A stretch of 64,000 bases of DNA from an uncultured Candidatus Sumerlaeota bacterium (GTDB taxonomy: Bacteria; Sumerlaeota; Sumerlaeia; MWCT01; JAUWMI01). The stretch is from the NCBI GenBank assembly GCA_964454265.1, contig CAYVXD010000002.1, positions 888 to 64,887 on the forward strand. Direction: 5' to 3'. Positions 1 through 64,000 of this stretch are shown in pieces (positions within the stretch are counted from its first letter, which is position 1; the number at the start of each line of letters is the position of its first letter). Both the position numbers and the translations under genes were made by a program. A model generated the notes under the pieces. The model was not told the origin of the DNA, searched no databases, and saw nothing but the letters and a program-made list of their open reading frames with translations.

Positions 1-769
1 CGACCAGACAGAGATGATGCTTGCTTGCCGTTTTGGGTGGATTGTATCGAAGGATAATGAGCCGCGGTGGGTAGACACTTCCCCGACCTACGGCAAGCAG
101 ACCTGCGTAGCCGTTTTTCTTGAGCGCTGCTTCGTCTAGAATTGTTACCGATAGGCTATTGGCACGGGCAACCTCGCGTGCAATTCTGGCAAGGCTTTCA
201 GGATAAATCACATCAGATGGCTCGTTTACAATATCGCGGCAGGCATTGATGGCTGTTGTCAGAATGTGCGCCTTCTCGAACTCCTTTTGCAATCCTGAGC
301 GATCATCAGGGCGGCAGATGATTTCGATATTGGGTGCTTTACCACGACGCTCCTGCTCGCTCTTGTATTTTGTGAATTCATACGAACCGAGCAACGCTCC
401 TTCGATTACGTATGGAGCGATTGTGCTACCGTCCTTTGTATTGAGCAAGAAGGCTGCATTGCGGAGTCCAAGATTTCGACAATGTTCGAGCGCTTTGTAT
501 GCGATGATCTTGACTTTTTCGGATAGAGGGTAATGCGAAACCAGTGTTGTGGACTGTATGTATAGATTTTGAATCTTTGCTTTTGTTGGGAAGCTATAGA
601 TGGACGCTTGTTTAATAGTTTTTTGTTTCACACCCCTGGCAAACCGCCTGACCATCTTCATGAGAGTCGGCGGCAGGCCGGTAAGGAATTGCTGTTTATC
701 ATCAAGAATACAGATGAGAAGCTGGGTGCGTATGCTTGGAATGCGCTTTGCACTGATTCGAACGTTCAT
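1..769 (-). CDS. pepA: Leucyl aminopeptidase (peptidase M17), N-terminal part; 3' end lies beyond the left window edge
   Basis: Not in the ORF track because it runs off the edge. Manual translation from ATG (769..767) gives MNVRISAKR...NACRDIVNEPSDVIYPESLA...KKNGYAGLLAVGRGSVYPPRLIILRY. This fits the M17 pattern N-x-P-x-N..P..LA ... G-x-G-LL-x-V-x-x-GS-x-x-PPR. Confidence 0.7.
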   Translation of the reverse strand, partial: MNVRISAKRIPSIRTQLLICILDDKQQFLTGLPPTLMKMVRRFARGVKQKTIKQASIYSFPTKAKIQNLYIQSTTLVSHYPLSEKVKIIAYKALEHCRNLGLRNAAFLLNTKDGSTIAPYVIEGALLGSYEFTKYKSEQERRGKAPNIEIICRPDDRSGLQKEFEKAHILTTAINACRDIVNEPSDVIYPESLARIAREVARANSLSVTILDEAALKKNGYAGLLAVGRGSVYPPRLIILRYNPPKTASKHHLCLV

Positions 770-932
770 GAACGTTTCTCCCTTCGACATTGATACTATG
801 TAGGGGTTCAAAATTTTGAACACACGCAATGGAGCGCGAAAAAAATAGCCTCTGGAGGCTTCGGATCTTATCGAGAGCGCGGGACGCCCTGCTTCTTCAT
901 GCGGGACAGCGGCACAGAGGTCGAGCAGTGTA

Positions 933-2288
933 CTACCCGTCGCTATTGGATGCCTGCTTGCGCGTGGGCGGCGACTTGTCAAGACGGCGCTTTAAACGAT
1001 TCAAGCGATATTGTAAATCGTCAAGGATTGCATTGAAATTTCCAATGCGTGGTTCCCGATCCAGCAGATCATCGAGCTCGCGCTGCATTTCCAGATACTT
1101 GAGTGCCTGCAAGACGATTTCGTGTGCTCTGGTGTGGTTCCTGGCCCGGTGTTCGTAGTACTTGGCCAGCTCCACAAAAGCATTCAGATTATAAATGTGG
1201 GAACCAGAAATCTGGGCGTGCCAGAGCTCTGCAGCATCGTCCCAGCGGTTTTGCCGCTTGTAGATTTTTGCAATATGAGCGGTGATGAGATGCGAGAGAT
1301 GCTCGTCACGTACTAACAGAAGGGCGCGTTCCATGCACTCCACAGCCTGATCAATCCGGCCGTTGCGCTCAAACAGGTAGCTCAGCCCAATCAGGTCAAA
1401 AGCGTGATTGAGTTCCGGCGAGCTGGGCTTGCGATAGTAATAGGCGAGCCGGGCAAGGAGCGCTGCCAGGGAAATTACGTCCTGCGCATTATGGTCGAAC
1501 ACCGGAATGATGCGTTCGCGTCGCAGCCCGCGCACGTAGTCAAAGAACACTTGCGGAACAAGGCTTCCGTCTATGTCATGCACTCGCTCAATGCCGAGGA
1601 TGTTCTGTTCGATGCTGTCAAGCGAGCAACTCGGCAGACGCTTGCGCCACAGGCGTCTGGCAAGATGCAGCAAATCTATGTGCGGAAGCTCCCACACCGA
1701 GCGAAGGCGGTTATAAATAAACCGGGTTCGGAGTAGTGGGACGTCGAATGCCTTGCCATTGTACGTCACCAAGGCCTGAAATTCTGGCATCCGTTCGCTG
1801 AGCCGGTTCATTAATGCCAGCTCCTGATTGAAGTCTTCCATAAAATACTGCTCAACCACGAATTGCCCGGAGCGGAAGTAGCCAAGGCCGACCAGAAAGG
1901 GATACGTTCCTGTGCCACCCGCCAACCCGGTTGTTTCAACGTCAAGGAAGACTACTCGCTCAAGATCACAGCTGGCGAGTTCTGGATTACGGCCAAGGGC
2001 TGAAAGAGTTTCGGGGTCAACTGCTTCAACGTGATCTGCGACAGGGAAGACATAGCCGCGTTGCGCAGGGGCCCCTAGCAAGGGCAAAGTAAGTTGTCTT
2101 TGCACGACAACGCCGTGAGGAGTAGAAACAGGGGCAGCGTCGGGGACGAGTTTGTCAATAGGAACTGCGGCCTGGCGCGGGCGCTGCTCTTCTTGCGCAA
2201 AATAGTCACTCGCCCGGTAGAGTTTCCCACCCAGCTGCCTGATGAGCGCGTCAGCACTCCGCTTATGTGATTTATCAGGATTGTTCAT
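933..2288 (-). CDS. RNase H-like (YprB/PolB-exonuclease-like) domain protein with C-terminal TPR-like helical region
   Basis: 451-aa ORF. It has VVFLDVETTGL (Exo I-like DxE), TYNGKAFDVPLL and HNAQDVISLAALL motifs typical of the RNase_H_2/YprB family, followed by a helical repeat tail. Confidence 0.6.
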   Translation of the reverse strand: MNNPDKSHKRSADALIRQLGGKLYRASDYFAQEEQRPRQAAVPIDKLVPDAAPVSTPHGVVVQRQLTLPLLGAPAQRGYVFPVADHVEAVDPETLSALGRNPELASCDLERVVFLDVETTGLAGGTGTYPFLVGLGYFRSGQFVVEQYFMEDFNQELALMNRLSERMPEFQALVTYNGKAFDVPLLRTRFIYNRLRSVWELPHIDLLHLARRLWRKRLPSCSLDSIEQNILGIERVHDIDGSLVPQVFFDYVRGLRRERIIPVFDHNAQDVISLAALLARLAYYYRKPSSPELNHAFDLIGLSYLFERNGRIDQAVECMERALLLVRDEHLSHLITAHIAKIYKRQNRWDDAAELWHAQISGSHIYNLNAFVELAKYYEHRARNHTRAHEIVLQALKYLEMQRELDDLLDREPRIGNFNAILDDLQYRLNRLKRRLDKSPPTRKQASNSDG

Positions 2289-2726
2289 AATTTACATCAG
2301 CCACTGAGGCATAGAGGCACGGAGAAATATTTGGAAGCATCCTCAGTGGCTCCCTGTCTCCGTGGTTAAATCTAAAGAATTCATTAAGAAAGTGTGACGA
2401 ATATGTATATAAGAAGTGTGGAAAGAATAATCAAGTCAATTGTGCCAAACGTAATCGAGCTCCTAGATCACCAAGTATGGTTCTTGCTATTTTTTTTTCT
2501 GGGATAGATAGCTAGGGTTAAATCTTTGGCGTGCAGCCAGATAGGAGTGTTCTTTTTATAAAAACCCCAGTCTCATAAACGGGGCAATATTAAAATGGTA
2601 AATTAGAAATGCAAAGTGACAAAGGATGTCATTCTGAGGCGTAGCCGAAGAATCTTAAATGGCAAAATTTATTCCTGCAATAAGTGGCATGTAGCAAGTA
2701 AGCGACCGGCTTTTAATTATTACAAT

Positions 2727-2761
2727 GAAAAAATGGGATGGCTTTTTCAATTAGCCATCCC
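2727..2761 (-). terminator. Rho-independent terminator downstream of the PT-rich ORF
   Basis: On the minus strand: GGGATGGCT-aattgaaaa-AGCCATCCC followed by ATTTTTT. It lies about 28 nt after the stop at 2789. Confidence 0.6.
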
Positions 2762-2788
2762 ATGATTTTAAAATTACGATTTAGCTGT

Positions 2789-3079
2789 TCAATAACGGTT
2801 CCAATCTTGGATAACTGATGGGGTTGCAGTAGGTGTTGGGGTTGTTGTGGGTGCAGGAGTGGGAGTAGGCGTCGGTGTCTCAGTCGGAGTTGGTGTGGGA
2901 GTTGGTGTGGGAGTAGGTGAGGTGTAGGAGATATACTCTGTCCAGACCTCATCGGTTGTGGTTACGCTGTCAGTGCTGAGTTCTGCGGGAAAGGCGCCGT
3001 AGGATTGCAGGGCGTAAAATCCGTCACCCGTTGATCCTGCGTTTAGCTCGGCACGTCTGCTGAGGTGTCTACCTGCCAC
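2789..3079 (-). pseudogene. Probable 3' continuation (jelly-roll end plus PT-rich tail) of the 970-aa repeat protein, in a different frame
   Basis: 96-aa ORF overlapping the stop of 3043..5955. It reads ...NAGSTGDGFYALQSYGAFPAEL...TPTPTPTPTPTETPTPTPTPAPTTTPTPTATP. A 1-nt indel near 3043-3060 would fuse the two ORFs, and the terminator follows this ORF rather than the upstream stop. Confidence 0.5.
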
Positions 3080-5955
3080 GCTAGCCAGTAGGTTCCTGCG
3101 TCAAGTGTAAGATTAGTTGGGGTGCCTGCGCTGATTGGAGCAACCACGAAGTCGTCTGTTGCGGTGTTGGCAATCTGTCCGGATTGCCAGCGGAGGGTTT
3201 TAGTGGTGGCTTCTTCGTAAAGTGCAAGGCGAAGCGTTCCGCTGGAGCTGTGGGAATATAAGTATACATTCGTCGCCAAGCCTGTCTCCGGCATAGTGAA
3301 TTTGGTGGCTTTTGCGAAGCCTTTCTGTGAAAGGCCAACGCGCACTACTCGCCCAGGTCTCGTGTAAGTGCTAAAATAGGCGTATCCTGTGAGCTGATCG
3401 ATCACCGCGCTCTCAAGATCATTCTCTCCCGAATTCAGCGTCACGGCACCCACCCGGCTCGGTGGGTTGGAACCTGAACCCAGCGCTACCTTCACCACTC
3501 GCCCGGGACTGGTAGAAGTGCCGAAATAGGCGTAGCCGGCCGAGGGATCGATCACCGCGCTCTCAAGATCATTCTCTCCCGAATTCAGCGTCACGGTACC
3601 CACCCGGCTCGGTGGATTGGAACCCGAACCCAGCTCTACCTTCACCACCCGCCCGGGACTGTTCCAAGTGCCGAAATAGGCGTATCCTGCGGATGAATCG
3701 ATCACCGCACATTGTAGAGAATTTTCTCCCGAATTCAAGGTTACTGCTCCGATGCGGGTTGGGGGGTTGGCGCCTGACCCCAGCCCTATTTTCACTACTT
3801 TCCCAGGCAAGGTATAGGTACCGAAGTAGGCATAGCCGGCAGAGGGGTCGATCACCGCGGCGCGGAGTCCATCCTCTCCTGAATTCAGGGTTACCGCTCC
3901 AACACGTGTGGGCGGGTTAGCGCCCGTGCCTAGCGCTACCTTTACCACTCGTCCGGGGCTGGTAGCCGTGCCGAAGTAGGCATAGCCTGCAGACGGATCG
4001 ATCACTGCACTCGCGAGATAGTCTTCCAATGGATTCGTTGCTACCGCTCCCACCCGGCTGAAGGTAGAAAGGTCAATCTTAACCACCTGCGGGGTTGTAC
4101 TACTGGTGCCGAAGTAGGCATAGCCCGCCGAGGAATCAATCACCGCACACCGGAGATTGTACTCTGGGAAACTCAGCGTTAATGCTGCAACGCGAGTGTT
4201 GCTTGAAAGGTCAACCTTTACTATCCACCCGCCGGGGTAGTTAGACGTGCCGAAATAGGCATATCCGGCCTGGGAATCGATTACTCCGCTCCTGAGTTCA
4301 TTCTCTCCCGCAGTGAGCATCACCCCACCCACGCGGCTCGGGGGGTTGGAGCCCGAACCCAGTGCAACCTTCACCACGAGCCCAGCGCTCGTATCTGTAC
4401 CGAAATAGACATAGCCGGACGAAGAGTCAATCACTGCGCTCACGACATGATCCTCTAACCCACTTAAAACAACATAACCCACCTCGCTAGGAGGGTTGGA
4501 ACCTGAACCAAGCGCTACCTTCATCACTTGACCCGCATCAGTGTCTGAGCCGAAATAGGCGTACCCTGCCGCCGTGTCGATTGCTGCAGACGCAAGATTA
4601 CCGACTATCAGTGTTGCTGCCCCCACGCGGGTGGGCGGGTTAGAGCCGGAACCGAGCGCCACCTTCACCACGTAGCCAGCTGCGGTATCTGTGCCGAAAT
4701 ATGCGTAACCAGCGGAAGGATCAATCACCGCGCACCGCAGTCGACCCTCTGCTGGATTCAACGACACTGCCCCGACACGGCTAGGCGGGTTAGAGCCCGA
4801 ACCGAGCGCAACCTTCACCACTTGCCCGGGGTAGCTTCGGGTTCCAAAATAGGCGTAGCCTGCGGAGGTATCGATCACCGCGCTGTATAGATACATCTCT
4901 CCAGAATTCAGTGTCACAGCCCCGACGCGGCTCGGCGGATTAGTGCCTGAGCCCAGTGCCACCTTGACCACGCGGCCAGGGTTGGTATCTGTGCCGAAGT
5001 AGGCATAACCCGCTGAGGTATCGATCGCCGCGCTCACAAGATAACTCTCCCCAGAGTTCAGTGTTAAGGCTCCGACGCGTGTGGGCGGGTTAGAGCCGGA
5101 GCCCAGTGCCACCTTGACTACTCGGCCAGGGTTGGTATCAGTGCCGAAATAGGCATAGCCCGCCGATGTGTCAATCACCGCACTCCGGAGAGCATTCTCT
5201 CCCTCATCCAGTATTAGCGATCCCACGCGGGTAAAAGTGGATAGGTTCATCTTTACCACTTTCCCTGGGCTGGTCCCAGTGCCGAAATAGGCGTAGCCTG
5301 CGGAGGTGTCGATCACCGCGCTAAGGAGATAATCATCTCCCACATTCAGCACCTCCGTGTCCAAGCGCCGAAGACCTGCATTTGGATATGCCGTGCTGCC
5401 GGGCGTATTGTTACCTGCAATCGGATCGCTGAAGCGCAGAGAGCGATCGGTGAAGACGTTGCCTGCACGGTCGGTAATCCGCACCGCAACCGTGTAGTAG
5501 CCCTCGCTGAGGCCGTGTGCGTTCCATTCCGCCTGATAGAGTCCCAGCGTTGCGTCAGTGCTCACGCCGCCCAAATTCATTGGCGCAGGCTTGAGTACAA
5601 GCGTATCTACGGGTTGCGCCTCTTCCTCGCCAGAAGCTGTGATCACCGCCTCAACGCGCTCGACACCCTCGACCCCCTTCACCACTGCCTGGATCTTTAG
5701 TTGCCCGCCGTTCTTCACCGACGGCGACGACAGGCTCGGTATCACGTGGATACGGCCATCGCCCGAACCGATTTTCTCTCCCGCCTGCACTGCAGCGGCT
5801 GGCGCAACCGCCGATTGGATAGCTGCGTTTTCATTCCCCGCAAAGCCAACTGAGCCAAAGCAAAAAAGCGGTAGCATCATAACACGTAATGCAACAACTG
5901 TGACTTTTTGCAGATAAGAAAATACTACTGCGTTGTGGGAACGTCTTTTGTCCAT
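3043..5955 (-). CDS. Secreted giant repeat protein: signal peptide, Ig-like domain, 14 beta-propeller-like repeats, C-terminal jelly-roll-like domain
   Basis: 970-aa ORF with a hydrophobic N-terminus. It carries 14 copies of the unit (A/S)VID-x-SAGYAYFGT-x3-PG-x-VVKVALGSGSNPP-x-RVG-x-TLNSGE. Confidence 0.85.
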   Translation of the reverse strand: MDKRRSHNAVVFSYLQKVTVVALRVMMLPLFCFGSVGFAGNENAAIQSAVAPAAAVQAGEKIGSGDGRIHVIPSLSSPSVKNGGQLKIQAVVKGVEGVERVEAVITASGEEEAQPVDTLVLKPAPMNLGGVSTDATLGLYQAEWNAHGLSEGYYTVAVRITDRAGNVFTDRSLRFSDPIAGNNTPGSTAYPNAGLRRLDTEVLNVGDDYLLSAVIDTSAGYAYFGTGTSPGKVVKMNLSTFTRVGSLILDEGENALRSAVIDTSAGYAYFGTDTNPGRVVKVALGSGSNPPTRVGALTLNSGESYLVSAAIDTSAGYAYFGTDTNPGRVVKVALGSGTNPPSRVGAVTLNSGEMYLYSAVIDTSAGYAYFGTRSYPGQVVKVALGSGSNPPSRVGAVSLNPAEGRLRCAVIDPSAGYAYFGTDTAAGYVVKVALGSGSNPPTRVGAATLIVGNLASAAIDTAAGYAYFGSDTDAGQVMKVALGSGSNPPSEVGYVVLSGLEDHVVSAVIDSSSGYVYFGTDTSAGLVVKVALGSGSNPPSRVGGVMLTAGENELRSGVIDSQAGYAYFGTSNYPGGWIVKVDLSSNTRVAALTLSFPEYNLRCAVIDSSAGYAYFGTSSTTPQVVKIDLSTFSRVGAVATNPLEDYLASAVIDPSAGYAYFGTATSPGRVVKVALGTGANPPTRVGAVTLNSGEDGLRAAVIDPSAGYAYFGTYTLPGKVVKIGLGSGANPPTRIGAVTLNSGENSLQCAVIDSSAGYAYFGTWNSPGRVVKVELGSGSNPPSRVGTVTLNSGENDLESAVIDPSAGYAYFGTSTSPGRVVKVALGSGSNPPSRVGAVTLNSGENDLESAVIDQLTGYAYFSTYTRPGRVVRVGLSQKGFAKATKFTMPETGLATNVYLYSHSSSGTLRLALYEEATTKTLRWQSGQIANTATDDFVVAPISAGTPTNLTLDAGTYWLAWQVDTSADVPS
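3360..5345 (-). repeat. Intragenic tandem coding repeats (about 129-150 nt units, 14 copies)
   Basis: Adjacent units are nearly identical at DNA level. For example, 3396-3510 and 3546-3660 share 'gatcgatcaccgcgctctcaagatcattctctcccgaattcagcgtcacgg...' with only a few substitutions at a 150-nt period. Confidence 0.9.
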
Positions 5956-6150
5956 CTACTCATCTCCTTGCATAATATATTTGTTTTAATGTTTTGTTTT
6001 TGCTCTTTATTTTTAAGAGATAGATTCCTATAACATACTTTGTTCAGGACAATGGGTATTACCTCCTGATTAGCTATGCAATTGACAATGAAGTTACTCT
6101 GGTACTTCGTGCTATTTATAGCCTTCGGTGGAAAGGCCTGCCTAACCAAC

Positions 6151-6300
6151 AAAAAGCTAATTGTCAAGATAAACCTTTAGTCTGCTGGTCATAAATTAGG
6201 ATTGGCACTCGCGCTGGTGGGGAGAGGAATCTGTGCAAATTCTTGGTGAGAGGAAAAAGGGAAGCATTGCGTGGAAACGCGCCCATGCAGGAATTAAAGT
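6151..6300. repeat. Copy 1 of a ~150-nt paralogous intergenic element (partner at 12021..12175)
   Basis: The conserved core is ctgtgcaaattcttggtgagaggaaaaagggaagcattgcg...gcaggaattaaagt. In copy 2 it reads ctgtgcaaatttttggtgagatgaaaaagggaaagcattacg...gcaggaattaaggt. The element lies 5' of the minus-strand gene 3043..5955. Confidence 0.75.
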
Positions 6301-6528
6301 AGCGTAAAGCTCAGGGTGAGGATGGAGGTGAGAGGATCTCGATTATTGCCGGGACGAGGATGAGCAAGGCTTTAGCTGCTTCGGCTGAAAATAAAAGAGC
6401 AGGTAAAAGATGTGGAGTTCATCTTTTACCTGACATGATCACTGTATCCAGTTTTTTCCAGCAAGGCCAAGAAGGGGTGCGCCACGGCGTACCCCTACTC
6501 AGTATTCCGCGGTTCGTTTTATTCAGGT

Positions 6529-8370
6529 CTACGGAATCGCGAGATAGTCAATCGCAACGCTGTCCATGTAGATGGTGCCGCCCTGCGCCGAGCTGAAGTC
6601 GAGCAGGTCAAGCGTCACAATGAATCCATCCTGTCCGGCCGTTGGTGAGCCAGGGAGAATTGGGGTCTCCCAGTAGACGTCGTAGTCAGTTCCACCAACT
6701 GTCGGCATTGCTCCTGGGCCAGCGCCCTGGCTGTTCAGCTCCATGGTCTGCGTCATCTGGCCGTCTTCATTCTGGATACGGAGCCTGACCTGTGGCATGG
6801 TGTTGCGTGCCACGTCACTCGCACACCTCAAGGTGTAGCTCGCACGATAGAGCTTATCCACTACATACGTAAGCTCGTTTGCCGTGCCACTGGACTGCCA
6901 CCATCCATAATTGGCATCCGCAGTGGTGCTAGCCGTGATGGAGAGCGTGCCAGTGCCTTCTCCGCCTGACGTCACCGGGCCAAATCCTACGTTGGTAACG
7001 AATCCCCAGTTGGAAAATTCGCCGCCACTGGCGTACGACTTGACCAATGTGCCAAGTGCCGGAAACGGGAACCGCTCTACAGTCACGGTATCTACATAGT
7101 GCGTTCCATACTGCGCCACGTCAAAGTCAAGCATATCAAAAGCCACACCCAGACTGCCGCTCACCACAGGCGCAAAGTAGCAGGTATATTCTTTCGTTGT
7201 TGGATCTGTGGGCAAGGAGTTGCTGTACGAGCCTGAGGCATTCACCACCTGCGTTGCTGACTCGAGTGATTGATCCTGCACCCAGCGCATACGGAACTGC
7301 GGATTCTGAGCTGCACTTGCCTGATTCGAGGAGACTTCGTACGTTGCACGGTATACGTTGTCTGCTACGTAGGCAAGTTCTGACGGCCCGGTCCATAGCC
7401 CTACGCGGTGCGTGCCATCATTTGCCGAGCTGACGCTTATCCGGCCACCACTATAGCTGGACGATGCCCCTGAGAATCCAGAACCACTCAGCGGCAGGAA
7501 TCCCCAGCCCTCCATGCTTGAATCATACGTATATTCCTTGACGAATGTAACTGGCGTTGCGGTGGGCGTCGGTGTTACGGCTGGTGTAGGAAATGCCATT
7601 GCATCGAGCTCCACCTGCCCGGGAATACTCTGCGCACTCGCGTCAAGATAGAGGCTGAACGTGCCGCCTGATGTATTGTATGCTATCAGGTCCCCATCAT
7701 CATAGAGCGTAGAATTCAACCTGGCTGCTGCATCGAAGGAGAATATCCACTCGGTATCACTCTCGCGACTGAAGGCATTGACATCTACCTGAGCTGGTAC
7801 TCCTTCAGCTGAGCCGTCAAAGTCAAGGCTGGCAGAGAACCCGCTCCCCGTGGTAAAGTGCACCATGTCCTCATCAGCTACCAGGCCTACCACGGGCAAC
7901 CGTGCATCTTCTTCAAGAGAGAATGAGAACTCGAACGGAGAGACAGCAATTACGTCTACTGCATCCAGATTCACCCTGGCTGGCAGGCCGTTGGCCGAGC
8001 CGTCCCACAGCAGGCTGATGCTCACTCCATTCCAGACCAGGAGGTCTTCATCTGCGTAAACCGTGCCGCCGATCTTTACATCTTCTGAAAGCGAGAAGAC
8101 CAGCAGGTCTTTTTCTATTAAATCCACGGCATCAATATTCACCTGTGGGGGGAGCAGGCTGGTTAAAGGCGAGCCATAGAGCGCATACGCGCCCACCCCA
8201 TCTGTATCTACCAGCTCATGGTCTGCGGGCGACAGGCTCACGTACGAGGCATCTTCATTATGCGAAAACACAAACGACGCCTCAGCAACCCCCGGCGGCC
8301 CAATACTCAGGCACACCAGCGCAGCCAGGAGCCAAAACGCTAGAACTAGCGATTGTCGATAATTTCTCAT
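6529..8370 (-). CDS. Secreted protein: 4 N-terminal ~45-aa repeats, PT linker, two CBM/jelly-roll-like domains
   Basis: 613-aa ORF with a signal peptide (LVLAFWLLAALVCLSIGPPGVAEA). Repeats read V(N/D)(L/I/V)DA(V/F)... and the linker reads FPTPAVTPTPTATP. Confidence 0.8.
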   Translation of the reverse strand: MRNYRQSLVLAFWLLAALVCLSIGPPGVAEASFVFSHNEDASYVSLSPADHELVDTDGVGAYALYGSPLTSLLPPQVNIDAVDLIEKDLLVFSLSEDVKIGGTVYADEDLLVWNGVSISLLWDGSANGLPARVNLDAVDVIAVSPFEFSFSLEEDARLPVVGLVADEDMVHFTTGSGFSASLDFDGSAEGVPAQVDVNAFSRESDTEWIFSFDAAARLNSTLYDDGDLIAYNTSGGTFSLYLDASAQSIPGQVELDAMAFPTPAVTPTPTATPVTFVKEYTYDSSMEGWGFLPLSGSGFSGASSSYSGGRISVSSANDGTHRVGLWTGPSELAYVADNVYRATYEVSSNQASAAQNPQFRMRWVQDQSLESATQVVNASGSYSNSLPTDPTTKEYTCYFAPVVSGSLGVAFDMLDFDVAQYGTHYVDTVTVERFPFPALGTLVKSYASGGEFSNWGFVTNVGFGPVTSGGEGTGTLSITASTTADANYGWWQSSGTANELTYVVDKLYRASYTLRCASDVARNTMPQVRLRIQNEDGQMTQTMELNSQGAGPGAMPTVGGTDYDVYWETPILPGSPTAGQDGFIVTLDLLDFSSAQGGTIYMDSVAIDYLAIP

Positions 8371-8387
8371 AGCTTTATCTCCTTTCC

Positions 8388-8452
8388 ATCCGTTTGTCCG
8401 TTGTGTCCGTTTATCCGTTTGCCCGTTTATCCGTTTGCCCGTTTATCCGTTA
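8388..8452. repeat. 8-nt-period tandem array (TCCGTTTN)n, including 2.9 copies of the 16-mer CCGTTTATCCGTTTGC
   Basis: Read directly as atccgtttgtccgttgtgtccgtttatccgtttgcccgtttatccgtttgcccgtttatccgtta. It overlaps the stop codon of the four-helix-bundle gene. Confidence 0.9.
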
Positions 8453-8821
8453 TTTGGCTTTGGTGCGGAGGTATTTAATGAAGCCTGTCAGCGTTTTTGA
8501 TACGTTCTCATATTGATCAAACACAGTCTTAAATTGCTCCGCACTGAGGTATTTCCTATCCAAAGCAACGTATAGATGGCTTTTGACCTCGGAAACCGAT
8601 GAGAGAGAATAGCCGAGAAACCTGATGAACTCCTTCCTTGAGTTCCTGTCAAACCCCTCAGCAATATTCGCCATTACCGAAACAGCAGCTCGCTGTATCT
8701 GGTCCCTGAGCCCAAAGTCTCGGGCAAAACTGCCAGTCGCTATTGTGTCATAGACCAGATTCGTCAATGCTCTTGCCTCCTGCCAGGCTCTAATGTCCTC
8801 AAACCTCTCAATCCTCGCCAT
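8450..8821 (-). CDS. Four-helix-bundle protein (23S rRNA intervening-sequence protein / Avd-like family)
   Basis: 123-aa ORF. Motifs F-x-D-x-x-AWQ-x-A, RDQ-x-x-RAA-x-S-x-x-x-NIAEG and EF-x-x-FL-x-x-S-x-x-S-x-x-E are characteristic of TIGR02436/PF05635. Confidence 0.85.
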   Translation of the reverse strand: MARIERFEDIRAWQEARALTNLVYDTIATGSFARDFGLRDQIQRAAVSVMANIAEGFDRNSRKEFIRFLGYSLSSVSEVKSHLYVALDRKYLSAEQFKTVFDQYENVSKTLTGFIKYLRTKAK

Positions 8822-8834
8822 CTTCTATCCCTTT

Positions 8835-8870
8835 ACGGACTAACGGACTAACTGACCAACGGTCCTACGG
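8835..8870. repeat. 8-nt-period array (ACGGACTA-like), inverted relative to 8388..8452
   Basis: Reads acggactaacggactaactgaccaacggtcctacgg. It contains the 20-mer ACGGACTAACTGACCAACGG shared with 10562.. and 11793.., and it overlaps the stop codon of 8865..10430. Confidence 0.9.
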
Positions 8871-10430
8871 ATGATTATTCACCGACGTGCAGCTCGTCAG
8901 GTTAAAGTTCGTGCCGTTATTGACACAGCAGTTTTCCGCGACAAGGGATTGGATAGCCTCGATCCCATCGCCTGTATTATCGGAGCACGTATTGTGGCTG
9001 ACTGTGCCGCCTTCGTTTATACGAATGCCGTTATCTCCGTTGTAAACGCAGGTATTGCCGCTGACTGTGCTGTTATCCCATGCATCGATTCCATCGTCTC
9101 CGTTGTTAGTGCAGATATTGCCGGTCACTGTGCCGTTGACACTCGAATCGATTCCATCCTCTCCGTTGTTATTGCAGATATTACCGGTGATCATACAGTC
9201 CCTGTTTGCTATGATTCCGGAACCACCATTGTTGTAACAGCGCAGGGCATCAAATTGGGATTTCTCTGCCACACCAGCGTGAATTCCGCTCCCCCGCCAG
9301 TCGCGCACGGTGCCATTGCGGATGGCAATGTTATATTGGGCACCGTTGACATAGATGCCATGGCCAGTGGTCCCTGCTGCTTTGCCAGGCCCAATTAATG
9401 CGTGACCGTTCAGGTCCAGCGTGACATTGTCGGCATCAATAGTGATGCCATTTGTGTTCTGCGTAGCCAGCGTGAGGTCGCCAGTCAGGCGATACATTCC
9501 GGGCTGGGAGATGCTGTAGGGCAGCTCGCTTATGAGAATATCCAATTGATTGTCCGCTACCGCATCCACCGGTGTCGTGTTTCCGATCAAGGTGTTCCCT
9601 GAGACGATATTGTCAGCACCGTCAAGGTCCAGCCCGCGGTCATTATCCGTACAATGATTATCGCTAATACGATTGTCAGAACCAGTAGCGAGTATGCCAG
9701 CACCATCTCCTCCACTGCCGTTCGAGTCGCAGGTATTATCCACTACCCGGCAATCACTCGACACCTGTATTCCATCGCCGGTGTTACTCTGGCAGGTATT
9801 GCCGCTGACCGTGCAGCCTTCGTATGTATGGATGCCGTCGCCTGTATTACTACTGGAGGAATTGCCGGTAACTGTGCTGCCATTCCATGCAAATATGCCG
9901 TTGCCTCCGTTTTCACGGCAGGTATTGCCGCTGGCAATGCTGCCATGGCGTACATTGATGCCGTAGTCTTCGTTAGCTCTGCAGATATTGCCGCTGACTA
10001 TGCTGCAAGCGCCTGTAATGATGCCACCGATACCGTTGTTATAACATCGCAATGCCTCAAACTGACAGTTTTCGGAGAGTATGGCATTAACCCCATTCCA
10101 CTGCCAGTCGCGCACGGTCCCATTGCGTACGGCAATGTTGTATTGAGCTCCGCTGACCACGATTCCAGTGCCATATCCCCCTGCTGCTTTACCAGGCCCG
10201 ATTATCGCATGCCCGTTCAGGTCCAGGGTGACATTGTCCGCGTCAATAGTGATGCCATGCGTATTAGTCTGGGTTGTGGATAGGTCATCAACTACAATAT
10301 ATGAACCGGAGCTGGAGATGGTGTAAGGAATCTCTGCGATGTCAATCTGCCCATCACCAGCCCAGGCAGCTGCCCCCAGCAAAAGACACAAACCAAGAAT
10401 ACAAGCCGTTGTTGTGATACGTCGTTTCAT
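8865..10430 (-). CDS. Secreted right-handed parallel beta-helix (PbH1/NosD-like) repeat protein with an internally duplicated module
   Basis: 521-aa ORF with a signal peptide. The module NVTLDLNGHA(I/L)IGPGKAAG...YNIA(V/I)RNGTVRDW occurs twice, at about aa 65 and aa 335. The rest is many G-N-x-C-x-x-N-x-x-DGI turns. Confidence 0.85.
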   Translation of the reverse strand: MKRRITTTACILGLCLLLGAAAWAGDGQIDIAEIPYTISSSGSYIVVDDLSTTQTNTHGITIDADNVTLDLNGHAIIGPGKAAGGYGTGIVVSGAQYNIAVRNGTVRDWQWNGVNAILSENCQFEALRCYNNGIGGIITGACSIVSGNICRANEDYGINVRHGSIASGNTCRENGGNGIFAWNGSTVTGNSSSSNTGDGIHTYEGCTVSGNTCQSNTGDGIQVSSDCRVVDNTCDSNGSGGDGAGILATGSDNRISDNHCTDNDRGLDLDGADNIVSGNTLIGNTTPVDAVADNQLDILISELPYSISQPGMYRLTGDLTLATQNTNGITIDADNVTLDLNGHALIGPGKAAGTTGHGIYVNGAQYNIAIRNGTVRDWRGSGIHAGVAEKSQFDALRCYNNGGSGIIANRDCMITGNICNNNGEDGIDSSVNGTVTGNICTNNGDDGIDAWDNSTVSGNTCVYNGDNGIRINEGGTVSHNTCSDNTGDGIEAIQSLVAENCCVNNGTNFNLTSCTSVNNHP

Positions 10431-10557
10431 AGTGCCGTCCTCCTTCTCTTTGTCACTTTACTTTGCAGTTCTACGTTTCGCCGTCTTACGCACTGTTAAA
10501 CCAATACGAACACAAGATATTCCATACTCTCAAAATCCACCCACTCCCCTCCTTTCT

Positions 10558-10618
10558 CTAAACGGACTAACTGACCAACGGACTAACGGTCTCAACCGAC
10601 AAACCGGCCAACCAATCA
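10558..10618. repeat. 8-nt-period array, solo copy
   Basis: Reads ctaaacggactaactgaccaacggactaacggtctcaaccgacaaaccggccaaccaatca. It is preceded by cctttctct, as in the 11789 copy, and overlaps the stop of 10616..11668. Confidence 0.9.
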
Positions 10619-11668
10619 GAACGAGACGTTAAGCAAGTCGCCTGCACCCACCGTATTGCCACCAACAATATCGTAGTTTATGCCGTTTCCGCTGGCGCGA
10701 TTGCTGGCAATGTAGTTGCCCGTCGCCGGGTTGCAGTCAATCCCGCGGTCATTATCATTCACCAGGTTGCGTTCAATGCAATTGTCTGAACTCGTTGTGT
10801 GGATGCCCGCTCCATCTCCTGTACTGAAGCCGTTAGAGCCGCACGCATTGTCTACAACCCGGCAATCATAAGAGACTTGTATTCCGTCCCCTGTGTTGAA
10901 GCTGCAGTTATTTCCGCTGACCATACTGCCACCGGTATTGATACCGTAGTATCCGTTGCTGCCGCAGCTATTGCCAGTAACCGTACCGCCAGCCAGTACA
11001 GAGATGCCGTGGATCGTGTTGAACTGGCAGGCATTACCAATGACCGCACATCTTTCCTCTGCTTCAATGCCGTCCGCACCGTTTGAGCGGCAGGCATTGC
11101 CGCTGATCGAACAGCCTTCCCCCGCATCGATACCGTCGTCGCCGTTGCTCATGCAGACGTTTCCGCTGATTGCACAGCCATGGGATGCATAGATGCCGTC
11201 GTACGTGTTTTCATAGCAGGTATTACCGCTGACCGTACTGCCAGGGCCTGCAATAATGCCGCGGGAACCGTTGTTATAGCAACGCAGGGCCTCAAACTGG
11301 CTGTTGTAGGCGTAATCGCCATTAACGCCCGTCTGACGCCAGTCGCGCACGGTGCCATTGCGGATGGCAATGTTATATTTGGTACCATTAACAAAGATGC
11401 CATGGCCAGTGGTGCCTTCTACTTTTCCGGGGCCAATTATCGCATGACCGTTCAGGTCCAGTGTTACATTGTCGGCGTCAATAATAATGCCATCTATGTC
11501 AGTCGCAGTTGTGGACAGGTCGTCAACTACAATATAGGAGCCGGAGCTGGATATAGCATAAGGAATCTCAGCAATGTCAATCTGTCCATCACCAGCCCAT
11601 GCCCATGCGCCCAGCAAAAGCGACAATCCAATTATGCAAGCAATTTTTGTAATACTTCGCTTCATCAT
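10616..11668 (-). CDS. Secreted right-handed parallel beta-helix repeat protein (paralog of 8865..10430)
   Basis: 350-aa ORF. Its N-terminal ~130 aa are nearly colinear with those of 8865..10430 (GDGQIDIAEIPY-x-ISSSGSYIVVDDLSTT...NVTLDLNGHAIIGPGK). Confidence 0.85.
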   Translation of the reverse strand: MMKRSITKIACIIGLSLLLGAWAWAGDGQIDIAEIPYAISSSGSYIVVDDLSTTATDIDGIIIDADNVTLDLNGHAIIGPGKVEGTTGHGIFVNGTKYNIAIRNGTVRDWRQTGVNGDYAYNSQFEALRCYNNGSRGIIAGPGSTVSGNTCYENTYDGIYASHGCAISGNVCMSNGDDGIDAGEGCSISGNACRSNGADGIEAEERCAVIGNACQFNTIHGISVLAGGTVTGNSCGSNGYYGINTGGSMVSGNNCSFNTGDGIQVSYDCRVVDNACGSNGFSTGDGAGIHTTSSDNCIERNLVNDNDRGIDCNPATGNYIASNRASGNGINYDIVGGNTVGAGDLLNVSF

Positions 11669-11788
11669 TTGATCACTCCTTTTTTGTTAGAATAGTATGG
11701 AACGTACACTTTTGCATCTCGCATTGTTTTCGTGCCAATCCCACAAGGACTCTTCGCACTCCAACAATACACGCCTCACCACCTTTCT

Positions 11789-11853
11789 CTAAACGGACTA
11801 ACTGACCAACGGTCTAACGGACTAACCGACCAACGGACATACGAATTAACCGA
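11789..11853. repeat. 8-nt-period array, solo copy in the 5' region of 10616..11668
   Basis: Reads ctaaacggactaactgaccaacggtctaacggactaaccgaccaacggacatacgaattaaccgac. It shares 31 identical nt (cctttctctaaacggactaactgaccaacgg) with the 10549.. copy. Confidence 0.9.
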
Positions 11854-12020
11854 CTTTACACAACGAGCTTTCCAACTTTCACCTTCTCTGGTTTGGACTA
11901 TTTAAAAATGTAAAACCGGGTAGCAAAGTGCATCATTTACTGACTAGCCATGTAAGTGACAACGCGGTTACTCTGACGCATCGTGATAGTGTATAATTTT
12001 TGTATCCATTTTTTTTTAAT

Positions 12021-12175
12021 AAAAAGCAAAATTATTGTCAAACAGAATATCTAGTTTTCTGATTTTTAATTATGACTGGCAGTCGCGCCGGTTTGCATAA
12101 GAGCCTGTGCAAATTTTTGGTGAGATGAAAAAGGGAAAGCATTACGGGCAAACTGGCTCACGCAGGAATTAAGGT
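12021..12175. repeat. Copy 2 of the ~150-nt paralogous intergenic element (partner at 6151..6300)
   Basis: See copy 1. It lies 5' of the minus-strand gene 10616..11668 and upstream of the plus-strand gene at 12382. Confidence 0.75.
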
Positions 12176-12381
12176 GACGCGATGGTCAGTCCAACAACCT
12201 GGTGGCCCAGGCGGCTTCATTCCGTAGCATTCAATTGCACCCATTTTTCCTCTTTACAAACACTGGTGGTATTGGCCAGAGTATTTCGGATTTGTGCGAC
12301 GAGTGCGCCTCTGGAGTAACGGAATCAGCCTGAGGCTGATAAATTGGGTGCGAATACGCGGCGCAGGGGTGAAGGGAGTGC

Positions 12382-13146
12382 GTGATGCGCGTAGTGTTTC
12401 TGGGCACAGGCACGTCATTCGGCGTCCCGATAATTGGATGTCGGTGTCGGGTCTGTCAGTCAGAAAATCCGAAGAATAAACGGCTTCGCGCTAGCGTTTA
12501 CTGTGTGGAAGGAGACAGCCAGGTGCTGATTGATTGTTCGACCGATTTCCGCCAGCAGGCCCTTACGCACCAGATTGATCGTCTGGACGCGGTGCTATTT
12601 ACGCATAATCACGCTGATCATATCTCGGGGATTGATGATTTGCGCATCTACAACCTGCTGCATCACCGGGCAATTGATGTTTACGGCAATGAGGACGTTA
12701 TTAACGATATAAAGCGCCGGTATGATTACTGTTTTAATCCAGTACAGATCGGTGGGGGAGTGCCACAGTTTGAATTGCATCGTGCTGATGTCCCGTTCCG
12801 TATTGGTGAGATAGCCATCACCCCGATTCCGGTGTGGCACGGGAACCTGGAGATTTTGGGATACCGCTTGAATGATTTTTGCTACATTACTGACGCGAAC
12901 AAGATACCCGAGAGTTCGCTGGCTGAGATGCGTGGGCTGAAGCTATTGGTTATTAATGCATTGCGTGAGAAGCCCTTTGCCACACATTTCTCGCTGGCCG
13001 AAGCGCTTGAAATCGCGAAGGCTTTGCAACCCCGCCAAGCATATTTCACCCATATTTCTCACCGCCTGGATCACGAAGAGATTAACCGCACATTGCCCCC
13101 AGAGTATCAGCTTGCCTATGATGGGCTGACCGTTGATCTGGACTGA
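12382..13146 (+). CDS. MBL-fold metallo-hydrolase, PhnP-like (cyclic phosphodiesterase-type)
   Basis: 254-aa ORF with an HNHADH (HxHxDH) motif and an N-terminal GTGTSFGVPIIGCRCRVC Cys cluster as in PhnP. The likely true start is the ATG at 12385, preceded by GAAGGGAG. Confidence 0.8.
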   Translation: MMRVVFLGTGTSFGVPIIGCRCRVCQSENPKNKRLRASVYCVEGDSQVLIDCSTDFRQQALTHQIDRLDAVLFTHNHADHISGIDDLRIYNLLHHRAIDVYGNEDVINDIKRRYDYCFNPVQIGGGVPQFELHRADVPFRIGEIAITPIPVWHGNLEILGYRLNDFCYITDANKIPESSLAEMRGLKLLVINALREKPFATHFSLAEALEIAKALQPRQAYFTHISHRLDHEEINRTLPPEYQLAYDGLTVDLD

Positions 13147-13304
13147 AGTGGCTCGACCATAATCCTGCCGACATTTTTCTCCTTGAAAGGGCAATTTAAG
13201 CATATCCAGTGATCTTTACGTCGTTCTTCCCTCAAGCACAATCGCGCTATTGGCTGCCGGGAGATACGTGTTCGAAGAAACGTAAAAAAGCTATTGACAT
13301 GGCT

Positions 13305-13314
13305 TACAAGTGTA
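13305..13314 (+). promoter_or_regulatory. Candidate BlaI/CopY-type operator (TACA-N2-TGTA dyad)
   Basis: TACAAGTGTA lies 6 nt downstream of a TTGACA hexamer (13294..13299) and about 60 nt upstream of the BlaI-like gene. This matches the TACAnnTGTA dyad known for CopY/BlaI/MecI operators. Confidence 0.4.
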
Positions 13315-13375
13315 GGCTACCGCTTATTTGTGTTGTTAATTGGGCGAATCTAAAGATGCCGGAGGATCAATATTC

Positions 13376-13813
13376 ATGAAGAGAAGAGCCAAAAAAGTTT
13401 CCAGTCCACCACGTCTGTCTGAAGCTGAATGGATTATTATGAAGCCGTTCTGGGAACGGGGCGCACTGGCTGCCCGAGACCTATTCGCCGCACTTCCGTC
13501 TAATAATCAATGGGCTTATAAGACGGTGAAGACAATGCTTGCCCGGCTGGTAAAAAAGGCTGCTCTCGAATACACTCAGGTGGGAAACTCTTATCTCTAC
13601 CGTGCTCGATTCGGGCAGGAGGAGATGGTGAGGGCGGCGGTTAAGAATTTTTCCCACCGCGTGTTGGATGGGGCACTCAAACCTTTTCTTGTTCACTTTT
13701 TTGACGGTAGAGAGCCCTCGGCAGAGGAAATCTCTACTCTGCGCGGCATTCTTAAACAACTTAAGGAACAGCAAGCGCATGATAATGAGAAAAATGCGAG
13801 GAACAAAAAATGA
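13376..13813 (+). CDS. BlaI/MecI/CopY family transcriptional repressor
   Basis: The winged-helix N-terminus reads LSEAEWIIMKPFWERGALAARDLFAAL...YKTVKTMLARLVKK. I chose the ATG at 13376 (GGAGG lies 7 nt upstream) rather than the track's TTG at 13340. Confidence 0.85.
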   Translation: MKRRAKKVSSPPRLSEAEWIIMKPFWERGALAARDLFAALPSNNQWAYKTVKTMLARLVKKAALEYTQVGNSYLYRARFGQEEMVRAAVKNFSHRVLDGALKPFLVHFFDGREPSAEEISTLRGILKQLKEQQAHDNEKNARNKK

Positions 13814-16800
13814 TGAATGCAATTATCACATTCTGGGCGCAATGGATGCTCGCCACATCGTGGCAGCTAGTAGTCATGGTTATAGTGGTTGGTGCTTTAT
13901 GTTTCTTTTGGCGCAAAGCCCCGGTGCGGATGCTGCATTTGCTCTGGCTTTTGGTTTTTATCAAACTCCTTATCCCACCGCATCTGGGACATGATTATTC
14001 GCTTGCCAATCTCCTGGTGCGTTCGGAAATTTTCACATCGCAGCATTTAGCGGTCAATAGTGCGCAAGAGGAATGGCAAGTTCCTGCCGTGCATTTGTCC
14101 AGGACTGCAATCGAAGGCCCAATTGCCATCGAGGATGAGAGCGTAATAAGCGATAATGAGGTCGGTTCATCTCTTCCGTCCACATCAGTTCAAGAATTTC
14201 CTATTGTCTCTGGTATAGGGCAATTTACTTACCAGCATATTCTTTTTGTCCTTTGGCTGGTGGGCGCTGCAGGGCTTTTGCTTAGAAGTTTGATGAGTGC
14301 CGGCAGATTCCGGGGGTGGTTATCTGCTTACGGACAGCCGCCACCTTCATGGTTTAAAGAAAAACTGGCAGAATGGTCTCAGAAATTCAGGCTCAGAGAA
14401 CCCCCAGGATGCTTTATTGTTTCGGGGAGCCATTGTCCGTGCCTTTTCGGCTGGTTCAAGCCCCAATTACTCTTCCCCAAGGATTTGTTAAAGCGCTTGA
14501 CCCCGGAGCAACTGCAAATGGCTGTTTATCACGAATTAACTCATATAAAGGGGAGGGATACCATTATGAACGGGCTGCAAAGTTTACTGCAAATTGTTTA
14601 CTGGTTTCATCCGCTGGTCTGGTTGGCGGGACGCGAGGTTCGGCATTACCGGGAGATGGTGGTGGACGAGGCAGTCGTATCTGCTCATAAGAACTTACCC
14701 AAGCATACCTATGAGCAAACGATTCTTGCCCTGGCAGAGCATAGTCCGGCACGCCCGGTGCCTGCGATGGTGGGAATTCTTGAGCATCGCAGTTTTGTGT
14801 TTAGAAGGGTGATGCGACTCGTCGCCAGCTCCTCCACAAGAATTGGTTGGCGCCAGACGTTTTTAAGCTGGGTGATGTTAGCTCTCTTTACTTTCTTTTT
14901 TATTCCAATGGGGATAAGTCAGCCTCAGGTTTCCCCATCGGATACGCTAAACGTTGAGAAGAAAGCGTTTCCCGAAGTTCTGAATGAGGCGCAGAGGCTC
15001 TATATGCAGTGGACGGGGGAAAGATTTTCTGGGTATCTTGACAAAAGTGATTATGCTGACCTCTCAGACTCCACCAAAGCGGAGCTTGAGAAGGGATGGA
15101 TTAGCATTCTGGAAGGACCATGGAGCCGCAAATATTATGATACGATTAATTGTCTTGCGGCTCTAAAGAGCAAAAAAGCCGTGAAACCGCTGCTCCATAT
15201 TGCTGCCGAGCGCAGGGAAAAGGACAATCGCGATCGCTGGATGGCGGTCAGGGCACTGGGGATAATTGGTGATGAATCGGTGGTGCCGGAGCTTATTCAC
15301 CTGATTTATCATTACAATCAGAACACGCGGTTCTGGGCGCAGATTTCGCTCGCACGAATCACAGGCGTGAATTTCGGCTATGACTGGCAAAAATGGGGTG
15401 AGTGGTGGAATCAGCAAGGCAAGCAACCTCCATTCTCACCTGAAAAAATCACCTGGACTACCAAATACCCTGAATGGGCTGATTCACAGAAGCAAAAGGA
15501 AAGTGATAGAAACTTCGTTGAAAGATTCAGCGGCAGAAAGGAAGAAGAGTCGGCTACCGTTAGTCCTGCTCCAAAGCCTGAAGTGAACTACCTTGGGCAA
15601 GCCAATTTCCCCAGCGTTGTCGCCCTTGACCCGCCAAATGGCGCCACTGACGTCGACCCTGCCCGTGAGCACATTACCGTAACTTTTGACCGCCCAATGA
15701 TGAGAGGCGGATATTCATGGGTAGACAAGGGCAAACGCCCCAAATTAGAGAAAATCGAATGGATTAATGACCACCAGTGTCGCGCATGGGTGACTTTGGA
15801 GCCGGGCCGAGAATATGGCGTATGGCTGAATTTTGGTCCGAGAACGTGTAACTTTAAAAGTCGAGAGGGTGTCTCTGCCGACCGCGTTTACTGGACGTTT
15901 CGCACTAGTTCCGCACAGCAGACAAGTGAAGTGGGGACACTTCAAGCAAAGATAGACAAGGCACAATCCGGTGGTGTCGTCATCGTTTCGCCAGGCAAGC
16001 ACGAAGGCCCCCTGGAAATCACCAAGCCCCTGACGCTGCGTGGCGAGGATGCCCGCACCTGCACAATTGAACTACTCGGCAACGAACCAACCATCACTGT
16101 AAGAGGCACCAAGGACGCTGTCCTTGAGAATTTGACGGTTCGCTGGGCTCCAAAATCAACTGATGTGCGTATTGAATCGCCTGCTGCAATTTACGTGCGA
16201 GACAGCGACGTGGTGATTCGCGGTTGCCGTCTTGAGCCCCTTGAGCGGCCTAAAGACACACCTTACGGCCTAATGGCTGCAGGCAGATCCCACGTGACCT
16301 TTACCGAAGGCAGGAGCACGGGCTTTGCCTACGCCCTGATTTTCCTTGAGGGCGCCAACGGTACTGTCAGCAACTCCATTCTCACAGATGCCGGGCACAG
16401 CGTGGTCACACTTCATGCCAACTCTCGTGTTAAAATTATCGGAAATATCCTTGGCCGATGTGAGTATCATGCGGTGCGTAATACTGGTGGGACAATGGAT
16501 ATGACCAATAATCTGGTAATCGCTGACAATCGCGCTGGCGCTTATCTAGGTAATAAATCGGCTCACGGGCGTATCGCCAACAATCTGTTCTCCCAGAATC
16601 GCGGAGCAATCTGGGCTTATGCTAGTTCCGACGTTACTATTGAGAACAACGTCTTTCTTGCTGAAAATGGCCCCGGCGTAGGGTTCCACGACAGCTGTGA
16701 CTTAACCATACGGAATAATTGCTTTGTCAACAATGCACAAGGTCTGACCAGGTATTCAAAAGAAGGGCGACCACCTGGCATCGGTGCGCGCACCAATGGC

Positions 16801-17016
16801 AACCACTTCTGGAACAATAAAGAAGACTTCGTGGATTTTGAAAAAGAGACCTCTGCGCTATACGGCGATCCGAAATTCACCGACCCCAGTAATGGTGATT
16901 TCACACCGCAAAAAGACTCACCGCTTCTGGATAATACAGGGCACCCACTCGCCGGGCTCACTGACCCCGAACCTATCCGCGCTCTCTGGGCCACCTGGGC
17001 TGCGCTGAATCAATAG
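13810..17016 (+). CDS. BlaR1/M56-peptidase family membrane sensor with HEAT-like, Ig-like and C-terminal right-handed beta-helix domains
   Basis: 1068-aa ORF whose start overlaps the BlaI stop (ATGA). It has 4 TM segments plus the HELTHIKGRD (HExxH) M56 motif. The C-terminal ~350 aa carry PbH1-like repeats (NN-x-F/V-x-x-N). Confidence 0.85.
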   Translation: MMNAIITFWAQWMLATSWQLVVMVIVVGALCFFWRKAPVRMLHLLWLLVFIKLLIPPHLGHDYSLANLLVRSEIFTSQHLAVNSAQEEWQVPAVHLSRTAIEGPIAIEDESVISDNEVGSSLPSTSVQEFPIVSGIGQFTYQHILFVLWLVGAAGLLLRSLMSAGRFRGWLSAYGQPPPSWFKEKLAEWSQKFRLREPPGCFIVSGSHCPCLFGWFKPQLLFPKDLLKRLTPEQLQMAVYHELTHIKGRDTIMNGLQSLLQIVYWFHPLVWLAGREVRHYREMVVDEAVVSAHKNLPKHTYEQTILALAEHSPARPVPAMVGILEHRSFVFRRVMRLVASSSTRIGWRQTFLSWVMLALFTFFFIPMGISQPQVSPSDTLNVEKKAFPEVLNEAQRLYMQWTGERFSGYLDKSDYADLSDSTKAELEKGWISILEGPWSRKYYDTINCLAALKSKKAVKPLLHIAAERREKDNRDRWMAVRALGIIGDESVVPELIHLIYHYNQNTRFWAQISLARITGVNFGYDWQKWGEWWNQQGKQPPFSPEKITWTTKYPEWADSQKQKESDRNFVERFSGRKEEESATVSPAPKPEVNYLGQANFPSVVALDPPNGATDVDPAREHITVTFDRPMMRGGYSWVDKGKRPKLEKIEWINDHQCRAWVTLEPGREYGVWLNFGPRTCNFKSREGVSADRVYWTFRTSSAQQTSEVGTLQAKIDKAQSGGVVIVSPGKHEGPLEITKPLTLRGEDARTCTIELLGNEPTITVRGTKDAVLENLTVRWAPKSTDVRIESPAAIYVRDSDVVIRGCRLEPLERPKDTPYGLMAAGRSHVTFTEGRSTGFAYALIFLEGANGTVSNSILTDAGHSVVTLHANSRVKIIGNILGRCEYHAVRNTGGTMDMTNNLVIADNRAGAYLGNKSAHGRIANNLFSQNRGAIWAYASSDVTIENNVFLAENGPGVGFHDSCDLTIRNNCFVNNAQGLTRYSKEGRPPGIGARTNGNHFWNNKEDFVDFEKETSALYGDPKFTDPSNGDFTPQKDSPLLDNTGHPLAGLTDPEPIRALWATWAALNQ

Positions 17017-17061
17017 ACGGCCATAAACCCTGACTTATTTCTCTCGCTAAGGAGAGTTGAC

Positions 17062-18183
17062 ATGAATTCCTTAAGAAGGTTTCTCAAACAATTGATGATT
17101 GCTGCTATGACGGTGGCAGCTTTAATTAGCGTTGCCTCCAGTGAGGAAATAAAAGATACGGTCTGCGAGGTTCACCTGCAAGATGGAAGAATTTATCGGT
17201 CGGCAAGGCTTGACGTTCAACAAGTGGCACTCTGCACCAAATACGGAATCCTCAAAATTCCAATCGATGATCTGATAAGCATCATCCGTTCCACTTCTTC
17301 CGGTGAGGACGAGGTTGCTACTGTCAAATTCGTGGTAACAGGTGAGCTGCTCGTTGATGAGTTTTCCGGACATACTCCAGCGGAGCAATTCTGTTTTCGC
17401 AAGGGAGAAATCAGTCAAATTCTCTTTGGGTTTCCGGCAAGTGCGGCAGTAGGGCCGGAAGGGCCAAGATTTCGTATCTTATGGTTCAGGGACCGCAGGC
17501 ACCATGCAGAGTCAATTCATCGAGTGGGAGACTATGGATATTCAGCAGCTGCTCGCATCGCTGAAGAAATTGGGGCGGCAAATATTGAGGTTCAGGACAA
17601 CTATACCCTAACCAGTGAGAGGCTCTCGCAATTTGATGCCATTATTTTTATGAACGTCGAGTCTTGCGAGACGTTGAGTGAAAGCGAGCGGAAGACACTT
17701 CGCGACTTCCTTGCTGCGGGAGGATCAATCCTGGTAATAGGTCAGCAAGACCGTGGTTCACCGCTCTCGCGCGAGGCACTCTTTGCGAATTCTGTCTCCT
17801 TGCCATACGGAATCGAATTTACAAAAGGAAAAGCGAAGTCTACAAAGAAACTCGCTTCTCATCCGATTACCAGTGGGCTCAAATCTGTTCCTGGAGGGGG
17901 CAGTGTTCTCAAAGTAAGATCTCCAGCGCAAGCGCTTGCTCCCGCCGATGGAAATAACGTGGTGCTGGCTATATCACAGCACGGGAAAGGCAGGATTGTT
18001 GCGGTAAGCGACGACTCTGCCTTCGCAGACCTGTCTCTTAGCATAGAATCCCCCATTGCGGCGTTTAACGAATCTTTCTTTTTAGAAGCGCGAGAGCCCA
18101 AAGTGAAGCAGAGCCGTTTGTTCTTTAGAAACGTATTATGCTGGCTATTGCATCTAGAAGCAGAGCAACTGCAACAGGACTAG
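17062..18183 (+). CDS. Secreted hypothetical protein (possible class-I glutamine-amidotransferase-like/ThuA-like fold)
   Basis: 373-aa ORF with a signal peptide. The segment FDAIIFMNVE...LRDFLAAGGSILVIGQQD resembles GATase1-like folds. The function call is weak. Confidence 0.55.
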   Translation: MNSLRRFLKQLMIAAMTVAALISVASSEEIKDTVCEVHLQDGRIYRSARLDVQQVALCTKYGILKIPIDDLISIIRSTSSGEDEVATVKFVVTGELLVDEFSGHTPAEQFCFRKGEISQILFGFPASAAVGPEGPRFRILWFRDRRHHAESIHRVGDYGYSAAARIAEEIGAANIEVQDNYTLTSERLSQFDAIIFMNVESCETLSESERKTLRDFLAAGGSILVIGQQDRGSPLSREALFANSVSLPYGIEFTKGKAKSTKKLASHPITSGLKSVPGGGSVLKVRSPAQALAPADGNNVVLAISQHGKGRIVAVSDDSAFADLSLSIESPIAAFNESFFLEAREPKVKQSRLFFRNVLCWLLHLEAEQLQQD

Positions 18184-18343
18184 GAGAATCTGAACATTCA
18201 AGTAAAAACCATGAAAGGGAGTGAACGAATACGAAGGGGATTTATTTCCCACATTATTTTTTATTATCCGCATCTTGCAATTGAGTTTGGCCAAACTGAA
18301 AATAAATTTTAGCCAAATCTAAACGTATGCTTTAAGTTGGTAT

Positions 18344-19303
18344 TCAGCTTTCGAACAGGGCGTCAACGTACTCCTGCGGGTCGAAGTCTCGCAGATCCTC
18401 GAGTTTTTCGCCTACGCCGATCATGACGACCGGTATTTCGAAAAGGTCGCGAATCGCCACCAGGATACCCCCTTTGGCTGTTCCATCGAGTTTCGTCATG
18501 ACAATACCGGTGACAGGAATAGCCTGGCTGAATATTTTGGTCTGGTTGATGGCGTTTTGGCCTGTTGTTGCGTCGAGGATCAGGAGCGATTCGTGCGGGG
18601 CGTCGGGAACGAGTTTTTTTATCACGCGTACCATCTTTTTTAATTCTTCCATGAGATTGATCTTCGTGTGGAGGCGGCCTGCAGTGTCAATAATGACAAC
18701 GTCAGTGGCTCTGGCTTTAGCGGAGTTCAGCGCGTCGTAGCATACCGATGCCGGATCAGCACCCATGCTTTGCTTGACGAAGTCGCTGTGAGAGCGCTCG
18801 GCCCAGATTTCGAGCTGCTCGACTGCGGCTGCGCGGAAGGTGTCACCCGCCACAAGCATAACAGATTTGCCCGCATCATAGTAGCGCTTTGCGAGCTTAC
18901 CAATTGTGGTAGTCTTGCCAACCCCATTTACCCCGACAACAAAGATGACGGAGGGTTTCGCGGTTGGCGGTGCGAGCGGACGCTCACTCTTACTGACGAT
19001 GGAGAGCAGCGCCTGTTTGAAGACCGTGATGAGCATCTGTGGGTCTTTCACGCCGCGAACTGTGGTTTCCTCGCGGATAGTACTGATGATCTTGGCTGTG
19101 GTTGACACGCCGACATCGGCCTGGATAAGAATCTCCTCGATTTCTGACAGTAGATCCTCGTCAATCTTGCCGCGAAGCGCAACCAGCGTTTTCACCCGGT
19201 CAATCACACTGTGCTTGGTTTTTGCAAGGCGCTCTTTCAGGCGTGCGAAGAGCCCCTTTTTCTCCGGCGGCTGATTTGTATTGCGTTTTGACATTTTTGG
19301 CAA
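18344..19303 (-). CDS. ftsY: Signal recognition particle receptor FtsY
   Basis: The SRP GTPase motifs GVNGVGKTTTIGKLA, DTAGRLH and TKLDGTAKGG are present. Confidence 0.95.
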   Translation of the reverse strand: MPKMSKRNTNQPPEKKGLFARLKERLAKTKHSVIDRVKTLVALRGKIDEDLLSEIEEILIQADVGVSTTAKIISTIREETTVRGVKDPQMLITVFKQALLSIVSKSERPLAPPTAKPSVIFVVGVNGVGKTTTIGKLAKRYYDAGKSVMLVAGDTFRAAAVEQLEIWAERSHSDFVKQSMGADPASVCYDALNSAKARATDVVIIDTAGRLHTKINLMEELKKMVRVIKKLVPDAPHESLLILDATTGQNAINQTKIFSQAIPVTGIVMTKLDGTAKGGILVAIRDLFEIPVVMIGVGEKLEDLRDFDPQEYVDALFES

Positions 19304-19490
19304 GTGCGATTCGTGAATTTCACGGGCTAAAGGAAACAGACACGCTCTTACGCAGATTGTGGCTGATGTTCAAGCGAAAATTTACCTGTTATACCGGTTG
19401 AGACTCGACTTAGTACAGCGCAGGGGGTGCAGAGTTGCCAGAGGCTAATTCGCGACGAGGTGGCATGCGCTGCGAGAACCACAGGCCATC

Positions 19491-21212
19491 CTACTCTTTT
19501 TTGAAAATCTGAAAGGCAATATGTGTACGTGGCTTCGATGTGTACGATGGAAAGAAGACTTCATATACGGGTGTCTTGCTTTTGAGCTCTTGAGGGTATA
19601 AAACGACCAGCGAGTTGGATGAGATTTGCGGCCAAAAGCGTTCCATGTCGAGGCCAGGGGGCATGAAGACATACGGGAGTGAACGAAAGCCATCGGCTTT
19701 TACATGAGCCGGTTGTATCTTTTCGTAAAAGAGCACAAGGTACGGGGCAAAGGTGATATAGCCGGAGAGGTAAATCTGCACAGGAGGAGGGGAATGGTGC
19801 CGTGTATATTCGAGGGCCTCCTTTACTCCATACTGCCAATCTGGTGCCGAGTAGATGGGATAGAGGACAAAGAGGTTGAAGACGAACAGAAGCACCGCAA
19901 TACAGGCGACAATTACGAGACAAAGGAGGACTGTGCGCGCCACACGGTTGACATGAGGAACCGCTGGACGATTCGCCTGGTCAGGGGGACTAAGCCACTT
20001 GAGGACAGTATGAATGCCCATCGCTGTGATTAACTGGAGCATGGGAAGCGCGACGATTGAGCGCAGCGCATGAGGTACTCCCTCGTGCGTCAGGCTTGCT
20101 CCGACAGGGAACAGGAGAAACCAGCCGAGCAAGAGGAGGTCTGCCTGCGTGCGGCGCTTGGCGAGCCGAATCAGGCCAATTATCAGAAATGGCGCTTCAA
20201 AGAGGTAGAGTACGCCAAAGCTGGTAAGCAGAAGACCGACGGATTTGGGATTCAGATGAAATGGTACGCCCAGTACGTGCATGGCCGCTAAACTCTGGAC
20301 ACTGTGGCGTGTCAGCTCATCGCCTTTGAAAAACAGAAAGAGGGGTGAGTAGTGTTCGATATAATTACGGAGAAACAGGAGCAGGGTTTTATACCATGGG
20401 AGATTGAGAGTAAGAATCGAAATTCGCTCAAACCGCGAACCTCCCTGTGCACTGAGTGTGAACAGGAGGATCGGAACAGCCAGGATCAAGAACAGGCCTA
20501 GGCTGCCCAGGGCCCATGGCCGCGCCTCGCCGAGCCTTCGCCGGTATACAAGACAGAGCAGGAGCAGAAAGATCGGGATAAACAGGCGAGCCACCGCATA
20601 GGCGTAAAAGGAAATGCCAAATACTAAAGCGGCGAGTAACCAATAGCGGGGTTTCTGCTCAATGCCCTTGAGAAAACAGAGCAGGGCTATTGTGAGAAAC
20701 AGCGGCACTAGGATTCCCTGCAGGGCCCAGCGGCTGAAGAGCACGTGCCAGGGTGAAATCGCAAGGAGCAGACTGGCAATGAGAGCCAGGCGTGTGTTGT
20801 TCCAGAGCCGCTTTGCGAGGAAGAAGGTGAGGAGCACGGTCAGGATACCGGCAAGGGCAGCTGGCGCCCGGGTGGCGAATACGGTCAGGCCAAAGAGTGC
20901 CACGAAGGAGACGTCAAGATATTGGTAAATGGCGGATGTATACACGCCAAACACATTGCAAAAAAGCGGGAGAGGTTGAAAGCAGACACGCGATCCTGTG
21001 GGGAATGTTTCAAAGTAGATATAGCCGCCGGTTTTCAGGAGCGAGTAGGCAGTGTAGCCCTTTTCAGCTTCATCGCGAAAGAGAGCTGGCGGATTGGAAC
21101 CGAGGGAATAAAGACGTAGAATAGCTGCGAGCGCAATAATGAGAACAAGCAAATAAACTGGTGATCTGTGGTTCATTTCTTGCTCCAGGTGATCTTTTCC
21201 GCTTAAATGCAA
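19491..21212 (-). CDS. Polytopic membrane glycosyltransferase, family 39/ArnT-like
   Basis: 573-aa ORF with more than 10 TM segments. The N-terminal loop LFRDEAEKGYTAYSLLKTG is typical of PMT/ArnT-type enzymes. The start may be the internal Met at 21176. Confidence 0.65.
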   Translation of the reverse strand: MHLSGKDHLEQEMNHRSPVYLLVLIIALAAILRLYSLGSNPPALFRDEAEKGYTAYSLLKTGGYIYFETFPTGSRVCFQPLPLFCNVFGVYTSAIYQYLDVSFVALFGLTVFATRAPAALAGILTVLLTFFLAKRLWNNTRLALIASLLLAISPWHVLFSRWALQGILVPLFLTIALLCFLKGIEQKPRYWLLAALVFGISFYAYAVARLFIPIFLLLLCLVYRRRLGEARPWALGSLGLFLILAVPILLFTLSAQGGSRFERISILTLNLPWYKTLLLFLRNYIEHYSPLFLFFKGDELTRHSVQSLAAMHVLGVPFHLNPKSVGLLLTSFGVLYLFEAPFLIIGLIRLAKRRTQADLLLLGWFLLFPVGASLTHEGVPHALRSIVALPMLQLITAMGIHTVLKWLSPPDQANRPAVPHVNRVARTVLLCLVIVACIAVLLFVFNLFVLYPIYSAPDWQYGVKEALEYTRHHSPPPVQIYLSGYITFAPYLVLFYEKIQPAHVKADGFRSLPYVFMPPGLDMERFWPQISSNSLVVLYPQELKSKTPVYEVFFPSYTSKPRTHIAFQIFKKE

Positions 21213-21371
21213 TAGATTTTTCCCTAGGGACTATTCCCTGGTAATGCACCAAGCTCTTTCAAGTATGGTTCGGGTGAACATATAATTGGAGCGTGGCACG
21301 GCCATCCTGGCCGTGAGTTATCGAATTCATTCGGCCAGCATGATGTCTCATACATACATAAGCAAACGGGG

Positions 21372-22493
21372 CTATTTTGTCAACGGGCGAAAAAGCGGGA
21401 GTGCTGGATTGCTAAACGGGCCGGACCTCAGAAACGGAAGGTCGTCTGCAATAGCGCCTGAGTACCAGATGGCGATACCCTGACATTGGTATCTGCGTGC
21501 GATGGTGATCTGGTGCACCAGAGACTCAGGTTTTACGTCGTCTGCATTAAGCCCGCAAATGATTTTTGCCTGTGGGCCCACTGCCTGCCGAATAATCTTT
21601 AAATTCGCATCCAGCTGACCGGCTTGATAGAGCATTGGAGCCGCTGCGTCAATGTGGCCGTTACGAAGCCAGCTATACCACCCCTGGCCTTTAGAATCTA
21701 TCTCTCCGGGAGGAACTACTGCGGAGGTAATCGTGATCCCGGGACGCGCGGAGCGCAGCTGTTTTGCAAGTCCGGCGATAAATCGCTCGGTCTGACGCTT
21801 TCGCCAGTAGTCCCATATTTTGCGCGCACTGGATTCCGGCGGAAAGGCTCGTAATTCAAGCCCCGTATCTTTTCGAAATTGCTCCTTGCAGTATGAGCAA
21901 AAGCAGAACTCCTCAGTAGGGTATCGAATGCGGTCGAGATTTATGCCGTCAAATGAGTTGAGCTGGATTGCTTCCAGAAAGATATTAGTCAGAAGCACGT
22001 GGGATTTGGGATTGGAAGGGCAGAGCGAATAGAAGTCCCCCCACTGGTCTCGATGAAGATATAGATCTCCTGCCTGGTTGATTGCGGTCAGTTGGGGGAA
22101 TTTGTCCAGCAGAACGCCACGGCTTGTTGTTTTTCGGGCATCAGGAGTGTGAAAGGCATAGAAGCCGTATTCCATCCACGCCTCAGCGCACATGCCCCGT
22201 TTGTGAGTCTCTCCAATCAGCCATGACAGGATATTTTTCTCCTTCATCTCCGGATATTGAGGAAGGTGCTGGCTATTGGGATAGGCAACGTATCCGCGGA
22301 AATACGTTGCCACGTAAATGGTGTTAAAGTTGGCGTCATGCAGACCGTTGAGGAGTTGAGTGAGATGGGCCTGTCCTTTGAACAGATCGGACTTATCAAC
22401 CCAGACTGCACGGGTTTCAGTGGTGGCGGTTTGCGCCACGGCAAGCAACGGAATTCCAAAGAGAATGATGAAAGCGAAAACAAGTCGTTTCAT
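21372..22493 (-). CDS. Glycoside-hydrolase-like family 10 (UPF0748/YngK-like) lipoprotein/secreted protein
   Basis: RAVWVD...FNTIYVATYFRGYVAYPNS and a TIM-barrel-like pattern. I chose the ATG at 22493, which gives the signal peptide MKRLVFAFIILFGIPLLAVAQ, over the track's TTG at 22556. Confidence 0.65.
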   Translation of the reverse strand: MKRLVFAFIILFGIPLLAVAQTATTETRAVWVDKSDLFKGQAHLTQLLNGLHDANFNTIYVATYFRGYVAYPNSQHLPQYPEMKEKNILSWLIGETHKRGMCAEAWMEYGFYAFHTPDARKTTSRGVLLDKFPQLTAINQAGDLYLHRDQWGDFYSLCPSNPKSHVLLTNIFLEAIQLNSFDGINLDRIRYPTEEFCFCSYCKEQFRKDTGLELRAFPPESSARKIWDYWRKRQTERFIAGLAKQLRSARPGITITSAVVPPGEIDSKGQGWYSWLRNGHIDAAAPMLYQAGQLDANLKIIRQAVGPQAKIICGLNADDVKPESLVHQITIARRYQCQGIAIWYSGAIADDLPFLRSGPFSNPALPLFRPLTK

Positions 22494-22552
22494 GGCGTTA
22501 TTGCTTTCCGTTCTGGTTGATAGTAGGGGTGTTCGGCAGAACGCCCTTACTT

Positions 22553-23446
22553 TCAATCACCTTGCATACGGTCGTTTTCTAAACAGACAGCGTAGAGTTC
22601 ACACCGCTGGCAGACGGTTGAGTTCTTCTTTGCGGGACAAAGTTTTAGAATGCCCAGGCGGCATAGAGCGAAGTCGTACTTTACCGGATCCATGGGATCG
22701 AACCGTGTCAGTGCCCGAGTGACCTCGATGGCCGTTTTCATGGTTGCGTTTGTTCGCGTAGTCAGGCCAAGTCGCCTGGAGATGCGCGAAAGATGGATGT
22801 CGAGCGGTATAATGAGGCGGTCCGGCGGAATTTCCGGCCACAGGCCCAGGTCAATGTGATCCTGTGCCCGCACCACCCAGCGCAGGAACAACAATGGCCG
22901 TTTACAGGCGCTGCCGCCTGCTGGTGAAGGGAATAAGAAGCGGACAGGGGCCCGTCTGGGAATCTCTCGCTGGTGTGGAAAGTAGGGTGAAGCGTCGAGG
23001 TGCCAAAGGTTGGCAGCAAACCGCTCAAGGCTGGGCAGAATGTTTGGCTCCTGCGGCTGATAACATGAGAGAAAGAACTGTTTGATGGAGCCTGACTGGC
23101 GGAGAACTTGATGCAGTAGAAAGATAAGGCAGGCAATATCGCGGCCAGTGTTAAAACGATGCTTGAAGCCCTCGAACAATCGGTTGTGGCGCGCCGGAGA
23201 GAAATTGTAGACAAAGTCGTAGGGATGGCCATTCATGATTCCGAGAATGTGCAGGAGACTCTTGCGAATGACCTGCACGCTCCCATATGCCAGGCATGTT
23301 GATAGAAATGCTACAATCTCCTGATCTGCTTTCGCTCTATACTGATGGGGGAATTCAAGAGGATCAGAGTAAAGATATTCCGGGCGATGGTAGTTGCGAT
23401 ACAGGCGGTCGAGGAAATTTTGTAGTGATGCGGGTGATGTGCTCAA
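22553..23446 (-). CDS. TIGR02757/DUF2400 family protein
   Basis: 297-aa ORF. The N-terminal FLDRLYRNYHRPEYLYSDPLEFPHQY and the C-terminal Cys-rich end are typical of DUF2400. Confidence 0.7.
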   Translation of the reverse strand: MSTSPASLQNFLDRLYRNYHRPEYLYSDPLEFPHQYRAKADQEIVAFLSTCLAYGSVQVIRKSLLHILGIMNGHPYDFVYNFSPARHNRLFEGFKHRFNTGRDIACLIFLLHQVLRQSGSIKQFFLSCYQPQEPNILPSLERFAANLWHLDASPYFPHQREIPRRAPVRFLFPSPAGGSACKRPLLFLRWVVRAQDHIDLGLWPEIPPDRLIIPLDIHLSRISRRLGLTTRTNATMKTAIEVTRALTRFDPMDPVKYDFALCRLGILKLCPAKKNSTVCQRCELYAVCLENDRMQGD

Positions 23447-24750
23447 CAGGCAGCTCCGGTCATTGTGGGTGCACGATCAAGAATATTTTTGATAATCTCA
23501 GCGCTTCGCCTGGCACTTCCTTTGTTTCGTTCAACTGCTTGCACTGCTTGCTGGCCAATCTCGTGTCGGCGGGTTTCGTTTTCCAGTAGCTCGGTGATAG
23601 TGGGAACAAGGGCGTTTGCGGTGATTTGCAGGCCTCCTCCAGTTTGGTTCATAATCTCCGTGATTTCTGGCTGATTGTGCATATGGGGGCCATAGAGGAC
23701 AGGGATGCGATGAATTGCGGCCTCTAGCAAGTTGTGTCCGCCAATGGGAACGAAGCTGCCGCCAACGATGGCCAGCGATCCAACCCCGTATACATTGGCG
23801 AGCTCGCCCATTACATCCAGCAGCAGCACGTCAGGATTTGTGGCTGCAGGTTTGCTAGCTCGCGAAACACTCAGTCCCTTTGCCGTAGCCAGGCGGTAGG
23901 CTTCATCGAAGCGCTCAGGGTGACGAGGAGCCAGAACGAGGTGGAGAGATGGAAACCGGGATTTCAGCGTGCAAAACGCACTGAGGATAAGCTCCTCCTC
24001 GCCCGGATGAGTGCTGCCAGCGACTATAATGGGATCTGTTGGTGCGATTGTCCACTGGTGCAGGATGGTCTGTCTGGCCTCGGGGCTTAAGGGAGCACCG
24101 GGCGAGTCGAATTTGCAATTTCCGGTAACGAATACTCTGTCCCGGCTGCCGCAGAGTGTTGCCATGCGTTCGGCATCCGCAGTGGTCTGCATAAGAAAGG
24201 CCTGTACACCGTCAAGCGGCCGCTTGAACAGGAATTTGAATCGCTTGTAAAGACGAAAAGACCTAGGTGAAAGCTTTCCGTTTGCCAGGAAGATTCTAAC
24301 TCCGCGGTCGCGTGCCAGCATGAGAAAGTTGGGCCAAAGCTCAGTCTCCATCATGATGAATAGGGTTGGGCGGAAGTGATCGAGAAACTTGCGTACGATC
24401 CAGGAGGCATCCAGGGGGTAGTAAGTTATCGTGTCGGCCATGGTGAGGGATTTCTGCGCCTTTTGCTGGCCTGTTTCAGTGATAGTAGATGCGATGACTC
24501 GGGCGTCCGGGAACGTGCGCTTGAGTTCGGGGATCAGCGCTGCTGCGGCCACCACTTCGCCGACCGAGACCGCGTGGACCCAAATACGCTCACCTCCATT
24601 ATAGCGTGGCGATGGCGTCAGATCAAGCTGTTTGCCAAGCATTCCCTTCAGGCTGTTTCGATATTTCTTTTTCATCATGATTTTGTATGCAACAGAAGGG
24701 AGCACAAAGGGCGAAGCCAGCAGGTAGAGGATGTTCACGAATTGGATCAT
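23443..24750 (-). CDS. waaA: 3-deoxy-D-manno-octulosonic acid (Kdo) transferase
   Basis: WVHAVSVGEV motif with a GT-B C-terminal half. Its 3' end overlaps the next gene's start by 4 nt (23443..23446). Confidence 0.9.
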   Translation of the reverse strand: MIQFVNILYLLASPFVLPSVAYKIMMKKKYRNSLKGMLGKQLDLTPSPRYNGGERIWVHAVSVGEVVAAAALIPELKRTFPDARVIASTITETGQQKAQKSLTMADTITYYPLDASWIVRKFLDHFRPTLFIMMETELWPNFLMLARDRGVRIFLANGKLSPRSFRLYKRFKFLFKRPLDGVQAFLMQTTADAERMATLCGSRDRVFVTGNCKFDSPGAPLSPEARQTILHQWTIAPTDPIIVAGSTHPGEEELILSAFCTLKSRFPSLHLVLAPRHPERFDEAYRLATAKGLSVSRASKPAATNPDVLLLDVMGELANVYGVGSLAIVGGSFVPIGGHNLLEAAIHRIPVLYGPHMHNQPEITEIMNQTGGGLQITANALVPTITELLENETRRHEIGQQAVQAVERNKGSARRSAEIIKNILDRAPTMTGAAC

Positions 24751-24820
24751 AATCTAGTAGCACAGGCATTTCTGCCTGCCTTTTCCATTGATGGGTGTGT
24801 GACCACAGCATTCCGGCCGT

Positions 24821-25261
24821 TCAGTGCGGTATGGAGTCTTTCTGGACGAGTTTGAGCCTGCTGTTCCGGGCAACCTTATCAAGGATACCGTTAATGAAAG
24901 AGGGTGAGTCAATGTCTCCATAAATTTTGGCAATCTCAATATATTCATTAATGGTGACTTTAGGCGGAATGTCGCCAAAGTGAAGCAACTCGCTGGTGGC
25001 GAGGCGAAGGATATTCTTGTCAATTAAAGAGAGACGATCAAGGCGCCAGTTGGTGATTACCTTTTGAAGCAATAGATCAATATATGCAAGGTTGAGGAGA
25101 GTTTTTTCGAGCAGTTGAATGGTAAAGTCGCCAGGCTGGGGCTTTTTCTTCAGCTCAAGACAGGCGAAGTTCTCCAGCGTCTCCTGAAGCGAAAGGGCGG
25201 TTATGTCAATTGCGTAGAGGAGCTGAAGTCCTAATTCTCTGGCCACACGGCGTTGTCCCAT
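24821..25261 (-). CDS. nusB: Transcription antitermination factor NusB
   Basis: 146 aa, reading RRVARELGLQLLYAIDI ... LIDKNILRLATSELL. Confidence 0.9.
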   Translation of the reverse strand: MGQRRVARELGLQLLYAIDITALSLQETLENFACLELKKKPQPGDFTIQLLEKTLLNLAYIDLLLQKVITNWRLDRLSLIDKNILRLATSELLHFGDIPPKVTINEYIEIAKIYGDIDSPSFINGILDKVARNSRLKLVQKDSIPH

Positions 25262-25329
25262 TGTTACCCGACCTGGTGGAACAGTAATAGATGATCAGCG
25301 GGCTGCCGGTTTGCGGCAGCCCTGGCTTA

Positions 25330-26490
25330 TTACATTGCGTATTGGTAAAGCGTAAAGCTCATGTCCTTCTGGGCGAAATAGAGACTTAACCCATTAAAGA
25401 CTGATCGTGCGAGATCAACCTGAAACTTGCGATCCAGCAGATGCTTGACCTCGTTTTGGTTGTTAATGAAGCCACATTCAATGAGCAAAGCAGGCATGTA
25501 GTAGTTGACCAGTACGCGGAATCGTGCGCTCTTAATCCCTCGATTGTATTTGCGAAAGTAGGCAATGTCCTTCAATGCTGTGCTGACATTATTGCAGACC
25601 TCTATGCTTTTGTTTTTCTCAACTTCGAGCTTATCCTTCAACAGATTTTTAAAGAGCGTTGTGTTTTGTTTGGAGCCGTTGATGTTCAGCTGGCCCTCGT
25701 TTTCGAGTTCTTCCAGATATTTTACCGCAGCATTATCCGATCCTTTTTCGTTCCAGTAGAAGAGTTCAATTCCCTGGGCCCGTGTGGCTTCGTAGCCTCG
25801 CGTGGCATTACAGTGGATGCTGATAAAGACGTCGCCTCTATGGCGTTCTGCAAATGCGATGCGCTCCGTCAGTGTCATGTCCTTATCGCGTGTGCGCGTG
25901 AGAATGGCAGTCATGTTTGGCGACGAATCAATCACCTCTTTCAGAACCTTTGCAATCACAAGGTTCACGTCCTTTTCCCAGATATAGCGTCCGTTAACTT
26001 TCCGGCTTGAACGTGCGCCTTTGGAGTCTCCTCCATGACCGGGATCAATGATGACTACCTTTTTAGGGGTAAGCCGGGCGGATCCGTTCTGCCCGGCAAT
26101 ATCTACTGTGAGGGCCGGCGGAGTGTCTGTTGAGCGGACCACGTACTGAGCTGGAGAACACAGATAGAATATCAGGCGAACAATGTGAGACTGCGGATAG
26201 CTAACCACTCTGACGCTTTTGACCCGTGCATCGTGCAGCTCAAAGGTCTGCTCCCGGCAGTAGTTATCCATATTGAGAAGATCAATGTAGAAATACCCAC
26301 TGTCGCGCAGTGCATCTTTTATCTCGTACTGGCTGGGCTTGTTGAGGGAGATGCAAAAGCGGATGCGGTCGGGCAGGCTTTCATAGGTGATGTCATCCAG
26401 CTGGCTCCCAAGTGTTTGAGCCGTGAGGGAGAGCAAGAGAGCGGACAGGAATAGGATTCCAGATTGTCTGCGGGCTGTGGCTTTCATCAT
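25330..26490 (-). CDS. N-acetylmuramoyl-L-alanine amidase (Amidase_3) with N-terminal AMIN-like domain
   Basis: VVIIDPGHGGDSKGA and FISIHCNA motifs, with a signal peptide. Confidence 0.85.
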   Translation of the reverse strand: MMKATARRQSGILFLSALLLSLTAQTLGSQLDDITYESLPDRIRFCISLNKPSQYEIKDALRDSGYFYIDLLNMDNYCREQTFELHDARVKSVRVVSYPQSHIVRLIFYLCSPAQYVVRSTDTPPALTVDIAGQNGSARLTPKKVVIIDPGHGGDSKGARSSRKVNGRYIWEKDVNLVIAKVLKEVIDSSPNMTAILTRTRDKDMTLTERIAFAERHRGDVFISIHCNATRGYEATRAQGIELFYWNEKGSDNAAVKYLEELENEGQLNINGSKQNTTLFKNLLKDKLEVEKNKSIEVCNNVSTALKDIAYFRKYNRGIKSARFRVLVNYYMPALLIECGFINNQNEVKHLLDRKFQVDLARSVFNGLSLYFAQKDMSFTLYQYAM

Positions 26491-26570
26491 ACGTTAGCCA
26501 GTGCTGGAACGGGGGCGTCATTTCTTACAGGATATAGAACTCGAGTGACGTGCCATTGCCCCAGTTATTG

Positions 26571-27056
26571 CTACTTTGCCTCTTTTTCCAATGTTGCCAG
26601 GTGGTCTTTAACGGCCTTAATTTCCTCGCTTTGTACAGGGTCCAATAGTTTCAAGTATTCTTCCCACAATTGACCTGCTTTTTGCTTGTTGTTAAGTCGT
26701 TCATAACAGAGTGCCAGGTTGAAAATTGCCCCGGGCATCTCGGGTTTGACCTTAAGTGCTTTTCTAAACCAGTCTTTTGCTTGCTGGTAGTCTTCTTGAG
26801 CGGCGGCTACCGTGCCAAGGTTATAGAAGTCAATTTCGTCTACCGGAACAAATCCTATCTCGTGAAGCCAGTGAATCTTATCCATTGGGTCCAGAGACTG
26901 AAACAGGGTGAATCCGTATCGTTTATAGGCTTGGTCAAGGTCACGCTTCAGTGCTGTGCGATAGCGCTGAAGTTCGAACTTGTATAAATCCTGCCTCTCA
27001 GTTGCCTGAGCATTGCGACCTGGCTTCGGCCGGTCCTTGCTGCTTGTTTTACCCAT
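26571..27056 (-). CDS. TPR repeat protein
   Basis: 161-aa ORF. YQQAKDWFRKALKVKPEMPGAIFNLALCYERLNNKQKA is a TPR pattern. Confidence 0.6.
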   Translation of the reverse strand: MGKTSSKDRPKPGRNAQATERQDLYKFELQRYRTALKRDLDQAYKRYGFTLFQSLDPMDKIHWLHEIGFVPVDEIDFYNLGTVAAAQEDYQQAKDWFRKALKVKPEMPGAIFNLALCYERLNNKQKAGQLWEEYLKLLDPVQSEEIKAVKDHLATLEKEAK

Positions 27057-27290
27057 CCAAAGTCTCCTTTATTAGTGTCTAAAAGAAATTCGAGATACTG
27101 ATACAGCGTTTCACAAAATCTGTCCATCTTTTTTTCGTAGCGGCGGGCTCCGGCTCAAGGGAAGGCGTAATTCGAAAAGAGAATCTCCGGGGCGGTGCGG
27201 CAAAAGAGTGCTAAGGCAAAGTCAACGACCGCCCGAGGGCGTCAGAAGCCCCGGGGGTGCACAAAGCAATAGTTAAGTGCAGAGTGAGCT

Positions 27291-27659
27291 TCACCCGAGA
27301 ATCTTTTTAAGAATGGCCTCAACGCGGGGTGGCTCGAATGGCTTCATTATGTAATCCACTGCTCCGGCCTCCATGGCCTGCTCGACGGAATCCGCGTGAG
27401 AGGCTGCTGAAAGCATGACAATAGGAATGTGGCTGGTGTTCTCGTCTGCTTTCAGCTGTTTGCAGACTTCAAATCCATTGATAACAGGCATCATAATGTC
27501 AAGCAAGATTAAGTCGGGCTTTTCGGCTTTTACTTTGTCCAAGGTATCAAGGCCGTCGTAGGAGGTCACTACATCATAGCCCTTTGATTCAAGATAGAGT
27601 TTGATGACGGTCTTGATATCTTCCTCGTCATCCGCAAGAAGAATCTTTTTCTTTCCCAT
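27291..27659 (-). CDS. Single-domain response regulator (CheY-like receiver)
   Basis: MGKKKILLADDEEDI...DLILLDIMMPVINGFEV...KPF. I chose the start at 27659 (AAGGAG lies 7 nt upstream) instead of the track start at 27728. Confidence 0.85.
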   Translation of the reverse strand: MGKKKILLADDEEDIKTVIKLYLESKGYDVVTSYDGLDTLDKVKAEKPDLILLDIMMPVINGFEVCKQLKADENTSHIPIVMLSAASHADSVEQAMEAGAVDYIMKPFEPPRVEAILKKILG

Positions 27660-27755
27660 AGCTTGACTCCTTTCGTGGCCGGATGGGCAGCTCTGGCTGT
27701 CCCATAGGCTCAGAAGATCATTGGCCACACTTGGGCCCTCTAAGATTAGTCCCTG

Positions 27756-29363
27756 TTAATCTGTCAGGGGTAGTGTAATGAGGAATTCTGTTCCTTTCTT
27801 AGACGAGTCGACGAGCTCAATGTTTCCGTTGTGCATATTGATAACGGCTTTTGCAATGTACAACCCAAGACCAGCTCCCCCCCATTGTCGGCTAATTGAG
27901 TTGTCAACCTGGTAGAACTTCTTGAAGATTTTCTCTTTATGACTCTTATCGACCCCGATGCCGGTATCTTGAACGCTAATTCTAACCTTGTTCTCGGTAA
28001 TAGAAGTTTTAACTCTAATTCGGCCTTTGGAAGGTGTGAATTTCACGGCATTGTCCAGCAGGTTGTGTATCACCTGTCCGATGCGTTTATCGTCAAGGGC
28101 CATAGGCGGGATAGAATTGGGGTGCCGCACGGCCAGGTGGATCTTCTTTTTCCGAGCGACCGCACGAAAGGGCTCAACGGCGGAATTAATCATCTCTTGA
28201 AGATCAGTGGGAACTCGTTGAATCGCGAAGGTCTGGTTTTCAATATGTGTAACGTCAAGCAGATTGTTGACGAGGGTGGTAAGACGATTTGCGTTATTGT
28301 GAATAATGTAAAGCAGCTCGCTCTGTGTGGGGGAGAGATGCAAGGGAGGGTTTTCCTTGAGGAGATGAAGCGCACCTGTGATTGGAGTCAGGGGGGTACG
28401 CAGTTCATGCGAGACCATTGACATAAAATTAGATTTCAGCTGGTCAATCTGCTTAAGCTCAGCAATCTCGCGACGCAACGAAAGATCCGTAAGAATCATC
28501 ATGGTTTCTCTCGGCTTTAGCGGTGCACTGGCGAGCGGAACTATTGTCACCCGCATAGGGGTCGATGATCCGGCGGAGCGGGTGAGAAGATCCAGTTCAA
28601 TTTCCTGGTGGCTCTTGGTCCTTAGGCTTTTAGACATCATTGAATTGAGCACAGTCGCAGTCTTTTTGTCTATGAAACTGGAGAGAGATTTTTGCTTGGC
28701 CCGGACCGGTGTGCACCCCAAGAGAGAAGCCGCCCGCTGATTGCAATGTGTAATGACATGGTCACCGTTGATTGTTATGATGCCAACGTCGAGGCTTTCT
28801 ATCATGTCGGCCAAACGCTTTTTGGCATTTTGTGAGAGGACAAACAGCCGAGTATTCTCCAGCAAGAGAGCGAGCAGACCGGCAATCGCCTGAAGCAGAT
28901 CAAGGTCGTGAGGGGTGAAGGCCTCGCGCGTGACCTTATTAGCCACATTGATGACGCCAGGCGCGTGTCCCTTGCCGTGGAGAGGGAGGAGGGGGATGCT
29001 TATAAAGGAGTGGGTAGTATAGCGTCGCGAGGGTTGCTCGGTCAGCTCCAGCAGCTCGCGACGATTCTTAACGAGAACGGCTTTTCGGCGCGACAGCACC
29101 CTGCCCGCTATTCCATGGCCTGGCCGTATCCTAATTTTGGGCCACAGCCGCCGTGGGACGCCAGCAGCTGTCTTCACCTTAAGATACCCAGTTTTTGAAT
29201 CCATAATGAGAATTGAACAGCGTTTGACGTGGAGAAGGGATTGGATTAAACGAACAGTTTGTGAAAAAATCGCGTCAAGGTTTTTGCCGCTTGAAATCAT
29301 CTCGCTGATACATGCCAGGAGACCCAGGTATTGAGAATCAGCGGATGCGCGCCTGCCGGACAT
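27756..29363 (-). CDS. Sensor histidine kinase (GAF-PAS-HisKA-HATPase_c)
   Basis: H-box SHELRTPLT, N-box NLLDNAVKFT, and the G-boxes DTGIGV and GGAGLGLYI. Confidence 0.9.
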   Translation of the reverse strand: MSGRRASADSQYLGLLACISEMISSGKNLDAIFSQTVRLIQSLLHVKRCSILIMDSKTGYLKVKTAAGVPRRLWPKIRIRPGHGIAGRVLSRRKAVLVKNRRELLELTEQPSRRYTTHSFISIPLLPLHGKGHAPGVINVANKVTREAFTPHDLDLLQAIAGLLALLLENTRLFVLSQNAKKRLADMIESLDVGIITINGDHVITHCNQRAASLLGCTPVRAKQKSLSSFIDKKTATVLNSMMSKSLRTKSHQEIELDLLTRSAGSSTPMRVTIVPLASAPLKPRETMMILTDLSLRREIAELKQIDQLKSNFMSMVSHELRTPLTPITGALHLLKENPPLHLSPTQSELLYIIHNNANRLTTLVNNLLDVTHIENQTFAIQRVPTDLQEMINSAVEPFRAVARKKKIHLAVRHPNSIPPMALDDKRIGQVIHNLLDNAVKFTPSKGRIRVKTSITENKVRISVQDTGIGVDKSHKEKIFKKFYQVDNSISRQWGGAGLGLYIAKAVINMHNGNIELVDSSKKGTEFLITLPLTD

Positions 29364-29640
29364 AAAAATATGCCTTCAGTCGTTTTTCGTTTCAATTCAG
29401 GGACAACAGTAGCAGACGGCACGGCTGTTTGCAAGCACTTTGTCTCATGGGCCATATTTTCGGATTGATGGTTCACAGGGTATGGGTATGAACCAGGTAT
29501 GGGCGCGCTAGATTGAGGAAATTCTGGTTGACGTGGCCTACAAGGAGGCGGTAGATATCTGATTGATATCTTGGCGGGTCGCTCGACGGCTCGTTTTGAG
29601 ATGAAGATTGGAAGTGCGAGTGCAAACACTATAGCTCGGG

Positions 29641-30807
29641 TTGCGGGAGTCTGTGCTTGAATGTGCTGGCTCCGATAATGATCAAGGCAGAGGTGCACGA
29701 AAAGCCGTGGCGAAGACAGAATGTTTAGAGTGTTTGCGTCGGGCGGTGGCGGACAAGGGCGGGGCAGCTGCGTGGAGCCTGTTCAAAACCAAACAGGCAA
29801 AGGTAGACTTAACAAAGGCTGATCTTTCGAATCTTGATTTGCGCACGTTCAACCTGGCACAGGTGGATCTGGCAGGGGCGAATCTCTTCAATGCGGATCT
29901 ATCAGGGACCGATCTCTCTGAGGCGTCGCTAATGTACGCGGATTTGCGGCGGGCCAATCTGGCACATGCATTTTTAACGAAGGCGAATCTGGCGGTGGCG
30001 AATCTGCAGGGTGCAAATATGGTGGATGCCAATCTGGATTTTGCCAACTTGCGATCTGCGAAATTAGATGGGGCGTATTTGATGGGGGCTACTCTTGTTA
30101 AGGCGAACCTGGAAGGCGCTAATTTACGTGGGGCAAACCTGAAGTTTTCTAATCTCACTGGCGCGACGGTGACTGGTGCAGATGTTGAGGATGCTAATCT
30201 TTGTCACATACAGCTCAGTGACGAGATGATGCGGCAGTTTCGAAATTTTGACAAAGCCCTGGTGCCACTCAAAGGCCTCATGAAAAGGCCACTTAATCAG
30301 CGCAAGCTCTTGGCCGAGGAAAACTATGATGATCTGTTCACCGATGAGGATTGTTTTAAGATCCTTGGAGTTACACGAACCGCGACAATTGAGGAAATTG
30401 ACAAGGCCTATCGGGGCAAAGCGAAGGAATATCATCCGGATCTCGTGGGTCATCTCGGAGCGAAATTGAAGGTAGTGGCAGCACGCGAGTTTGAACGGAT
30501 CCAGATGGCTTACCACACGCTCTCGCGAAGGAGGACAAAGCCAATGATGGAGCTCGAGGCAGAGAACGGCCTGGGACTTCCTGAAAAGCGTGTAAAGGAC
30601 TATGCTATTGACGATTGGCTGACTGTTATTCAAATAGCTCCGAACAATGACCGTGCGCACTATAACCTGGGGATTAAGTATTTTGAAAGTGGCCTGGTTG
30701 AAATGGCAGTTCAGGCCTATCGGAAGGCGATTGATCTCAATCCGCATAATTACCAAGCTCTCCATAACCTGAAAATTGCCCTCCTCGTACAAACCTTATC
30801 ACCATAA
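29641..30807 (+). CDS. Pentapeptide-repeat / J-domain / TPR fusion protein
   Basis: About 30 A(D/N)LXX pentapeptide repeats are followed by a J domain (DCFKILGV...AYRGKAKEYHPD) and a TPR end. The start is uncertain (TTG at 29641, with in-frame GTGs downstream). Confidence 0.75.
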   Translation: MRESVLECAGSDNDQGRGARKAVAKTECLECLRRAVADKGGAAAWSLFKTKQAKVDLTKADLSNLDLRTFNLAQVDLAGANLFNADLSGTDLSEASLMYADLRRANLAHAFLTKANLAVANLQGANMVDANLDFANLRSAKLDGAYLMGATLVKANLEGANLRGANLKFSNLTGATVTGADVEDANLCHIQLSDEMMRQFRNFDKALVPLKGLMKRPLNQRKLLAEENYDDLFTDEDCFKILGVTRTATIEEIDKAYRGKAKEYHPDLVGHLGAKLKVVAAREFERIQMAYHTLSRRRTKPMMELEAENGLGLPEKRVKDYAIDDWLTVIQIAPNNDRAHYNLGIKYFESGLVEMAVQAYRKAIDLNPHNYQALHNLKIALLVQTLSP

Positions 30808-31020
30808 TTTAGCATTTTTGCTATGGCGCTGTCGTGGGCTTTTGATCTCTACAGTCTTCCAGCGCATGGTGAAGAACTGCTTATACCCTTTTGCGAGAGA
30901 AATGACTGAAAATCAGAGAAGAAAAAGGGCGAACATCCGCCACGGCGGATTCGCCCCTACACAGCTATCTTACACGCCATTAAGCGTATTCATGCGGTAG
31001 TGGTGAAATGGTGCATGCCG

Positions 31021-31047
31021 TAGGGGCAGACCCGCGTGTCTGCCCTA
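31021..31047. repeat. GC-rich hairpin repeat (GTAGGGGC...GCCCTA family)
   Basis: Reads taggggcagac-ccgcgt-gtctgcccta. It lies about 25 nt 3' of the PPIase stop. Confidence 0.7.
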
Positions 31048-31071
31048 TGGATGGGGTGAGAGCGACAGATG

Positions 31072-32286
31072 TTAGGGGCGGGACTGTGGTGGGGCTAGGA
31101 GAATCTGTTTCTTTTGCCCTTCGACAATAACGGTGACCCTTTTTCTGCCCTTGATTGCCTGGAGGAGATCATTGCGCACGGTGGCGAACACGTAGTCTTC
31201 CACAGCGGGGCGAGCATCCTCGAATGTTAAACCAGTCGCAGGCCGGGCATCAGTGAGCTTCAGGATATGATAGCCGAACTGGGATTCAACGACCTTACTT
31301 ATTTTGCCCACCTTGAGTTCAAAAATGAGGGTATCAAGTGGTTTGGGAAGCGAGTTCACGGTCGTAAACCAGCCAATATCACCACCCCTATCTCTGGAAG
31401 GCGCATCGGAAGCCTTGGCAAGAGTGGCGAAGTCTTCCCCGGCCAGGGCACGCTGGCGCAGCGCTTTGATTTCATTGTAGAGGGTGTTTTTTTTCTTTTT
31501 CGTTTCATTACCCGAGAGTGCACGGAAAATGTGGCTGACGCGAACTTGCGGTGGGTTGATGAATTTCTTTGGCAAGGCGTTGTAAATCCCGCGCAGTTTA
31601 TCTTCGGGATAGGCCTGTGCCAGACGCGTCCGGATAAGCTTTTCCCCCAGGATCGCGTCGCGCATCTCGTTAAGGAATTCCGTTTTGGTCACACCCAGGC
31701 TCTTCAGTGCCTTGTCAACGTCTACCCGCGTCCCCGACGTTGATTGCAAAGCATCTATTTTCTGCTGGAGCTCAGCCGGCGTTACGGCAAACTCCTGTGC
31801 CTCCGCCTCATCAGCGAGAAGCGCAATGTCAACCCAGTCATCCAGAACCTTTGACTGATAGAATTCCTCGAGTGCCACCAGGTTTCGTCTGGAAAGGGTC
31901 TTGGCATGCTCCTGGGTAAGCTTTGCCACCCGTCGGGTCAGTTGCTCCTTCGTTAGACTCCGATTGCCGACAGTCCATTCCTTTGCATTATATACGAGCA
32001 GGCGCGAGCGCGGTCTCTTCGGCACTGATATGGGCTGGCGGATAGTGCCTGGAGTTCCTCTTTTCTTTGTGCTGAGAATCCTTTCGTCGGCGTGCGATAG
32101 CGGCGTCGCCACCAGCAGCGCTGCGATCAGGAGACAAACAATAGCGAATATGGAGCACATGGATTGTGCTCGAGTCGTTGCGTGCTGACTGCTAATGCAG
32201 CGGTGGGCGTATCGTTGTCGAGTACGTCCCCTGACAACTACCAGATCAACTCCGCGCCGTGACATGTTTTCACGCATTAGATTCAT
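31072..32286 (-). CDS. Peptidyl-prolyl cis-trans isomerase, parvulin/SurA-like
   Basis: Parvulin domain VRVSHIF...GGDIGWF...FGYHILKL. The true start may be the internal Met before the TM segment (about 32160). Confidence 0.8.
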   Translation of the reverse strand: MNLMRENMSRRGVDLVVVRGRTRQRYAHRCISSQHATTRAQSMCSIFAIVCLLIAALLVATPLSHADERILSTKKRGTPGTIRQPISVPKRPRSRLLVYNAKEWTVGNRSLTKEQLTRRVAKLTQEHAKTLSRRNLVALEEFYQSKVLDDWVDIALLADEAEAQEFAVTPAELQQKIDALQSTSGTRVDVDKALKSLGVTKTEFLNEMRDAILGEKLIRTRLAQAYPEDKLRGIYNALPKKFINPPQVRVSHIFRALSGNETKKKKNTLYNEIKALRQRALAGEDFATLAKASDAPSRDRGGDIGWFTTVNSLPKPLDTLIFELKVGKISKVVESQFGYHILKLTDARPATGLTFEDARPAVEDYVFATVRNDLLQAIKGRKRVTVIVEGQKKQILLAPPQSRP

Positions 32287-32289
32287 ATT

Positions 32290-32577
32290 TCATTCCCCCT
32301 CTGTGTTTTCCGACGCTTGCCGATCTGTTGTGAGTTGCTCCGTGAGTATTGTTGCCAGGTTACTTGAGACTTCCAGAATTCCTGAAGCAATGGTAAAGTG
32401 TTGTTCCTGCTCGTTATGTTTGACCGTGATGCAGCCCTTTTTGAGAGTTGTGATCAGGGGCGCATGGTGTGCCAGTACTCCTAGATATCCGAGCTCGCCA
32501 GGCGCAATGAGAGACGTAACTGACCCGCTGAAGACGACCCGTTCCGGGGTGATAATGCGCAACTCGAATTCCGTCAT
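32290..32577 (-). CDS. atpC: F1 ATP synthase epsilon subunit, short form (beta-sandwich only)
   Basis: 95 aa, reading ELRIITPERVVFSGSVTSLIAPGELGYLGVLAHHAPLITTLKKGCITV...SGILEV. This aligns with the epsilon N-terminal domain. Only about 13 aa follow it, so there is no two-helix C-terminal domain. Confidence 0.85.
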   Translation of the reverse strand: MTEFELRIITPERVVFSGSVTSLIAPGELGYLGVLAHHAPLITTLKKGCITVKHNEQEQHFTIASGILEVSSNLATILTEQLTTDRQASENTEGE

Positions 32578-32657
32578 GGCAGTGTGATCCTTTATTCGCG
32601 AATTCTTATTCTGTCTTCTTCAACGATCCAGAAATCTTATACTTCATTGTAGAGGCC

Positions 32658-32891
<234 letters not shown>

Positions 32892-33073
32892 TTATCTTCC
32901 TTCCATGGTCCTGTTCGGCGTGTTTCCCTTTTGCGATTCATCGCCCACTTCACGGACATCCGACTTGGCGTCAACGCGACGGAATTGTGACAGACGGATT
33001 TCTCCTAGCGGACTCGTCTCGAGACTCTCTCGGCGGTGGGAGAAGACGCACTTGGGTCGCCCCCATCGTGAAT

Positions 33074-34144
33074 TCAGATAACATCAATAACAAGCTCTTT
33101 CGTCACGCTGATCAGCAACAGAGCGAGAGTTATGAAATAATATCCCGTGGAGCTGATTGGAACCAGGTTTAGCATTCGCCTGCCAGGTCCGCACGTTGAG
33201 GTTTGGTTCGTAAGCCGCTCATCGAGAAAAATGGCAGAGTAAATAAAGATGATGGGCAGTGACAACCAGGGAAGCTCGCAAAGGAATGCAAAACCGATTA
33301 AGAGTGGAGCCTCCGCCACAGAAAAGTCCTGTGGTTTCCGCTGATGCAGAAACAGCGATAGCCCAATGAGGGCTACACCGGGTGGTATCGCCACCCAATC
33401 GCATTCGACTTCGAAACGTATCACAAACGCTCCCAGCACAATAATCCCAGCAAGCAGTGCTCCGCGCACAGCGGCAATCGAGAGGCACGCCGGAAGAACC
33501 GACCGGTGGCATCTCAAACTCCGTCTCAATTGCCAGGCGATCCCGTTAAGTAGAACAACCCCGAAAAGAGCGTAAGAAACGGCCGGGTTTAGGTAAGAGT
33601 GCAGAATGAACCCATTGGCGCTCACGTCACGGCATAGCATGAACAACAGAGGATACGACAGAAAACGAACGGTCCGGGGAAGTTCGGTTCGGAGAATGTT
33701 GGGGTTGCGCCACGAGAATCCATCTTTTACCGGAAGTGGGGAACGGAAGGGGAAAAGCAGCGGAACTCGGTTCGCATACTCCTCATATGTTCTCCCAAAC
33801 AGACTCCTCAGCGCAGTTTCTTCGCGGCGCATAGTAGGTAGGTACACAGCACACCACCAGACCGGGAACACGATCATCAGCAGCATAGAGCCGGACATCG
33901 CAACTATTGCTAAGTCAACGAAAATATTGCCGAGGTAGAAGGGGTGACGAACAAACCGATATGGGCCAGAGGTTGTGACGTCTCTATTCTGATGCAGGCA
34001 CCCCTTCGCCCACAGGCGAAGGGTGATTCCCACAAGCAGGAGTAAGGAGCCCACAGCAATACCAAAAGGCGTTACCTGACCGGCAAGCAGGCCAAGTATT
34101 ACTAGGTAGGTGCGAAATCCACCTCGATTACATGGCAAACGCAT
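33074..34144 (-). CDS. Isoprenylcysteine carboxyl methyltransferase (ICMT/PEMT) family membrane protein with extra C-terminal TM domain
   Basis: GPYRFVRHPFYLGNIF...REE-x-x-L-x-x-x-FG-x-x-Y-x-x-Y motif in the N-terminal half. The protein has about 9 TM segments. Confidence 0.7.
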   Translation of the reverse strand: MRLPCNRGGFRTYLVILGLLAGQVTPFGIAVGSLLLLVGITLRLWAKGCLHQNRDVTTSGPYRFVRHPFYLGNIFVDLAIVAMSGSMLLMIVFPVWWCAVYLPTMRREETALRSLFGRTYEEYANRVPLLFPFRSPLPVKDGFSWRNPNILRTELPRTVRFLSYPLLFMLCRDVSANGFILHSYLNPAVSYALFGVVLLNGIAWQLRRSLRCHRSVLPACLSIAAVRGALLAGIIVLGAFVIRFEVECDWVAIPPGVALIGLSLFLHQRKPQDFSVAEAPLLIGFAFLCELPWLSLPIIFIYSAIFLDERLTNQTSTCGPGRRMLNLVPISSTGYYFITLALLLISVTKELVIDVI

Positions 34145-34175
34145 GGCGCAGTCTCCTCACTTGCTTCTCCCGCCG

Positions 34176-34236
34176 AACTATGGTTTATATGCTTTTCGTA
34201 TAAGAACCTTTATGCAGCCAATGAGCGCTATAATAC
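34176..34236. repeat. 61-nt intergenic module, copy R1 (5' of the ICMT-like gene)
   Basis: Reads aactatggtttatatgcttttcgtataagaacctttatgcagccaatgagcgctataatac. Confidence 0.85.
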
Positions 34237-34308
34237 GATTGTCCTTCTCCGCCCATAAGTGATGTGATTGCAATGAAGTAGTGGCGACTTTCCATCCTTC
34301 TTGGGCGC

Positions 34309-34327
34309 TTATATGGTTTCCGTATAG
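34309..34327. repeat. Partial module copy R4 (19 nt identical to R3)
   Basis: Reads ttatatggtttccgtatag. Confidence 0.7.
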
Positions 34328-34396
34328 CATCCATTTAGGCGTTCCTCTTTTTCATTTGGAACTCAATAATCAAGCTTGCCTTCAAACTCTTTTCTC

Positions 34397-34834
34397 TTAT
34401 TTGCCTTTCTTCCTGGTCTTTGCCTTTCTCAGGTATTTCAAATCAGCTTTATCCTGTTCCCTATTTGCTTTTTCCTTGTTCCTGATAAGATCATCGAGCG
34501 AAATATATGATACATTGGCTTCTCCGTATTTACCAGTTGTTCTTTTTGACCAGGCATCTTCAAAACTGCCGATGCCAGAAATACTACTCATTAAATCAAT
34601 CCGAACTGGCGCAACTCCCAGCTGCACGGTGAGGTCGGGATTATATAAGTCAGCGATAGTTAATCCGAGGTCGTATCCACGAAAGAATGCTCGGATGGCC
34701 TTCAGTATCCTGAGCGCAGATTCTGCTGTGGCTTCATGAAGGATATGGATGTTTTTCGTTGCCCTCGGTCTTGCATAGAAAGCGACAGCATGAGCTCCGA
34801 CAATCAAGAACTTAACGCCATTTGCGTTTAACAA
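34397..34834 (-). CDS. Nucleotidyltransferase-fold-like small protein (uncharacterised family)
   Basis: 145-aa ORF (TTG start) reading LNANGVKFLIVGAHAVAFYARPRATKNIHIL. The in-frame upstream sequence DYEEFFE extends the similarity, so the ORF may be fused to 34812..35069 (see findings). Confidence 0.55.
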   Translation of the reverse strand: MLNANGVKFLIVGAHAVAFYARPRATKNIHILHEATAESALRILKAIRAFFRGYDLGLTIADLYNPDLTVQLGVAPVRIDLMSSISGIGSFEDAWSKRTTGKYGEANVSYISLDDLIRNKEKANREQDKADLKYLRKAKTRKKGK

Positions 34835-35069
34835 TTCGAAAAACTCTTCGTAGTCTTGGTGTGCTATTCGCCCCCCTTGTCTTTAGACATCCTAATAAAC
34901 ATGAATCCACAGAGTTAACTCGGTCTTCTGGAGAAAGGCCCTCAAGCCAGAAACGAAAATCTTCTTCTTCGGCCTCGGCCTTAGGCACAACCCTCGCCTT
35001 CCACTTTTTCCCATGTTTGTCTATGCTACTTCCACGTTCCATCATAAGTAGACCCCTTAAGAGCACCAC
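34812..35069 (-). CDS. Small hypothetical protein, overlapping or possibly frameshift-fused with 34397..34834
   Basis: 85-aa ORF. It overlaps the next ORF by 23 nt, and a G6 run (plus-strand C6, 34871..34876) lies at the frame junction. Confidence 0.4.
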   Translation of the reverse strand: MVLLRGLLMMERGSSIDKHGKKWKARVVPKAEAEEEDFRFWLEGLSPEDRVNSVDSCLLGCLKTRGANSTPRLRRVFRIVKRKWR

Positions 35070-35141
35070 AAGTTCTAACCGAATTCCTGATGCTAGTTAC
35101 AAAGATAAATATCAGAGTACATATTATTGAATCACCCAACG

Positions 35142-35501
35142 TCAAGGTTGAGCGGTTTTATCCGCCCCAACCGTTTGTTGAGTATTTTTCCTCTGCAATT
35201 CAATCTTCCACCATTTCGTAGTATTGTAAAGCAATCCTTCCTTTTCTCGGGAGGGTGCAAGATGCAAGCCGACACACAATACAAACAACAAAAATGATAT
35301 TATTACGCCAATAAAGCAAATAGACCTTCTTCTTCGTATCGCACCTACAACGGTTATGATCGGAGCAACGATGAGTAATATCCACGCGATTATCTAGCCC
35401 GTTCTAGTGAAATAGGTTAATGTCATTAATTGACCAGCAAGAACTGCGCATATAATAAAGATTATCGAAGTCGTTATCATTATGGAATTCTTGGTCTTCA
35501 T
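35142..35501 (-). pseudogene. Putative 3-TM small membrane protein interrupted by an in-frame TAG
   Basis: Manual translation gives MKTKNSIMITTSIIFIICAVLAGQLMTLTYFTRTG-TAG-IIAWILLIVAPIITVVGAIRRRRSICFIGVIISFLLFVLCVGLHLAPSREKEG...*. The TAG is at 35396..35394. The track's ORF 35200..35385 is in another frame. Confidence 0.3.
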
Positions 35502-35512
35502 TTTCGCTACTC

Positions 35513-35573
35513 AACTATTGTTTATATAGATCCGTATAAGAACCCAAATCATGCAAATCTATCAGTATAACAC
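35513..35573. repeat. 61-nt intergenic module, copy R2
   Basis: Reads aactattgtttatatagatccgtataagaacccaaatcatgcaaatctatcagtataacac. Confidence 0.85.
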
Positions 35574-35739
35574 TCCTGTTAATCTCCTTTCTTTTCTTTT
35601 CAACGTTCCGTGCTCACTCGTGTCTTGTAGCTGGTGATTTTATATGGGTCCGGATAATACCCGATTGCAATTCACAAGAGATGTAAGGTGTCCGCTGGGC
35701 TACGAACGCCTCGGGTAATGATGTCCGTTGGATTTATTG

Positions 35740-36078
35740 TTAGCTGCCTAGTATATCTTCAACCTCATTTCGAAGAGTTGGCATACTATCCTTTATGGCA
35801 GACCAGACCGTTGCATCGTCAATGATGTCATAACCATGGACAAGGACGTTGCGAAAACCGATAATCTTCTGATGACCGGTAATTTTGTCTATTATTTCTG
35901 GGTGCTCTCTTTTTAATCTTCTCAACGCCTCGCCAATCACAAGGAATTTGCGCTCTACAGCGGCCTTCACCATGGAATTGTCAGAATATTCTTCAAAACC
36001 CATGTCATGAGTGAATTCTTTGATTTCATCGCACGCCTGTTTAATATCGAAGAGGTAAGCTTTGGGCTCATGATCCAT
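35740..36078 (-). CDS. hepT: HepT-like (DUF86) RNase toxin of a type VII MntA/HepT TA pair
   Basis: 112 aa with the R-x4-H-x-Y motif (RNVLVHGY). It overlaps the upstream NTase gene by 11 nt. Confidence 0.85.
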   Translation of the reverse strand: MDHEPKAYLFDIKQACDEIKEFTHDMGFEEYSDNSMVKAAVERKFLVIGEALRRLKREHPEIIDKITGHQKIIGFRNVLVHGYDIIDDATVWSAIKDSMPTLRNEVEDILGS

Positions 36079-36367
36079 ATATTCGCACCTTGTCTCGATG
36101 TAAGCTTCTTTTAACGTAAGGATTTTTCACTGCGCTTTCCTGAATGACATCAACTTGCCTTCCTAAATGCTGCTCCAGTCGCATTTTCAGTTCAAAGTAG
36201 CGGTCGAAGAGCCTGTCGAAACCAACAAACTCTACGAGGACATCAATATCGCTTCTTTCATGTTGGAAATCATGTCTTGATGCTGAGCCAACGAGATCGA
36301 GGCGCTTCACCCGAAGATCCCTGCAAATTTTTTCGATGACCTGTTTGTGATCTTCTATTTTAAACAT
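36068..36367 (-). CDS. mntA: MntA-like minimal nucleotidyltransferase antitoxin
   Basis: 99 aa with LDLVGSASRHDFQHERSDIDVLVEF (the GS-x10-11-DxD NTase signature). Confidence 0.85.
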   Translation of the reverse strand: MFKIEDHKQVIEKICRDLRVKRLDLVGSASRHDFQHERSDIDVLVEFVGFDRLFDRYFELKMRLEQHLGRQVDVIQESAVKNPYVKRSLHRDKVRIYGS

Positions 36368-36393
36368 CTTCTCTTGCTCTTCCTTCTACACCT

Positions 36394-36454
36394 AACTATT
36401 GATTATATGGTTTCCGTATAGGAACCTTTGTATGTTTTTCTGTCGGTATAATAC
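36394..36454. repeat. 61-nt intergenic module, copy R3 (5' of mntA)
   Basis: Reads aactattgattatatggtttccgtataggaacctttgtatgtttttctgtcggtataatac. Confidence 0.85.
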
Positions 36455-36582
36455 TCCTTGACTCAGCAAAATGTAAAACTAAATCTGTCTTTTATCGAAG
36501 CTTCCTTTGCGGTGCGATGCACGAAGCGAGCTATTCCAATTTTCTGATGCCCCTTTCCCCGCCTGATAATCCCAACAGACTT

Positions 36583-36685
36583 AGAGCCTATCCCAAAAAT
36601 TCTGTCTTCCACAATGTCATTCTGAGAATCTCGCCGTCTTGAGATGCTTCACTCCGTTCAGCATGACAATTTTGGGATAGCCTCT
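36583..36685. repeat. MITE-like nested inverted-repeat element
   Basis: Outer arms are agagcctatcccaaaaatt and aattttgggatagcctct. Inner arms are gtcattctgag and ttcagcatgac. The track ORF 36588..36791 is a translation of this repeat. Confidence 0.7.
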
Positions 36686-36809
36686 TAGACCTGCTATTTG
36701 ACCCAGCTAGTCTGCGCCAGTATCGAAAATAGGGTACAGTCCACGCGCTCGTTCCTCGCTTGGGACAGTCCCCAATTTTTATCTCCCTCATTTCAAATAT
36801 GCCGAAGCA

Positions 36810-38288
<1,479 letters not shown>

Positions 38289-39170
38289 TTAGTGTTTCAT
38301 TAGTGCCTCGGTCCCGTGAATGATGTCGAGCAGTTCCTTCGTGATCGATGCCTGACGCGCCTTGTTGAGCTTTAGCGTCAGCGTATCCACCAGATCCTCG
38401 CAGTTTTTCGTAGCATTGTTCATGGCTATCATCCGCGCACTATGCTCGGCGGTTAGACTTTCCGCAAGGGCGATTGTCACACGTGCCTTCACGTATTGCG
38501 GCACGAGCTGTTCGACTACGCGATCCATCGTTGGCTCGACGATGTAATCAATTTCGGCCCTATCGGAGTGCCCGGATTCGGGCAACCCGGCAGCTGATTC
38601 AATGGGGAGAAGCTGCTCCACTATGGGCTTACCTGTTAAGCGTGTCACAAAGGTTGTATAGAGTAAGTAAACAGCATCAGCCGCTCCGCTGACAAATTGT
38701 GTAAGCAAGAATTGGGCGATAGGTGTGGCCTGGCCAAGATCAAGTCGTTGGCTGAGATCCGTCCATTGCCTGATAATAGTCTGCTCATGTCGGGAAAAGT
38801 AGCGAGCCCCCTTCTTGCCAATACAGACCATAGCCGTGCTTGCTGCCGTAAGTTCTTCGAGAAATGCATTTGCCCGAGTAATGATTGTGCTGTTAAAAGC
38901 ACCACATAATCCGCGGTCGCCGGTAATGACGAGGAGAATGACACGCCGTGCCTCCCGCGGAGCAAAAAATACATAATTCTGCATCTGGGGCGCAGCGGTC
39001 AGCCGGACAAGAAGATCCTGGAAGTGCTTGGCGTAAGGGCGCGCAGCGAACAAAATAGCCTCGATGCGTCTGAGCTTTGATGCGGAGATCATGCCCATTG
39101 CACGTGTCATTTGCTTTGTATTCTGCACCGAGCGAATTCGACGTCGTAGCTGTCTGAATGATTCTGGCAT
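38289..39170 (-). CDS. atpG: F1 ATP synthase gamma subunit
   Basis: LRRRIRSVQNTKQMTRAMGMISASKLRR at the N-terminus and ITKELLDIIHG at the C-terminus. Confidence 0.95.
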   Translation of the reverse strand: MPESFRQLRRRIRSVQNTKQMTRAMGMISASKLRRIEAILFAARPYAKHFQDLLVRLTAAPQMQNYVFFAPREARRVILLVITGDRGLCGAFNSTIITRANAFLEELTAASTAMVCIGKKGARYFSRHEQTIIRQWTDLSQRLDLGQATPIAQFLLTQFVSGAADAVYLLYTTFVTRLTGKPIVEQLLPIESAAGLPESGHSDRAEIDYIVEPTMDRVVEQLVPQYVKARVTIALAESLTAEHSARMIAMNNATKNCEDLVDTLTLKLNKARQASITKELLDIIHGTEALMKH

Positions 39171-39228
39171 TGTTTAAGGCACCTAACAGAAAGAGATGCC
39201 AAGCCGCACCGAGAATTAAATTCGGTTT

Positions 39229-39255
39229 GTAGGGGCGGGGTCACCCCGCCCCTAC
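39229..39255. repeat. Perfect 12-bp-stem hairpin GTAGGGGCGGGG-tca-CCCCGCCCCTAC overlapping the atpA stop
   Basis: Read directly. The loop 'tca' (39241..39243) is the atpA TGA stop on the minus strand. Confidence 0.9.
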
Positions 39256-40800
39256 AGCTTCTTTCCCCGACTCCCTGGATTGCTCCTTCTGGTGTCCTGT
39301 AAACTGGCTCTTAAACTCCTTTATGGCCTTGATCATTTTCTCCTGTAACTTGTCGGACAACTCTTTGGCTGTATCAATTTCGTGAGCGATATCGGGATAA
39401 TGCTTTTCGTGATATGCTTTAAATTCGCGCTCAAAGCGCAGTACGTCCACAACCGGCAGATCGTCGAGAAACCCCTGCGTCGCCACGAAAATAATAATTA
39501 CTTGGTCGGACAACAGCATAGGGGTATATTGCTCCTGTTTCAATATCTCCACCAGTCGCTCTCCGCGAGTGAGCTGATCGCGGGTAGCTTTGTCCAGATC
39601 AGAGCCAAACTGTGCAAACGCTGCGAGCTCACGGTATTGCGCAAGGTCAAGCCTGAGCTTTCCTCCAACGTGTTTCATCGCTTTGGTCTGTGCATGTCCA
39701 CCCACGCGCGAGACCGAAATGCCCACATTAATCGCCGGCCGCACACCGGCATAGAAAAGATCCGGCTCCAGGTAGATCTGGCCGTCTGTGATCGAGATCA
39801 CGTTGGTCGGTATGTATGATGAGATGTCGCCTGCCTGGGTTTCGATAATAGGGATTGCAGTGAGGGAACCGCCTTTGAGATCGTCACGCAGCTTGGCTGC
39901 CCGCTCGAGAAGCCGACTGTGGAGGTAGAACACGTCGCCGGGATATGCTTCGCGCCCCGGCGGACGACGCAGAAGCAAGGAGAGCTGGCGATAGGCGGCC
40001 GCATGCTTGGAGAGATCGTCGTAGATAACCAGCGCGTGTTTACCATTGTACAGATATTCTTCGCCCATGGCACACCCTGCGTAGGGCGCAATATAAAGCA
40101 GAGAGGCTGGTTCATCAGCGGTAGCAGCGACAACGGTAGTATGGTCCATCGCGCCATGCTTTTTAAGTATGTCTACCACCTCTGCGACGCTGGAGGCTTT
40201 TTGTCCGATAGCGACATAGATGCAATGGACATCTGTGTTTCTCTGATTTATAATCGTATCTACTACAATAGCCCCCTTACCTGTCTGGCGGTCGCCGATG
40301 ATGAGTTCGCGCTGCCCGCGGCCAATAGGGATCATCGAATCAATTGCCTTGAGGCCAGTCATCAGAGGTTCCTTCACGGGTTGGCGTGATACCACGTTTG
40401 GCGCCTTGAACTCGATAGGGCGAAATTTCTCTGTAGCGATTGGCCCTTTTCCATCAATTGGCTGACCCAGGGAATTCACCACACGGCCAAGCAGCGCATC
40501 ACCCACGGGAACCGAAGAAATTCGGCCTGTCCGCTTGACAATATCGCCTTCTTTAATACCAGTATCAGAGCCGAATAGAGCTGCACCGACGCTGGTCTCG
40601 TCGAGGTTCAAAACAACGCCCATAATGCCACCGGGGAACTCCAGAAGCTCCCCGGCCATTGCTTTCTGAAGGCCGTAGATCGTGGCGATTGAGTCGCCGA
40701 TCTTGAGGATTGTGCCAATATCTTCAATCTCAAGGGTGCTCTGATACTTTTCCAGCTCTTGCTCCAGGATTCTGGTTATCTCTTCAGGTCGCAGTGCCAT
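39241..40800 (-). CDS. atpA: F1 ATP synthase alpha subunit (with a ~15-aa C-terminal tail)
   Basis: [11 protein letters not shown]-loop. The 519-aa ORF ends ...[17 protein letters not shown]. Confidence 0.97.
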
Positions 40801-40867
40801 AGAACATGCCTCGTTTGTTCTGCTTCAGCCCGTTCCATTTCCTGCAGGAATGAAACGGCGCATTTCT

Positions 40868-41431
40868 TTACTCTTCAAACAGCGAGACCTCCTGCAGTCT
40901 CGTCTTCAGTCTCTTCAGCTCTTCCTGCACGCTCGCGTCAACCACCTCGTCCTGATGCTGGAAGATGATTCCACCGAGAATCTGCGGTTCTACACGGTAG
41001 CTCAGGCGTAGCGGGATGCCGGTAAATTTCTCAAGAGCTTTGTGGAGGGGTGGCTTCTGGTCTTCCGCAAGTGTGATGGCTGTGATTACAATACCCGAAT
41101 AGATGCCCTTATGTTCTTGAAGGAGTTTGTGATACTCAAGCAGGACGGGTTCGACATAAGCGACACGTCCTCTTGCCGTCAGGAGCAGGAGCAGATTAAA
41201 GATAGGTTGGGCGTAGGCGTCACGAAAAAGTTTTGCCAGGACGGCCTGCTTGTCGGACAATGCGATTGTTGGGGCTTCAAGGAAAAAGCGCAGTCGGGCA
41301 TTCTGTTGATACAGCTGAGCAAGTTCCTGAGCCTGGCGGGCAATAGACTCGATGGCCTGCTGCTTAAGCGCCACGTTAAAGAGCGCGTGCGCATAGGCTT
41401 GTGTAACGCTACGGTCAATTTCTTCCGGCAT
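40868..41431 (-). CDS. atpH: F1 ATP synthase delta subunit (OSCP)
   Basis: 187 aa in operon position. YAHALFNVA at the N-terminus and LGGIIFQ-x-x-DEVVDASV at the C-terminus. Confidence 0.9.
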   Translation of the reverse strand: MPEEIDRSVTQAYAHALFNVALKQQAIESIARQAQELAQLYQQNARLRFFLEAPTIALSDKQAVLAKLFRDAYAQPIFNLLLLLTARGRVAYVEPVLLEYHKLLQEHKGIYSGIVITAITLAEDQKPPLHKALEKFTGIPLRLSYRVEPQILGGIIFQHQDEVVDASVQEELKRLKTRLQEVSLFEE

Positions 41432-41952
41432 CAGTTTTTCTCTATGGTATCAATGAATGATGATATAAGCTGGCGATGTTTTGCCTCGTCCAGGCGCTCT
41501 TTAATAATCTTCTCCGTGGCCAGCAAAGTCATTTTGATAATGTCTTGTTTCAGCTGCAGCCGGGCTTTGGCGACTTCCAGCTCGATATTCTGTTGCGCCT
41601 TGTCGGTAATCTGGCGAGCATCCTGGCGCGCCTTATCTGCGATTTGCTGCGCCATGCGGCGACCGTCTGCAATGGCGTCCTGGATGATACGGCGCGCTTC
41701 GACATCAATGTTTTTTAGCTTTTCGTTGTAGTCGTGGTCTAGTTCAATAAATTTTTCTTCCAGCGCTTTGATGCGGTCGAACTCTGAGGAAATTTTCTCC
41801 TTGCGCTCATCAAGCAGTTGGAGCAAGCGACCCCAGGCAAACTTTTTCAGAACCCAGACAAATACCAGGAAGGCAATTATCTGCGTCACAATCTCAGCAA
41901 TGGCTTCATGGACCTTGGGGTCGCTCAAGGTTGTAAGCAGCGATTGCAGCAC
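41431..41952 (-). CDS. atpF: Fo ATP synthase b subunit
   Basis: 173 aa with a single N-terminal TM segment followed by a long charged helix. In operon position. Confidence 0.9.
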   Translation of the reverse strand: MLQSLLTTLSDPKVHEAIAEIVTQIIAFLVFVWVLKKFAWGRLLQLLDERKEKISSEFDRIKALEEKFIELDHDYNEKLKNIDVEARRIIQDAIADGRRMAQQIADKARQDARQITDKAQQNIELEVAKARLQLKQDIIKMTLLATEKIIKERLDEAKHRQLISSFIDTIEKN

Positions 41953-42047
41953 TCGTCACTCCTTTACGTAAGATAGGCGTAAGAGGCGCGCGCCAGCCTT
42001 GGTAGAACCCACGGATGGCACGTGCTATTGGTCCCTCAGAAGCTGCG

Positions 42048-42272
42048 TCAGCGCGCCAGGAAGATGGAAATCAGGGCGTAAATCGTGATTGCCTCAATGA
42101 ATGCGCAGCCAATGATCATGGAGGTCTGAATTTTACCTGCGGCCTCCGGCTGCCGGCCAATTGCCTCCATAGCAGAACTCACTGCGCGGCCCAGGCCGAA
42201 TGCTGATCCGAGCGCAGCAATTCCCAATCCGATTGGATACGCAAGCGACAGCGCAACATGTGGATCCATCAA
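42048..42272 (-). CDS. atpE: Fo ATP synthase c subunit
   Basis: 74-aa hairpin proteolipid with a GRQPE loop and the FIEA carboxylate. Confidence 0.95.
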   Translation of the reverse strand: MMDPHVALSLAYPIGLGIAALGSAFGLGRAVSSAMEAIGRQPEAAGKIQTSMIIGCAFIEAITIYALISIFLAR

Positions 42273-42331
42273 ACGTCTCCTCTCTTAAAGTCTAGAATAA
42301 TCACATCCACGTCTTGTCCCGTCTTGCCTGC

Positions 42332-43243
42332 TCAGGGCTGTTCCTCGTGCGGTAAGACCAGGAGTATATAGATCGTTGACAGAATCGCAAAAACCGCTGC
42401 CTGAACCGTTCCTAAAATGACCGCCAGGAAGAACGGAATAAGCTGAATGGGAAACCCGATTGGAATAGCCTCGAATCCTGTAAGTCCGAACAGTGCAATC
42501 CCGAAGACAACAAACGCGCCAATCAGTATATCTTCGCCCAAGACATTGCCAAAGAGACGCAATGAAAGGGAAACGGGCTTTGCCAGCTCCTGAACAATGT
42601 GCATGGGGAACATCAGCGGCACCATGCACCAGGCGATCACGTCACGCGGCTCGCCTGCCAGGTGGTCGAGGTAGCCCAGCACACCCCGCTTCGTGATGGC
42701 GACATACTGCACGTAAAGGAAGGTACAGAGCGCGAGCGCAATGGTTGTGCGATACGATGATGTAGGCGCCTTCATGAACGGAACAATGCCGCACAGGTTA
42801 TTAATCAGAATAAAAAAGAAGAGTGAACCAATGTAGGGAAGAAACCTACGTCCATTTTCCTTGCCCAGGATACCGCAGAGAAAATCGTGGAATTTCTCGA
42901 CCAGGAGTTCCAGAAAGTTCTGGAAGCGAGATGGTATCATGAGCCGGCGGCGTGTTCCGCGAATCACGATTACGCTAATGAGCACGACGATGAGCCAGGA
43001 GAAGACGGGATTTTCCCAGTGATGAAGGAATTTCACCACCGGCGTATCTTTTAGTGGACTTCGCGCAAGCACGGTGATGAAATTTGCGACTTCCGGTGGA
43101 CCTGTCTCCTCGGCTTCGGAGTGTGCCGTCGCTTCCGCATGTTCCGTTGTGACGGACACCTCAGCCTCCTGGTGCAAAGGAGAAAGTTGCTCTGTATTCC
43201 CTGTACCTGACAGTTGAAGCTGGTCTGAGTTAGAATCTGGCAT
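42332..43243 (-). CDS. atpB: Fo ATP synthase a subunit (with a ~60-aa N-terminal extension)
   Basis: SLSLRLFGN (essential Arg) motif, 5-6 TM segments, and operon position. Confidence 0.95.
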   Translation of the reverse strand: MPDSNSDQLQLSGTGNTEQLSPLHQEAEVSVTTEHAEATAHSEAEETGPPEVANFITVLARSPLKDTPVVKFLHHWENPVFSWLIVVLISVIVIRGTRRRLMIPSRFQNFLELLVEKFHDFLCGILGKENGRRFLPYIGSLFFFILINNLCGIVPFMKAPTSSYRTTIALALCTFLYVQYVAITKRGVLGYLDHLAGEPRDVIAWCMVPLMFPMHIVQELAKPVSLSLRLFGNVLGEDILIGAFVVFGIALFGLTGFEAIPIGFPIQLIPFFLAVILGTVQAAVFAILSTIYILLVLPHEEQP

Positions 43244-43245
43244 GA

Positions 43246-43650
43246 TTACTTAGAATCAGGACTCGTTCTGGTGCTCTGATTTTGTTGTGCCTGACTTGCC
43301 TCAATATACATTTTGCCGGCGGCCTTCAATATAAGAACGATAAATATCGTATTGAAACCGAACAGAAAGCCGGTTGTAGAAAATCCGCCGTTGCGGAAGA
43401 AGAGAAATGCAATAAAATAGAGCAGCGGGAATTTCACCACCGCCCAAATCAGGCTCCTGATCTTATTTCTCTCTGCAAACATTGCAACCACTAATTTTTC
43501 GATGAGCCAGAAATTTACAATGCTCAAACACGAGGTCACAGCATACTGCACTGCCCAGAGCATGCTGACGTAAACTGCGCCGTACAATCCTATGATGGCG
43601 GTTAGTATTAACGCAGTTATGCGCGTTCGTTTGAGAAATTCGCGTTTCAT
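43246..43650 (-). CDS. Small 4-TM membrane protein in the atpI position
   Basis: 134-aa hydrophobic ORF directly upstream of atpB. The call rests on position only. Confidence 0.5.
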   Translation of the reverse strand: MKREFLKRTRITALILTAIIGLYGAVYVSMLWAVQYAVTSCLSIVNFWLIEKLVVAMFAERNKIRSLIWAVVKFPLLYFIAFLFFRNGGFSTTGFLFGFNTIFIVLILKAAGKMYIEASQAQQNQSTRTSPDSK

Positions 43651-43662
43651 GCTAAGAATCGC

Positions 43663-43899
43663 CTATTTGTCCGCTGAGGATTTTTTGATTAATGTATACG
43701 TTTGATGCACGCCGGCAAACAAGCCCAAAAAGAGCATGATAAACTGGAACCAGGGGCTGGTGTGCAAGAGATCATCAATCAGGCGGCCAAGCACGTATCC
43801 GATTAGCGGGGACGCTAGCATAATCATGGGAATCATTGCCAGCGTGCCGATCTGACGAATCTGGCGATAGCGCTCCCGCCGATCGTCTTCCTGGGTCAT
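43663..43899 (-). CDS. AtpZ/AtpI family protein (ATPase_gene1)
   Basis: 78 aa with 2 TM segments and the pattern R-x-x-x-x-IG-x-x-x-x-I-x-x-x-x-x-x-x-PLIGY-x-LG-x-x-x-D. Confidence 0.7.
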   Translation of the reverse strand: MTQEDDRRERYRQIRQIGTLAMIPMIMLASPLIGYVLGRLIDDLLHTSPWFQFIMLFLGLFAGVHQTYTLIKKSSADK

Positions 43900-44097
43900 T
43901 TCGTGCGCCTTTCAATGCCATGCCACTGGAATGCTCACCCGACGATGAAGCTGTCTTACAACACTTCGTTATAGGACTTCGTAAGAACCCGGGTTTTTGA
44001 AACGATTGCCGGCTCGATTCTGTCCCGGCCCGGCATTCGATCGACACATTCAGGTGGGAATTTTGCGCTCATTCTTCCCACAAAACGAAGCGAATCC

Positions 44098-44125
44098 TAT
44101 ATACCAGAATGCGGGCGCTTATCAA
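44098..44125 (-). promoter_or_regulatory. Candidate sigma70-type promoter for the atp operon
   Basis: On the minus strand: TTGATA, a 16-nt spacer, then TATATA, about 195 nt upstream of the atpZ start. This is a pattern match only. Confidence 0.3.
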
Positions 44126-44337
44126 TGAAAAAAATGCGAGGGTTTTCTTATGTCTCCCAATGTCTACAATTTGAAACATCCTGCGAAACACCATGGCATT
44201 GCGATGATTTCCTGTTTGTGCGAAAGGCGTGGAATTTTCTTAGCAAAGATTGTGAGGCAGGAAGATATAAGCCGTTAGTGGATGTAATGGCAATTGAAGG
44301 GGTGAAATCTGCCCTAACGGGACAGGCAGGGAAGTGA

Positions 44338-44577
44338 TCATGCCTCCTGGGTGAGCGATGCATTCTTTTTGATCTTCTCTTCGCCTTTTACGTAAATTGC
44401 CATATCATAGAGTTCAGTATATCCGCAGAGGGTACAGGTGACAAAAAAGTACTTGCCGGTATTTGAAAAGAGTTTTGGGAAGCTAGGGGTAGGGAGCGCG
44501 ACTTTCTGGATAACGCCAGCCTTGCCCCGGCATTTCTGGCATTGGTATGTCTCGAGAATCCGTTCTTCAAAACCCAT
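44338..44577 (-). CDS. Zinc-ribbon domain protein (DUF2082-like)
   Basis: Two CxxC pairs (CQKC ... CTLC). The likely start is MGFEERI at 44577. Confidence 0.6.
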   Translation of the reverse strand: MGFEERILETYQCQKCRGKAGVIQKVALPTPSFPKLFSNTGKYFFVTCTLCGYTELYDMAIYVKGEEKIKKNASLTQEA

Positions 44578-44745
44578 TGTCCTTCTCCTTACCAAATCAA
44601 AAACAGTATTAATCTATATGCTGAGTTGGCATCATTTGCAAGTATTTTTACGGAGAGATGGCAAAGAGGTCCCCTTCATCCGTCAACCTTCGGTTCAGAT
44701 TAGAGGATGACGTTCGTTTAAAGGGATATATCCAGTCCGGCAATT

Positions 44746-44799
44746 GTAGGGGCGGGGTTTCCCCGCCCAGGGCGACCCACCGCGGCGGGTCGCCCCTAC
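44746..44799. repeat. Double GC-rich hairpin repeat
   Basis: Reads GTAGGGGCGGGG-ttt-CCCCGCCC then AGGGCGACCC-accgcggc-GGGTCGCCCCTAC. Confidence 0.85.
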
Positions 44800-44916
44800 G
44801 TCTCACCATCGATTCGTTTTTATACACCCTATTTATCCGAACAACCCAGAACCAATCAATGTCTTTATTTTAATTTAGCAGCTTTTTCAGAGGTTGACAG
44901 ATCAGGGCAAAGAGGC

Positions 44917-45972
44917 TCAATCTCTTCGTGCGGCGCTATATAGCCAGTAGAGCACGGCAATAGCAACACTTGCGCCTGTTCCATAGAAGAACTGAGGGTC
45001 GAGTTTGGTGGCGAGAACAGTGAACAGCACTGCCAGGATCGCCATTACCACTGACAGCACAACGGCCTTATCGTACTTGCCGACCGGCGCCTGTCCCTTT
45101 TCCACTTCGCCAGAATGGCCGTTCACTAACATCTGGTAGCGGTTATCTTTATAGTGGTAGGAGATGAACCAGAGTGGAACGTAGATGAGCTGGGTATCTT
45201 TAATGTAGGTTGTGGTATCAACATCGGTGGCTCTCGCGAATTTTCGTAGGGCCAGGCGACGTTGGTATTCGATGATCTGGTTGCGGGTGTGAGTTTCTGC
45301 GTTTTCGCGAATAATCTGGCCGTTAAGGATTGGAAGCGATTTAGCCAGCTCGAGGCTAAAGGGCTGGCTGCCTTTGCGGAAGTCGGTCTGGGTGCTGGTT
45401 TGCTCGCCCAGGCCGAAGTTCAGGACAAATCCACCCCAGTCGGCCTCAACGGATTGGCTGCCTGGGTTTAATGCTTCCAGGCCAAAGTAACGTTCCGGAT
45501 CCTGGCGTGCATAAATAGCCCAGTTGAGCGTTTGGGTGAATTCGCCAATCACAGGTGCATCGTATGTATCCATTCGACGCGACCGGCCAGAACCGACCCA
45601 GCGCACTTGCTTGTTCAAGCCGGCCCAAAAGGTTCGCGCCTCAATAGTAGTTACCCAGAAGGGGAGGAAGAAACCTTCGGTGGTATCAAAGACGGCTTGC
45701 TCATCAAGGTCAGCCGCCTTGAGGAACCCTTTGCTCATCCATTCTTGGCAGATTTGCTGGATTTGCGCTTTTGTATACCTATTCGGAATTATTCTGTGGT
45801 TTTCGACCTTCACAATTCGGTTGAAGCCAGTAAGCATATTGGTGGTTCCGCAGTAGGAGCAGGAAATGAGATATTCTCCCTCCACGTACTTGATGGGTGC
45901 GCCGCAGCTCGTGCATTTGAGTGTCCTGGTGACTTCAGGAGTCTCGGCTTTTGCTGGAATGTTTTCTGACAT
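44917..45972 (-). CDS. Membrane-anchored protein with N-terminal zinc ribbon
   Basis: CTSCGAPIKYVEGEYLISCSYCG at the N-terminus and two C-terminal TM segments. I chose the start at 45972 (GGAGGAA upstream) over the track's 46005. Confidence 0.6.
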   Translation of the reverse strand: MSENIPAKAETPEVTRTLKCTSCGAPIKYVEGEYLISCSYCGTTNMLTGFNRIVKVENHRIIPNRYTKAQIQQICQEWMSKGFLKAADLDEQAVFDTTEGFFLPFWVTTIEARTFWAGLNKQVRWVGSGRSRRMDTYDAPVIGEFTQTLNWAIYARQDPERYFGLEALNPGSQSVEADWGGFVLNFGLGEQTSTQTDFRKGSQPFSLELAKSLPILNGQIIRENAETHTRNQIIEYQRRLALRKFARATDVDTTTYIKDTQLIYVPLWFISYHYKDNRYQMLVNGHSGEVEKGQAPVGKYDKAVVLSVVMAILAVLFTVLATKLDPQFFYGTGASVAIAVLYWLYSAARRD

Positions 45973-46125
45973 TAGCGGTATTCCTCCCACGCAGCCTGCC
46001 GGCACGGAACTATACGTTTACCACAAGTTGAAATGTTAGCAAGCCAAAGACTCAACGCAAGGGAAAAGTTGCAGACGCACATTGAAAGAATTGTTGTAAC
46101 CATAGCTGACTAAGAGCCCGCTATT

Positions 46126-46342
46126 GCTCTGTTGAAAACCTTAGACCATACAAAAGAGGATATTGAAAATGATGGGTTCGCCACCTTGACGTAGCACGGG
46201 CGTCTCGCCCGTGTGGATTGACAACTATGGCACAAAGATCATCCGCCTAGGCGGATGCCACGTTATCAGAGCCACATTGACACTCCAAGTAGAATGGCGG
46301 TTCGATTTATTTCTGGCAGGATGTAAGGCTTTTCAACAGAGC
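46126..46342. repeat. MITE-like element: 17-18-nt terminal inverted repeats enclosing two GC hairpins
   Basis: The terminal repeats are gctctgttgaaaacctt (46126..46142) and aaggcttttcaacagagc (46325..46342). The internal hairpins are CACGGGCG-tct-CGCCCGTG (46195..46213) and CATCCGCCTAGGCGGATG (46240..46257). Confidence 0.5.
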
Positions 46343-46468
46343 ATGCGTCTGTAAAAAAAGGATTGATTTTACGGATGCACAATGACATAAAATTATAACG
46401 TAATGCTGTCGCGGAAGGGCCTGATTCGTCTCAGCCTTTTCCATCCTTCCCTTGAGTTGACCAGTTGT

Positions 46469-46545
46469 CGGGGCGTAGCGCAGTTGGCTAGCGCGCAGCG
46501 TTCGGGACGCTGAGGTCGGGGGTTCAAGTCCCCCCGCCCCGACCA
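46469..46545 (+). tRNA. tRNA-Pro (anticodon CGG), CCA encoded
   Basis: A manual cloverleaf folds cleanly. Acceptor CGGGGCG/CGCCCCG, D stem GCGC/GCGC, anticodon stem CAGCG/CGCTG with loop TTCGGGA, T arm GGGGG-TTCAAGT-CCCCC, discriminator A plus CCA. Total 77 nt. Confidence 0.95.
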
Positions 46546-46668
46546 GATGCAACTTTGCGAATTTATGGGGTAATATGGCAGAAGATATTTATAAATGCTT
46601 GTGAGAAAGCAAAAATACAAAAAACAGTAACAGTCCATGCCCTCAGGCATAGTTTTGCAACCCACCTT

Positions 46669-46693
46669 CACGCCGGAGGCGCATTTTCAACTT
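46669..46693. repeat. Left copy of a 25-nt perfect inverted repeat inside the recombinase remnant
   Basis: cacgccggaggcgcattttcaactt is the exact reverse complement of 46741..46765. Confidence 0.95.
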
Positions 46694-46740
46694 GAGTGCG
46701 GAACTGACCTGAGGTACATTCAAGAGATTTCAGGGCATAA

Positions 46741-46765
46741 AAGTTGAAAATGCGCCTCCGGCGTG
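46741..46765. repeat. Right copy of the 25-nt perfect inverted repeat
   Basis: Reads aagttgaaaatgcgcctccggcgtg. Confidence 0.95.
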
Positions 46766-46892
46766 CAGTAAGACTACCGAAATCTATACGCAAGTGAGCA
46801 CTAAAGATATTGGAAGAATCAAAAGTCCACTGGATAGTCTGAATATAATCAAGGGGCGTAATAAGTGACAAAATTTGTCAATGCGAAGGGGA

Positions 46893-46992
46893 CCTCTGGT
46901 TCAGCCAGAGGGAGGTATATCCGAACATAGTTCGTCTATACCTCCAACTTAGGCGGATATCCGAACTCGGTTCGCATGTGAACGAGTTAGAT
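46893..46992 (+). promoter_or_regulatory. Structured attI-like/operator-like region upstream of the ATPase gene
   Basis: It opens with the hairpins CCTCTGG-ttcag-CCAGAGG and GGAGGTATA...TATACCTCC. Two direct copies of ATATCCGAAC-N3-GTTCG follow, at 46917 and 46957 (40 nt apart). A perfect GTTRRRY core (GTTAGAT, 46986..46992) closes the region. Confidence 0.45.
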
Positions 46993-47106
46993 GCAATTGG
47001 ACAGGAAATAACACTGAAAAGGAAAATGCTGCGTGATGAGGAAAAACACAAAATTGGTAACAAGGTGTGGGAGAGTGTATCAAAAAGATGAACTTTCAAG
47101 GGGGAT

Positions 47107-48408
47107 GTGATGAGAGAAGGCATTGTTGATAGGGTAAAGAGAGAAAGAGAAACCTATTTCAAGGACAGATTTGGGTTAAAATCAAATCCCTTTATATTAT
47201 CTCCTTACGGTGATATCAAGAGACTTGCAAGAGTATTTGTGGATAGAAAAGAAGAAATTGAAAGGGCAGTTGTTACATGTTTAGAAGAGCCTCGGAATAT
47301 CCTTGTCTATGGCATGTTTGGAATTGGAAAATCTGCTTTCATTCTCAAATTACTTTATGAATTTGCTAAGGCAACATATATTCGTTCCCTCACATCGTAT
47401 GGCTATATAGGAGAGGCTACTCCTAAAGGCTTTGTTGCCCAAGCATTGTTGGGTTTGGCTACTTCTCTGACTGGAAATGGAAAAGCAGAGCAATACAAAA
47501 AGACGCTACTGGGTACCAGTAGAGTTAAAGAAATAGAAAAAGAAATAAGCGGAGAGATCGAAGGTGGAGTATTAGTGATGAAGGGGAAAGGTGGTGGAAA
47601 ACTTGCATTTACATCTGCAGAAATAATAGAGACAAATCTAGACCAGTTAAAACTACAAGCCATGTTTAAAGAACTCGTAAAAATATCAAAGCACAAAGCT
47701 GACCGGATAATAATTGCGATTGATGAAATGGATAAGCGAAGCGCTGCGAAAGTCCAGGAAATTATTGCGGAATGTAGAGGTTTACTGCACGAGTCCGTTT
47801 CGTTTATACTAACTACCTCCTTAAGAGCCATGATCTACAGAGCAGATGAACTTGGCAAGAAATTAGATGATATTTATTCCACTTTTTATGGTGCATTTGA
47901 TGAGAAAATCGAAATAAAGCCCTTCTCTTTAGCTGACTTATCTACATTTGAAGAATTGGTTGAGAAATCTTTAGGATCAGTAAGAATTTCCGGATTCGAA
48001 AAGGGAATAGTTCCATTCACTAACGACGGAATTGAATTCATAGCTAAACGGAGCCACGGAGTTCCCCGAGTGTTCAACCGAATATGTAGAGATGTACTTG
48101 ATACTGCTTGGCGTTTAAAGCTTGAACAGATCAATTCGGCGGCTGTTAAGTATTGCTTCAGGGTAAAAGGGAAAGAAATTTTAGAAAGTTTACCTAGAAA
48201 ACAACGAAAACTTATCGATTTAATAAATGAGCGAGGGGGAACACTAGAAAGAGTAGATGATAAGCTTGTTACAAAATATAAAGCAAAAAATAAACAGGCA
48301 GTTTACAGGCAACTTGGTTTTTTGGTACAGAACGATAAGATAATAAAAATAGAAACAGAAGAAGGCACAAATTATGAAGTGATACCCGAAATCAAGGAAG
48401 TAACATAG
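47107..48408 (+). CDS. AAA+ ATPase (Orc1/Cdc6- or ExeA-like P-loop) with C-terminal winged-helix-like domain
   Basis: 433-aa ORF with an N-terminal FGLKSNPF...FVDRKEEIE. Walker A is GMFGIGKS, Walker B is RIIIAIDEMD, and there is a sensor-like SFILTTS. The C-terminal ~80 aa (QRKLIDLINERGGTLERVDD...YRQLGFLVQNDKIIK) look wHTH-like. The probable start is the ATG at 47110. Confidence 0.8.
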   Translation: MMREGIVDRVKRERETYFKDRFGLKSNPFILSPYGDIKRLARVFVDRKEEIERAVVTCLEEPRNILVYGMFGIGKSAFILKLLYEFAKATYIRSLTSYGYIGEATPKGFVAQALLGLATSLTGNGKAEQYKKTLLGTSRVKEIEKEISGEIEGGVLVMKGKGGGKLAFTSAEIIETNLDQLKLQAMFKELVKISKHKADRIIIAIDEMDKRSAAKVQEIIAECRGLLHESVSFILTTSLRAMIYRADELGKKLDDIYSTFYGAFDEKIEIKPFSLADLSTFEELVEKSLGSVRISGFEKGIVPFTNDGIEFIAKRSHGVPRVFNRICRDVLDTAWRLKLEQINSAAVKYCFRVKGKEILESLPRKQRKLIDLINERGGTLERVDDKLVTKYKAKNKQAVYRQLGFLVQNDKIIKIETEEGTNYEVIPEIKEVT

Positions 48409-48486
48409 AGGGGGGGAGTGTATCATAAATAGAGATAGGCAAAAAGCAAGCAGCAAAAATTTTGCAAGATTTGGACGACCAACTGC

Positions 48487-48560
48487 ATCTAACACGGGCT
48501 TTGCGGCTTACTGCATTCTCTCAAATGCTTCGCACTTCGTAAAGCCCAAGAACGTTATAT
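48487..48560 (+). other. attC-like element A (74 nt)
   Basis: R''-like ATCTAAC, stem GGGCTTTGCG/CGTAAAGCCC, and R'-like GTTATAT. It is homologous in layout and partly in sequence to element B. Confidence 0.45.
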
Positions 48561-48576
48561 GAAATTGCTATGATAC

Positions 48577-49533
48577 ATGGGGGAAATTATGTTAGCTTTG
48601 TTTCTTGGAGCCGGCTTTTCTAAGTGGGCTGCAAATTTACCGGTGGCCAGTCAGTTCTTTGATTTTAACGTTGAACCTTCGGGGCCACGTGAGCTTAAAA
48701 AATTGGAGATTGTAAGGTCGTTAAAACATAATTGGGACAAATCACACCCGTATGGGCTTAGCGAACAATTCATTGTAGATGCATTGAAATTTGAGGAGAA
48801 AAAGAAAGAGGCGGTTCTTTGGTATATTGTTCGTAGGCTTTCGGAACCATTTATTTGGAAAGAATATCATGCACAGAAATGGCGCAGACATGTTTTGATG
48901 ATTGATGAAAATCGCAAATACGATAGACCAGGAGTCATTCAAGCACAAAAGTTTCTTAAGAAATATTCGACCCCATCTTTAGCTGGTATCATAACCACGA
49001 ATTATGATATCCTTGTTGAATATGCGCTTGGGACAAAGGGATTCAACTACGGTATCCCTAATCAAGCGCTTACAGGTCGAGGGCCGTATCCCGTTTCTCA
49101 GTGGAAAAATCCCGTTATACTAAAAGGCAATATCCCGATAGCGAAAATTCATGGTAGTATTTCATGGGATGAACATAATCAATATACAGATGGGAGGCAT
49201 GGTTTGACAGGTCATGCTTTGATTGTGGCACCAACGCCCGAGAAAGAATCATCAGAATCTTTGAGATTTGTTTGGAACTTGGCTAAAGAAATTCTCAGAA
49301 AAGCCACACGAATCATTGTTTTTGGGTTTGCATTTAACCCTTACGACACTTCCGTTCTGAATTTTCTAAAATCTGAAGGTAAGAACTTGGAGTCTGTTCT
49401 CTTGGTGAATATAGGATCCAACACTGAGGCGGCACGTATTCTGTGGCCACGCGCTAAAATTGTATCGACAATGCCGCCACCAGATGGGAATAAAGAGATG
49501 CAAAATTGGCAGAAGAAATGGCTAGGAATATGA
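48577..49533 (+). CDS. Stand-alone SIR2-like (SIR2_2/ThsA-type) domain protein, putative NADase effector
   Basis: 318-aa ORF with LFLGAGFS at the N-terminus, ITTNYD (catalytic Asn) and KIHGSISW (catalytic His). The probable start is the ATG at 48589 (GGGGGA lies 4 nt upstream). Confidence 0.8.
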   Translation: MGEIMLALFLGAGFSKWAANLPVASQFFDFNVEPSGPRELKKLEIVRSLKHNWDKSHPYGLSEQFIVDALKFEEKKKEAVLWYIVRRLSEPFIWKEYHAQKWRRHVLMIDENRKYDRPGVIQAQKFLKKYSTPSLAGIITTNYDILVEYALGTKGFNYGIPNQALTGRGPYPVSQWKNPVILKGNIPIAKIHGSISWDEHNQYTDGRHGLTGHALIVAPTPEKESSESLRFVWNLAKEILRKATRIIVFGFAFNPYDTSVLNFLKSEGKNLESVLLVNIGSNTEAARILWPRAKIVSTMPPPDGNKEMQNWQKKWLGI

Positions 49534-49543
49534 GCCCAATTTC

Positions 49544-49619
49544 ATCTAACAGCATGTTTACGGTTCGCTACGCTCACCCAAATGCTTTCGGCACTTCGCA
49601 AACACGCAGGACGTTAACC
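49544..49619 (+). other. attC-like element B (76 nt)
   Basis: R''-like ATCTAAC, stem GCATGTTTACG/CGCAAACACGC with 2 mismatches, and R'-like GTTAACC. The central caaatgctt..gcacttcg is shared with element A. Confidence 0.45.
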
Positions 49620-49818
49620 AAATTTGATATTGCCATTTTATGGGTTCGCAAAGCGTTTTAAGTGCGAGCATTTCCTGCCTTAAAATCCAGTAGCCGGGTA
49701 TGCCTTCCTGGTTTCATTAAGGGCCTTCTGCACCTGTTAATTGTGTTGAATTGCTGCGCCTATAATGACTATGGCTTGAAAGGTGATCCTTCCCCTTCAC
49801 TTTGTTCAGGGTCAGGAT

Positions 49819-49850
49819 GAGGGGTCGGGGGTAGAACTCCCCGACCCCTC
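49819..49850. repeat. GC-rich hairpin
   Basis: Reads GAGGGGTCGGGG-gtagaact-CCCCGACCCCTC (12-bp stem). Confidence 0.85.
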
Positions 49851-50067
49851 AATTATTTGCGTCAAGTGGCCAGTTAATCATTTGACATTTTCATATAGAT
49901 TGCCATGATGGTTGCGATTATCTGAATTGTTTACGATTCACGTTTTTGCAATAGAGCATTGGAAATCCCTCAAGCCAATCGCGTAAAGCCGCTTTTTCAG
50001 CGTGCGTTTATTAGATCGAGCAGGGATAGCCATAGGCTGAGAGTATCCTTGGTTTTAATGTGAATCC

Positions 50068-52083
50068 ATGGAAGAAAATGATCAGATAATTGCCCTGCAT
50101 GAGGCACGGGAAGGCACGGTTCCGGTATTACCTATTGCGCTTGGCTTTGCGCTTTCTGTAGTTTTGCTGCTCAACATCTACCTCAGTTCGCCCGATTCTG
50201 CCGCATACTACAGTGTGCCGCGTTCAATTCTAATTGATCACGATCTGGATTTTCAAAATGAGTATTTGTACTTCGAATTTCAACCCAATATGTTTTACCT
50301 CACAGGGCATCAACGCCTTTCGAATGATTGGCCGATTGGCGCAGGGCTGCTCTGGTTGCCTTTCTTTATACTCGCCCATCTTCTTGCGTTAGCCCTTTAC
50401 CTGCCCGGCATGCTCCCGAATGGTTATAGCACGGTTTACCAGCTGGTCGTGTCGCTGGGGATTGTGATATATGGATTATGCGGCCTTGTGCTGAGTTTCC
50501 GATTTGCACGCAGGTACGTTTCGGATCGCTCTGCATTATTCGCTGTAGGATTGGTAGTGTTTGGCTCGCCGCTGGGATTCTACCTTTACTATTACGACTT
50601 TATGTCACATGTGGTCTCGTTTTTTGCCATTTCGCTTTTTCTTTATCTCTGGGTGAGCACGTATCGCACGCGAACACTCCGGCAGTGGGGCACCCTCGGT
50701 CTGGTAGCGGGTTTGATGACGATGGTGCGGCCTCAGAACGTCTGTTTTCTTGTAGTCATTGTAGTCGAATATGTGATGGTGCTGCGCCGTGAGCTCCTGA
50801 GCAACAGCGCGGCGTTGAAGCACTACATAAAGGGGATCATGCTGCTGATTCTGGGCCTGGTAGTCGGTTTTCTGCCCCAGATGCTTTTCTGGCTTACCGT
50901 CTATGGGAGTCCAATTGCGTTTCCCAAGATGGAGGAAATGCACTGGTTCAGGCCCCGGGTGTGGGCCATGCTCTTTTCGCAATATCACGGACTGTTGGCG
51001 TGGTCACCAATCCTGATGCTAGTCTTGCCAGGACTGTATTTTATTTACAAGATGGAGAAGCCGGTTGGGGTGGCGCTCAGTCTCGCGCTGGTGATTCAGA
51101 TGTACCTGAACAGCGCGAATGAGGTCTGGTGGGCAGGGGGATCGTTTAGCAACCGGCGATTTGCTGACTATGCGTTTATTTTTGTTCCTGCGATTGCCCT
51201 TATGGTGCACAGAAGGCGAGGCCCGCTGCTGCCAATATTGTGCGTGGTTCTTGCCGCTTGGAACTGGCTCTTAGTAATTGCTGAGCGTGCTGGCGTGCTG
51301 ACATTGGATCATTTTGTTCCCTGGACAGGTGAATTCTGGCGCTCGCTGGTAGGATTGGCTATAGATCCGTTGCGCAGCTTTGGCGCAATGATCGGCAACT
51401 TCGGAGACGTCGCGATTCTCAGTCGCGTGCTTATTGGCATTGTTTTTGGAGCAGTAGTGTTCCTGGTCATTTATTTCTTTCAGAGACAAAAAAGGCACAA
51501 TCAATTGGCGAACATCGGCTCTGGATGTCTGATGGCCTATACCGTGCTTTTGGGCCTGAGCTTCATTGTTCTCATCCCCAATACCAGACCGATTGAGGCC
51601 GAGACCTTTTCCTATCAACTCTCTCGGACAAACCGCGTCCTGTGGAACAACTACTACGAGTACGGCTACTACTTGCTCATGAAACGCAAATACGACGAGT
51701 CAATCAGGGCATATGAAAAGGCTGTGACCTTGTGGCCGGAGCGTCCCTATGCCTACCGGTATCTTGGCACAAACTACTACCTGCTGGGACAGTATCGTCT
51801 GGCAGCTCAATATTGCCGTGAGGCGCTTGCTATTGACCCGGAATACCAGTCAGCAGCCCAATATTTGGCCGCGTGTTACAGGGCCATTCTAGCAGAAGAG
51901 CCGCAGAACCTGGCGCTGATGCTGGGGCTCGCGCGACTCTACAAACAGCTAGGCAACCTTGAACGATCAGAGATGCTATATCAGGAAGTATTAAGGCAGA
52001 ACCCGAACAATGCGACAGCACAGGAAGGAATTGCTGCAATCCGTACAAAGAAGAAAATCAGGCAATTCCCAGTCCAACCGTAG
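50068..52083 (+). CDS. Polytopic membrane protein (glycosyltransferase-39/PMT_2-like) with C-terminal TPR repeats
   Basis: 671-aa ORF with about 12 TM segments followed by TPRs (YDESIRAYEKAVTLWPERPYAYRYLGTNYYLLGQY...). Confidence 0.65.
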   Translation: MEENDQIIALHEAREGTVPVLPIALGFALSVVLLLNIYLSSPDSAAYYSVPRSILIDHDLDFQNEYLYFEFQPNMFYLTGHQRLSNDWPIGAGLLWLPFFILAHLLALALYLPGMLPNGYSTVYQLVVSLGIVIYGLCGLVLSFRFARRYVSDRSALFAVGLVVFGSPLGFYLYYYDFMSHVVSFFAISLFLYLWVSTYRTRTLRQWGTLGLVAGLMTMVRPQNVCFLVVIVVEYVMVLRRELLSNSAALKHYIKGIMLLILGLVVGFLPQMLFWLTVYGSPIAFPKMEEMHWFRPRVWAMLFSQYHGLLAWSPILMLVLPGLYFIYKMEKPVGVALSLALVIQMYLNSANEVWWAGGSFSNRRFADYAFIFVPAIALMVHRRRGPLLPILCVVLAAWNWLLVIAERAGVLTLDHFVPWTGEFWRSLVGLAIDPLRSFGAMIGNFGDVAILSRVLIGIVFGAVVFLVIYFFQRQKRHNQLANIGSGCLMAYTVLLGLSFIVLIPNTRPIEAETFSYQLSRTNRVLWNNYYEYGYYLLMKRKYDESIRAYEKAVTLWPERPYAYRYLGTNYYLLGQYRLAAQYCREALAIDPEYQSAAQYLAACYRAILAEEPQNLALMLGLARLYKQLGNLERSEMLYQEVLRQNPNNATAQEGIAAIRTKKKIRQFPVQP

Positions 52084-52385
52084 ATGCTCCAAGTTCAATA
52101 GAGGAAACAGGAGGGCGATTTACGTCTGGTTCTGTGCGACGCGATTGGAACCTTTGAAACTGTGTTGTGCTTCGAGCAGGCGAGCAGAATCATCTATTCG
52201 TATGCCAGATGTAAGTGTTTTGGGCATAACTTTAGCATGGTGGGTGCGTCCAAGTACTAACGAATTTTCTTGCAAGGCGTACGTGCAACACTGTAATGGT
52301 GCATCTGGCAATGCTGATTGTGTTCAATGTTCACGCAATCATTACGATTATCGAAAATGATGTACGCGGATGATGCATCCTTAAT

Positions 52386-52414
52386 TGTACGGGCAGGTTT
52401 GAAACCTGCCCTTA
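52386..52414. repeat. GC-rich hairpin repeat (GTACGGGCAGGTTT-g-AAACCTGCCCTTAC)
   Basis: Read directly. It is of the same family as 39229 and 44746, and it underlies the spurious ORF 52257..52658. Confidence 0.8.
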
Positions 52415-52465
52415 CGATCTTCTCGTTGTTGCGATAGAACGAAAATTTCGTAAGGAGGACACATA

Positions 52466-54961
52466 ATGAGGCGTTACAACGTAAACAACATGAGGTTGCG
52501 AGTCTTTTGTTGCGGAGTGTTATTGTCCATCGTTCTTGTATTCCTGGCTTGTTCTCATCTTTCAGTCCAGAGGAGCCGGCAAGATTCTCAGGCACGGTTT
52601 TTGCCGGGACGACTTGGCACGAATGAGGTGCTTTTGCCGAACCAATGGCGGTTGACACCGGCGGGTCGTCAGCTACCCCTTGGTGATCTTCCGCTCAATA
52701 TGTCCCTGAGTCCTGATGGGCGCTACCTGGCGGTAAATAATAACGGCTGGGGCGATCATCAGGTGATCATTGTTGACTCTCAGAAAGGAACGGTTCGGTC
52801 GCAGGTGACGATTCCCAAGTCGTGGTATGGCCTGACGTTTAGCCCGGACGGCAAATTTCTCTACGTGACCGGCGCTGCAGACAATCTTATTTATCGCTTT
52901 ACCTTTGATGAGGGTTTTCTTTCAGGCGAGCGAACAATTCCGGTTGGCGAGCCGAAACAGGCGATTTTCCCCAGCGGCATAGCGACGAATCGTACGGGCA
53001 CGAAGCTGTACGTTGCCAACAATCTGGGCCATAGCATGTCGGTGGTAGATCTGGAGCACGAACGGCTGGAGGCTACGATTCCTCTCGGGCCCGAAACGTA
53101 TCCCTACACGTGTTTGGTATCGCCCGATGATAAACGCATTTACGTAAGTTTGTGGGGTGCTGAAGCCGTGGTAGTGGTTGACGCGGCGGAACTTCGGGTG
53201 GACAGTATCATCAAGACAGATTCTCATCCGAACGACATGGTGCTGAATGAAGCGGGGACGCGGCTATACGTCGCCAACGCTAATATTAATACCGTATCGG
53301 TGATTGACACGCAACGGCTCAAGCGCATTGAGACAATCACGACAAGTCTTTATCCAGATGCACCGGAAGGGAGTACTCCGAATGGCGTGGCACTGAGCTC
53401 TGACGGTACAATGCTCTTCGTGGCGAATGCAGACAATAATGATGTGGCAGTAGTGGCAGTTTCCGACACCGGACCAAGCGAGGTGCGCGGCTTCATTCCA
53501 GTGGGCTGGTATCCAACAGCGGTCGAGGTTACCAAGGATGGAGCACGGCTGTTCGTGGCGAATGGCAAGGGCACAACGTCGTTTGCAAATCCACAAGGCC
53601 CCTCGCCATTTCTGCCGTCACGCAAAGAGACGCAGTATATTGGCAGGTTGCTCAAGGGATCGTTGTCAATCATTGATATGCCTGACGCATCGCAGCTGGC
53701 TCAATTCACAGCGCAGGTCTACGCGAACTGTCCGTATAAAAAGGGGAGTGTAGTGACGGCAAAACCTGAAGGACCAAATCCCATTCCGCATAGTGTTGGC
53801 GAACCTTCGCCAATAAAATACGTCGTCTACATTATTAAAGAGAATCGCACGTATGACCAGGTGTTTGGTGACATGCCGGAAGGTAATGGAGATCCCAATC
53901 TGTGCCTTTTTCCAGAGTGGAACACGCCGAATCATCATGCCCTGGCGCGCGAGTTCATCTTGTTTGACAATCTTTATGTTGATGCGGAGGTAAGCGCAGA
54001 CGGGCACAACTGGTCAACAGCAGCGTATGCGCCTGATTACATAGAGAAAATCTGGCCGCAGACCTATTCCGGGCGTGGCCGGACGTATGACTTTGAAGGC
54101 CACAAGAAGATTGCGCAGCCGGATGCAGGCTACATCTGGGATCTGTGTCAAAAAGCCTGGGTGACGTATCGCAGCTATGGAGAGTTCATCGAGAATGGCG
54201 CAACGCCGCAGGATCCGGGCCGGGCGCGAGTGGCTGCACTTGAAGGACACTTTGATCCTTTCTTCCGCAGCTATGATCTTCGCTATAAAGACGTAGATCG
54301 TGCAGAACAATTCCTGCGCGAGCTTCGCCAGTTTGAGGCCCAGGGCACCTTGCCGCAATTTATTATCATACGGCTTCCCAATGACCACACCGCTGGCACG
54401 CGACCAGGACGTCCGACACCGCGGGCCATGGTGGCGGACAATGACCTCGCTCTAGGGTTGGTCGTCGAGAAGCTGAGTCAAAGCCCCTTCTGGAAGGAGA
54501 TGGCCATCTTTGTGATTGAGGATGATGCGCAGAATGGATGTGACCACGTTGATGCGCATCGTTCTGTTGCGCTGGTGATTAGCCCATATGCAAAGCGCGG
54601 ATACGTGGACAGCACGTTTTACAGTACGACGAGCATGCTTCGCACCATGGAACTTATTCTTGGTTTGCCACCTCTGAGTCAGTACGACGCAGCCGCCACA
54701 CCGATGTATAACGTCTTTACCATGACACTAGATTACAGGCCGTACAGGCACCGGCCGGTCAGCGCCGTGGATCTTGATGCGACAAACCTGAAAACGGCGT
54801 GGGGTGCGAAAGAGTCAATGGAAATGAACCTCGACACAGAAGATTCGGCCAATGACATTGCCTTTAATGAGATTATATGGAAGGCAATTAAGGGAGCGAA
54901 CTCAGAGATGCCGCCGCCGGTTCGGTCGGCGTTTGTGAGTATTGCAGGAGCTATGCCGTAG
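52466..54961 (+). CDS. Fusion of a YncE/YVTN-type beta-propeller with a phosphoesterase (phospholipase C/acid phosphatase) family domain
   Basis: The N-terminal half has repeats such as LYVANNLGHSMSVVDL, LYVANANINTVSVID and LFVANADNNDVAVV. The C-terminal half has YVVYIIKENRTYDQVFGD and GCDHVDAHRS (PF04185-like). Confidence 0.85.
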   Translation: MRRYNVNNMRLRVFCCGVLLSIVLVFLACSHLSVQRSRQDSQARFLPGRLGTNEVLLPNQWRLTPAGRQLPLGDLPLNMSLSPDGRYLAVNNNGWGDHQVIIVDSQKGTVRSQVTIPKSWYGLTFSPDGKFLYVTGAADNLIYRFTFDEGFLSGERTIPVGEPKQAIFPSGIATNRTGTKLYVANNLGHSMSVVDLEHERLEATIPLGPETYPYTCLVSPDDKRIYVSLWGAEAVVVVDAAELRVDSIIKTDSHPNDMVLNEAGTRLYVANANINTVSVIDTQRLKRIETITTSLYPDAPEGSTPNGVALSSDGTMLFVANADNNDVAVVAVSDTGPSEVRGFIPVGWYPTAVEVTKDGARLFVANGKGTTSFANPQGPSPFLPSRKETQYIGRLLKGSLSIIDMPDASQLAQFTAQVYANCPYKKGSVVTAKPEGPNPIPHSVGEPSPIKYVVYIIKENRTYDQVFGDMPEGNGDPNLCLFPEWNTPNHHALAREFILFDNLYVDAEVSADGHNWSTAAYAPDYIEKIWPQTYSGRGRTYDFEGHKKIAQPDAGYIWDLCQKAWVTYRSYGEFIENGATPQDPGRARVAALEGHFDPFFRSYDLRYKDVDRAEQFLRELRQFEAQGTLPQFIIIRLPNDHTAGTRPGRPTPRAMVADNDLALGLVVEKLSQSPFWKEMAIFVIEDDAQNGCDHVDAHRSVALVISPYAKRGYVDSTFYSTTSMLRTMELILGLPPLSQYDAAATPMYNVFTMTLDYRPYRHRPVSAVDLDATNLKTAWGAKESMEMNLDTEDSANDIAFNEIIWKAIKGANSEMPPPVRSAFVSIAGAMP

Positions 54962-55096
54962 CAGAAAGATAGCTAAGTCGCGATAGAGGGCCCTTTAATA
55001 ATTAACGCAGACGAAGCATTAAAAAACACCGTCCTCGTCTTTCCTGAACCCAGGCTTTTTCGTCCTGTTTAGCACACCAAGCAGTCATGCTGCGTA

Positions 55097-55189
55097 CTAT
55101 TTTTTACGCTTATGACGAGTGCGCTTGCGCTGCTTTTTAATTTTGTGCTTGCGAATTTTCTTTCGTCGTTTCTTAACAACACTGCCCAT
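55097..55189 (-). CDS. 30-aa highly basic peptide resembling ribosomal protein bS22 / the AURKAIP1-COX24 family
   Basis: Too short for the ORF track. Manual translation gives MGSVVKKRRKKIRKHKIKKQRKRTRHKRKK*. Compare the MGSVIKKRRKRM-x-KKKHRKLL pattern of actinobacterial bS22. Confidence 0.55.
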   Translation of the reverse strand: MGSVVKKRRKKIRKHKIKKQRKRTRHKRKK

Positions 55190-55296
55190 AGAAATTTCTA
55201 TCCTTTGCTTTGCTAGCTGTATCTAGAGAAGAAAGATCATGCACACCTTTTCAGCTTGTCTTGTCAAGCAAAATTGCCGGCGGAGTTCTATTCAAC

Positions 55297-56292
55297 CTAG
55301 GATTTCTGCAATTTACGCAGTGCATCCAGGGTAGCTTGCGTGATTTTCCGCACCAGGTCATCGTGTGCCAGCGGTGTAGCGGCTTTTACGATGCCACAGC
55401 CGTTGCAAATCGGACACAGCGCGTTCTGCTTAGCACAAACGTTTGCGCTCATAAAGATTTCCATTTGCTCTTCCACGACACGAGTCACCGCATCTTTCGC
55501 TTCGCTCAGCAGCCCGGGAAAATCCACACATTGGAGACCCTTGTCCAGCCGTTGTCTTACTGCCTCACAAGCCGCAACGACCATGCCGGTGTAGAAATTG
55601 ATCTTTGCCACCCCAAGGCTAATGGCTTTTCGGAAATCTTCAATTGATAGCCCAGTGCCGCCATGCAAAACCAGTGGCATCTTGAGCGTCCTGTTGAGCT
55701 TGTCGAGTCGTTCGAAGTCGAGCTGTGGCTTTCCCTGGTAGAGCCCATGTGCGGTGCCTACAGCCACGGCGAGGGCATCAACGCCTGTGCGCCGGACAAA
55801 TTCCTCAGCTTCATTGACTTTGGTAAAAAGCTCTTCGCTCACCTGTTTGCTGGCTGACGCTTGCGCCTCTGCTCCGCCGATATGTCCCAGCTCGGCCTCG
55901 ACCGTTACGCCTACGGCGTGGCACATTTTCACGACATCGCTTGTTGTGGCGAGGTTCTGCTCAAATGGGAGGCGCGAGCCGTCAAACATAATAGAAGTAA
56001 AGCCAGCACGCAATGCGCGCATGATGGCCTCAAAGCTTTCGCCATGGTCGAGATGTAACACTACGGGAACACTGGCGCGGTGGGCCACGTACTTGATGGC
56101 GGGCGTGATGTTTTCCAGCGTAACGTACTTGAAATGAACTTCAGCAATGCTGAGGATAACAGGGGAGCGTTTGCGTTCAGCCGCTTCGATAATCGCCTCG
56201 AGAAACTCCATGTTGATCACATTAAAGGAGCCGACAGCGTATTTCTGTCGGTATGCGTCATTAAGGACATCCTTGAAATTGACGAGCGGCAT
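55297..56292 (-). CDS. fba: Class II fructose/tagatose-bisphosphate aldolase with a ~45-aa Cys-containing C-terminal extension
   Basis: YAVGSFNV, HLDHG and LVLHGGTG motifs. The tail reads ANVCAKQNALCPICNGCGIVKA.... Confidence 0.88.
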   Translation of the reverse strand: MPLVNFKDVLNDAYRQKYAVGSFNVINMEFLEAIIEAAERKRSPVILSIAEVHFKYVTLENITPAIKYVAHRASVPVVLHLDHGESFEAIMRALRAGFTSIMFDGSRLPFEQNLATTSDVVKMCHAVGVTVEAELGHIGGAEAQASASKQVSEELFTKVNEAEEFVRRTGVDALAVAVGTAHGLYQGKPQLDFERLDKLNRTLKMPLVLHGGTGLSIEDFRKAISLGVAKINFYTGMVVAACEAVRQRLDKGLQCVDFPGLLSEAKDAVTRVVEEQMEIFMSANVCAKQNALCPICNGCGIVKAATPLAHDDLVRKITQATLDALRKLQKS

Positions 56293-56362
56293 AGGATCAT
56301 TCCTGCTGTGCGCAATAAGTGTCTGGAGGTCTAACGATTCACAGCCAGCGCATGCCGTGGAC

Positions 56363-57811
56363 TTATACGGTCATATCCTGGACGTGGATGCCGGCGGCCT
56401 GACAGGCGTAGGTAATTTCCTGGACGCAATGGCCCAGCGTAGCGACGTAGTGGTTGCCTGCAGCCTGCTTGATGAAGCGATGGGCGTCAGTCTTAAGGTG
56501 AATAGCCACGTGCGGCCAGGTCTTACCCCACACGATGTTCTTCTTCATAGGCTGGCTGAACGCCATGGCGCGGCCGCTGGCCAGCTGCATGACGTAGCGA
56601 CCATCAATACGAGCCAACCGGCCGATGGTCATATCGCCTGCTTTTCCGTCATATCCGATGGCACCGCCAGAGGCGCCCTGGCACTGTGGTGCGATCACCA
56701 CTTTCGAGAGAGCGGTTTTCGGGTCCAGGGAATTCGCCGCATAGAATACTGACGATGCGCCACAGTTTGATAGTGTGATATATTCGTTTGACACGAACTT
56801 CAAGTCGCCAAAGAGGGGAGGGATCTCGGGCTGAATCTGATGAAAGAGCACTGCAGTCAGTAGTCCTTTGATATCGCCCTCGCAGACGGTGGGGATAATG
56901 GGTTGCAGCCCGCTTGCATCGCTGGCAAAAGGAAGAAACGCGGGAAGCGTGCATGCTGTGACGCCGTACTCCACTGAAAATTCCGGTTGGCATTTGACCG
57001 ATACGCCAAGAATTTTCAGGTCGCGCAGCTCATTTAGGCGATCGCGCGCCGCCAGATAAAGGGCCAGCTGCTTCTCAAGCACCGAAGCCGTTAGCATCTT
57101 GTGATCGAACTGTATGACGACCCCCTGTGCCTCGAGCCAGGTGCGGAGCCTGGCGATCCGCTTGGGGTTAGATTGCAGAATTTCTTCGGCACGCTTGATA
57201 ATGATGTATTGGCCTTCCGTCAGAATGTCGTTAACCAGGAAGGACTTCAGATTGGGGATGTCGTCTTGCAGATGCTCCATGCCGAGGCAGTAGCTGCCGC
57301 CCCACAGGAGGATGCTGCCCTGTCGCATGCGCTGAAAGGCCGTAGCACCGCGAAGCCAGCGCAAGAGTTCACCGGTCTCGTCCATGAAGCGCTGATGCGT
57401 TCTCACGTGGTGGGTTGCCGCGTGTTCCCACAGCGAAGCACCTGCAGCTGTGATGCCAACCGAGCCGGCCCATGCTGCATCCTGACTGGTGTAGAGAGCA
57501 AGTGGACGGTTGAGTTCGCGGGCAAGCCAGATCACCAGCTGCGGTTCGGTCCAGTGCCAAATGCAAACAATCAAGGCTTCGACCTCATTAGTGACCAGCG
57601 TTTTCAGACACTCTTTATTCTCCGCATCTGTGGCGATGCCAAAAACATGCTTCCGTCCTTCGCGCATCTGGGGCAAAGGGTCAACAACCTCAATGTGGTG
57701 TGCCCGCAAGAACTCGCAGAGCTGATAATGGGACTTCTCGATGTACTGTTCTCGTTCGCGGGCGAACGCGGTTTTGCGGGGATCAGTATACGAAACGATT
57801 CCAACCCGCAT
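56363..57811 (-). CDS. L-fucose/L-arabinose isomerase family protein
   Basis: 482-aa ORF. The segment CEGDIKGLLTAVLFHQI...FGDLKFVSNEYITLSNCG resembles the isomerase C-terminal catalytic region. It sits directly upstream of the aldolase. Confidence 0.6.
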   Translation of the reverse strand: MRVGIVSYTDPRKTAFAREREQYIEKSHYQLCEFLRAHHIEVVDPLPQMREGRKHVFGIATDAENKECLKTLVTNEVEALIVCIWHWTEPQLVIWLARELNRPLALYTSQDAAWAGSVGITAAGASLWEHAATHHVRTHQRFMDETGELLRWLRGATAFQRMRQGSILLWGGSYCLGMEHLQDDIPNLKSFLVNDILTEGQYIIIKRAEEILQSNPKRIARLRTWLEAQGVVIQFDHKMLTASVLEKQLALYLAARDRLNELRDLKILGVSVKCQPEFSVEYGVTACTLPAFLPFASDASGLQPIIPTVCEGDIKGLLTAVLFHQIQPEIPPLFGDLKFVSNEYITLSNCGASSVFYAANSLDPKTALSKVVIAPQCQGASGGAIGYDGKAGDMTIGRLARIDGRYVMQLASGRAMAFSQPMKKNIVWGKTWPHVAIHLKTDAHRFIKQAAGNHYVATLGHCVQEITYACQAAGIHVQDMTV

Positions 57812-58072
57812 GAAGCGACATCCTTTCGATACAAAGTCTGGACGAAAATCTTAGACGGAACAAGCCAAACGTATCCTTAACAGACAGGAAAACAGCAGTC
57901 AAATGAATTATAAGACAGGTATGAATACATGTATATTTTGCTCTTGCAACTAATCTCTATTATTCCAAGAAGTTTTGCTTGCTCAGCGCTATATGAACCA
58001 TGCCGTACTATATGGGTGCCACTTAGCAGTCTTAGAAAATCCGCACGCGTGTGTGAGGGTATAGATCTCCAT

Positions 58073-59437
58073 TTACAGGATGAACTTTGCAACCGCTTCA
58101 ATGTGATAGGTATGCGGGAACATATCAATCGGCTGAACTGTGTCAATGCGGTAACCGGCATTTGTAATCGCGATGAGGTCGCGGGCCAACGTAGTCGGGT
58201 TACAGGAAACATAGACGAGAACGGGTGCTTTCAATTCGAGGAGATGTCTCAAGGTTTTCTTGTCCATGCCGCTGCGTGGTGGATCGACAATGATGCGCGT
58301 GATACTATCGGCAATGGAAGAGAGAGCCGTTGGTAGCACCTTGCGCACCTCGCCTGTTATAAATGTGCAATTTGTCAAATTGTTAAGGGCGGCATTTCGC
58401 CGAGCATCCCAGATAGCTTCAACTTCGAGCTCAATGCCAATAACGGTCTTAACAGAGTCACTGCAGAAGAGGCCAATGGGGCCGATACCGCAGTATGCAT
58501 CCAGCAGCACGTCTTTCTTGCTCAAGTCGGCCATTTGCTTGACGACAGTATAGAGTTGCTGGGCAGCCAAAGTATTGGTTTGAAAGAAGGAGGAGGGGGA
58601 GATGAGGAAGCGCAGTGAGTCTAGATGCTCTTCAATCTGGCTGTCGCCATCCTGATAGGCGATGCGATCTAACCGGGCCACATCCGCCACGCCAGAGTGA
58701 ATTCCCCAGATCAGACCGGTTATGTTTGGCATCTGCTCACGTAAAGCTGCAGCGAGGGGCTCAATGGCCAACGTATCAGCAGCCGTGGTAAGCAGCGTAA
58801 TTATAATGTTGCCCGTTTGTTTTCCTTCACGCACAATCAGGTGGCGAAGCAATCCCTCGTGGGTTTGGGGATCATAGCTCGTGAGTTGTTGGCGGTTTAC
58901 CTCGTCGCGCAGAATCTGCAGAATAGTGTTGAAAATTTTTGGGTGGATGAAGCATTTCTTGATGTCAATAATGTCGAGATAGCTTCCTTCCTTGTGAAAA
59001 CCGAGGGTCACCTGTCCCGTGCTGCTGGTGCCGAATGTAAAGTCCATTTTGTTGCGGTAATGCCAGATTTCAGGAGAGGGGATGATGGGTCGAATCACCA
59101 GGTCTTTTTGCGCGCCCATGTGCTCCAGCGTAGTCTTGAGAATCTGTTCTTTGAATACCAGCTGGTGTTTATAGGGGATATTCTGCCAGGTGCAGCCCCC
59201 ACATTTGCCAAAATGCGGACAGGGTGGGGTGAGACGAAGCGGGGAGGGCGTCTGAATATCAACGAGTTCGGCACTGGCGTGGTTTGATTTTCGTTTGATT
59301 ATGCGAGCCCGGATAACGTCGCCCGGAACAGTGCCCGGCACGAAAATCACGAATCCGTTTACCTTACCAATTCCGCGACCGCCGTACGCCAGGTCTTTGA
59401 TCGTTATTGTGACAATATCATTTTGAGCGACATCCAT
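58073..59437 (-). CDS. rlmD: 23S rRNA (uracil-5-)-methyltransferase RlmD/RumA
   Basis: An N-terminal TRAM domain, the Fe-S Cys cluster CPHFGKCGGCTWQ, SAM motifs, and a C-terminal VSCNPTTLARD. Confidence 0.9.
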   Translation of the reverse strand: MDVAQNDIVTITIKDLAYGGRGIGKVNGFVIFVPGTVPGDVIRARIIKRKSNHASAELVDIQTPSPLRLTPPCPHFGKCGGCTWQNIPYKHQLVFKEQILKTTLEHMGAQKDLVIRPIIPSPEIWHYRNKMDFTFGTSSTGQVTLGFHKEGSYLDIIDIKKCFIHPKIFNTILQILRDEVNRQQLTSYDPQTHEGLLRHLIVREGKQTGNIIITLLTTAADTLAIEPLAAALREQMPNITGLIWGIHSGVADVARLDRIAYQDGDSQIEEHLDSLRFLISPSSFFQTNTLAAQQLYTVVKQMADLSKKDVLLDAYCGIGPIGLFCSDSVKTVIGIELEVEAIWDARRNAALNNLTNCTFITGEVRKVLPTALSSIADSITRIIVDPPRSGMDKKTLRHLLELKAPVLVYVSCNPTTLARDLIAITNAGYRIDTVQPIDMFPHTYHIEAVAKFIL

Positions 59438-59460
59438 CGCCTGGGTTTCTCTGAACGAAG

Positions 59461-59874
59461 TCAGTTTTGCATGCCTTTGCAGTAGTGAAAAAAATCTCTA
59501 GGTCGCCAATGCTGGGGGAAGTCACGGCACTGTGCAGGCTTTACCGGATGGATCTTGCAAAGATTGTTTTCGAGAAACACGCACTCACGTGTCTCCGTGT
59601 CGAGCAGCCAGTGTTCGTTGTCCTCCGCACCGACGTCCGTCTGCCCATCAGGACAAAAGGTGTACTGATTGTAAAACGAGGCCACTTTGATATTCAGAAA
59701 CCGTGCAATGCGCTCTGCCTCGTCGGGCGTAATCCTGACGTATCCATTGCCTCGGCAGCAATTGCCGCATCGCTTGCATTCAAACTGGGTGACCTCTGTA
59801 CGATCGCCATGCACAGGTGAATCTTCGTGAGTTGTGCCGGCTTCCTGGTTTTGTGGCGAGTTGTTATGCATCAT
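59461..59874 (-). CDS. YkgJ family cysteine-cluster protein (UPF0153)
   Basis: CKRCGNCCRG ... C-x-FL-x-x-N-x-C-x-IH-x-x-KP-x-x-C pattern. Confidence 0.8.
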   Translation of the reverse strand: MMHNNSPQNQEAGTTHEDSPVHGDRTEVTQFECKRCGNCCRGNGYVRITPDEAERIARFLNIKVASFYNQYTFCPDGQTDVGAEDNEHWLLDTETRECVFLENNLCKIHPVKPAQCRDFPQHWRPRDFFHYCKGMQN

Positions 59875-59919
59875 GCGCTCTGCCAGATCATTTGTGGGGG
59901 ACGAAGATTTAAGCCCCTC

Positions 59920-62172
59920 TTATTTATACAGCGGCAGATCCTCCTCCTTGTATTCGATCTTTTGCAGGGTCGGATAGGCCACAATGCCTGCTTCCCCGAT
60001 TGACCCCGTGACTTCCAGGGGAAATCGTGGGCGTTTAGACCGGGTTTGGATTTCCAGCTGGATGCGTTGTTGATAGTTTAGTTCAGCGATCTGGCTCGAG
60101 AGAATGCGTCTGGCCTCCGCATCAATTTCTAATGTGTGTGGATGGGAATCGCCGTGTACGAAATAGTGCGCTTGATTGTTTGAAAAAATCGTAACGCCCT
60201 CTTCCGTCATTTCGCTGTTACGACGGTCGCCATCGAACAATTCTTGCTGGAGCCAAAGACCTTTATGATTCCATAGAACTGGCGTTGCTTGAAGAACTGT
60301 TTTGGGAATTGTCTGTTCAATAATAGGTGTTCTTTCGATTGCTGCAAGTTCTTTTTTGACTTTCTTCCGTAGTTTTGAGTCCGGATAAAGAGTCAGAATT
60401 TCTCTGAGAATGCTCACGCGGGGCTCAGGGGATGGAACTCGGTGGGCAAGCGTGTAGAGATGGCGGGCGCACGTGTTCTCCACACGTGCGATGCATTGTG
60501 TAGTCAGCTGGTCAGCCAGCGCGTAGTAGTGCAAAGCCTCTTCGCCACGCGCGTCATTTTTGTAATAGCGGGCGACCTTGGCTGACAGGCGCTTCGCTTG
60601 TAGGCTTGCGGGGTATTTGTTGATATAGAAAATCGCCCTGTCAATAATGCTTTCTTTTGACACGGGATTTGCCAGCGCGGTCTTTAGTGCACGCATAGGA
60701 ATGTCCGTGATACAGATGATCCCCAGGTGCTGTGCGAATTTGTTCTGCTGAGGCATTGTTTCTGATGCCGCCATGTATAGACGTGATTCATTGGTGTGCA
60801 CACCCAGGAGAAGATACGTGGCCAGGCGATGATGGTAGCGAGCATTCTCGCGGTCGTATGCCGCCAGCGGATTTATAAAAGGGCTTTGAGCCACCTGTTC
60901 TGCATGTTGTGCCATATTCGTTTGAGGATACTGTTTGGCTAGGAGGCGCATGCGGTCTGTGAGTTGTTGTGGATTCGCGGGATCGGCTGTGAATAAGTCA
61001 TGAGCGTATGCGGCTTCGTCGGCAAACTTGCTCGTCGGTACGTACTGAGTAAGGGTTAGTGCGATGCGAGTAATGTCTGCCTGGTCATTGCGCCCCAGAG
61101 CATAAAGTAGGCGACGATAGAGGGTTTCCTCGTCGCTTGCGTCTTGGAACAGTTCGCCGTCGAGAACCGTGACCGTATCAATCTGGCGGCGTCGGGTGCG
61201 CGAAATATCACGCAGGATATTTAATCTTTGCTTCTCAAATTTTCTGGCCTTTGGGAAGAGATGACACGCTTGCTGAATATAGAAGAGTGAATCGTCGAGA
61301 CGGCCAGCAGCACGGAGGCGCTTACTCTGTGCTGCGGCCAGGATCGCCTGCTGTGTGCGGCGCTTCTTTTCCAATCGCTCAATATGTCGCGTTAGGATTT
61401 CGACTCTTGGATCTTCGGGGTGTTTTTTCAGATAGGTGTTGGCTAGAACAAGGATTTTTCGTTCGCGTGGTGTAATTTTGGAAAACCTTTGGTAGAGGAA
61501 AGGCAGATCAAGCGCAAACCGAAACAACGGCTGTAGTCGGGCCGAGATCAGCTGGGAGGTTGATTTAGACAGCCGGTTGAACAAACTGGCAACATGGTTG
61601 TAGTAAAGCTCCCACCTGAGTCGAGAGGCACGGTTGAGTTCATCGCTTTGAGCATGTGTTAAAATTCCAGGCTTGAGCAAGGCATCCGGGTGCTCCTTCA
61701 AGATTCGTCTGGCCAGCTCAAGGCGAGAAATACGATCAGGCGTACATGCGGCTTGCAGCGCCAGGATATTGTCGTGCAGCTGGTAAGGCAAGGCCACACG
61801 GCCTGGCTCAGGCCGCTCGAGGGTTTTCGCCTCTTTATACAGTCGGTCCAGGAGCAAAACATCGCCGGTAAAACTGGCTATAGCGCTGGAACGGACAATC
61901 TGGTATGCTGTGTTGGACGTACAATTACCATTGCTGCAAAATTCCTGAGCGAAGCACGCGCAGCACAGCGCCGAGCATACGGCCGCAATAAATACTGGCA
62001 CAGTAAGCCCAGAGCTACGAGAAGCAAAATGGGAGTGATGGACAACCAGGCACTGCTTGGGCATTGAGTAAGGTACGCTATCCGTATTAAGAGTTTGAAG
62101 ATGAATTGCTGCAACTAAAATGCAGACAAGGACCCTGATCATTTTCTCAATGGCACTTTTGTCCGTGTGCAA
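59920..62172 (-). CDS. Large hypothetical protein (N-terminal hydrophobic segments, helical/TPR-like body)
   Basis: 750-aa uninterrupted ORF. I recognised no family motif. Confidence 0.55.
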   Translation of the reverse strand: MHTDKSAIEKMIRVLVCILVAAIHLQTLNTDSVPYSMPKQCLVVHHSHFASRSSGLTVPVFIAAVCSALCCACFAQEFCSNGNCTSNTAYQIVRSSAIASFTGDVLLLDRLYKEAKTLERPEPGRVALPYQLHDNILALQAACTPDRISRLELARRILKEHPDALLKPGILTHAQSDELNRASRLRWELYYNHVASLFNRLSKSTSQLISARLQPLFRFALDLPFLYQRFSKITPRERKILVLANTYLKKHPEDPRVEILTRHIERLEKKRRTQQAILAAAQSKRLRAAGRLDDSLFYIQQACHLFPKARKFEKQRLNILRDISRTRRRQIDTVTVLDGELFQDASDEETLYRRLLYALGRNDQADITRIALTLTQYVPTSKFADEAAYAHDLFTADPANPQQLTDRMRLLAKQYPQTNMAQHAEQVAQSPFINPLAAYDRENARYHHRLATYLLLGVHTNESRLYMAASETMPQQNKFAQHLGIICITDIPMRALKTALANPVSKESIIDRAIFYINKYPASLQAKRLSAKVARYYKNDARGEEALHYYALADQLTTQCIARVENTCARHLYTLAHRVPSPEPRVSILREILTLYPDSKLRKKVKKELAAIERTPIIEQTIPKTVLQATPVLWNHKGLWLQQELFDGDRRNSEMTEEGVTIFSNNQAHYFVHGDSHPHTLEIDAEARRILSSQIAELNYQQRIQLEIQTRSKRPRFPLEVTGSIGEAGIVAYPTLQKIEYKEEDLPLYK

Positions 62173-62273
62173 TCAGGATCGTCAAGCATATACCACGCAT
62201 CAGCTAACCCATTCCTGAGTGCCACAATGGTTGGCGCCCACGAAGGGATGAAATCAGCAGCTTGCTTGCCAGG

Positions 62274-64000
62274 CTATAGTAGCGAATAAGGCACAGCCTG
62301 TCTCCAGGCCTCCTCGTTCACGATGAAGTCGCGCTTGAAATAGAGAATGTAGCCGTCAATGTAGTTCCGCTCATCCCATATCCATTGAGCACCTGTGCCG
62401 GTCCATTCGAGCACGTTCATCTGGTATGAATATACCACATGATCGTAGTGTGTTCCATACTCGGTCACGGGACGCCACGAGGTGATGTCGTCAGTATGTA
62501 GCTCCCAGTCCTCGATTTGCGCGTCTGTGACCAGCCAGTCATTGTCAGTGATAGTTGATGAATCGAGCATGAGAACTTCTGCAATCACGCCGCCGAACAG
62601 AATAATATTACGGCACCGGATCGCCAGGGTGTGCCGACCAGGTTTAAGGGTGACCCTGAAGCGCTTGCATCCCTCGAACAATGTGCCGGAGCCAATTGGC
62701 TCGCCGTCAAGGTAAGCATTGTAGATGTCATCGCCGTTGATGAGAACCAGAGCGTTCTTCGTGCTTTCAAAGAGGTAGAGCATATCCTGAGCAACCCGGC
62801 GACGGTATCTACTATCCGAGTGATCGGCAATCTCTTGAAGTAGAGATTTAGCTTTGTCGGTCTGGCCGAGTTTTAACGCGAGTCGTGCTAGGAGAAACTT
62901 GATCACCTCAGAGCGCACAGGGGCTGTGTCGTGGCGGAGGCGTTGTTCGCAGATCTCTGCGGCTTGAGCCGTGTGGCCTTCGCGCTCGAGTTCGTATGTC
63001 TGGCGCAAGGTTGCCACATGATCCATAGTATCCACCATGCGGGCGGTCATCCGGCCACGTGCTGGTCCCAGGTAGCCGAATGAATCGCCTGGCTCAGTTT
63101 GATACCAGTAGGCGACGCTCGAATAGTCATCCGAGCGGCTGTTGGCGTGGCCGTGTTCGATAGTAACCTGAATGCTGCGCTTGAATGCAATAGGATCATC
63201 GAGGTGAAAACGGTAGACGCAGCTCTGGCCGCCTTTGACGTAGGCTTCATAATGTGGCACGCCATACAAGGGGGTCATGTAGGTATGGAGACCCCAGGCG
63301 TTGTTAAAATAATCTTCCGTACCGGTGCCATGAAGTGTGGGCGTTATGGCGCCATCAATAAAGATCATGTCATCGCCTTCGCCCCACCAGCCGACAGCAC
63401 GGCTATGGACGCCGAGGGTGCATCCGATATAATACCCCGTTCCGCAGACGTCGAGGATAGTGTAATTCCCTTGGCCGCGAATGTTTGGCTCCTGATTGAC
63501 AATATGATCAGCCTGAGCGCGCTGAGCGAGGTCCAAATCCAGGTCAATCCAGCCATCGGTAGGGAATTGCTGGTGATATTTTGCATGAAAGTAAAGGCCA
63601 GGAAATGCCCGGCGGCTGGTCTTGCGATAATCAATGTGATAGTATACGGTCACTGGTTGGAAGCCCTCGTTACGCAATTCCACAAGCGCCGAGCGCTTGA
63701 AGGGCATTATGAGATAGCAATTCTTGGCTGCGCCGCTATTGGTGACGACAATCGGGCGCGACTCCGCGTCCAGGTTCAATCCATGGGCGCTAAGGAAGAA
63801 ATCGCCAACAGGGGCTTCCACAGCAGGCAGAGAGGCGCCATCCCAAAAGATGCGCAGCACCACCAGCCGCGAGGCATATTCCTCGCCTGCGTATGTGAGC
63901 CAGAGATGGGTTATTTCGCCAGGTCCGCTAAGGCGCGTCAAGGTACTGGTTTGCCCGGGGGCAATCTGTATGCAATCAATGTTCTTCCCTGTTTGATCCC
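62274..64000 (-). CDS. DUF2961 (glycoside hydrolase family 172-like) protein; 5' end beyond the right window edge
   Basis: GPGEITHLWLT and HGTGTEDYFN motifs. The reading frame stays open upstream of the track's TTG (63941) to the window edge (...DQTGKNIDCIQIAPGQTSTLTRLSGPGEITHLW). Confidence 0.8.
   Translation of the reverse strand, partial: DQTGKNIDCIQIAPGQTSTLTRLSGPGEITHLWLTYAGEEYASRLVVLRIFWDGASLPAVEAPVGDFFLSAHGLNLDAESRPIVVTNSGAAKNCYLIMPFKRSALVELRNEGFQPVTVYYHIDYRKTSRRAFPGLYFHAKYHQQFPTDGWIDLDLDLAQRAQADHIVNQEPNIRGQGNYTILDVCGTGYYIGCTLGVHSRAVGWWGEGDDMIFIDGAITPTLHGTGTEDYFNNAWGLHTYMTPLYGVPHYEAYVKGGQSCVYRFHLDDPIAFKRSIQVTIEHGHANSRSDDYSSVAYWYQTEPGDSFGYLGPARGRMTARMVDTMDHVATLRQTYELEREGHTAQAAEICEQRLRHDTAPVRSEVIKFLLARLALKLGQTDKAKSLLQEIADHSDSRYRRRVAQDMLYLFESTKNALVLINGDDIYNAYLDGEPIGSGTLFEGCKRFRVTLKPGRHTLAIRCRNIILFGGVIAEVLMLDSSTITDNDWLVTDAQIEDWELHTDDITSWRPVTEYGTHYDHVVYSYQMNVLEWTGTGAQWIWDERNYIDGYILYFKRDFIVNEEAWRQAVPYSLL

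Follow-up and report, generated by a model that had tools for sequence, protein, structure and literature searches.

A duplicated, slowly evolving non-coding element upstream of two secreted-protein genes in Candidatus Sumerlaeota, most likely a promoter and regulatory region

In a 64,000-nucleotide stretch of DNA from an uncultured Candidatus Sumerlaeota bacterium (hereafter the window), two secreted-protein genes are each preceded by a copy of the same element. The element is real, evolves slowly and contains no small gene. Most likely it represents a promoter and regulatory region that was duplicated and thereby placed before a second, unrelated gene.

Results

Extent of the element and its neighbours

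A first-pass annotation had described two copies of about 150 nt that align end to end, with a core about 85% identical, each located upstream of a secreted-protein gene. Both copies were found at these positions, but the homologous stretch measures ~265 nt per copy rather than 150. Positions 6050-6314 aligned with 11924-12189 over 267 columns with 68% identity (blastn, E 1.5e-32), and nhmmer extended the copies to 6047-6310 and 11920-12185. Across the originally described intervals (6151-6300 versus 12021-12175) global identity is 75%, and the higher value applies only to a core of 50-60 nt; the best sub-stretches reach 90% over 40 nt (from 6233), 83% over 60 nt and 80% over 80 nt. In blastn searches each copy matched only its partner, so the further copies that the annotation had proposed to look for are absent from the window. 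The description of the downstream genes was accurate, and both proteins start with hydrophobic signal-like N-terminal segments.

6047-6314, minus strand: element copy 1 (full homology by blastn, nhmmer and alignment), preceding the gene for the 970-aa repeat protein
3043-5955, minus strand: gene for a 970-aa protein built of 50-aa repeats (repeat detection), downstream of copy 1
11920-12189, minus strand: element copy 2 (full homology by blastn and nhmmer), preceding the gene for the 350-aa beta-helix protein
10616-11668, minus strand: gene for a 350-aa right-handed beta-helix protein (Pfam PF13229), downstream of copy 2

Occurrence in other genomes

The element is confined to a few closely related genomes. 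Outside the window we found two homologues, one in a Candidatus Sumerlaeota MAG and one in a JGI metagenome contig (L051). Both carriers are relatives of the window organism, and in each of them the element heads the same beta-helix gene cluster. Copy 2 is orthologous to positions 1345-1607 of L006 and 2583-2845 of L051. An 18-mer scan of 185,579 genomes returned 15 matches, one of which was true, while none of the 31 matches in the metagenome scan was true and the plasmid, phage and viral collections gave no match. The sister genome holds a single copy, with no orthologue of copy 1 after the 613-aa gene; at the same place L051 retains a relic only, the element copy being missing.

In every carrier genome the element has a terminator on one side and the leading gene of a surface-protein cluster on the other, and its orientation is identical in all four copies. 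In L006/L059 and L051 it begins right after the GC-rich hairpin and T-run that end the upstream gene (1314-1343 in L006) and extends to the first beta-helix gene. In the window this large upstream gene has been lost, a divergent metallo-beta-lactamase-fold gene is found instead, and the breakpoint coincides with the 5' edge of the element. Copy 1, for its part, was relocated before a different gene with its orientation kept. Orientation relative to the downstream gene has thus stayed unchanged through two independent rearrangements. For copy 1, the terminator of the 613-aa gene is the 5' limit of any minus-strand transcription unit.

6400-6432, minus strand: intrinsic terminator of the upstream 613-aa gene, a 13-bp stem followed by CTCTTTTATT
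6311-6364, minus strand: decayed 3' end of a gene, translating to ..ALLILVPAIIEILSPPSSP and ending with the stop codon 6311-6313
11669-11919, minus strand: rest of the long leader that precedes the 350-aa gene, 89-97% identical to L006

Copy 1 begins immediately after the stop codon of the decayed relic, which is homologous to the C-termini (ASLILDRAIIETLSPPGLP, then stop) of the large secreted proteins preceding the element in L006/L059 and L051. Its junction with this decayed gene end, which comes from a neighbouring gene family, shows that copy 1 arose by segmental duplication. A coding relic carried along by duplication does exist, but it lies on the minus strand at 6311-6364, just outside the interval considered in the annotation, and derives from the C-terminus of a large secreted protein and not from a small gene as the annotation had envisaged. 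The copies have also exchanged sequence, L006 being closer to copy 1 in its 5' half and to copy 2 in its 3' half.

Purifying constraint

Among the three orthologous copies (copy 2, L006 and L051), the element and the leader that follows it diverge by 6-13%; in alignment columns 160-510 the three pairs differ at 12.6%, 11.5% and 6.3% of positions. Four-fold degenerate sites differ far more: the adjacent gene shows 28-37% (Fisher p 3e-4 to 4e-6), and the cluster's genes for the 613-aa and 521-aa proteins show 20-39%. The element thus evolves 2-5 times slower than such sites, and this difference places the region under purifying constraint. Between L006 and L051, identity is ~70% over the end of the upstream gene and the terminator, and precisely where the element starts it jumps to 93-100%.

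Conservation between the paralogues is stepped. The core is 68-93% identical, TTGACAAT is invariant, the next 47 nt drop to ~33%, the level of random sequence (in copy 1, ~47 nt without similarity separate the core from the second block), and a 62-nt block then returns to ~70%. Between orthologues it is almost uniform across ~350 nt, spacer included. In L006 the second block resembles an 8-nt periodic array lower in the leader (75% over 28 nt); in the leader of the 350-aa gene an 8-nt periodic array occupies 11791-11854.

6228-6304, plus strand: most conserved core of copy 1, ~92% identical to L006, holding a candidate hairpin and a non-functional ORF (6233-6307)
12102-12179, plus strand: most conserved core of copy 2, holding a candidate hairpin
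6050-6111, minus strand: second conserved block of copy 1, matching the other copies at ~70% identity (CACGA..GAGTAAC..TTGTCA..CAT.GCT..TCAG)
11924-11985, minus strand: second conserved block of copy 2 (alignment)

A putative promoter and leader

The annotation had offered two origins for the element, a duplicated regulatory region or the relic of a small gene. Position, locked orientation and the 2-5 times slower evolution make the first the best-supported candidate. Our tentative interpretation is that the element is non-coding cis-regulatory DNA of the downstream minus-strand gene and provides it with an upstream regulatory segment, with a TTGACA promoter and with the beginning of its long leader. 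The ~140-nt conserved core would be the upstream regulatory segment and the invariant TTGACAAT most likely the -35 box; a poorly conserved spacer, -10 and start region would follow, and the second conserved block would form the first 60-80 nt of the 5' leader. The stepped conservation between paralogues fits such a promoter architecture. Ancestrally, the element lay between the terminator of a very large secreted-protein gene and the first gene of a secreted beta-helix cluster. Segmental duplication then copied the last codons of the upstream gene together with the element, and the second copy landed before the unrelated 970-aa gene, which would thereby have received the same control region. 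We infer that TTGACA serves as a promoter, that a regulator may bind to the core and that the 970-aa and 350-aa genes may be co-regulated.

6162-6167, minus strand: candidate -35 box TTGACA(AT) of copy 1, invariant, with TAGGCA 17 nt downstream
12036-12041, minus strand: candidate -35 box TTGACA(AT) of copy 2, invariant, with TAAAAA 17 nt downstream

The minus-strand TTGACA reported earlier is present at both sites and invariant in all four copies. It stands 207 nt before the start codon at 5955 and 368 nt before the one at 11668, in agreement with the long leaders (about 200 and 350 nt) that had been described. In a more distant relative that has this type of operon, TTGACA-N18-TAAGAA precedes the first beta-helix gene by 555 nt, so that long leaders from a TTGACA promoter would recur in these clusters. 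However, the window contains 57 TTGACA hexamers, and a lone one means little. We found no TAnnnT -10 box 16-18 nt after TTGACA: TAGAAA (L006) and TAAAAA (L051) occupy the place of the copy-2 hexamer, and neither these nor the two window hexamers have T at position 6. A scan with the sigma-70 consensus, which may not be that of Sumerlaeota, rejected all TTGACA sites of the element. Two dyads of the orthologues (TTTGCA-N10-TGCAAA and CAGAA-N9-TTCTG) are missing from copy 1, which leaves no nameable operator common to the copies.

Alternative RNA readings

Uniform constraint among orthologues across ~350 nt, spacer included, is a pattern met more typically in functional transcribed RNAs than in promoters. 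The main rival to the promoter interpretation is that the core encodes a small non-coding plus-strand RNA or the beginning (5') of an antisense transcript that runs divergently from the surface-protein genes. The predicted hairpin consists of an 11-bp outer helix (AAUUCUUGGUG / CAUGCAGGAAUU), a ~20-nt purine-rich internal loop and an apical GCGYG-NAAA-CRCGC stem-loop.

6238-6295, plus strand: candidate hairpin of copy 1, P1 formed by 6238-6248 with 6284-6295, inner stem-loop GCGUG-GAAA-CGCGC
12112-12170, plus strand: candidate hairpin of copy 2, P1 formed by 12112-12122 with 12159-12170
11968-11997, plus strand: candidate promoter of copy 2 and orthologues, read from the sequence as TTACTC (11968-11973), an 18-nt spacer and TATAAT (11992-11997)

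The consensus fold of the four sequences reached -40.0 kcal/mol on the plus strand versus -21.9 on the gene strand, and the hairpin was the MFE fold in three of the four copies on the plus strand but never on the gene strand. It coincides with the stretch best conserved between paralogues, and indels are confined to its internal loop. Standard pairs fill 62 of 64 pair cells, all four copies keep helix 1 paired and two pairs of the apical stem are altered on both sides. Every non-Watson-Crick cell is a plus-strand G-U, for which the gene strand would have an A-C mismatch, a wobble pattern that favours an RNA on the strand opposite the genes. Such an RNA could start from TTACTC-N18-TATAAT in copy 2 and its orthologues, the perfect TATAAT being conserved in L006 and L051. 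The footprint of this promoter would face and overlap that of the minus-strand TTGACA promoter, and the two transcripts could exclude each other.

Nevertheless, we consider a plus-strand RNA unlikely. With only four closely related sequences the covariation score was not significant (equalled by 38 of 500 shuffles), and single-sequence z-scores of the hairpin segment were only -0.5 to -1.9. No plus-strand terminator follows the hairpin, and the adjacent hairpin in L006 and L051 has its T-run on the other strand. The consensus scan missed the candidate promoter, whose -35 matches at two of six positions and whose -10 is degenerate in copy 1 (TATAGC/TTTATA). Downstream plus-strand content differs in each genome, and a covariance model of the hairpin, run over 200 kb of related loci, recovered nothing more than the four copies already known. 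Folding of the whole element was no better than that of shuffled sequences on either strand (z -0.19, -1.09, +0.43 and +1.31). At the gathering threshold Rfam detected only one tRNA in the whole window, and nothing at E<=1 in 5900-12450.

Less probable still is that the whole element lies within a long minus-strand leader RNA, made from an upstream start or by terminator read-through and acting in cis, for example by anti-termination or translation control. It would account for the uniform constraint that includes the supposed promoter spacer, and long, repeat-rich leaders do occur in these operons; as read from the sequences, the pyrimidine-rich CUUUCCCCUUUUCAUCUCACC could pair with purine-rich AGAAAGGAGGGGAG motifs in them. 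However, no promoter-like site was found upstream of the core in any copy, terminators lie directly upstream, and the upstream flanks of copy 2 are unrelated to those of L006 and L051. The minus strand showed neither stable nor covarying structure, and an ops/JUMPstart sequence is lacking.

State of copy 1

Copy 1 may be decaying, as it has no sister-genome orthologue and the 970-aa gene downstream is apparently split by a frameshift near 3043-3079. Copy 1 might then be a functionless leftover of the segmental duplication, its patchy similarity to copy 2 being due to ancestry and perhaps to a gene-conversion tract and not to selection, with only the copy-2 lineage functional. Its attachment to an obviously dead gene fragment, the relic in L051, the loss of the orthologues' dyads and -10-like hexamers and the mosaic halves of L006 all point in this direction. 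But the 70-nt core is ~92% identical to L006, versus 73-82% for the adjoining dead relic and its living homologues, and TTGACAAT and the second block have been kept as well. Decay of copy 1 is thus uneven, as under selection, and we regard a complete loss of function as rather improbable.

Absence of a small gene

Finally, a plus-strand protein of ~24 residues (VQILGERKKGSIAWKRAHAGIKVA) is scarcely credible. The ORF of copy 1 (GTG 6233 to TAA 6305-6307, 24 codons) is intact, has a Shine-Dalgarno-like GGAGAGGA and keeps its frame in L006, but the Shine-Dalgarno-like sequence is unconserved and two of the four copies have lost the frame, one by the 1-nt insertion already noted in copy 2 and L051 by an independent -1 deletion. 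The frame-intact pair, copy 1 and L006, differs in five codons (7 nt); no change is synonymous and the stop codon is lost. The synonymous changes that had seemed coding-like sit past the copy-2 frameshift and are unrepeated in other comparisons. Indels and the lack of a synonymous excess exclude a protein-coding small ORF, and the +1/-1 indels together with the all-non-synonymous differences refute the relic of a small plus-strand gene.

Discussion

Like ordinary promoter regions, the element is intergenic, follows a terminator and is orientation-locked to the downstream gene. It shares with them an unconserved spacer and the conservation of a -35-like hexamer and of a segment 60-140 nt upstream of that hexamer, and its gene fragment is the scar expected of promoter capture by segmental duplication. 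Unlike them, it has no recognisable -10, no operator common to both copies and no nameable regulator, and its orthologue constraint is unusually uniform.

JUMPstart/ops leaders (RfaH and other systems based on NusG paralogues, among them UpxY and LoaP) belong to surface-polysaccharide and adhesin operons and similarly are conserved non-coding heads of surface or secreted operons with a long 5' leader. In contrast to these, the best-conserved part of the element would lie upstream of the likely promoter, outside the transcript. None of the 51 matches to ops-like GGCGGTAG (<=1 mismatch) falls inside 5956-6400 or 11669-12381, and no NusG paralogue was seen beside any examined locus.

Invertible promoters (fimS, Bacteroides capsule invertons) and homopolymer phase-variable promoters are likewise found upstream of surface-protein genes. 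The single orientation of all four copies and the lack of conserved flanking repeats speak against an inverton; the only inverted pair (6001-6017 / 6385-6401) is AT-rich, 82% matched, restricted to copy 1 and overlaps the terminator tail. In copy 2 an A9 tract adjoins the -10-like hexamer and varies between genomes (A9, A7, A4), but unlike in homopolymer-tract promoters it lies outside the -35/-10 spacer. Correia/CREE, ERIC, REP/BIME and MITE elements are also short, non-coding, adjacent to genes and present in more than one copy per genome. We found no terminal inverted repeats or target-site duplication, and the lack of such repeats speaks against a MITE or interspersed repeat, as does the small copy number (just two in the 64-kb window, a single one in the sister genome). 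Given the flanking gene relic, the element moved by segmental duplication and not by transposition.

Cis-antisense and divergent small RNAs share with the element a candidate hairpin, in which the wobble pairs are compatible only with the strand opposite the genes, and a TATAAT on that strand face to face with the TTGACA promoter; the element differs from them in having no terminator, no significant covariation and no constant downstream target. It is conceivable, though improbable, that the ~350-nt region is a lineage-specific switch, in which a plus-strand hairpin RNA and the minus-strand operon are transcribed from overlapping face-to-face promoters. Competition between the promoters, or the RNA itself, would then switch expression of the secreted beta-helix and repeat proteins, and the hairpin would define a new non-coding RNA family in Sumerlaeota, a phylum for which, to our knowledge, there is no cultured member and no regulatory RNA has been described.

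The element is of local interest and has no bearing on a long-standing open question. Its practical use lies in the mapping of transcripts in metatranscriptomes, for which it offers a well-delimited target of about 265-350 nt that is under constraint. Sumerlaeota are known from metagenomes only. If the promoter interpretation is true, the two copies would represent a clean case of a control region passed to an unrelated gene with a dead gene end still attached, and a first candidate promoter and leader architecture for surface-protein operons of Sumerlaeota.

Two related copies precede secreted-protein genes

The first-pass annotation had described an element in two copies, and both proved real: searched against the 64-kb window, each 290-nt query matched the other copy and nothing else (blastn). 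Positions 6050-6314 and 11924-12189 aligned with 68% identity over 267 columns (E 1.5e-32), a separate repeat search of the window recovered the same pair (repeats D7 and D8), and a later profile placed the limits at 6047-6310 and 11920-12185 (nhmmer). Across the stretch originally marked (6151-6300 and 12021-12175) identity was 75%, with 83% in the best 60 nt and 90% in the best 40 nt. The minus-strand TTGACA reported at 6162-6167 and 12036-12041 was confirmed; it lies 207 nt from the start codon in copy 1 (start 5955) and 368 nt from it in copy 2 (start 11668). The genes directly downstream of the two copies show no homology to each other.

Features around the element, read along the minus strand
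12382-13146, plus strand: divergent metallo-beta-lactamase-fold gene, preceding copy 2
11920-12189, minus strand: copy 2
After copy 2, minus strand: 350-aa, then 521-aa right-handed beta-helix protein
After the 521-aa gene, minus strand: 123-aa PF05635 four-helix-bundle protein
After the PF05635 gene, minus strand: 613-aa secreted protein
6400-6432, minus strand: intrinsic terminator between the 613-aa gene and copy 1
6047-6314, minus strand: copy 1
Downstream of copy 1, minus strand: 970-aa protein of 50-aa repeats

Distribution

An exact scan with the best-conserved 18-mer, covering one genome per species for 185,579 species, gave 15 matches versus about 17 expected by chance, and similarity extended further in 1 of the 15. 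This genuine match came from the Candidatus Sumerlaeota MAG GCA_030613245.1 (locus L006, later L059, on contig JAUWMI010000014.1; here the sister MAG), whose element shares 87% identity with copy 2 and 71% with copy 1. A further copy turned up in the JGI contig Ga0309839_1000385 (L051, 2583-2845) when the surroundings of genes homologous to that of the 350-aa protein were retrieved. All 31 matches of the 18-mer in metagenome contigs were due to chance. Blastn, nhmmer and a covariance model detected no element in the second beta-helix cluster of the sister MAG (L050) or in the more distant relatives L052-L058, which share the operon type, and in 200 kb of related beta-helix clusters nhmmer and the covariance model returned only the four known copies. 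Plasmid and phage collections (blastn) and viral contigs (scan) contained no match. The best matches of the neighbouring proteins carry Sumerlaeota/BRC1 annotations. With matches in few genomes only, the element is therefore confined to a few closely related ones. It always heads the same gene cluster, copy 1 excepted.

Constraint and coding potential

Over alignment columns 160-510, which hold the element and the first 90 nt of further leader, the three orthologous copies (copy 2, sister MAG and JGI contig) differ by 12.6%, 11.5% and 6.3%. Divergence at four-fold degenerate sites is 28-37% over the opening 124 codons of the gene downstream (Fisher p 3e-4 to 4e-6), 21-34% in the 613-aa gene and 20-39% in the 521-aa gene. 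Between sister MAG and JGI contig, identity climbs from about 70% to 93-100% exactly at the element start. The gene trees of the cluster conflict: at four-fold sites the 613-aa gene (6529-8370) places the window next to the sister MAG (21% versus 34%), whereas in the 521-aa gene (8865-10430; 20% versus 39% at four-fold sites) and in the element (6% versus 12%) the sister MAG and the JGI contig are the closest pair. Recombination has therefore occurred, and the pattern indicates that paralogous beta-helix genes have recombined or exchanged sequence. Despite recombination, every four-fold baseline is well above the non-coding divergence.

The plus-strand ORF of 24 codons (6233-6307 in copy 1) and the 1-nt insertion in copy 2 were found as originally described (frame translation, alignment). 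Copy 1 and the sister MAG keep its frame intact, copy 2 has a +1 shift and the JGI contig a -1 shift; five codons differ between copy 1 and the sister MAG, the stop included, and all five changes are non-synonymous. Since the frame is broken twice among four copies and codon changes are only non-synonymous, the ORF was rejected as a gene, which also refutes the idea that the element is the relic of one. Six-frame translation of the four copies revealed stops, or shifts at indels, in the minus-strand frames. The element is genuine, constrained and non-coding.

Predicted RNA structure

Rfam returned nothing at the gathering threshold or at E<=1, and whole-element folding was no better than that of shuffles on either strand. 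The consensus fold of the four sequences reached -40.0 kcal/mol on the plus strand versus -21.9 on the other, and the plus-strand hairpin coincides with the best-conserved core (6228-6304 and 12102-12179).

Hairpin helix 1 in the consensus fold
6238-6248 with 6284-6295, plus strand: copy 1
12112-12122 with 12159-12170, plus strand: copy 2

Within helix 1 lie a purine-rich loop and an apical GCGYG-NAAA-CRCGC stem-loop. Pairing is kept in 62 of 64 hairpin cells, and wobble cells are all G-U on the plus strand. Both-sided changes occur at two apical pairs, with 38 of 500 shuffles as good for these four near-identical sequences; single-sequence z-scores range from -0.5 to -1.9. In four near-identical sequences this pattern is no more than suggestive of a plus-strand hairpin RNA, the main rival to a regulatory role in DNA, and we consider that RNA unlikely. 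A long-range pairing of copy 2, CCGGUUUGC/GCAAACUGG, is not kept in the JGI contig or copy 1 and was rejected.

Duplication history

In the sister MAG and the JGI contig, the element is preceded by a very large secreted-protein gene (2480 aa in L059) that ends with two hairpins and a T-run after the second. Copy 1 starts right behind a stop codon (6311-6313) that terminates a dead frame; its translation, ..ALLILVPAIIEILSPPSSP, shows homology to the C-terminal ends of these large proteins, ASLILDRAIIETLSPPGLP, and a stop follows in both. Copy 1, joined to this dead gene end, is thus what is left of a duplicated unit that comprised the end of the large gene and the element. Upstream of copy 2, other DNA has taken the place of the large gene, and the breakpoint falls at the 5' edge of the element. 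The JGI contig carries the same gene-end relic, without the element, after a 616-aa gene; the sister MAG has neither relic nor element at this position, where a GntR/ABC locus lies instead. Homologues of the 970-aa protein gave no orthologue of copy 1, the best matches being repeat-driven and at most 54% identical.

Similarity between the paralogues is patchy. The core retains 68-93% identity, TTGACAAT is invariant, the next 47 nt fall to about 33% and a 62-nt block returns to about 70%, with no similarity beyond it (four-way alignment A5).

Candidate promoters

The hexamer 17 nt after the invariant TTGACA is TAAAAA, TAGAAA, TAAAAA or TAGGCA, none accepted by a consensus scan. In a distant relative, TTGACA-N18-TAAGAA stands 555 nt upstream of the first gene for a beta-helix protein. 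The opposite strand offers a second candidate.

11968-11997, plus strand: candidate promoter TTACTC-N18-TATAAT, poor -35, in copy 2 and its orthologues

Copy 1 has no good -10 at this candidate. If both promoters are real, polymerases bound there would face each other with overlapping footprints. The -10-like hexamer of copy 2 is followed immediately, outside the -35/-10 spacer, by a homopolymer (12009-12017; T9 as read on the plus strand and A9 on that of the genes) that is A7 in the JGI contig and an interrupted A4 in L006, and may be a slippage-prone site.

Several known element types were rejected. Read by eye, the sequences had no fitting GG-N10-GC spacing for a sigma-54 promoter and no consistent motif of ECF or Bacteroidetes type. 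Inverton and MITE were dismissed for want of shared inverted repeats, and an ops/JUMPstart leader after a motif search found no ops site in either leader.

Other features of the gene cluster

Tandem arrays of 7-8 nt period are found in each intergenic spacer of the beta-helix cluster and in no other part of the 64-kb window or the 22-kb L059.

Arrays of 7-8 nt period
Window: 8389-8451, 8835-8862, 10561-10613, 11791-11854
L059: 3555-3589, 4641-4685, 6379-6427, 7889-7915, 9958-9984

Unit types are paired by complementarity, GTTAGTCC with AACGGACA and AGACTNN with AGTCTNN. The arrays might serve as RNA processing hairpins, as sites for an RNA-binding protein, or as recombination substrates between paralogous genes. 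The PF05635 gene (8450-8821, minus strand; '23S rRNA intervening sequence protein', Pfam E 7.9e-34) is flanked by mutually complementary arrays of 8-nt period (8371-8449 and 8822-8890), (GTTAGTCC)n upstream and (AACGGAYA)n downstream, with a predicted duplex of -49.3 kcal/mol (z -5.5 versus shuffles). The flanks also pair in a more distant relative (L055, 11840-12339; -38.1 kcal/mol, z -2.65), and in the sister MAG (L006, 2731-2830) the same two arrays are adjacent, forming a hairpin without a gene in its loop. With these complementary flanks, the PF05635 gene lies in the loop of a long hairpin in the spacer between genes of an mRNA. The rRNA intervening sequences that name the family, such as the Coxiella IVS (PMC4990558), have the same architecture. 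By analogy, PF05635-type genes may insert into hairpin loops that RNase III excises.

A module of ~125 nt precedes each beta-helix gene in the window (10431-10560 and 11669-11790, minus strand) and recurs in relatives (L006 2810-2945, L051 about 2980-3071, L055 7560-7700). It opens with a strong Shine-Dalgarno-like AGAAAGGAGGGGAG; next come GTG/ATG and a short upstream ORF of 14 codons before 521-aa genes, or 35 codons before the 350-aa gene with an ATGA overlap with the start codon. The peptides are not conserved (5 non-synonymous versus 1 synonymous change, window versus L006); if these ORFs matter at all, the act of translation or RNA structure would count rather than the peptide.

The 970-aa ORF (3043-5955, minus strand) stops at 3043, and an overlapping frame (2789-3079) continues with a Pro/Thr-rich linker and the C-terminal tail ..PTPTPTPTPTETPTPTP..SVIQDWNRY. 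This end of the ORF reflects a frameshift, a pseudogene or an assembly error. No protein identical to the 970-aa product was found in a 5.8-billion-cluster collection (best 54% identity). Upstream of 13340-13813, positions 13294-13325 hold TTGACA and then TTACAAGTGTAG, a TACA-N2-TGTA dyad that presumably resembles the kind bound by BlaI/MecI/CopY-family repressors. It precedes a Penicillinase_R-family repressor gene (PF03965), which overlaps a 1068-aa ORF (13810-17016). Read from its translation alone, this ORF encodes a putative BlaR1-like membrane sensor with beta-helix-like repeats in the outer domain.

Nature of the element

The first-pass annotation had left a duplicated promoter or regulatory region beside the small-gene relic, and constraint and lack of coding make the former the most likely of the readings. 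We tentatively favour upstream regulatory DNA that would comprise the promoter and the first part of the leader of an operon for surface proteins, a second copy having been set before another secreted-protein gene by segmental duplication. Beside the hairpin RNA, two rivals rank lower: a decaying, functionless copy 1, somewhat less probable than that RNA, and then a minus-strand leader RNA. The element fits no described family; in kind it belongs to an ordinary class, cis-regulatory intergenic DNA, of which it is a new example with a very narrow distribution.

Follow-up and report, generated by a model that had tools for sequence, protein, structure and literature searches.

A repeated 61-nt module in an atpD-atpC islet is probably an attI-type integron attachment site

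The 61-nt module that recurs in the islet between atpD and atpC is probably an attI-type attachment site of an integron. The form of the junction at which its conservation ends, the complementarity between this junction and partner sites at the far ends of cassettes, and the link to integron-integrase genes in other contigs together characterize the module as attI-type and not as an attC site, a structured RNA or a generic repeat. We infer that the module is bound and cut by an integron integrase (IntI) whose gene lies elsewhere in the genome or has since been lost, and that the TATAAT within its core may allow the site to double as a putative cassette promoter. A cassette junction or recombination site was among the options raised in the first-pass annotation of this DNA, and this option is supported, as the module ends in a core site where cassettes begin.

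Copies of the module and organization of the islet

The window, i.e., the entire 64-kb stretch of DNA that was analyzed, from a Sumerlaeota-like bacterium, contains three modules (R1, R2 and R3), which are direct repeats within 2.3 kb, all of them in the atpD-atpC islet and none elsewhere (Table 1). The first-pass annotation had described them as 61-nt copies that end 11-31 nt before a start codon; the coordinates and common layout were correct, and the start codon follows R1, R2 and R3 after 31, 11 and 26 nt, respectively. The pattern TTATATN6CGTATARGAACC, with up to three mismatches, occurs three times in the 64 kb, versus 0.03 expected; the matches are R1, R3 and R4, R2 being missed owing to its 5-nt gap. 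Similarly, CGTATARGAACC (up to one mismatch) gave three matches in the window, where 0.31 were expected.

The minus strand is the coding strand, and on it the conserved core reads GGTTCTTATACGGAAACCATATAAWCMATAGTT. The 61-mer is bipartite, comprising an element B and a 33-nt core, C, where B corresponds to the (C/G)TATAA(T/C)AC recognized earlier (GTRTTATAS on the coding strand). B contains a core-like repeat, GTTATRC, located ~30 nt before C. The latter has the form GGTTCTTATACGG-AAA-CCATATAAWC-AATA-GTT/RRRY, in which CCATATAAWC and GTTRRRY constitute an inverted "simple site".

Table 1. Features of the islet and its flanks (positions in the window)
Feature	Position	Strand	Remarks
atpD, upstream flank of islet	36810..38210	-	
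R3, probable attI-type module (B + C)	36394..36454	-	45.4 bits to core HMM
Parts of R3: C core	36394-36426	-	predicted crossover G at 36396; predicted cassette start TT at 36395-36394 (GTT/AGGT)
Cassette 1: mntA (36068-36367) and hepT (35740-36078), toxin-antitoxin pair	35740..36367	-	PF01909, PF01934
AGCTAAC, overlapping hepT stop codon	35739..35745	-	read directly; 6/7 positions complement R3 GTTAGGT
Probable degenerate A site of R2, GGGTATTATCCGGACCCATATAAAATC	35637..35662	-	weak: 8.9 bits, E 0.54
R2, probable attI-type module (B + C)	35513..35573	-	G at 35515; predicted cassette start TTGAGT
Cassette 2a: 35-aa hydrophobic ORF	35394..35501	-	no family match
Canonical attC, ACTCAAC-AAACG-GTTGGGGCGG-ATAAAA-CCGCTCAACC-TTGAC-GTTGGGT	35134..35183	-	hairpin scan and fold
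Cassette 2b: 85-aa ORF (34812-35069) and DUF2204 nucleotidyltransferase (34397-34834)	34397..35069	-	
R4, A site, palindrome GCTATACGG-AAA-CCATATAAGC	34301..34332	-	27.3 bits to A-site HMM
R1, probable attI-type module (B + C)	34176..34236	-	G at 34178, then TTCGGC and ICMT-like gene; 40.9 bits to core HMM
ICMT/PEMT-like membrane methyltransferase, first gene after R1	33074..34144	-	
DUF433-like small ORF, frameshifted, last gene before atpC	32658..32893	-	by reading translation
atpC, downstream flank of islet	32290..32577	-	PF02823

R4 had been taken as a partial copy of R3. Rather than a broken R3 copy, it is a distinct palindromic site, GGATGCTATACGGAAACCATATAAGCGCCCAAG, designated A. An A-type site is located ~123 nt upstream of the main site in many other loci, and R4 and R1 jointly make up a complete A-B-C composite like those found after intI genes elsewhere. 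The weak A-like site assigned to R2 precedes the R2 junction by ~150 nt, as expected for an A site.

The islet itself is a small, partly decayed cassette array, 4.2 kb in length, inside the essential ATP-synthase operon. A 61-aa ORF (35200-35385) may belong to the same cassette as the 35-aa hydrophobic ORF. Exact-protein matches were found neither for AtpC nor for the ICMT-like protein. In a Sumerlaeota MAG whose AtpD is 98% identical (locus L009), the module occupies the same spot after atpD and is followed by different cassettes. No intI gene was detected within the 64-kb window, and a candidate remnant of intI located before R3, with ...IIRRGKGHQ... in its translation, gave no significant tblastn match. 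The sole recombinase trace in the window (46555-46850) looks unrelated.

The junction, its cassette partners and the integrase

Conservation of the module ends at AGTT and is followed by a weak RRRY, which together correspond to the integron core site GTTRRRY. Among 61 sites, the first position after AGTT is a purine in 80%, the second is G in 74%, the third is a purine in 74% and the fourth is a pyrimidine in 80%, and none of these four positions was imposed by the search pattern. The GTTRRRY ends remarked upon earlier in R2 (GTTGAGT) and R3 (GTTAGGT) are real and meaningful; the corresponding 7-mer of R1 is GTTCGGC. An attI is recognized by such an end, with the cassette following the G, and the modules of the window conform to this description.

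Many of the pairwise alignments between loci break off in the interval from 0 to +6 nt relative to AGTT. In four sets of contigs, the upstream side is common, even at the variable positions -8, -6 and -5, and the downstream sequences are unrelated. In one further group (L008, L014 and L022) the core and the ORF are common and the upstream side is not; crossover at the terminal GTT therefore does not account for every exchange. Crossover inside the GGAAACC spacer was ruled out, as variants of the right arm go with the upstream side, and the A/C hybrid sites of L036 are most simply explained by a deletion between two identical 19-nt stretches. According to the proposed mechanism, an integron integrase would cut the module between G and TT, and circular cassettes with their own hairpin attC would insert at G/TT; this would be why the sequence after AGTT is different at each copy, with a ribosome-binding site and an ORF within a few tens of bases.

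The first-pass annotation had failed to find a RYYYAAC partner for the junction. Such a partner is indeed absent inside the module, but it exists at the far end of the cassette: ACTCAAC (35177-35183), at the head of the 50-nt attC, is the exact complement of the R2 junction. This attC (-9.3 kcal/mol; inverted core sites with one extra G) closes a 375-nt cassette that begins at R2. As judged from its sequence, the AGCTAAC at the hepT stop codon is probably the R'' left from the attC of the mntA-hepT cassette, now decayed, and no convincing hairpin was found after it. GCCGAAC (32913-32919) complements the R1 junction, and no attC hairpin is evident there. Only one clean attC was found in the islet; the attC sites that the mntA-hepT and DUF2204 cassettes should carry are either decayed or missing.

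The same relationship extends to the other loci. For 21 of the 59 non-redundant sites, the exact reverse complement of GTT and its four following nucleotides is present downstream; 1000 trials with permuted junctions gave 4.9 such sites on average and 13 at most. Most of the 21 matches head classical attC hairpins (attC sites having been detected by a home-made AAC...GTT hairpin scan), and in L027, L037 and L056 chains of R''/R' complementarity run on through the arrays. At an attI, inserted cassettes are expected to bear an attC whose R'' complements the junction, and both this excess and the R2 cassette agree with that expectation.

In other contigs, the module follows integron-integrase genes or their remnants (TIGR02249) in the same orientation, ~175-205 nt from their 3' end, and is part of an A-B-C composite there; adjacency to intI was seen in L025, L027, L053, L056, L067, L075 and others. 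In L025, an IntI pseudogene lies just upstream in the same orientation, with 49.6% identity to residues 218-330 of IntI1 (E 3.6e-27) and TIGR02249 as its best family (129.6 bits, versus 68 for XerC). Remnants of the last 20-40 intI codons occur at a fixed distance in L012, L015, L016, L019, L021, L027, L036, L053 and L056, and the homologues P0001 and P0067 exceed the TIGR02249 cut-off. In L075, intI is followed by variant A...C composites with GTTGGGC at their end, and in L067 by a related composite. Every IntI homologue examined is a fragment.

The core was detected in eight loci of the genome collection, representing at least four phyla (Ignavibacteria; Planctomycetota, namely Sedimentisphaerales and Phycisphaerae; Sumerlaeota; Nitrospiraceae), and in 56 metagenome loci, while searches of viral contigs and plasmids were negative. 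In nearly all of these loci, an ORF in the same orientation begins 0-65 nt downstream. A sequence ubiquitous in intergenic regions regardless of context, which would have pointed to a generic repeat, was not what was encountered: the module occurs across phyla, yet its context and orientation are kept.

Alternative readings of the module

It is conceivable, as a tentative proposal, that the module itself moves as a cassette without an ORF. It would then be a portable attI that brings its own promoter, a self-contained unit of ~85-160 nt that integron integrases (IntI) could move like a cassette, seeding insertion points and expression signals in arrays and operons. Within some arrays, the segment is bounded by crossover points on both sides. 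In L009, a 142-nt segment separates the R' of a canonical attC (6956-7028) from the G/TT of the module, and in L042 and L060 element B falls on the R' of a canonical attC, ~55 nt ahead of the junction. The occurrence of several copies per locus, also at places without intI, and the near-identity of the module across phyla are consistent with such mobility. However, no R'' complementary to the segment starts and no attC-like fold were found, and most commonly one module precedes a run of attC-bounded cassettes and often has intI remnants before it, which is the classical position of an attI. If true, a portable attI would plant gene-capture and expression points in arrays and host operons (here between atpD and atpC), and would account for the near-identity in at least four phyla and for the tandem copies beside dead integrases.

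An unlikely reading is that the module is not an attI and instead represents the conserved 3' half of a VCR-like attC, one of unusual length and homogeneous within its lineage. Some arrays do contain, 110-120 nt before the next junction, an R''-like 7-mer that complements the cassette start (exact in L036 and L042, 6/7 in L028; permutation p ~0.02), and within arrays the module takes the inter-cassette position. Nevertheless, the 115-125-nt stretches in question do not form a single long hairpin (z from +0.5 to -3.4, the 5' and 3' ends being unpaired in the predicted folds), the R'' in L042 pairs with B instead, short classical attC sites occur in the same arrays, and no such R'' accompanies the copies in the window. 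The earlier statement that the module does not fit a classical attC agrees with the folding of R1-R3 (z ~0 to +0.8 on both strands). These copies lack the imperfect hairpin of 57-141 nt with R''/R', L''/L' and extrahelical bases that defines an attC, and which the site at 35134-35183 displays; neither a consistent R'' partner nor a long hairpin was found for the module.

A shared promoter or operator, another option of the first-pass annotation, may be one function of the module. Very unlikely is a role solely of this kind, in which a dimeric regulator would bind the palindrome TTATACGG-AAA-CCATATAA without any function in recombination. A TATAAT/TATAAA hexamer is conserved at -13 to -8 from the junction (7 nt before it) and would place the start of transcription about at the junction, where +1 is mostly a purine; moreover, the core is near-palindromic, and a ribosome-binding site and ATG follow within 10-65 nt. 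On the other hand, there is no conserved -35 element such as a sigma-70 promoter has 16-18 nt from its -10 hexamer, a sigma-70 scan flagged none of the cores, and the genes downstream have no common function. A regulator site alone would also leave unexplained the exact break at AGTT, the complementarity to distant attC R'' sequences and the fixed placement behind intI genes.

A generic intergenic repeat (REP or MITE) or a structured RNA leader is hardly credible: although the module is repeated, intergenic and capable of a small GGTTYC...GRAACC stem, within the 64 kb it is restricted to the islet, is always co-oriented with the next ORF, has no terminal inverted copies, folds no better than shuffled sequence and matches no Rfam family or tRNA. 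The structured 5' leader suggested in the first-pass annotation found no support, either as a covariance match or as a stable fold.

Several other candidates were rejected. By inspection, the module does not fit a Xer/dif-like site (11-6-11, inner ATAA-N6-TTAT): its polarity is the reverse (TTATA...TATAA), and its gap is 8-9 nt and variable. The likeness to a Hin-type hix site or a T7-like promoter is superficial. For a MITE or transposon end, there are no inverted copies, and the loci have no transposase in common. A tRNA or tmRNA fragment upstream of A was discounted, as ARAGORN and Rfam searches were negative and the GATTTGAAC stretch is the 3' end of intI.

Significance and relation to known integron systems

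Integrons are well known, but neither the exact core sequence nor a description of this attI site family, or of several attI copies in a row, was found in the literature. Few integron classes have an attI that is known, and the attI sites of the others lie beyond the search of IntegronFinder (PMC4889954). The sharply conserved A-B-C anatomy provides a handle for locating where cassettes insert, and which cassettes come first, in environmental integrons whose intI is directed towards the cassettes, and the module family helps to recognize degraded integrons that are now counted only as CALINs or overlooked. The module also offers a concrete substrate for the question of how such integrases use double-stranded sites, while the tandem copies and the insertion in an essential operon bear on attI multiplication, atpC expression and site-driven transcription of cassettes.

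As an attI-type site, the module resembles attI1 of class 1 integrons in its GTTRRRY end, with the first cassette after the G. The end of attI1 reads CCTAAAAC-AAA-GTTAGGC, and in the module (TATAAAC-AATA-GTTAGGC) the core site is likewise preceded, at a distance of a few bases, by an inverted partner. In attI1, the simple site is accompanied by the direct repeats GTTACGC (DR1) and GTTAT(G)G (DR2, GTTATGG) (PMC3146285); the module similarly has upstream core-like direct repeats, GTTAT(A/G)C. In contrast to attI1, sequence homology ends at the core, an extra perfect palindrome (A) directly follows the intI stop, and the module lies downstream of intI and is co-oriented with it; it occurs in several copies, which mostly neighbor dead integrase genes. 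Integrons have been described with one attI (PMC3607928), whereas the module is present three times in the window and 2-3 times in seven other loci (L008, L009, L028, L036, L042, L043 and L055).

The arrangement in L025, L027, L056, L067 and L075 is that of Treponema denticola and its relatives, whose "atypical" chromosomal integrons have intI transcribed in the direction of attI and the cassettes (PMC3607928). In Treponema, attI has hardly been characterized and is described as one per integron, in contrast to the several copies of the module. CALINs are defined as at least two attC sites without an integron integrase, possibly left from a degraded integron (PMC4889954). The islet is similar in being an array with no integrase gene nearby, with unknown or toxin-antitoxin cargo, and in being possibly such a remnant; it differs in that its recurrent site is of the attI type, accompanied by one clean attC and one probable decayed attC at the hepT stop. 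Finally, Delta-attI-type cassettes of mobile integrons carry complete or partial attI flanks in place of attC and are recombined by IntI1 (PMC12901181). Those cassettes belong to clinical class 1 and 2 contexts and involve attI1 or attI2, whereas the present module family is environmental, chromosomal and distributed over several phyla.

The module in the atpD-atpC islet and in other genomes

The three 61-nt direct repeats of the first-pass annotation (R1-R3) share the layout reported there and end 31 (R1), 11 (R2) and 26 nt (R3) before a start codon. With mismatches allowed, a 24-nt pattern of the module gave 3 matches in the 64-kb window versus 0.03 expected, and a 12-mer pattern 3 versus 0.31; these matches were confined to the gene islet inserted between atpD and atpC. 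All of the genes in this region lie on the minus strand, and across 34200-36800 the G+C content drops from ∼52% to 37-45%.

Features of the atpD-atpC region in the window
Feature	Position	Strand	Sequence
atpD	36810-38210	-	
R3 module	36394-36454	-	
mntA	36068-36367	-	
hepT	35740-36078	-	
R2 module	35513-35573	-	
35-aa hydrophobic ORF	35394-35501	-	
attC	35183-35134	-	ACTCAAC-AAACG-GTTGGGGCGG-ATAAAA-CCGCTCAACC-TTGAC-GTTGGGT
85-aa ORF and DUF2204 nucleotidyltransferase	34397-35069	-	
R4 (A site)	34301-34332		
R1 module	34176-34236	-	
ICMT/PEMT-like gene	33074-34144	-	
DUF433-like (antitoxin-like) ORF, frameshifted, just before atpC	32658-32893	-	
atpC	32290-32577	-	

To connect the DUF433-like ORF with its ATG, one base must be shifted in an A5 run; the ORF is either a pseudogene or the product of a homopolymer sequencing error. 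Between atpD and R3 (∼36590-36690), a long hairpin repeat (GTCATTCTGAG...GAATGAC type) accounts for a spurious 67-aa ORF (36588-36791) and a weak mir-5045 Rfam match; similar hairpins occur in six module-bearing loci (L020, L039, L049, L032, L042 and L008). Elsewhere in the window, tandem repeats with a 150-nt period lie within a large gene region (3340-5363), and short runs of an 8-nt ACGGACTA-type repeat (8827-8872, 10554-10599 and 11785-11854) precede three related repeat-rich segments. A tRNA-like sequence, recognized by eye at ∼46470-46545 (+), is directly followed, to 46850 (+), by the remains of a tyrosine recombinase C terminus, with a frameshift (...HALRHSFATHL...KTTEIYTQVS...IKSPLDSL); by sequence this recombinase does not look like an IntI. 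The segment resembles a scar left by island integration at a tRNA.

A single scan of species-representative genomes with a 22-base degenerate pattern yielded 8 loci, in Ignavibacteria, Sedimentisphaerales, Phycisphaerae, another Planctomycetota MAG, Nitrospiraceae and three Sumerlaeota contigs. The metagenome scan added 56 loci, while the viral contigs scanned contained no match. The common core on the coding strand is GGTTCTTATACGGAAACCATATAAWCMATAGTT, and its HMM detected 93 copies over all sequence collected, several loci carrying second and third copies. In nearly all cases an ORF of the same orientation begins 0-65 nt 3' of the core. A generic repeat, present everywhere regardless of context, had been considered earlier; the copies instead lie only in the islet within the window and ahead of co-oriented ORFs elsewhere. 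The core was found neither in plasmids nor in the searchable literature, and no description of this family of attI-type sites was found.

The cassette regions of L003 (3121-3361), L035 (6370-6610) and L038 (2084-2201) are rich in toxin-antitoxin genes (MntA/HepT and, by reading of translations, BrnA-like and HicB-like), which different arrays have in common as gene-sized mosaic blocks. In L057, a group II intron (9797-10163 and 13326-13679; RF02001, RF01998) lies in the cassette region 1.7 kb 3' of the module, and a tmRNA gene 5 kb downstream.

A Sumerlaeota MAG contig (L009; also L054) encodes AtpD and AtpG proteins 98% and 93.5% identical to those of the window. The window organism is accordingly most likely a member of the Sumerlaeota. 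The DNA aligns at 95% as far as ∼95 nt beyond the atpD stop codon, where divergence begins. An R2-type module directly follows the divergence point, ahead of a 371-aa repeat protein, a canonical attC (6956-7028; R'' AGCTAAC, R' GTTAGGC), a second module and a 254-aa ORF. None of the window's cassettes was present in L009; cassette content between atpD and atpC varies among close relatives.

The junction and its attC partners

Conservation of the core ends after AGTT. The next four positions lay outside every search pattern, and over 61 sites with differing downstream sequence they were biased to purine (80%), G (74%), purine (74%) and pyrimidine (80%). The module thus terminates at its 3' end in the integron core site, GTTRRRY. 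Many all-against-all blastn alignments between loci ended 0 to +6 nt from AGTT. Four groups of contigs (L003, L035, L038, L039; L011, L018, L024, L025, L031, L057, L064; L015, L019, L036, L062; L017, L021, L027, L063) have the upstream side in common, including polymorphic core positions -8, -6 and -5, and unrelated sequence downstream, so that the exchange point maps to the very right-hand end of the core.

In an integron, the bases immediately following the G of the junction come from the cassette's own attC, so that its R'' box (RYYYAAC) should complement the junction GTT plus four bases. Of 59 non-redundant sites, 21 had the exact complementary 7-mer downstream, versus a mean of 4.9 and a maximum of 13 for permuted junctions (1000 trials). 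Most of the 21 head obvious attC hairpins, such as GTCGAAC-AATTC-CATGCAGACGACGCC...GGATGCC-GTTCGGC in L005, and the complementarity extends to non-consensus junctions (GTTCTCT with AGAGAAC, GTTGTGT with ACACAAC). In L027, L037 and L056 the R''/R' chain runs on from cassette to cassette, in the classical layout of module, cassette-attC, cassette-attC.

In the window, where the first-pass annotation had found no RYYYAAC partner, R2 has an exact one. The attC of the table, with inverted core sites and one extra G, begins with the complement of R2's GTTGAGT and delimits a 375-nt cassette (35514-35140). For R3 (GTTAGGT), AGCTAAC overlapping the hepT stop codon matches 6/7 of the complement, and the remainder of this attC looks decayed. 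The complement of R1 (GTTCGGC), GCCGAAC at 32913-32919, has no evident hairpin and may be a chance match.

Association with integron integrase

Many loci carry a second site, A, upstream of the module: a near-perfect palindrome, GGSGTCTTATRCGG-AAA-CCATATAAGACSCC, ending ∼123 nt before the junction. R4 is the A site of the window. Directly upstream of A lie the 3' ends of integron-integrase genes, oriented like the cassettes. The L025 remnant comprises ∼119 IntI codons with in-frame stops and retains the IntI-specific RKYPNA..W.WQWVFP stretch. It is 49.6% identical to residues 218-330 of IntI1 (E 3.6e-27), and among NCBIfam families it scored highest with TIGR02249, 'integron integrase' (129.6 bits versus 68 for XerC). 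Only the last 20-40 codons (...TTMIYTHVLNRGGKGVRSPLD.L*), ending 173-207 nt ahead of the junction, are retained in L012, L015, L016, L019, L021, L027, L036 (twice), L053 and L056.

As a protein query, the L025 fragment matched 'integron integrase' entries by the thousand, and the 120 top-ranking ones were all fragments (115-196 aa). Two of its homologues, P0001 and P0067, passed the TIGR02249 cut-off (model positions 121-315), and in P0067 contigs intI is split into 137-aa and 195-aa ORFs. Pseudogenized integrases seem to predominate in this clade (best 120 homologues; L066-L076), and no exact-core module among the loci examined adjoined an intact integrase. Divergent composites follow intI in L067 (A, B and C ending ...ATATAATCATTGATGG) and L075 (A, and C ending ...CTAATCATTGTT|GGGCAGC). 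In a broad clade whose intI points towards the cassettes, the stretch separating intI from the first cassette therefore has the arrangement A...(B)...C with a terminal core site, where B is a core-like repeat and C the 33-nt core. Otherwise identical contigs differ by an insertion that directly follows the attI region in some copies: L066/L068 (11092-13088) have an IS91-type Y2 transposase and a XerD-like recombinase there, in contrast to L067/L069.

Identity of the module and comparison with known integrons

The module, with the anatomy, junction, complementarity and context observed here, is very probably a recombination site, neither artefact nor generic repeat, and a putative attI by function and position, belonging to a known kind of system, the integron. 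The main rival to a fixed attI, unlikely in our judgement and more interesting if true, is a portable attI/promoter travelling as a small ORF-less unit. In its favor, the R' of a canonical attC bounds the module-bearing segment on the left in L009, L042 and L060, and in the latter two this R' is B itself. Not every exchange fits a crossover at the terminal GTT: in L008, L014 and L022 the core goes with the downstream ORF and not with the upstream side. At two L036 sites (5959 and 6910), the left arm of A in its intI-remnant context is fused to the right arm of C, as comparison with L036 206-329 and L015 shows; most simply, A-B-C would have lost the 123 nt that separate two identical 19-nt stretches (TTATACGGAAACCATATAA). 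This 9-kb contig holds three such intI-remnant units.

Among the functions proposed earlier, that of cassette junction is supported by GTTRRRY and the R'' complementarity. That the core doubles as a cassette promoter is possible, if somewhat doubtful: positions -13 to -8 from the junction hold a TATAAT or TATAAA hexamer, so that transcripts would start approximately at the junction, with an RBS within the next 10-60 nt, but the absence of a conserved -35 element across the cores counts against it. A structured 5' leader is disfavored, since neither strand of the core folded as DNA better than shuffled sequence and no Rfam family matched it.

By analogy with established integron biology, the attI reading predicts that IntI would bind the core-like repeats and, at the G|TT of the terminal core, exchange strands with the folded attC carried by a circular cassette, whose ORF would thereby be placed just downstream of the module.

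The anatomy parallels that of attI1, in which a simple site is accompanied by direct repeats resembling the core, GTTACGC and GTTAT(G)G (PMC3146285). Here, GTTAT(A/G)C occurs both in B and in the left arm of A, and the simple-site equivalent would be CCATATAAWC-AATA-GTTRRRY. As in the module-linked clade, intI is directed towards the cassettes in Treponema (PMC3607928). The tandem copies are unusual, as is their position within the atp operon. Integrons have been described with a single attI, in contrast to the three modules within 2.3 kb of the window and the 2-3 at seven other loci, and the decayed array around the window's modules is CALIN-like.

Follow-up and report, generated by a model that had tools for sequence, protein, structure and literature searches.

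The closest described relatives of the locus analysed here are the chromosomal integrons, among them the 'inverted' Treponema-type arrangement and CALINs (attC clusters without an integrase). In integrons an IntI/Xer-lineage tyrosine recombinase is encoded next to an attI site, crossover takes place at G/TT, and promoter-less, co-oriented cassettes each end in an imperfect palindrome (attC) that has RYYYAAC...GTTRRRY boxes and folds more stably on its bottom strand. Their cargo is rich in restriction-modification, toxin-antitoxin and defence genes, and their recombinase gene is often decayed. Classical attC sites carry extrahelical L-box bases and an unpaired central spacer of ~5 × 6 nt (PMC5027507), and one account (PMC7790495) credits I2, the IntI-specific insertion, with single-strand attC recombination. 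Archaeal integrons are mostly CALINs with attC sites shared across domains; the archaeal IntIs carry the IntI-specific additional domain, and three of six are partial (Ghaly et al. 2022, PMC9668308). The dif and pdif sites of the Xer systems measure 28 bp, comprise two inverted 11-bp arms and a 6-bp spacer, and flank modules in alternating orientation. Finally, an 'integron-like' subgroup of simple tyrosine recombinases, which would accommodate the family discussed below, includes insertion-less members given without sites, cassettes or function (Smyshlyaev et al. 2021, PMC8138268).

The DNA under study, here termed the window, is a stretch of 64,000 nt from an uncultured Candidatus Sumerlaeota bacterium. 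Its 46.5-49.85 kb portion is very probably a small low-GC islet beside tRNA-Pro(CGG) that contains a dead integron-type gene-capture platform, made up of the 3' ~88 codons of a recombinase gene, an attI region, a KAP-type P-loop NTPase cassette and a SIR2-like cassette (Table 1). The initial annotation, made from the letters of the window, had proposed an order of recombinase remnant, attI-like site, cassette, attC-like site, cassette and attC-like site. This anatomy holds, with the C-terminal remnant, the GTTAGAT and the two homologous hairpin elements (74 and 76 nt) all recovered in place, and its reading of the locus as an integron proves largely right. The locus is not a canonical integron, however; it is a member of an integron-like family, widespread in bacteria and archaea, in which the recombinase is without the insertion thought to define integron integrases. 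We found no paper describing an integron type of this kind.

Table 1. Features of the islet (positions in the window)
Feature	Position	Strand	Remarks
tRNA-Pro (anticodon CGG)	46469..46545	+	ARAGORN; Rfam tRNA 66.7 bits; left edge of low-GC islet
IntI-like tyrosine recombinase C-terminal remnant, ~88 codons, pseudogene	46558..46868	+	tblastn pieces, profile matches
22-nt insert CACGCCGGAGGCGCATTTTCAA	46669..46690	+	disrupts recombinase reading frame
Second copy of 22-nt insert, inverted	46744..46766	-	disrupts recombinase reading frame
attI palindrome 1, TATATCCGAAC-ATA-GTTCGTCTATA	46916..46940	.	pair of palindromes also 3' of recombinase in other loci
attI palindrome 2, GATATCCGAAC-TCG-GTTCGCATGT, then GAACGA	46956..46979	.	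cross-locus comparison
attI crossover box GTTAGAT	46986..46992	+	121 nt 5' of ATPase start 47107
Cassette 1, 1568 nt: P-loop NTPase ORF 47107-48408 + attC-like site 1	46987..48554	+	
attC-like site 1, 74 nt, ATCTAAC...GTTATAT	48487..48560	+	starts 79 nt past ATPase stop
Cassette 2, 1059 nt: SIR2-like ORF (48577 or 48589 to 49533) + attC-like site 2	48555..49613	+	
attC-like site 2, 76 nt, ATCTAAC...GTTAACC	49544..49619	+	starts 11 nt past SIR2 stop
14-bp hairpin then T-rich tail	49818..49851	+	terminator-like; possible right islet edge

The recombinase gene survives as three pieces in frame (46558-46668, 46691-46744 and 46767-46865), with clear homology from ~46576 (WQKIF) and a stop codon at 46866-46868; taking out the two 22-nt inserts restores the reading frame. 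When so repaired, the remnant matches Pfam PF00589 at 2.8e-17 and has the integron integrase model TIGR02249 as its top NCBIfam match, at 89 bits and reaching the model end, versus 77 bits for XerD. Its identity is 77% to the full-length gene of a related locus, L116, and 44% to IntI1. Truncated at the end of tRNA-Pro and broken by two frame-disrupting inserts, this copy of the platform is dead. The 5' two-thirds of the gene have been lost with a breakpoint at the tRNA end, the inserts entered the remnant after that loss, and movement of the two cassettes would now need a recombinase supplied in trans. The inserted 22-mer is also a dispersed hairpin-type repeat in metagenome contigs of a relative of the source organism; these inverted inserts and the palindromes of the attI region were both missing from the initial annotation.

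The closest full-length relatives are IntI-like proteins of ~345 aa that have 36-39% identity to IntI1 and the SPLD tail in common with it. When aligned with verified IntI1, they are missing the ~41 residues of I2 (~40 residues fewer than VchIntIA in that region) and carry an extra N-terminal domain of ~75 aa. The window remnant begins ~30 residues past the I2 position, so it is through these relatives that its parent recombinase, too, is taken to have been without I2. For example, the L116 protein has VchIntIA (2A3V) as its top solved structure, matched in two segments that leave out chain residues 171-231, can be aligned along its whole length with the XerA structures 5HXY and 4A8E, and scores above the NCBIfam XerA_Arch cut-off; it also passes NF040815 (239 bits, cut-off 220) and fails TIGR02249 (225 bits, cut-off 265). 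In 107 of the 109 family members, 90 aa separate the catalytic Arg from HxLRH, and the recombinases are of the simple Xer/IntI type, with the phage-type arm-binding domain absent. For the N-terminal domain, a structural model (pLDDT 92) gives the SMARCAL1 HARP domain and the XPB N-terminal domain as best folds, at a probability of 0.98-0.99 and with weak E-values (0.03-0.07); the Pfam HARP match is under its cut-off. The domain as modelled resembles the fold of structure-specific DNA-recognition modules (HARP, the XPB damage-recognition domain, MutS domain I).

Downstream of the remnant, the palindrome motif TATCCGAAC-N3-GTTCG occurs twice just 5' of GTTAGAT and at these two places only in the 64-kb window, and the palindrome pair is kept 3' of the recombinase stop codon in L116, L121, L123, L126, L128, L129, L132 and L134. 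Around the crossover box, 14/15 positions of GTTAGATGCAATTGG agree with the cassette-1 R'' extension in reverse complement. That GTTAGAT pairs with the ATCTAAC of its own cassette, as had been supposed, is borne out by the other loci: among 18 cassettes from nine loci, 15 have an R'' extension that is complementary to the beginning of the cassette it closes (11/12 and 10/12 positions in the window) and that fits this beginning better than the following R' (7.8/12 vs 5.2/12; Wilcoxon p = 0.002, 18 cassettes). Additionally, three metagenome contigs capture the site in both states. The empty site of L125 reads ...GGATATAACTTG/TTATGATAGG, the slash marking the crossover, and in L123 and L124 a 145-aa-ORF cassette, TTGTATGC...GAACG, occupies that site; recombinase and flanks on either side are the same in all, and the empty and filled contigs differ by exactly one cassette. 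Insertion took place at G/TT, 95 nt 3' of the recombinase stop codon, and with crossover at the R' end only, cassette orientation is fixed. Judging from L125 (empty) and L123 (filled), we infer a crossover in the window between G46986 and T46987.

In the window, the cassette-1 ORF matches Pfam KAP_NTPase at 27 bits (cut-off 20), with weak matches to AAA_16/ATPase_2/STAND and the NCBIfam Sll1717-family ATPase, and the cassette-2 ORF matches Pfam SIR2_2 at 26.9 bits (cut-off 24.5) and PADLOC SIR2 models to 2.8e-12. Site 1 consists of the R'' box, a 10-bp L stem (GGGCTTTGCG/CGTAAAGCCC), the core CAAATGCTTCGCACTTCG, the spacer AAGAAC and the R' box; in the L stem of site 2 (GCATGTTTACG/CGCAAACACGC) two top-strand A·C mismatches become G·T pairs on the bottom strand. 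For both, the bottom strand folds more stably than the top (-12.8 vs -10.2 kcal/mol for site 1, -8.4 vs -4.7 for site 2). The two sites, 1057 nt apart, are ~70% identical and share a stem that has changed in sequence and kept its pairing, which agrees with the initial annotation; each R' box is one base off GTTRRRY. Two matches to CATCTAAC-N50-75-ACGTTA occur in the window against 0.01 expected, and two to CAAATGCTT-N0-4-GCACTTCG against 0.00 expected. Covariance model R1 scores the sites at 92.1 bits (E 3e-23) and 78.1 bits, each being itself among the sequences from which R1 was built. Over 77 nt, site 1 has 87% identity to a Desulfosporosinus element. With two sites and a broken ~88-codon remnant as the sole nearby recombinase gene, the locus would be a CALIN if such sites are counted as attC. 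The proposal of a decayed integron or CALIN with ATPase and SIR2 cassettes thus stands as regards an integron-type cassette platform and fails as regards a canonical IntI, given the I2-less relatives and their failure at the TIGR02249 cut-off.

Homologous elements are present in at least 12 other genomes from many phyla. Copies at 85-88% identity were found in Desulfosporosinus, Peptococcaceae, Atribacterota, WOR-3, Stahlbacteria, Bipolaricaulota, Neomarinimicrobiota, Thermotogae (six in 4.7 kb) and two archaeal MAGs, where the taxon labels of MAG contigs, "archaeon" included, may be binning errors, although the L116 tRNA-Pro has a sequence unlike that of the two bacterial ones. The first set of homologues was found by a motif drawn from the elements themselves, so part of the core conservation seen there is ascertainment. 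In loci picked by recombinase homology alone (L121 from Thermodesulforhabdus norvegica, L123-125, L126, L128, L129/130, L132/133), covariance-model matches were recovered in all six independent loci having at least 1 kb of downstream sequence. All matches at E < 0.01, the E-values being rough, come after the recombinase in its own orientation and just past a gene end; upstream of it, and on the opposite strand, the 175 kb searched gave no such match. Co-orientation of recombinase and cassettes, flagged earlier as unusual, is real and the rule in the family.

The family sites are imperfect palindromes of 70-125 nt, in one orientation throughout, with RYYYAAC/GTTRRRY boxes, a conserved CCCAAAT...ACTTC core, and conservation of structure rather than sequence. 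Pairing of the L stem stands at 91.6% among 14 copies, with compensatory change at 6/11 pairs; among 31 copies overall pairing is 87.5%, with compensatory change at 16/18 pairs, a level reached by 0/500 shuffles and compared with 23-42% for slid controls. Alignment A4 was fitted to the model, a procedure that favours the pairing counts. In 28 of 30 sites the bottom strand folds more stably than the top, the mean difference being 1.8 kcal/mol. Spacer asymmetry, also remarked on earlier, is real and typical of the family (1 nt between R'' and L'' vs 4-6 nt between L' and R'). The extrahelical bases that the initial annotation expected in the folded bottom strands are absent; the L stem runs continuously for 10-11 bp without bulged bases in the family sites. 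Rfam holds no attC family and no family matching the element.

Comparison of the loci shows a recombinase gene that reads towards the cassettes, with attI just past its stop codon; cassettes enter at the G/TT of attI, each with one attC-like 3' site whose R'' box is complementary to the first bases of the same cassette. By analogy with integrons, recombination of the site would take place on one folded strand, most likely the bottom one. Compared with chromosomal integrons, the present system shares every feature listed at the outset for recombinase lineage, attI, cassettes, cargo and decay. Unlike them, its recombinase is without I2 and has the HARP/DRD-like N-terminal domain, attI lies 3' of the gene with two palindromes instead of direct repeats, the sites have a 1 × 4-6-nt spacer, no extrahelical bases and a conserved branched CCCAAAT...ACTTC core in place of a free variable loop, and most hosts belong to anaerobic lineages, among them Bacillota, Thermotogae, Atribacterota and archaea. 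Several loci are archaeal MAG contigs (L116, L128, L003), as in the archaeal integrons of PMC9668308, whose supplementary tables contain none of the element-family motif strings. Speculatively, the N-terminal domain may take over from I2 in reading the 4-6-nt L'-R' bulge and the branched core. A more far-reaching reading, somewhat less likely than not, is of a distinct, widespread integron class of anaerobic bacteria and archaea in which I2 was never present or was lost, and in which the HARP/damage-recognition-like domain, the bulge and the branched core replace recognition of extrahelical bases. If the distinct-class reading is true, I2 is not required for single-stranded cassette recombination, and the family represents either a natural Xer-to-IntI intermediate or a separate answer to the same problem.

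Among the alternatives, the one that fares best, though unlikely, accepts the same anatomy and has the sites recombine as double strands in a Xer/dif-like manner (cf. the Acinetobacter plasmid pdif modules), with the hairpin a by-product of inverted binding sites. The XerA model scores above cut-off, the I2 credited in PMC7790495 with single-strand recombination is missing, and the attI palindromes resemble double-stranded core sites. Yet the L stem has been maintained by compensatory changes despite sequence drift, the bottom strand is nearly always favoured, and sites far longer than 28 bp cross over at a GTT at the R' end only, in a single orientation. As for the Xer enzymes themselves, the catalytic domain has the length found in XerA and XerC/D, with no insertion. 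The recombinase gene is no lone housekeeping gene, being often truncated, in variable islets and followed by cassettes, and its N-terminal domain and SPLD tail are both absent from XerA. Less probable still is a canonical remnant, whose lost part bore the IntI-specific insertion and whose sites are ordinary attC in the Treponema-type inverted arrangement suggested earlier. The best family match of the remnant, its SPLD tail and identity to IntI1, and the R''/R' boxes with G/TT crossover would all suit it, but all close full-length relatives (to 77% identity) are without the insertion and under the IntI cut-off, and the sites depart from attC in extrahelical bases, spacers and core; the recombinase is not a canonical IntI of any type. 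The initial annotation had named clustering of the recombinase fragment with phage integrases lacking the IntI-specific insertion as grounds for rejecting an integron; because the closest full-length relatives lack it and fall under the TIGR02249 cut-off, that objection applies to the letter, and the cassette evidence still stands. That the elements are ordinary terminators, 3'-UTR structures or REP/MITE-type repeats lying by chance beside a phage-type integrase remnant of a tRNA-integrated island is scarcely credible, for all that the islet is GC-poor and at a tRNA gene, the elements sit 3' of genes and their window folding z-scores are modest (-2.1 to +0.8), since no T tract follows them, near-identical copies lie 3' of unrelated genes across phyla, the elements in the loci searched lie only downstream of this recombinase family and co-oriented with it, the recombinase has no phage-type arm-binding domain, no Rfam family covers the elements, and own-start complementarity and the empty and filled sites contradict it.

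GC content in the islet is 37-41% vs ~51% in the flanks, and returns to ~50% past ~50.2 kb. In L116 and L091, too, the related system is immediately preceded by a tRNA-Pro(CGG). Of the features of a phage-type tRNA island, the integrase arm-binding domain is absent, and what may be a tRNA repeat at the far border is also terminator-like: 49823-49842 matches tRNA positions 46514-46533 at 17/20, with CCCCGACC also in common, and the right-hand hairpin may be a terminator or else a degenerate copy of the 3' end of tRNA-Pro.

An IntI-like recombinase lacking the I2 insertion, together with a downstream cassette platform, constitutes an integron variant for which we found no earlier description, and the window locus is a dead, inactive copy of this family whose value lies in pointing to its wider membership. 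All of the features listed in the initial annotation are present in the window sequence (see the table), within a region of 37-41% GC as compared with ~51% in the surroundings. The host is an uncultured bacterium whose AtpD is 100% identical to a protein on a 72.7-kb NCBI contig and shares ~80% identity with its counterparts in Candidatus Sumerlaeota/BRC1, the nearest named relatives. The two attC-like elements are indeed homologous, with ~70% identity and a common stem whose sequence has changed and whose pairing is kept; patterns common to both occur twice in the window, vs 0.00-0.01 occurrences expected by chance. The hairpin beyond the second cassette may be a degenerate att repeat at the right edge of the islet, or a mere terminator.

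Features of the recombinase-cassette locus in the window
Feature	Position	Remarks
tRNA-Pro(CGG)	3' end 46545	
22-nt repeat CACGCCGGAGGCGCATTTTCAA	46669-46690 (+), 46744-46766 (-)	two copies in recombinase remnant, inverted orientation
Tyrosine-recombinase C-terminus (remnant)	stop codon 46866-46868	
GTTAGAT	46986-46992	
P-loop NTPase ORF	47107-48408	433 aa
Element 1	48487-48560	74 nt, after NTPase ORF
SIR2-like ORF	start 48577 or 48589, end 49533	
Element 2	49544-49619	76 nt, after SIR2-like ORF
14-bp hairpin	49818-49851	17/20 match to tRNA-Pro 3' part, CCCCGACC in common; terminator-like too

The recombinase remnant reads through once the two inverted 22-nt inserts are removed, and its best NCBIfam match is to TIGR02249 (integron integrase; 89 bits, extending to the last model position), with XerD at 77 bits. 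Its identification as a fragment of an integron integrase stands in part: this match and the SPLD tail favor it, whereas close full-length relatives lack the I2 insertion. One such relative, encoded by an intact gene on an archaeal MAG contig (L116; 373 aa in the ORF listing, 77% identity to the remnant), passes the NF040815 model ('site-specific tyrosine recombinase/integron integrase') with 239 bits (cut-off 220) and fails TIGR02249 with 225 bits (cut-off 265). The best solved structure for this protein is VchIntIA (2A3V), matched in two segments with chain residues 171-231 left out between them, and the protein's alignment with XerA structures is gap-free. More than 7900 proteins match the family at E < 1e-30, and the catalytic Arg and the HxLRH motif are 90 residues apart in 107 of 109 relatives. 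Compared with an IntI1 reference whose 100% identity to annotated IntI1 had been checked beforehand, family members display 36-39% identity and the same SPLD tail, yet ~41 residues are absent exactly at the IntI-specific insertion and a ~75-residue N-terminal domain has been added. The family recombinase is thus IntI-like and not an IntI.

The added N-terminal domain is modeled with a pLDDT of 92. In sequence-profile comparison with solved structures it comes closest to the SMARCAL1 HARP domain (E 0.007), and in fold it best matches HARP, the archaeal XPB N-terminal damage-recognition domain and MutS domain I with probabilities of 0.98-0.99 and TM-scores of ~0.6, at weak E-values of 0.03-0.07. 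All three are modules that recognize distorted or branched DNA. At E ≤ 0.001, the HARP-like N-terminal domain occurs in 3916 cluster representatives (P0361, P0368, P0370 and others), some of which are proteins of 580-790 aa with 3-4 tandem copies; the domain is therefore not limited to recombinases. A widespread Acinetobacter-plasmid recombinase ('TnpF' in FJ012881) shares 51% identity with the C-terminal 63% of the family protein and has no N-terminal domain.

The genome scan for further elements used a common core motif of 17 bases and, because this motif was too loose, most of its 120 loci are chance matches. True element homologs are present in 12 of them, with 85-88% identity over 57-79 nt, in Desulfosporosinus, Peptococcaceae, Atribacterota, WOR-3, Stahlbacteria, Bipolaricaulota, Neomarinimicrobiota, a Thermotogae MAG with six copies on one strand within 4.7 kb, and two archaeal MAGs; the element is not represented by any Rfam family. 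Copies from outside the window have textbook-like terminal boxes (GCCTAAC...GTTAGGC). The 11-bp inner (L) stem is paired at 91.6%, with compensatory change in six of its 11 pairs. Across 31 element copies, compensatory change affects 16 of 18 pairs and 87.5% of cells are paired, counts that are favored by fitting of the alignment to a covariance model; none of 500 shuffles scored as high, and slid controls reached 23-42%.

Elements and recombinases go together in loci picked by recombinase homology alone: Thermodesulforhabdus norvegica (L121), three metagenome contigs (L123-L125), L126, a Methanotrichaceae MAG (L128), L129/130 and L132/133. In each, a co-oriented run of unrelated genes lies downstream of the recombinase gene, the same co-orientation that had been pointed out as unusual in the window. 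A covariance model built from 14 element copies located elements in all six independent loci whose downstream sequence spans 1 kb or more. Every match at E < 0.01 lies downstream of the recombinase, on the same strand and directly behind a gene, and none lies upstream or on the opposite strand in 175 kb. Loci with cassette arrays also have a common attI layout, in which the stop codon and the first cassette are separated by two palindromes, (T)ATATNCGAAC-N3-GTTCGNATAT, then 5-8 nt (often GAACGA) and GTT; in the window the palindrome motif occurs at 46918 and 46958 only. A promoter scan gave matches at a frequency no higher than in shuffled sequence, and so no Pc promoter is claimed.

The strongest evidence for integron-style cassettes is a natural insertion among the three metagenome contigs, which encode one identical recombinase. 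L125 has an empty site, ...TTCGGATATAACTTG|TTATGATAGG..., and at the same point L123 and L124 carry a cassette, TTGTATGC...(145-aa ORF)...GCATACAAC-A-GCGACTATGCG...CGCATAGTCGC-GAAC-G, followed by |TTATGATAGG, which places the crossover at the G|TT position known from integrons. The cassette that comes next starts with GTTATGATA and its element has TATCATAAC as R'', a 9/9 match. Such pairing of a cassette's end with its own start, proposed for GTTAGAT and the ATCTAAC closing the first window cassette, recurs in other loci. In the Thermotogae array, the R'' extension agrees with the R' of the preceding element, i.e. the start of its own cassette, at 15/15, 13/14 and 16/19 positions, and less well with the R' that follows. 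For 18 cassettes from nine loci, own-start complementarity averages 7.8 of 12 positions vs 5.2 of 12 for the following site and is the higher in 15 (p = 0.002), and the two window cassettes score 11 vs 8 and 10 vs 6. The integron-type reading of the window is largely borne out, with elements that delimit cassettes, and for the family the comparison of loci and sites establishes insertion at the G|TT of attI, a fixed cassette orientation and selection on site structure.

In classical attC sites the L box contains extrahelical bases, which the integrase contacts, the central spacer is unpaired and the terminal structure varies (PMC5027507). Family sites differ: contrary to what the initial annotation expected, the L stem is continuous and has no bulged bases, whereas the spacer asymmetry described there is real and family-wide (1 nt on the R''-L'' side vs 4-6 nt on the L'-R' side), creating a one-strand bulge. 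In place of a variable terminal structure, their center consists of a conserved branched core in which the motifs CCCAAAT and ACTTC are unpaired. In 28 of 30 sites, the bottom strand is more stable than the top strand. We infer that family sites recombine as a folded single strand; a double-stranded, Xer-like recombination at these sites, the chief alternative mechanism, seems improbable. With a folded single strand as substrate, the N-terminal domain might, speculatively, act in structure recognition and, together with the bulge or the branched core, replace the contact between I2 and extrahelical bases.

Both the literature and IntegronFinder define an integron integrase by its I2 insertion. 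The gain of I2 is presented as the step that enabled recombination of folded single-stranded attC sites (PMC7790495, PMC4792948). With a large natural family of I2-less, IntI-like recombinases, hairpin-ended cassette arrays and population-level insertion at G|TT, this model would become directly testable. Ghaly et al. 2022 described integrons of archaea in which attI directly follows intI, and stated that the IntIs carry the IntI-specific additional domain (PMC9668308); the supplementary tables of that study contain none of the family motif strings. For an integron-like subgroup, Smyshlyaev et al. 2021 called the insertion 'not fully conserved' and gave no further analysis (PMC8138268). In the full-text literature searched, outside which many subscription papers fall, a recombinase that lacks I2 and has cassettes is nowhere described. 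Standard annotation names these proteins 'site-specific tyrosine recombinase/integron integrase' or 'XerD', so that cassette platforms would be undercounted, and the family could account for some of the numerous 'CALINs' from phyla that are said to be without integrons.

Cargo across the loci examined consists mainly of restriction-modification, toxin-antitoxin and other defense-type genes, which ties the family to the idea that integrons are defense-gene stores; the runs downstream of the recombinase include restriction-modification pairs, methyltransferases, HicAB, ParE and HEPN/nucleotidyltransferase genes. The first window cassette codes for a KAP-type P-loop NTPase, the second for a SIR2_2-domain protein. 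SIR2-domain proteins of defense systems deplete NAD+, which makes a defense role plausible for this cargo. The ATPase-SIR2 pair matches no named defense system in PADLOC or NCBIfam and each gene has its own site, and the two genes may therefore be independent of one another. Exact-sequence look-ups of an 831-aa window protein and of SIR2 (two alternative starts) returned no match, nor did tblastn of both window proteins against all 139 fetched loci.

Variations on the arrangement were also encountered. On a Chryseobacterium plasmid (L139, NZ_CP041688; 10023-17849), covariance model R1 has no significant match downstream of a 40%-identical recombinase, annotated as 'site-specific tyrosine recombinase/integron integrase'. 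Between the co-oriented genes that follow it lies a 282-nt repeat, present four times, and the run contains a group II intron as well as an IS110-family transposase; a cassette system of another kind, built around a related recombinase, may be at hand here. L124 (14030-17032) differs from L123 by a further ~3.3 kb despite the identical recombinase, and the extra segment, which includes a DDE transposase, is probably an IS-mediated insertion inside the array.

Recombinase-gene decay appears to be very common in the family. The 120 best database matches to the window remnant are all short proteins (69-154 aa), and on longer contigs the complete Thermodesulfovibrio chromosome (L134, 6001-6453) and L135 (5338-6339) have truncated or split recombinase genes with cassettes still downstream in the same layout. 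A recombination hot spot inside the gene was considered as the source of truncated copies and dropped because the breakpoints differ between copies. The 22-nt inserts in the window remnant are a small dispersed hairpin repeat that is present too in a relative's metagenome contigs. In one fetched locus (L137) it forms a full hairpin with a 15-bp stem and an extra half copy close by, and in another (L138) it sits within a hairpin loop, the hairpin itself being uninterrupted in the window at ~46196-46216; the repeat behaves like a tiny REP-like insertion unit.

Finally, three hosts have tRNA-Pro(CGG) immediately upstream of the system (L116, 2211-2284; the Neomarinimicrobiota locus L091, 3743-3818; window, 46469-46545), which suggests that a sub-lineage of the platform, or an islet bearing it, targets this gene. 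The L116 tRNA is host-type and its sequence is unlike the two bacterial ones, and the tRNA is therefore not part of the element's load. It lies 172 nt upstream of the intact recombinase gene in L116 and ~230 nt upstream of an attI remnant and a two-gene cassette in L091; from this spacing, a ~1-kb deletion from the tRNA end into the recombinase gene would yield the window arrangement. On either side of the L091 islet (3862-3950 and 6508-6600) stands the 5' part of a small host gene, with ~80% identity between the two copies, and it looks as if this islet brought along a foreign copy of its target when it arrived.
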